A stretch of DNA of 12,316 nt, taken from a bacterium. Lineage in GTDB: Bacteria; SAR324; NAC60-12. Positions 1-12,316 of this stretch are shown here, piece by piece; position 1 is the stretch's first letter; each line of letters starts with the position of its first letter. The stretch is taken from positions 1-12,316 of the forward strand of contig CBDDTI010000133.1 of NCBI GenBank assembly GCA_965233585.1. The letters run 5' to 3'. A program made the position numbers and the translations under genes. The notes under the pieces were generated by a model. The model saw only the letters and a list, made by a program, of their open reading frames with translations, had not been told where the DNA came from and made no database searches.

Positions 1-369
1 TACTTAAATTGTCATTGTTTGGTGCGATCTGGCCAGGTTTCTGAATTCATTTGTATGTCACACCAGGAATAGTATATATGCCGCTTCCATTTAACTGATG
101 TTTGAGGTCCAGAATTGACCAGACTTGCATTTAATTTGACATTTGGAGTATACTAGCAAATAGACATAGCGAATATCCAAAACTTTGGCAGGGCGGAATC
201 TAGTGAAGGCATGTAAGTAGGAAGTAGATTTTGCAGATTTTGATCTAATTGAGCTTTTGTAGGAATGTCTCTTCTCAAAGTTGAAGGGAAAATATGTTAT
301 AGAACTTTAAAGACAGAACACTGATGAACATAAAAAACATTCTGTTTGCTTAAAAAACAACACAATACT

Positions 370-593
370 CACAGGAAAAAATAACGGATTCCCAATTTTG
401 GATATTTTAGGGTATTTAAAGAATACCCACAAAAATCCCAAATTTGGAAGAGTGAGACAAATCCCAATTTGGGAACTTGGTTGGGAATTCCCTGATTGAG
501 ATTTGTCTCACTTTACCAAATTTGGGATTTTTGTGGGTATTCTTTAAATACCCTAAAATATCCAAAATTGGGAATCTGTTATTTTTTCCTGTG
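370..593. mobile_element. Foldback (near-complete palindrome) MITE, CAC..GTG termini, 3-bp TSD ACT
   Basis: About 106-bp arms (370..475 / 488..593) with few mismatches and a 12-nt loop. ACT at 367..369 and 594..596. Confidence 0.85.
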
Positions 594-599
594 ACTCCT

Positions 600-860
600 T
601 TGTACCTTTCGTTCAGCCACGCCATCCTTGGACGTGGGAAACTCGCTGAAATGAATTCTGGGTATGTTCCAAGATGGCGCGTCACTCGTCTCTCATTCCC
701 AGATCCTCTGGACTTTTCAAGATGGCGGTCAAGTCAAATTTCCCACCCCGGGGACCATTTTGGAAGTCAAAATCTCAACCCACATGCACTTTATGAAGTC
801 TAATTCCCCTGGGTTGCTCGACCCCCCCATCCTGGGGCAAACCAATGATAGGTGCATAAT
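600..860. mobile_element. Probable one-ended fragment of a non-autonomous DNA element
   Basis: GC-richer island with two CAAGATGGCG copies (670, 718), ending GGGGCAAACCAATGATAGGTGCATAA. This resembles an anthozoan repeat terminus from memory; no partner TIR found in the window. Confidence 0.4.
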
Positions 861-1074
861 AAGGATGAGGGGAGAGAGGAAGGTGTAAACAAGGCAGTGT
901 GGGTGCAAAGAGAACTAATTTTCCGTCTTTCTCTTCAGTCCAGCTGTGACTGTAAGTTTAACTTATTTGATAATTTCATTACCAACAGTACTTCTTTAAT
1001 TTGAATTTACTCAAAAAGTTCCCCAGAAACTTGCTTAAAAACTATTGGTAAATCACTGTTTGTCTTTATTTCAG

Positions 1075-1135
1075 GAGGAATTTTATGGGTGCAAAATCGA
1101 GTTAGCTGATAGGGAAACTGTAGAACAAAATTCTG
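1075..1135 (+). CDS. DPH5: DPH5 internal coding exon (first in window; gene 5'-partial)
   Basis: tttcag|GAG..TCTG|gtaggt. Translates EEFYGCKIELADRETVEQNS, matching the EEFYG..ADRE.VEQ segment of diphthine synthase. Phase 0 in, phase 1 out. Confidence 0.95.
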
Positions 1136-1176
1136 GTAGGTAGTTAATCCTCTGGCAATATTTTTGCGTGCTTGCT

Positions 1177-1562
<386 letters not shown>

Positions 1563-1633
1563 ATAGACAAATAAGTCAGAGCAGAAATATCCTAAAGAGC
1601 TAAAGGCAACTTATTACTTTTTCCTGTTCATAG

Positions 1634-1697
1634 ATCTTCTTTTGGAGCATGCTAAGGACAAAGATGTAGCTTTCTTAGTTGTTGGAGATCCATTTGG
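1634..1697 (+). CDS. DPH5: DPH5 coding exon
   Basis: catag|AT..TTTGG|gtgaga. (D)LLLEHAKDKDVAFLVVGDPF(G), the conserved VAFLVVGDPFG motif of the tetrapyrrole-methylase-fold DPH5. Confidence 0.96.
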
Positions 1698-1829
1698 GTG
1701 AGAAAAGTGTAACGTTTGTTTATAGAAACACAGCAATTGAGCTGCAGTCACTGAGCTGTAGGTGAAGTACAGTCACTGAATATTTCCAGTGTTTTAGATC
1801 ATAATAACATTGTTGTAAGGCAATTTATT

Positions 1830-3140
<1,311 letters not shown>

Positions 3141-3521
3141 ATTAGCACCCAGTTTTTACTATAGAGTGTCCAATTTCATGTTTGTTAAATGTAGGGTGAG
3201 AATTAAATTAAAGTGGGACATGACCAATACTGGACAATTAGAGAACAGGATATGGGATAAATAACCACAGTGGGAAATGGGAGATACTGCAGTATCTTGC
3301 AGTCATGGTAAAGAATGTTTGAAGTAGTTGAACAGGACAGACTGTATCTTAAATAATTGTGTGCCTTTGCACCATGCCAATGCAGAATGTGGTCATTGTA
3401 AGGCAAGCCTTTTGAATGTGAAAGACTGTAGTCTATCGTTGACATCAAAAGTACAGAGGAAACCTAATTTGGCTTGCTGAAAGAGAGTTCCATCAACAAT
3501 AAAATATGATAAGTTTAAAAT

Positions 3522-3586
3522 AATGCATTGAATGATAATAATTATAATAATTATTATCATAATTTATTATTATCATTCAATGCATT
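3522..3586. repeat. Perfect 21-bp inverted repeat with 23-nt AT spacer
   Basis: AATGCATTGAATGATAATAAT (3522..3542) / ATTATTATCATTCAATGCATT (3566..3586). Confidence 0.9.
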
Positions 3587-3970
3587 TTCCTTGCTTTTCA
3601 TTGGCCAAGAGCCAACCACATGACCTGCAAATAACTGCATACAAATAATGGTCTGCTCATGCGTAGTACCATCTAAGTGTGTTTTGCTACAAATAATATT
3701 CATCTCATGCGTAATTATAACCATGATCTCTGGTGAAAAATGGCAGATTGCTCTCCTGAGCTGTCAAAGAGTGATTAAATAAGAAAACAAATTTGGTGAC
3801 TGAATGATAAAACAATTTTTATTGAACTCAGTTCTTGCAAAATATCGTTATTTGTCAGTGTCTCACAGATCAATTACAGTGTTTGCCTCAGCCTTCAGCT
3901 TTGCTAAATAATTGGTCTGCTCTTCACTGACAAACCACAATACTTTGCTCAACCTCGTGCACTAATATTA
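3560..3970. mobile_element. Degenerate hairpin-ended non-autonomous element
   Basis: CATTGGCC near 3599. Imperfect hairpin 3837..3948 (TTTGTCAGTG/CACTGACAAA; CAGATCAATTA/TAATTGGTCTG). Confidence 0.6.
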
Positions 3971-3995
3971 TTGTTCTGTGAATATTTATTTTTAG

Positions 3996-4104
3996 GGCTA
4001 CTACTCACACAGACCTTGTGTTGCGAGCATGTCAATTGAGCATTCCTTACCAAGTCATTCATAATGCTTCCATTATGAATGCTGTTGGATGCTGTGGTCT
4101 TCAG
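3996..4104 (+). CDS. DPH5: DPH5 coding exon
   Basis: ttttag|G..CAG|gtagtt. [36 protein letters not shown], with the ATTH and [15 protein letters not shown] signatures. Confidence 0.97.
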
Positions 4105-4529
4105 GTAGTTACCTAAAAACTAAATTTATGATTTAGTTATTTTTGTCCTATGTATTGTTGTGATGTGTAATAATTATTGATCATCTCATCATGAAAACTG
4201 TGTGTCAATATAAATTTGTAAATTATTATAAATTATTATTAGTTATTTTTTGATATATTTTAAATTTGCTCTGAGCAATTTGACCATGGAAATCATTTAA
4301 CATGAATATTTGCCATTTGCCCCTTTTCTTTAGGGGAAAGGCAATTTTCATGCATTTCATGTCCTCTAAAACTTTCAGTCTAGTTTCTGAAATGCACTAG
4401 AAACATTAAAATGAGAGTAGTTGTTTTGTAATTTTATAATAGTAGTTGTTTTAAATCATTTGTTATATTCTTACTTGTAAAGAGGCGCAATTCAGGTTTT
4501 TAACTGCAATGTTTTCTTAATAAGCACAG

Positions 4530-4572
<43 letters not shown>

Positions 4573-4577
4573 GTTTC

Positions 4578-5581
4578 CAGGGTGTGACATTAGCACTCGC
4601 CCGCTCGCCCAGGCGAGTGTCAAAAGTGTCAGGCGAGCGCAACTCATGGATCACTCGCCCGTTTGGCGAGTACGATTTTCGTTGCCAAGAAATTATTTAA
4701 ATTGCAAAATGAACACTGTGTTGTAAATTCCGTTTTGCTGAGAAAACCCCTAAATATAAACTGACTATTTCTACTTTACAAAGTTATATATTCCGAACTG
4801 TCTAATAGGCAACATTGGGCTTCGTAAATAAACAAATATGGCTTCCTCCTAGTGGCAATTACATAACGCATATACTTGCAAAAAGTTACACTGCTGGTCA
4901 CCATCGAGCCATCGGTGATTAGGTTAATATGGCGCCTGAAGACTCGCAAGTTGAAGAGTCATCATTAAAAAAATATATTTGAAATGTAAAGCAAGTGCCT
5001 CCACCATGTTTTCTTGGGGTTTAAGGTCTTTAAATAGAATTTTCCATTGAAGTAATAATCCTTAGTCTGCCACGTGTTCAACAATGTTGCAGGCGACTTT
5101 TTTTTCCCGTACTTTCCCAGCACTCTGATCAATGGGTGTTCTCCTGGTAAGTTTAAAAATCGGCGGGTAAACTTATCGCAGCCAACATGTGGAAATATAT
5201 TTCCGGTCAGTTTCTAAAGTTGTCGACGAGAAAAGAACGAAAAAGCCCCGAAAGCTGCCCGTAATACGAGGTAGTACGGGAAGACAAGGACCACAAACAT
5301 GGCTAAAGTATGATGAGGAGAAAGGTATGGTTTGCGAGTGGCGTGTTGAGGACAAACAAACTTTGGTCGCACAGAATGTTCTAAACTCCAATAGATTAAT
5401 CGATGGCTGCAGTAGCTACAAAACGGAGTCAATTTCATAAAAATTAAAGACGGCTTAGACTGTAGGGGGGGGGGGGGGTGGGTGTAAAGTTTTTGGCGAG
5501 TGAAAACTGGTGCGGGCGAGTACATTTTGGGAGTCACTCGCCCTAATGGCGAGTGCTTTCAAAATTTAGTGTCCAACCCTG
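4578..5581 (+). mobile_element. Internally deleted hAT-like DNA transposon (1004 bp)
   Basis: CAGGGTGTGACATTA / TAGTGTCCAACCCTG termini (12/15 inverted match), clustered subterminal CTCGCC/GGCGAG motifs at both ends, TGTTTC on both flanks (4572..4577, 5582..5587). Confidence 0.8.
5189..5440 (+). pseudogene. Remnant of a hAT transposase N-terminal (TTF-type) zinc-finger region
   Basis: WLKYDEEKGMVCEW(R)..LIDGCSSYKTESI resembles the WL.Y....M.C..C...F..G....K pattern. The second Cys is replaced by Arg and the frame is truncated. Confidence 0.55.
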
Positions 5582-5589
5582 TGTTTCTT

Positions 5590-6030
5590 TAATAATTGTA
5601 TCTATAACAACATTCTTGATCGTGATTAGTTTTCCATGTGCCTATTTGTCACAAAATTGGTATTGGATCACATTAAATTTTATGTCCAATTAGAGGTATC
5701 CACTTACAACTTTTTGAAATTGGATTCCTGTAACTGGATACCTATGCCATGTGCATATTAATTACATTCACTGTGATGGCTTCCTTATTGTTTCCTACTG
5801 TTTTTCAAACTAGTTATGAAAAGTGTTGCTACTGACTTATTGTTCAAGAAAAGTTCTTGAAAGACTGACGTTAAATTTTGAAAATTGTTGTTGATATGAT
5901 TAATAATTATTTTATTAATTGGACCTCATGTCCTTCAGTTCAGGGAGTTATTATTGTGGCCATAATTTCAAATCTACCCTGTGGTGTGTGCCTCTCAGAT
6001 TTTGAACTATCATCGTATCATTTCCTCTAA
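5590..6030. mobile_element. Heavily decayed hairpin-ended element
   Basis: GTGATTAG (decayed GATTGG) at 5622 and a residual inverted pair TAATTTCAAATCT (5963..5975) / AGATTTTGAACTA (5997..6009). Partly relies on recalled coral repeats. Confidence 0.35.
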
Positions 6031-6037
6031 CTTCCAG

Positions 6038-6158
6038 TTATATAACTTTGGAGAGACAGTCTCCATTGTTCTGTGGACAGACAACTGGAAACCAGACAGT
6101 TTTTATGATAAAATTGCATCGAACAGAAAACAAGGTCTTCATACACTCTGTTTGTTAG
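6038..6158 (+). CDS. DPH5: DPH5 coding exon
   Basis: ttccag|TTA..TTAG|gtaagt. [40 protein letters not shown]; lies inside ORF 5981..6166. Confidence 0.97.
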
Positions 6159-6295
6159 GTAAGTGATAACAGAAAATGCACCTTCAAATTTAGCCCCAAG
6201 GGCAATTTTTCCTCTTTGTGGCATTTGAAATTGGCAGATTTCATTTCTTCAGCTGGTAAGTTATTACTTGCATGTGCAGGTAGTGTGTGGTATAA

Positions 6296-6584
6296 GGGAA
6301 AGTTCATTTAATATGACAAGGGAGGGGATGAAGATATTGAAACTTGAAGCTTGAAATTTTAGCAGCCTTCCCCCCACCCCCCCCCCCCACCCCCCCTTGC
6401 TGTCAGTTCAATTTTTTTAGGAGTTCCTCCTGTTGGTTTTGAAGTATACAGATTTTCAAAGCCCCCCCCCCCCCCCCTTAAAGCCAAACAATTTTTTCAG
6501 AGCCCCCTTTTTGGGTGTCTAAAAAATTTCGGAGCCCCCCTCAATATCTTCATCCCTCTCTTGTCATATTAAATGAACTTTCCC
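6296..6584. mobile_element. Tourist-like (PIF/Harbinger) MITE, 289 bp
   Basis: About 45-bp near-perfect TIR GGGAAAGTTCATTTAATATGACAAG..GATATTGA (6296..6340 / 6541..6584), TAA TSD at 6293..6295 and 6585..6587, internal C-runs. Confidence 0.9.
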
Positions 6585-6587
6585 TAA

Positions 6588-6833
6588 AAGGTAAAGCCAA
6601 GTGACCCATCTGGCTGAAGCTTGTCCTTAGTTCTGTTGCATGATCAGGAAGTGACCAGGGGTGTTCCAGCTACCCCCTGGATGAGATGCTAGTCCAACAC
6701 AGGGTTTCATTAAATTCGCTAGGGTGGAGAGAGGCACTGTAAAAGTAAAGCATCTTGCCCAAAAACACAACACTATGTACCCAGACAGGGGGCTCAAACC
6801 AGAGTCAAGCAGACTAGCCATGAAGCCATTGCA
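6588..6833 (-). mobile_element. Decayed tRNA-derived SINE
   Basis: Minus strand: A-box-like TGGCTTCATGG (6828..6818), B-box-like GGTTTGAGCCC (6800..6790), CORE-like TTGGGCAAG, TGGACTAGCATCTCATCCAGGGG body and CTTTACCTT tail. Confidence 0.75.
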
Positions 6834-7199
6834 TGTGGTACCCTTATAATATCTTGACTACTATTGTACAGTAATTTCAATGTTGGGATATCTTACACCA
6901 CAAAGCAAGGTTCCGAAGATAGCAGGAACTGGATGAAACGGGGAAAAATCCCAGCATTACATAATATTTTGCCATAGCAACCCACACAGAAGCAGGAGCC
7001 ATTACAGAAGGAGTGGGAACTGGGATTGAAAAAAAATATACCAAACTCAATAAGTTCAATCCCCCTCCTCACCCCTCTGTGTACCTCTCCATTTCGATCT
7101 TAATAATTTTAGCAAATTTAACTGACTTCATAATTTAGATAGGACGCTGTGCGCTGATTGATTGGTCTACTTGGTCAAAAATGCATGTTTTATTTACAG

Positions 7200-7377
7200 G
7201 TTAATGCACTCATTGCTCGTGAATTATCAGGATTTACCTACACTCGTTCACTAACAATGAACGAGAAATTTCAATACTGCACGAGACCGCCGAGTGCGGT
7301 ATTGAAATTTTCGAGTTCATTGTTGGTGAACTCGTGCAGGTAAATCCCGACAATTCACGAGCGATGAGTGCGTTAAC
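7200..7377. mobile_element. 178-bp imperfect palindrome (element Y)
   Basis: GTTAATGCACTCATTGCTCGTGAATT... / ...AATTCACGAGCGATGAGTGCGTTAAC, pairing nearly to the centre CACGAGACCGCCGAGTG. Confidence 0.8.
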
Positions 7378-7398
7378 ATTTTTATTATTCAAACCACG

Positions 7399-8576
7399 GA
7401 GGGAGTCCACAGGGGTCTATCTTAGGGCCCCTGCTGTTCAACATCTTCATGAATGATCTGCATGAAGTGCCTAAAAACACCACTTTATCCACATATGCCG
7501 ATGACACTCAAATATTTTACGCGGGTAAAAATGAAGTGGAACTCGAACAGGCTATTAGCACTGATCTTAAAAGGGTTGATGAATGGTTTGATAAGAACAA
7601 AATGCAAAGAAATCCCAGCAAATACACAACTATTGTATTTGGCAATCTACGAACTGGTCCACCAAGATTTGTATGCGAAAACACAGTCATCCCCTTAAAC
7701 GAAAAGGTGGAATTGCTTGGTGTTACGATTGACAAAAAGTTGAAATTCGATGCGCACGTAGCAAAGATCTGTCGTCGAGTAAGTCAGCAAGTGGCTGTAC
7801 TGAGGAGGATGAAGAAAATGCTGCCGTTCGAGACGCGTATGAAGCTGTACCAGTCGTTCATTGTACCGCACTTCAATTACTGCGCAGAAACATGGAACGT
7901 CTGTAGCAAGGGCGCAACCACTAAGTTAGAAAAACTCAATGAAAGAGCACTGAGATTTGTTTATAGAGATTATAGCTCGTCGTATGAAAGGCTACTTAAA
8001 CAATCTGGCTATCAAACGCTGTTAAATCAGAGATTGTCAAAGATAGTGACTTCTGTATACAAAATAGTTAACAGGCAGGGTGTGTCAGAATCACTGTGCG
8101 ATCTAGTGGAACTAAGGGAAAGTAATTATAATCTTCGAGGAGACAAAATCTTGACATTACCAAAAGTAAATACTACTAAGTACGGACTTAAATCACTCAG
8201 ATACGAAGGAGCCAATCTGTGGAATAAACTACCGAATGAATACAGAAAAGCGGACTCTTACAAACTGTTCAAGAAACAGATATCAGATATGGATTTGGCT
8301 GGCCGCTACATGTCGTAATCACATGCTGATATATTTTAAAACATTTTGTATATTTTATAGTACAATATTTAATAATCTTAGAAACATTGTAAATAGTATC
8401 TTTTTTATCTTTTTCAGTATTTTTATGTATCATTTTCATTACTTTTTCCCTTCATTATTATTATTATTACTATTTTGTTTTGTGACTATTCCTGTAAAGT
8501 AGCTGGTTAGCTAAGTGTTTGGTCACGTTAATAAACTTACTTACTTACTTAATAATAAACTTACTTTACTTACTTT
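7399..8576 (+). mobile_element. 5'-truncated non-LTR retrotransposon, CR1/L2 group
   Basis: RT C-terminal half, AT-rich 3' UTR, stem-loop, AATAAA plus (ACTT)n tail; ACG on both flanks (7396..7398, 8577..8579). Confidence 0.9.
7407..8318 (+). pseudogene. LINE ORF2 fragment: reverse transcriptase C-terminal half (open frame, N-truncated)
   Basis: PQGSILGPLLFNIFMNDL, YADD, LLGVTID.KL.F..H, LY.SFI.PHF.YC..W and LWN.LP motifs. No stop between 7407 and 8318. Confidence 0.92.
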
Positions 8577-9135
8577 ACGCGGGATGTTGGAAGAACACGA
8601 GAAGAGTTCGTAAATCACGAGCCACAGGCGAGTGATTTACGAACTCTTTGAGTGTTCTACCAACATCCCAAGTGGTTTATCACCCTATAAACCATAGAAA
8701 CTTGTGGTCTATTGCTTTTATATAATAATTTAGAAGACGCGCGATTTTTCAGAGTGTTTACCGGCACAATAACCCACAGCTGATTGACCGATCAGAGCGC
8801 GTGCATTGATTTGGTTATTATACAACAGAGTATAAAACATAGAAAAAACGTGTTTTATTGTTTTGTGCACGTAAAATCTATATCATAAAGCAAATTAAGA
8901 AGCCTAAGCAGTGTATTACACTGTGAAAAAACACTCTAGGCATTTGGTAACACTCGAAAAATGTAGAAAACTCTCGCCTGCGATTCGTGTTTTCTACATT
9001 TCGCTCGTGTTCTCAAATGCCGGTCTTGTTTTATCACAGTGTAATACACGGCTTAGGCTCCTTTTTTTTTAAGTAAACCATTTTCTTATATCATTTATAT
9101 TACCTGTATTCATGTTTTTTTCGTTATTTCTGCAG

Positions 9136-9175
9136 ACATTAAAGTTAAGGAACAGTCCGTGGAGAATTTAATGAA
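9136..9175 (+). CDS. DPH5: DPH5 coding exon (40 nt)
   Basis: ctgcag|AC..ATGAA|gttagt. (D)IKVKEQSVENLM(K), completing HTLCLLDIKVKEQ. Confidence 0.95.
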
Positions 9176-9306
9176 GTTAGTGAGACAAAGTTTTGCTATG
9201 CGAAAACAATTGAATGTTTCTTCTTCAATCTGCATCATCTTTTTTAATATTATTACAGGCTGACTTAACTACAACAATGCATATTTGTTTAATGGTAATG
9301 CAACAG

Positions 9307-9410
9307 GGGAAGGAAGATATTTGAACCGCCACGGTACATGAGTGTGAATGAAGCTGTAAGCCAGTTATTGGATGTGGTCAAGAACAGAGATACGAAAGGG
9401 GAGCCTCTAG
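9307..9410 (+). CDS. DPH5: DPH5 coding exon
   Basis: caacag|G..CTAG|gtaaag. GRKIFEPPRYMSVNEAVSQLLDVVKNRDTKGEPL, with the EPPRYM motif. Confidence 0.95.
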
Positions 9411-9552
9411 GTAAAGTAACAGAGTGCTATCCAAAAAGGAAATAACTGACCTAAAACTAGAATCTAATGTCTCGTCCACATTACGTCGGAGAAATTTTAA
9501 AACGCAAAAATCACCGGTCATTTTGAAATTGTGTTGGCTCGGTCAGGAAAGT

Positions 9553-9694
9553 CAGGGGCGGATCTAGGGGGAGGGTGCAGGGGCTCTGCTTTCTTCCTCG
9601 TATTCGCTTTTAAAATTTTGTTTACCTCACCGGTCAGTGACGTCATTCCTTAGAGGTGCACCCCCTCCTAAGAAAAATCCTTCATCCGCTCCTG
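9553..9694. mobile_element. 142-bp MITE, CAGGGGCGGAT / ATCCGCTCCTG termini, TSD AAAGT
   Basis: 10/11 TIR match; AAAGT at 9548..9552 and 9695..9699; inner inverted pair TAGGGGGAGGGTGCA / TGCACCCCCTCCTA. Confidence 0.8.
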
Positions 9695-9988
9695 AAAGTC
9701 ATCTCCTCAGTCACTGTAATTTTACCCCCGATTTCTCGGAATCTCAGATTTTTTGAATCAATTTTCGTTTCCATTGGAGGTTGACCTTCTTCAAATCAGC
9801 ATTTCACTTCACACAGTCACATGCAACGTGTTTATTACGCCTTCTTTGAAATCTTTTAAATCAGCAACAAATCGATTTTCGCTACAATTTTACGGTGGAT
9901 TCAACTAGGAATACGGTCAAATACGACTCCTCCACTCCCTGTGGGCACTGATGTTCATCTATCTTCGCAAAATATTTTCGAATCAAGT

Positions 9989-10082
9989 GTAGGCGAAACG
10001 ACTTGGATGTAGGCGAATCGACTCAGATCGCGTAGGCGAATCAATCTCGATGTAGCCGAATCGACTTGTAGGCAAAACGACT
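9989..10082 (+). repeat. Five copies of 15-mer GTAGGCGAAWCGACT, probably a transposon subterminal array
   Basis: Copies start at 9989, 10009, 10032, 10052 and 10068. Confidence 0.8.
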
Positions 10083-10289
10083 GGCTTATCGTTATGTCAT
10101 CATTTTCGAAAAGCCCCGTTTTCAAAATGTTTTCCTTCCACACTAAAACATAAAGCCGGCGTTTTCAAATTTTTCCGGTTTGAAAAGTTTTTCGAAAGTC
10201 CCATTTTCTTGTGAATTAGTGTGGACGGTAGGCCTAACCGTAGAAATTAATCTGCGTTTTGAAGTTTCTCCGGTGTAATGTGCACGGAC

Positions 10290-10540
10290 CACCGGCCAAT
10301 CACAACAAAGGTAAATTGCCCAGTTGACCAATGAAAACTCTAGGTTTAAACATTCAAACCTTGGCAAGCGCGGGAGAACGTGCAACTCGAGCACAGCGCG
10401 GGAAAATGCGCTAAGTTAAGTTGAGATTGAGGTTTTACTCCTGATTGGTTAAAATGTAAAGCCGATTACCCTGATTGGTCAGAACACGTTGAATGAGTTT
10501 TTACGAGGCTAGCAAACGAGAAATCGAACGTTCAATTGAA
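10290..10540. mobile_element. Degenerate repeat with CCAATC/CTGATTGG and GCGCGGGA(G/A)AA motifs
   Basis: CCAATC at 10296, CTGATTGG at 10441 and 10472, two GCGCGGGA.AA copies; termini not resolved. Confidence 0.4.
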
Positions 10541-10769
<229 letters not shown>

Positions 10770-11396
10770 CCAAAACATTCTGTAACAATATTTTGAAATT
10801 GCTTTCGTAAAATGTACTCCTATTGTGGTGAAAATAATTAAGGACCAGCCAGGAAACGGTTCATTTTTAATAGAACTCAAGCCAGTGGCTTTGAAATAGC
10901 TTTATGACAGATCAAATCCTTTTGTGTCGAAAGACAAGCTTGATAAACGTTATATGTTGCTTTGTTTCTGTGAACATTGTTTTCTTTTGCTCCTTAAGTA
11001 AACCAAACTTGCGATGTTTCGTGAGCAAGCGTACACTGCATCAAAGACCTTTTGTCGAGAAAGTCTTGCGCAGCAGAAATTTTGTTTATGAAACTTTAAA
11101 GTTTGCTGGCGAATGGTTAAAGGTTAACTGACAACCTTTCGCAAGTTTGGTGAGGAGCAAACATTAAAAAAAAAACCTATTTCCACACCAGTTGCCGCCT
11201 TAGAGGCAAATGAGAGTAAAATAATGTACTTTAACCTCAGTTTGTATGTATGAATGATTTCAAATCAGTATTAGCTTAATTTGTTTCGTCTTTATGCTTT
11301 GAAAACGTTGCAGACACAAACAGGCTGTCGTATAGACTCTTTTATTAGTCTACCTGGCTAAATCTTATACCTATTATTTTTTGCTTTTTTTGTTAG

Positions 11397-11602
11397 CTTA
11401 CACAGAATCCACGATTGCAGTGGGCCTGGCACGAGTTGGCGCAGCCAATCAGCAGATAGTATGCGGCAGCATGAAGGAGCTGTTGTCACATGACCTCGGT
11501 CCGCCATTACACTCACTTATTATACCAGGACGCTTACATTTTCTAGAAAAAGACATGCTTAGAATATTCGCTTTAAATCCTAATATACTTGACGAAAGCT
11601 GA
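11397..11602 (+). CDS. DPH5: DPH5 terminal coding exon
   Basis: tgttag|CT..TGA. (A)YTESTIAVGLARVGAANQQIVCGSMKELLSHDLGPPLHSLIIPGRLHFLEKDMLRIFALNPNILDES*, with GLARVG and DLGPPLHSLII motifs. Confidence 0.97.
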
Positions 11603-11989
11603 CCTGACAGTACTTCTAGATTGGTTTTAACAAAATGTAAACCACCATCTTAAAAAAAAGCTTCGTCAGGGTTTGCGCATCTTGATAAGTGCAGCCTAAA
11701 TTTTTCAAGTACGTCGTTTGCAGTCCGTGGCAATCTTCTCCTTCCTTAACACCTTGTGCTAGTAAACTGCTATTTTCATGTATCCTTCAATCCAAAGGTG
11801 ATTTGTACGAGGCAAATCAAAATCGTGTCGTGTCTGAGCTCCGTTATAGGGAGAGTTTCGCGGTTCGGCGCATTTCTGTATTTCTCTGCGCGCTTTTTGG
11901 CACAGACCCAGTTTTTCATCGTTTAAAAACCAATCGTAAGCCAGTTACCTACTTTCGTGTGCAAATAGCCGTAAAATTATTAACTGTAG

Positions 11990-11995
11990 AATAAA
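11990..11995 (+). promoter_or_regulatory. Candidate DPH5 polyadenylation signal
   Basis: First AATAAA I found after the stop codon, about 390 nt downstream; no transcript evidence. Confidence 0.3.
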
Positions 11996-12316
11996 TCGCA
12001 GGGTCAACACTAAATTCAACTGTCGACAGCGGCGATAAAATCCAGTAACATCTCCTGGGAATTTTGGTCCTCTCACATTCTGCCTCGATTGGCTATAGCA
12101 TGTGATTACTGAACTTTATCTGGGTAGCGTTTTTAAAGCTATAGCACTGCTTAGAAGCGAACAAAAGTATACATGGACCTCCATTTGAAGGAGGCTGCCT
12201 CCTGGAACATCCTTAAAACATTGACCAAATTGTACATGCTTTTTCTTGCGTAATCTATGTTAATCTTCCCGAGTTCTAGCCCTCCTCGTTTATTTTCAGT
12301 TTATTGTTACTTCTTT

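Follow-up and report, generated by a model that had tools for sequence, protein, structure and literature searches.

G.A-looped hairpins as a conserved end structure of probable coral tyrosine-recombinase transposons

The window, by which we mean the whole stretch of 12,316 nucleotides analysed here, contains three long palindromes, named Y, Z and X, whose arms are broken by small mismatch loops in which GA faces GA. Two questions follow from this locus: what sort of element ends in such a hairpin, and why should the mismatches be of one kind and confined to one strand? The answers proposed below draw on the copies in the window, on a survey of the 12-Mb assembly, and on longer relatives of the same elements that carry a gene.

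Palindromic elements of the window

The Y palindrome folds with a z of −15.6, and arm-against-arm alignments show GA against TC columns in Y, Z, X and a fourth hairpin, that of the 1830-3140 element (Table 1). Z and X are two elements placed tail to tail. A reading of the pair as a single 500-bp element with two hairpins was rejected, as copies elsewhere have one or the other. X is itself split, the stretch 7194-8825 having been inserted after ..TTTTAT, between the remainder of the X tail and the main part of the element. The non-LTR retrotransposon fragment that separates Y from Z, with a 3' tail of short tandem repeats, is outside the hairpin class. At 2957-2990 there is an uninterrupted copy of a target that family 11 uses elsewhere. 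Two probable host-gene exons were also run in a Pfam search, which named no family for them.

The first-pass annotation of this DNA gave motif positions that are exact in 13 of 13 cases, and its reading of individual motifs needs some revision. The loop of opposite polarity that it saw in Y, at 7241/7331, is indeed present but occurs in no other full copy: in the remaining two, all four sites have CGAG in each arm. The copy of Y in the window has arm-to-arm changes at two sites. A GATTGG at 7155-7165 that had been given to Y belongs to X. The GA-bearing motif at 10558-10569 is correctly placed and turns out to be the remnant of a family-4 hairpin from which the left arm and tip have been deleted.

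Table 1. Hairpin elements and associated features, in coordinates of the window
Feature	Position	Strand	Details
Element Y, 5' part	7194..7393	+	178-nt hairpin 7200-7377; GA/GA loops 7262/7313, 7282/7292
Copy-specific TC/TC loop of Y	7243/7331	+	Arm alignment; window copy only
Start of Y inverted repeat after hairpin	7378-7393	+	Remaining tail lost at LINE fragment
5'-truncated non-LTR retrotransposon fragment	7394..8576	+	Reverse transcriptase ORF 7404-8315 (RVT_1, E 4.3e-13)
Element Z	8577..8825	+	Hairpin remnant 8581-8669, ~46 nt missing at 5' end
GA/GA loops of Z	8598/8649, 8618/8630	+	CCGCAGG-type tip
Tail of Z	8670-8825	+	Dyad CTGATTGACCGATCAG (8780-8795), then GC-rich stretch; AT-rich end
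Element X, main part	8826..9075	-	GA strand is minus; hairpin 8892-9068, partial tail 8826-8891
TC/TC loops of X on plus strand	8953/9005 and tip		Arm alignment
Remainder of X tail	7131..7193	-	Contains GCGC and CTGATTGATTGG; based on 16-copy alignment
Hairpin of the 1830-3140 element	2975..3133	-	GA strand is minus; plus-strand TC/TC at ~2993, 3020/3088
Family-4 element, hairpin mostly deleted	10530..10780	+	10558-10569 is right-arm base
Tail of family-4 element	Inverted repeats 10577-10600 / 10750-10773	+	CCAATCAG then GCGCGCGCG

Tandem G.A loops and hairpin design across families

The 12-Mb survey covered 1024 hairpins and 907 isolated 2x2 mismatch loops. GA/GA, or TC/TC as read on the other strand, makes up 411 of the 907, and the second-ranking type reaches 35. 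This excess is far above chance, and the pattern first noted in the window extends well beyond it. The contexts are CGAG/CGAG (105 loops) and CTCG/CTCG (102), plus Y-GA-R variants, for instance CGAA/TGAG, and CGCG/CAAG recurs as a second loop type in the class. Within 38 repeat clusters the GA/GA type accounts for 330 of 489 loops, versus 6 of 305 in the remaining 307 clusters; 21 of the 58 families with at least four copies are members of the class. Polarity is nearly uniform, with 89 of 91 multi-loop copies having a single polarity and two being mixed.

The pattern is also present in the family consensi, which are not perfect palindromes. G.A mismatches are kept at consensus level in Z and in X (16 copies each), and all 20 family consensi have at least one tandem G.A loop. 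In all 20, the GA strand reads from the hairpin into a conserved tail on its 3' side, and strand bias is strong. Read along that strand, an element opens at its extreme 5' end with an imperfect hairpin of 110-200 nt, continues into the tail and finishes in an AT-rich 3' end; short elements measure about 300 bp.

In 16 of the 20 consensi the GA strand ends its hairpin in a C(GNA)G triloop (GCGAAGC, GCGTAGC and CCGCAGG are examples), seated on a GC-rich mini-stem of 2-4 bp; this tip is an independent marker of strand. The four other tips comprise two with C-GCA-G inside a looser tip, one with GATA and one exception. A first tandem G.A loop, in most cases CGAG facing CGAG, is found 3-5 nt below the tip, and additional G.A loops are spaced mostly 19-28 nt. 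A fixed helical periodicity was considered for these loops and discarded, since the spacings vary. The stems between loops differ in sequence among families, with pairing kept.

In many families the tail is flanked by short inverted repeats; under a strict test such a pair was found in 10 of 38 families, versus 1 of 38 on the control side. The first-pass annotation had described the strand order as hairpin followed by CCAATC. This holds for the tail as a whole but not for the motif, as CCAAT is forward in 8 of the 20 consensi, reversed in 6 (two consensi have both) and absent from 8, and in recombinase-bearing copies it is on the opposite strand. Family 45, which has a proven empty site, has a single TC/TC loop and no GNA tip.

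A Crypton-type recombinase and insertion without target duplication

One link to an enzyme is a longer copy at the locus called C338. There, a contig from a DNA run represents the empty site, joining position 1823 to position 4085 and skipping 2261 bases, with three ambiguous letters. Other contigs have different flanks at exactly 1823 and 4085, and deletion derivatives are present. The recombinase-bearing copy at C338 is an insertion polymorphism, which shows recent mobility. The sequencing-run data are contigs and are uninformative as to strand, ends and level.

The sole long ORF of this 2261-bp unit matches the profiles DUF3504 (4.6e-20), Phage_integrase (9e-9) and QRICH1 (9e-5). Its translation contains GLRG, HSAR, GH and NNY, all inside or close to residues 207-278, the part aligned by Pfam; they were placed by eye as candidates for the R-H-R-Y residues. 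A comparison of the recombinase with PDB sequences gave no match. What looks like an intron in the ORF is an insertion of 228 bp, private to this copy and with 11 repeated letters, and all contigs from DNA and RNA runs are without it.

Seven contigs contain relatives of this recombinase. In three of them (C338, C255 and C400) a hairpin of the class lies directly 3' of the recombinase ORF, its GA strand antisense to the gene, and the position and orientation are the same in all three even though the recombinases are mutually only 24-30% identical. No adjacent class hairpin was found in the other four, where one match (C5) ends about 20 bases from the contig end and another (C280) leaves about 400 bases after it. 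The C400 hairpin clusters with 10 other hairpins of family 16, and the C338 element is 74-75% identical to three short relatives over the hairpin only (family 45). Within the 12 Mb, no recombinase-bearing partner was found for Y, Z or X. Distant inverted repeats were also used to look for long partners, an approach that was set aside, the long cases other than C338 being nested insertions without a recombinase; a cross-species comparison at 10 metagenome loci was likewise set aside, the loci being of the family-45 type or too short, and it does not address generality.

Because longer relatives with apparently the same ends carry a single Crypton-type recombinase gene, the most likely identity of Y, Z and X is that of non-autonomous elements of Crypton type. 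We propose that these three, together with the 2975-3133 hairpin and the 10530-10780 element, would be short non-autonomous copies of one coral DNA-transposon superfamily, the longer members of which would have one gene only, for a tyrosine recombinase of Crypton type. The four contigs without an adjacent hairpin, the missing long partners of Y, Z and X, the atypical hairpin of family 45 and the limited reach of the tail repeats weigh against this proposal. The linked enzyme belongs to one of the two classes that the first-pass annotation had named, tyrosine recombinases and HUH proteins. G.A-looped hairpins are a conserved end structure in a large group of coral elements, most likely tyrosine-recombinase transposons, and we are confident that the G.A motifs are a selected feature.

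Comparison of 38 insertions with paralogous empty sites revealed no target-site duplication. Insertion is usually after ..AT, and the BLAST ends overlap at the insertions by 0-7 AT-rich nucleotides. The empty sites contradict a TTAA or TAA target duplication of the piggyBac or Harbinger type. A target site acting as a hairpin or as a recombinase core, in the form of an inverted repeat with a 5-6-nt spacer, was not retained either, being clear only at the few places that had been used several times: the inverted-repeat score averages 3.0 for 28 distinct sites versus 1.48 for random sites, and it is at least 6 in 3 of the 28 versus 0.9%. An argument for single-strand exchange from the missing spacer duplication was also dropped, since the left flank and the 3' end of the element are both AT-rich and often alike, which leaves room for a short imperfect core.

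Proposed strand-specific folding and alternative accounts

The placement of all G.A mismatches on one strand suggests that this strand folds on itself during transposition. With DNA parameters, folding favours the GA strand in all four window copies and in 18 of the 20 consensi (mean −1.9 kcal/mol), two consensi going the opposite way; the two strands do not fold equally under this model. The asymmetry between GA and TC strands is small under the DNA model, which weighs against the reading as a DNA fold. So does the stronger preference for the GA strand under RNA parameters (20 of 20 consensi, mean −7.0 kcal/mol). In the cited sources, d(GCGNAGC) mini-hairpins contain a sheared G-A pair, form only with GNA loops and melt at 70-76 C (PMC13037366), the closing pair affects their stability (PMC3201870), and two neighbouring G-A pairs leave the stability of B-DNA unperturbed (PMC11014236).

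We consider a model, offered as a proposal, in which the GA strand, antisense to the recombinase gene, would fold by itself. It might do so while single-stranded, or within a circular intermediate that extrudes a cruciform, of which it would form the more stable arm. The fold would be nucleated and stabilised by the sheared-G.A motifs, which would also tell the recombinase strand and register, much like the unpaired features of attC; alternatively, they might mark a priming site for complementary-strand synthesis. Taken as a whole, non-autonomous Crypton-type elements whose GA strand would fold as DNA are the best explanation, one that we hold to be slightly more probable than its negation. 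That the G.A motifs act through a strand-specific DNA fold seems to us an evenly balanced proposition. The more general statement, that animal Crypton-type transposons recombine, or are replication-primed, through a strand-specific folded hairpin of sheared G.A modules, is put forward tentatively. The first-pass annotation had suggested that one strand is selected to fold as single-stranded DNA. That suggestion is supported in part: strand bias, folding energies, the C(GNA)G triloop on the same strand and the recombinase link all fit it, and its single-stranded or cruciform stage is putative.

Tyrosine recombinases normally work on duplex DNA and usually use duplex sites. The GA/TC swaps could be asymmetry marks for ordinary double-stranded recombination, distinguishing the arms or forming direct CGAG motifs for a protein; they would give direction or avoid harmful perfect palindromes, and the identity of G and A would be incidental. 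The 2-8 direct CGAG copies per hairpin, mostly 19-28 nt apart, could suit a protein on one face of the duplex, and some shared targets resemble duplex core sites with an inverted repeat and a 5-6-nt spacer. The published Crypton model is a double-stranded circle, which is assumed, Crypton movement never having been shown experimentally according to a 2026 review (PMC13565253). Duplex marks are nonetheless unlikely to be the explanation. Any mismatch breaks symmetry, yet almost only G.A in Y-GA-R context is seen (the 330 of 489 2x2 loops above), and the tip independently bears, on the same strand, the sole trinucleotide loop type known for very stable DNA mini-hairpins. Moreover, the three CGAR-like words at the tip are spaced at anything from 5 to 8 nt while the mini-stem between them is always paired, and the location of a 100-200-nt palindrome at one end is left unexplained.

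The RNA energies point to a second possibility, that the structure works in a transcript, as a small-RNA precursor or protein-binding element, with the DNA palindrome as template only. Contigs from three RNA-seq runs span the whole C338-type element including its hairpin, a miRNA-seq run contains 69% of the sampled words of that element, and several short families have CCAAT, a GC-rich stretch and a TATA-like end on the GA strand. However, contigs from RNA libraries neither prove transcription nor show its strand, and the orientation of CCAAT is variable across consensi. Since the recombinase gene is read from the opposite strand and the hairpin begins at the first base of the element, any transcript of the GA strand would have to start from a promoter outside the element. 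The RNA form of the mini-hairpin is also markedly less stable than the DNA form, according to the review cited (PMC13037366). We regard an RNA hairpin as improbable.

Slightly more doubtful again is mobilisation by an HUH enzyme, as in Helitron2/Helentron-like elements, with the recombinase gene as a passenger. A single-stranded stage would naturally explain strand-specific folding, target duplication is absent, and the TC-strand layout resembles the asymmetric terminal inverted repeats and 3' hairpin described for Helitron2 (PMC3627910). Against this, the 2261-bp empty-site unit carries the recombinase ORF only, three such divergent recombinases share one placement relative to the hairpin, and the hairpins are 110-200 nt, not ~20-30 nt. 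No match to Helitron_like_N (PF14214) was found in the 12 Mb, a weak argument from a partial coral genome when control genomes were silent too. Finally, functionless GA/TC swaps left by small inversions or template switching in palindromes can hardly be the cause: flips do occur (the tip of one X copy is inverted, as is that of one metagenome copy, and the window Y is changed at two sites), but 20 families with differing stems have the loops in their consensi, such as Z, X and Y, at conserved distances from the tip and with constant polarity relative to the tail, and hairpin families outside the class have only 6 in 305.

Relation to known systems

The empty-site allele now defines exact ends, and the families share a conserved end structure. 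The Y-GA-R tandem loops and GNA triloop amount to a chemically and strand-specific signature, by which dozens of otherwise unclassifiable 300-bp coral repeat families can be recognised and oriented; it also marks animal contigs within a bacterial genome bin. Should the recombinase act on the folded form, tyrosine recombinases would carry out structure-specific recombination in animals as well as in bacterial integrons. The elements would then be the counterpart, in eukaryotes, of integron attC, and would hold the first site of a structured, single-strand type in a eukaryotic tyrosine-recombinase transposon, and Cryptons would not move simply as double-stranded circles.

Foldback elements and DDE MITEs are likewise short, abundant palindromic repeats in introns. 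They have target duplications and inverted repeats at both ends, whereas the coral elements have no target duplication and a palindrome wholly at one end. In rolling-hairpin replicons of the parvovirus-like kind, flip and flop orientations of the hairpin occur in similar numbers. In contrast, the coral hairpins keep a single polarity (all but 2 of 91 copies; one tail side in 20 of 20 consensi), with only isolated flipped tips. A folded attP site, used by XerCD, is known from the CTX phage.

IS200/IS605 elements, and Helitron2 (PMC3627910), resemble the coral elements in being asymmetric and free of target duplication, in having a terminal or near-terminal hairpin and in a structure that is specific to one strand. 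They differ in using HUH nucleases and in their short hairpins, the coral ones being five to ten times longer. The Helitron2/Helentron order, with a terminal repeat on the 5' side and, on the 3' side, a subterminal repeat and then a short hairpin, is similar to the coral layout read on the TC strand. The d(GCGNAGC) mini-hairpins, which the cited text places in single-strand origins of phages and plasmids and in synthetic DNA (PMC13037366), share with 16 of 20 coral consensi the C(GNA)G loop on a GC mini-stem; in the literature searched they are not described as characteristic of transposon ends in eukaryotes.

Integron attC sites and IntI, in the work cited (PMC2727003, PMC4792948, PMC5027507), also combine a tyrosine recombinase with an imperfect palindrome of variable sequence and kept structure, and have unpaired features on one strand with a possible choice of strand, a likeness of logic only. 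The attC sites are bacterial, 50-150 nt long, with extrahelical bases and R/L boxes, and their single-strand use has been shown experimentally. The coral elements instead have tandem G.A pairs, a GNA triloop and a Crypton-type recombinase, with neither IntI nor R/L boxes, and their folding is putative; they are not members of the integron attC family.

A further comparison is with the CryptonA elements of animals (PMC3212892). Both groups have a single recombinase gene of the DUF3504/Phage_integrase kind (in the coral case in long relatives only, not in the window copies), no target-site duplication, abundant short non-autonomous derivatives and cnidarian hosts. The same survey reports that in animal Cryptons no terminal repeats were found and boundaries are hard to define (Kojima and Jurka 2011, PMC3212892). 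The literature searched contains no description of hairpin ends in Cryptons, though Repbase entries and the supplement of PMC3212892 may include undescribed examples. The coral elements differ from CryptonA, as described there, in their one-ended 110-200-nt G.A-looped hairpin, which every member of the class has, and, in many families, in the inverted repeats around the tail. We read this terminal hairpin with its inverted repeats as an undescribed feature of Cryptons and not as grounds for excluding the coral elements from them.

Tandem G.A loops in the window and the assembly

The G.A-loop finding is real and general in this genome. The first-pass annotation had described long palindromes broken by CGAG opposite CGAG, that is, by tandem GA/GA loops. 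All 13 of its motif positions are exact and its three palindromes, hairpin elements Y, Z and X, are present; the fold of Y scores z = -15.6 against shuffled sequences. Arm-against-arm alignment of the window copies agrees that the mismatches are non-random, the two-base mismatches being mostly GA facing GA where TC would pair.

We scanned the whole 12-Mb assembly (747 contigs, of which the window is one, C133) for hairpins with arms of at least 25 pairs, at least 75% paired, and a loop of at most 60 nt. The 1024 hairpins that passed contain 907 isolated 2x2 mismatch loops, among which TC/TC (229) and GA/GA (182) far exceed the next commonest type (35). By context, CGAG/CGAG accounts for 105 loops, CTCG/CTCG for 102 and ATCT/ATCT for 73; in further variants, CGAA/TGAG and its complement, both arms retain pyrimidine-GA-purine. 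Pyrimidine-GA-purine is the context that favors sheared pairs. The ATCT/ATCT loops come from a single, separate long-hairpin family (family 1; 62 hairpins of about 450 nt, e.g., C413:19578-19960), which has one such loop, AGAT/AGAT on the other strand and thus tandem G.A in a different context; this is probably a single inherited mismatch.

Clustering gave 346 groups. In 38 clusters (296 hairpins), hereafter the class, 330 of 489 2x2 loops are of the GA/GA-TC/TC type, versus 6 of 305 in 307 others (666 hairpins); since the class is defined by the presence of such loops, the meaningful point is the bimodality. It takes in 21 of the 58 families with at least four copies. All 296 of its hairpins lie in contigs below 50 kb (8.5 Mb); the 15 contigs that reach or exceed this length (3.5 Mb) have none. 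The roughly 8.5 Mb in small contigs behaves as coral DNA, with repeat families, a recombinase transposon and reverse-transcriptase fragments, and a related element was found in public runs labeled coral metagenome. The window itself is animal DNA: repeat-rich introns between probable exons, plus a reverse-transcriptase fragment (see table). We take the exons to resemble diphthine synthase; a Pfam search with two of the probable exon pieces gave no match. Two further repeat types lie within the same introns.

Features located in the window and in contig C338 (locus L001)
Feature	Position	Detail
CGCG/CAAG loop in Z	window 8578-8583 / 8665-8672	absent from the first-pass list
Reverse-transcriptase fragment	window 7404-8315	RVT_1, E 4.3e-13
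Probable host-gene exons	window 3982-4116, 11336-11602, other short open stretches	plus strand
Repeat with long C/G runs and, at its ends, inverted repeats of 32 nt	window 6295-6585	
244-nt foldback, 91% paired, without G.A loops	window 355-610	control hairpin class
Palindromic insertion in C338 ORF	L001 (G000:C338) 2330-2557	228 bp, 11 repeated letters

Hairpin design and polarity

The pattern is conserved at the family level, with a single polarity and with stems that vary in sequence and stay paired. Z (8577-8825) and X (8826-9075) were considered as one element and rejected as such, as copies elsewhere have one or the other; they are two abutting repeat families, each of about 250-300 bp. 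In the Z consensus (16-copy alignment), the core between two CGAG sites is fully paired except for exactly two GA/GA loops. Both loops recur in the X consensus, there on the other strand, as annotated. The missing 5' tail of X was found at 7131-7193; therefore, 7194-8825 is inserted within X, which is interrupted after ..TTTTAT by a nest of the Y head, a 5'-truncated LINE fragment and a Z copy without about 46 nt of its left arm. The GATTGG previously given to Y is part of X. Besides the window copy, Y has just two full copies, and both carry CGAG on both arms at four of four sites. Thus the Y loop of opposite polarity, although present in the window as reported, is private to that copy, as is its perfectly paired outer site.

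Consensi were built for 20 families, each copy being oriented by its own loops. Every consensus retains at least one tandem G.A loop. In 18 of the 20, the loop nearest the tip is 3-5 nt below it; those that follow are mostly spaced 19-28 nt apart. The proposed strand bias holds: mixed polarity occurs in 2 of the 91 copies with at least two loops, and the conserved portion of the element is 3' of the hairpin in every one of the 20 consensi. The tip is an independent strand marker, a C(GNA)G triloop on a 2- to 4-bp mini-stem in 16 of 20 (the others are C-GCA-G within a looser tip in two, GATA in one, and one exception). Mini-stems vary by family (GC, AC/GT, CC/GG, GCC/GGC, AAGC/GCTT and others) yet remain paired; likewise, the long stem between the loops differs in sequence among Z, X and Y with pairing kept. 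Z and families 7, 10, 20 and 34 share a second recurring loop, CGCG opposite CAAG (G.A plus C.A), at a distance of 24-45 nt from the tip. According to a review of mini-hairpin DNA (PMC13037366), the very stable GCGNAGC hairpin (Tm 70-76 C) forms only when the trinucleotide loop is GNA; it holds a sheared G-A pair and is markedly less stable as RNA. Two adjacent G-A pairs reportedly leave B-DNA stability unperturbed (PMC11014236).

With DNA parameters, 18 of 20 consensi (mean, -1.9 kcal/mol) and each of the four window copies are more stable as the strand carrying the GA/GA loops (the GA strand) than as its complement (the TC strand). The two strands of a toy hairpin are only 0.4 kcal/mol apart, and the DNA set may or may not credit sheared G.A pairs and GNA triloops. 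Under RNA parameters, all 20 consensi favor the GA strand (mean, -7.0), as do three of four window copies.

Recombinase link, insertion and mobility

Elements of the class are linked to a recombinase gene, insert without duplication and have moved recently. On contig C338, an ORF within the same layout matches DUF3504 (4.6e-20), Phage_integrase (9e-9) and a QRICH1-type N-terminal domain (9e-5), and its protein, which has relatives on seven contigs, shows GLRG, HSAR, GH and NNY at the expected catalytic-residue places (placed by eye). Three of these contigs, C338, C255 and C400, have a class hairpin no more than a few hundred bases past the 3' end of the ORF, and in all three the GA strand is the antisense strand of the gene; by arithmetic from one class hairpin per 29 kb, the chance of such a neighbor is about 0.7% per locus. 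The three proteins show only 24-30% identity to the C338 protein, so the link does not reflect a single recent capture of the gene. Family 16 includes the C400 hairpin, which clusters with 10 others of that family. No long, recombinase-bearing partner of Y, Z or X was found in the 12-Mb sample. On C628, a decayed DUF3504 fragment is followed, at a distance of about 460 nt, by a different palindrome (12800-12961) with CTGATTGG / CCAATCAG words on each arm and without G.A loops.

Public-run evidence at the C338 locus consists of contigs from three RNA-library runs and one DNA run, in which presence of a contig does not mean transcription. In the DNA run, an empty-site contig joins 1823 to 4085, skipping 2261 bases, with 3 ambiguous letters; other contigs have different flanks at exactly these two places, and internally deleted forms are present. 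The unit (inverted repeat, CCAAT-bearing upstream region, recombinase gene, inverted repeat, hairpin) is therefore a recently mobile element. Its summed contig depth, about 20 times that of the flank, is a rough hint of copy number. An intron in the C338 ORF was rejected: the interruption is a private 228-bp insertion, confined to that copy and missing from the contigs of all four runs.

Paralogous empty sites for 38 insertions revealed no target-site duplication (0 of 38). Junctions have 0-3 ambiguous letters by eye; BLAST-end overlaps are 0-7 letters, owing to the frequent likeness between the left flank and the 3' end of the element, both AT-rich. Read on the GA strand, elements start TTAAC-like and finish ..CTAA, ..TATAA or ..TAAAA, and the two bases preceding the insertion are A (16/25) then T (15/25). 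Elsewhere in the assembly, families 3, 7, 15 and 18 use the same position in separate copies of a host repeat, and families 7 and 20 another. Examples of shared sites are ..GGGGAATAT(T)^CTCGGATATTCCCC.. and ..GGGCACTAT^GGGCTGATAGTGGCCC.. (^, insertion), at the 5' edge of the 6-nt spacer between the arms of a small inverted repeat. The arrangement is like that of a recombinase core site, but most target sites are without it. Inverted repeats bound the tail in 10 of 38 families by a strict test versus 1 of 38 on the control side; when the element ends are joined, they lengthen the hairpin stem (families 4 and 45, by eye).

A proposed folding strand and known systems

The mechanistic idea of the first-pass annotation, that one strand folds, is the inference that best fits these data. 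The GA strand would fold by itself, either in single-stranded form while the element is replicated or transferred, or as the favored cruciform arm of a circular intermediate. Nucleation would fall to the tip module; the G.A loops would leave the helix unbroken on the GA strand alone, allowing the enzyme to recognize strand and register. In a variant, the hairpin would be a priming site for complementary-strand synthesis, paralleled at single-strand phage and plasmid origins (PMC13037366).

Against a DNA fold of the GA strand, the strand asymmetry is larger in the RNA model, and family 45, the C338-type family with the proven empty site, shows a poorer signature. Moreover, recombinases of the tyrosine class normally use duplex DNA. 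The main rival makes the GA/TC swaps direction marks, or direct protein-binding words, in duplex DNA. It leaves unexplained both the near-exclusive use of G.A asymmetries, in just those contexts that have the greatest stability when DNA folds, and the GNA triloop tip on the same strand.

The recombinase gene and the absence of target duplication place the elements with CryptonA transposons. The available portion of the animal Crypton survey (PMC3212892) gives animal Cryptons no terminal repeats, whereas the coral elements end in a hairpin. Neither that portion nor the 2026 DUF3504-element paper (PMC13465315) mentions hairpins or palindromes, and our literature search found no description of Crypton hairpins. 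According to a 2026 review (PMC13565253), the Crypton mechanism is not demonstrated and a double-stranded circle is assumed; the present elements tie an undescribed, chemically specific end structure to this class. Read on the TC strand, the coral element has a layout similar to that of Helitron2 (PMC3627910); its delimited mobile unit, however, carries the recombinase only. The 12 Mb also yielded no Helitron-type Rep domain, a negative that carries little weight. The coral hairpins do not show parvovirus-like flip-flop heterogeneity. In logic, their closest counterpart is the integron attC site. There, a tyrosine recombinase recombines an imperfect palindrome, whose sequence varies, as a folded single strand, with unpaired features setting strand and orientation (PMC2727003, PMC5027507 and PMC4792948); the likeness is one of function, not membership.
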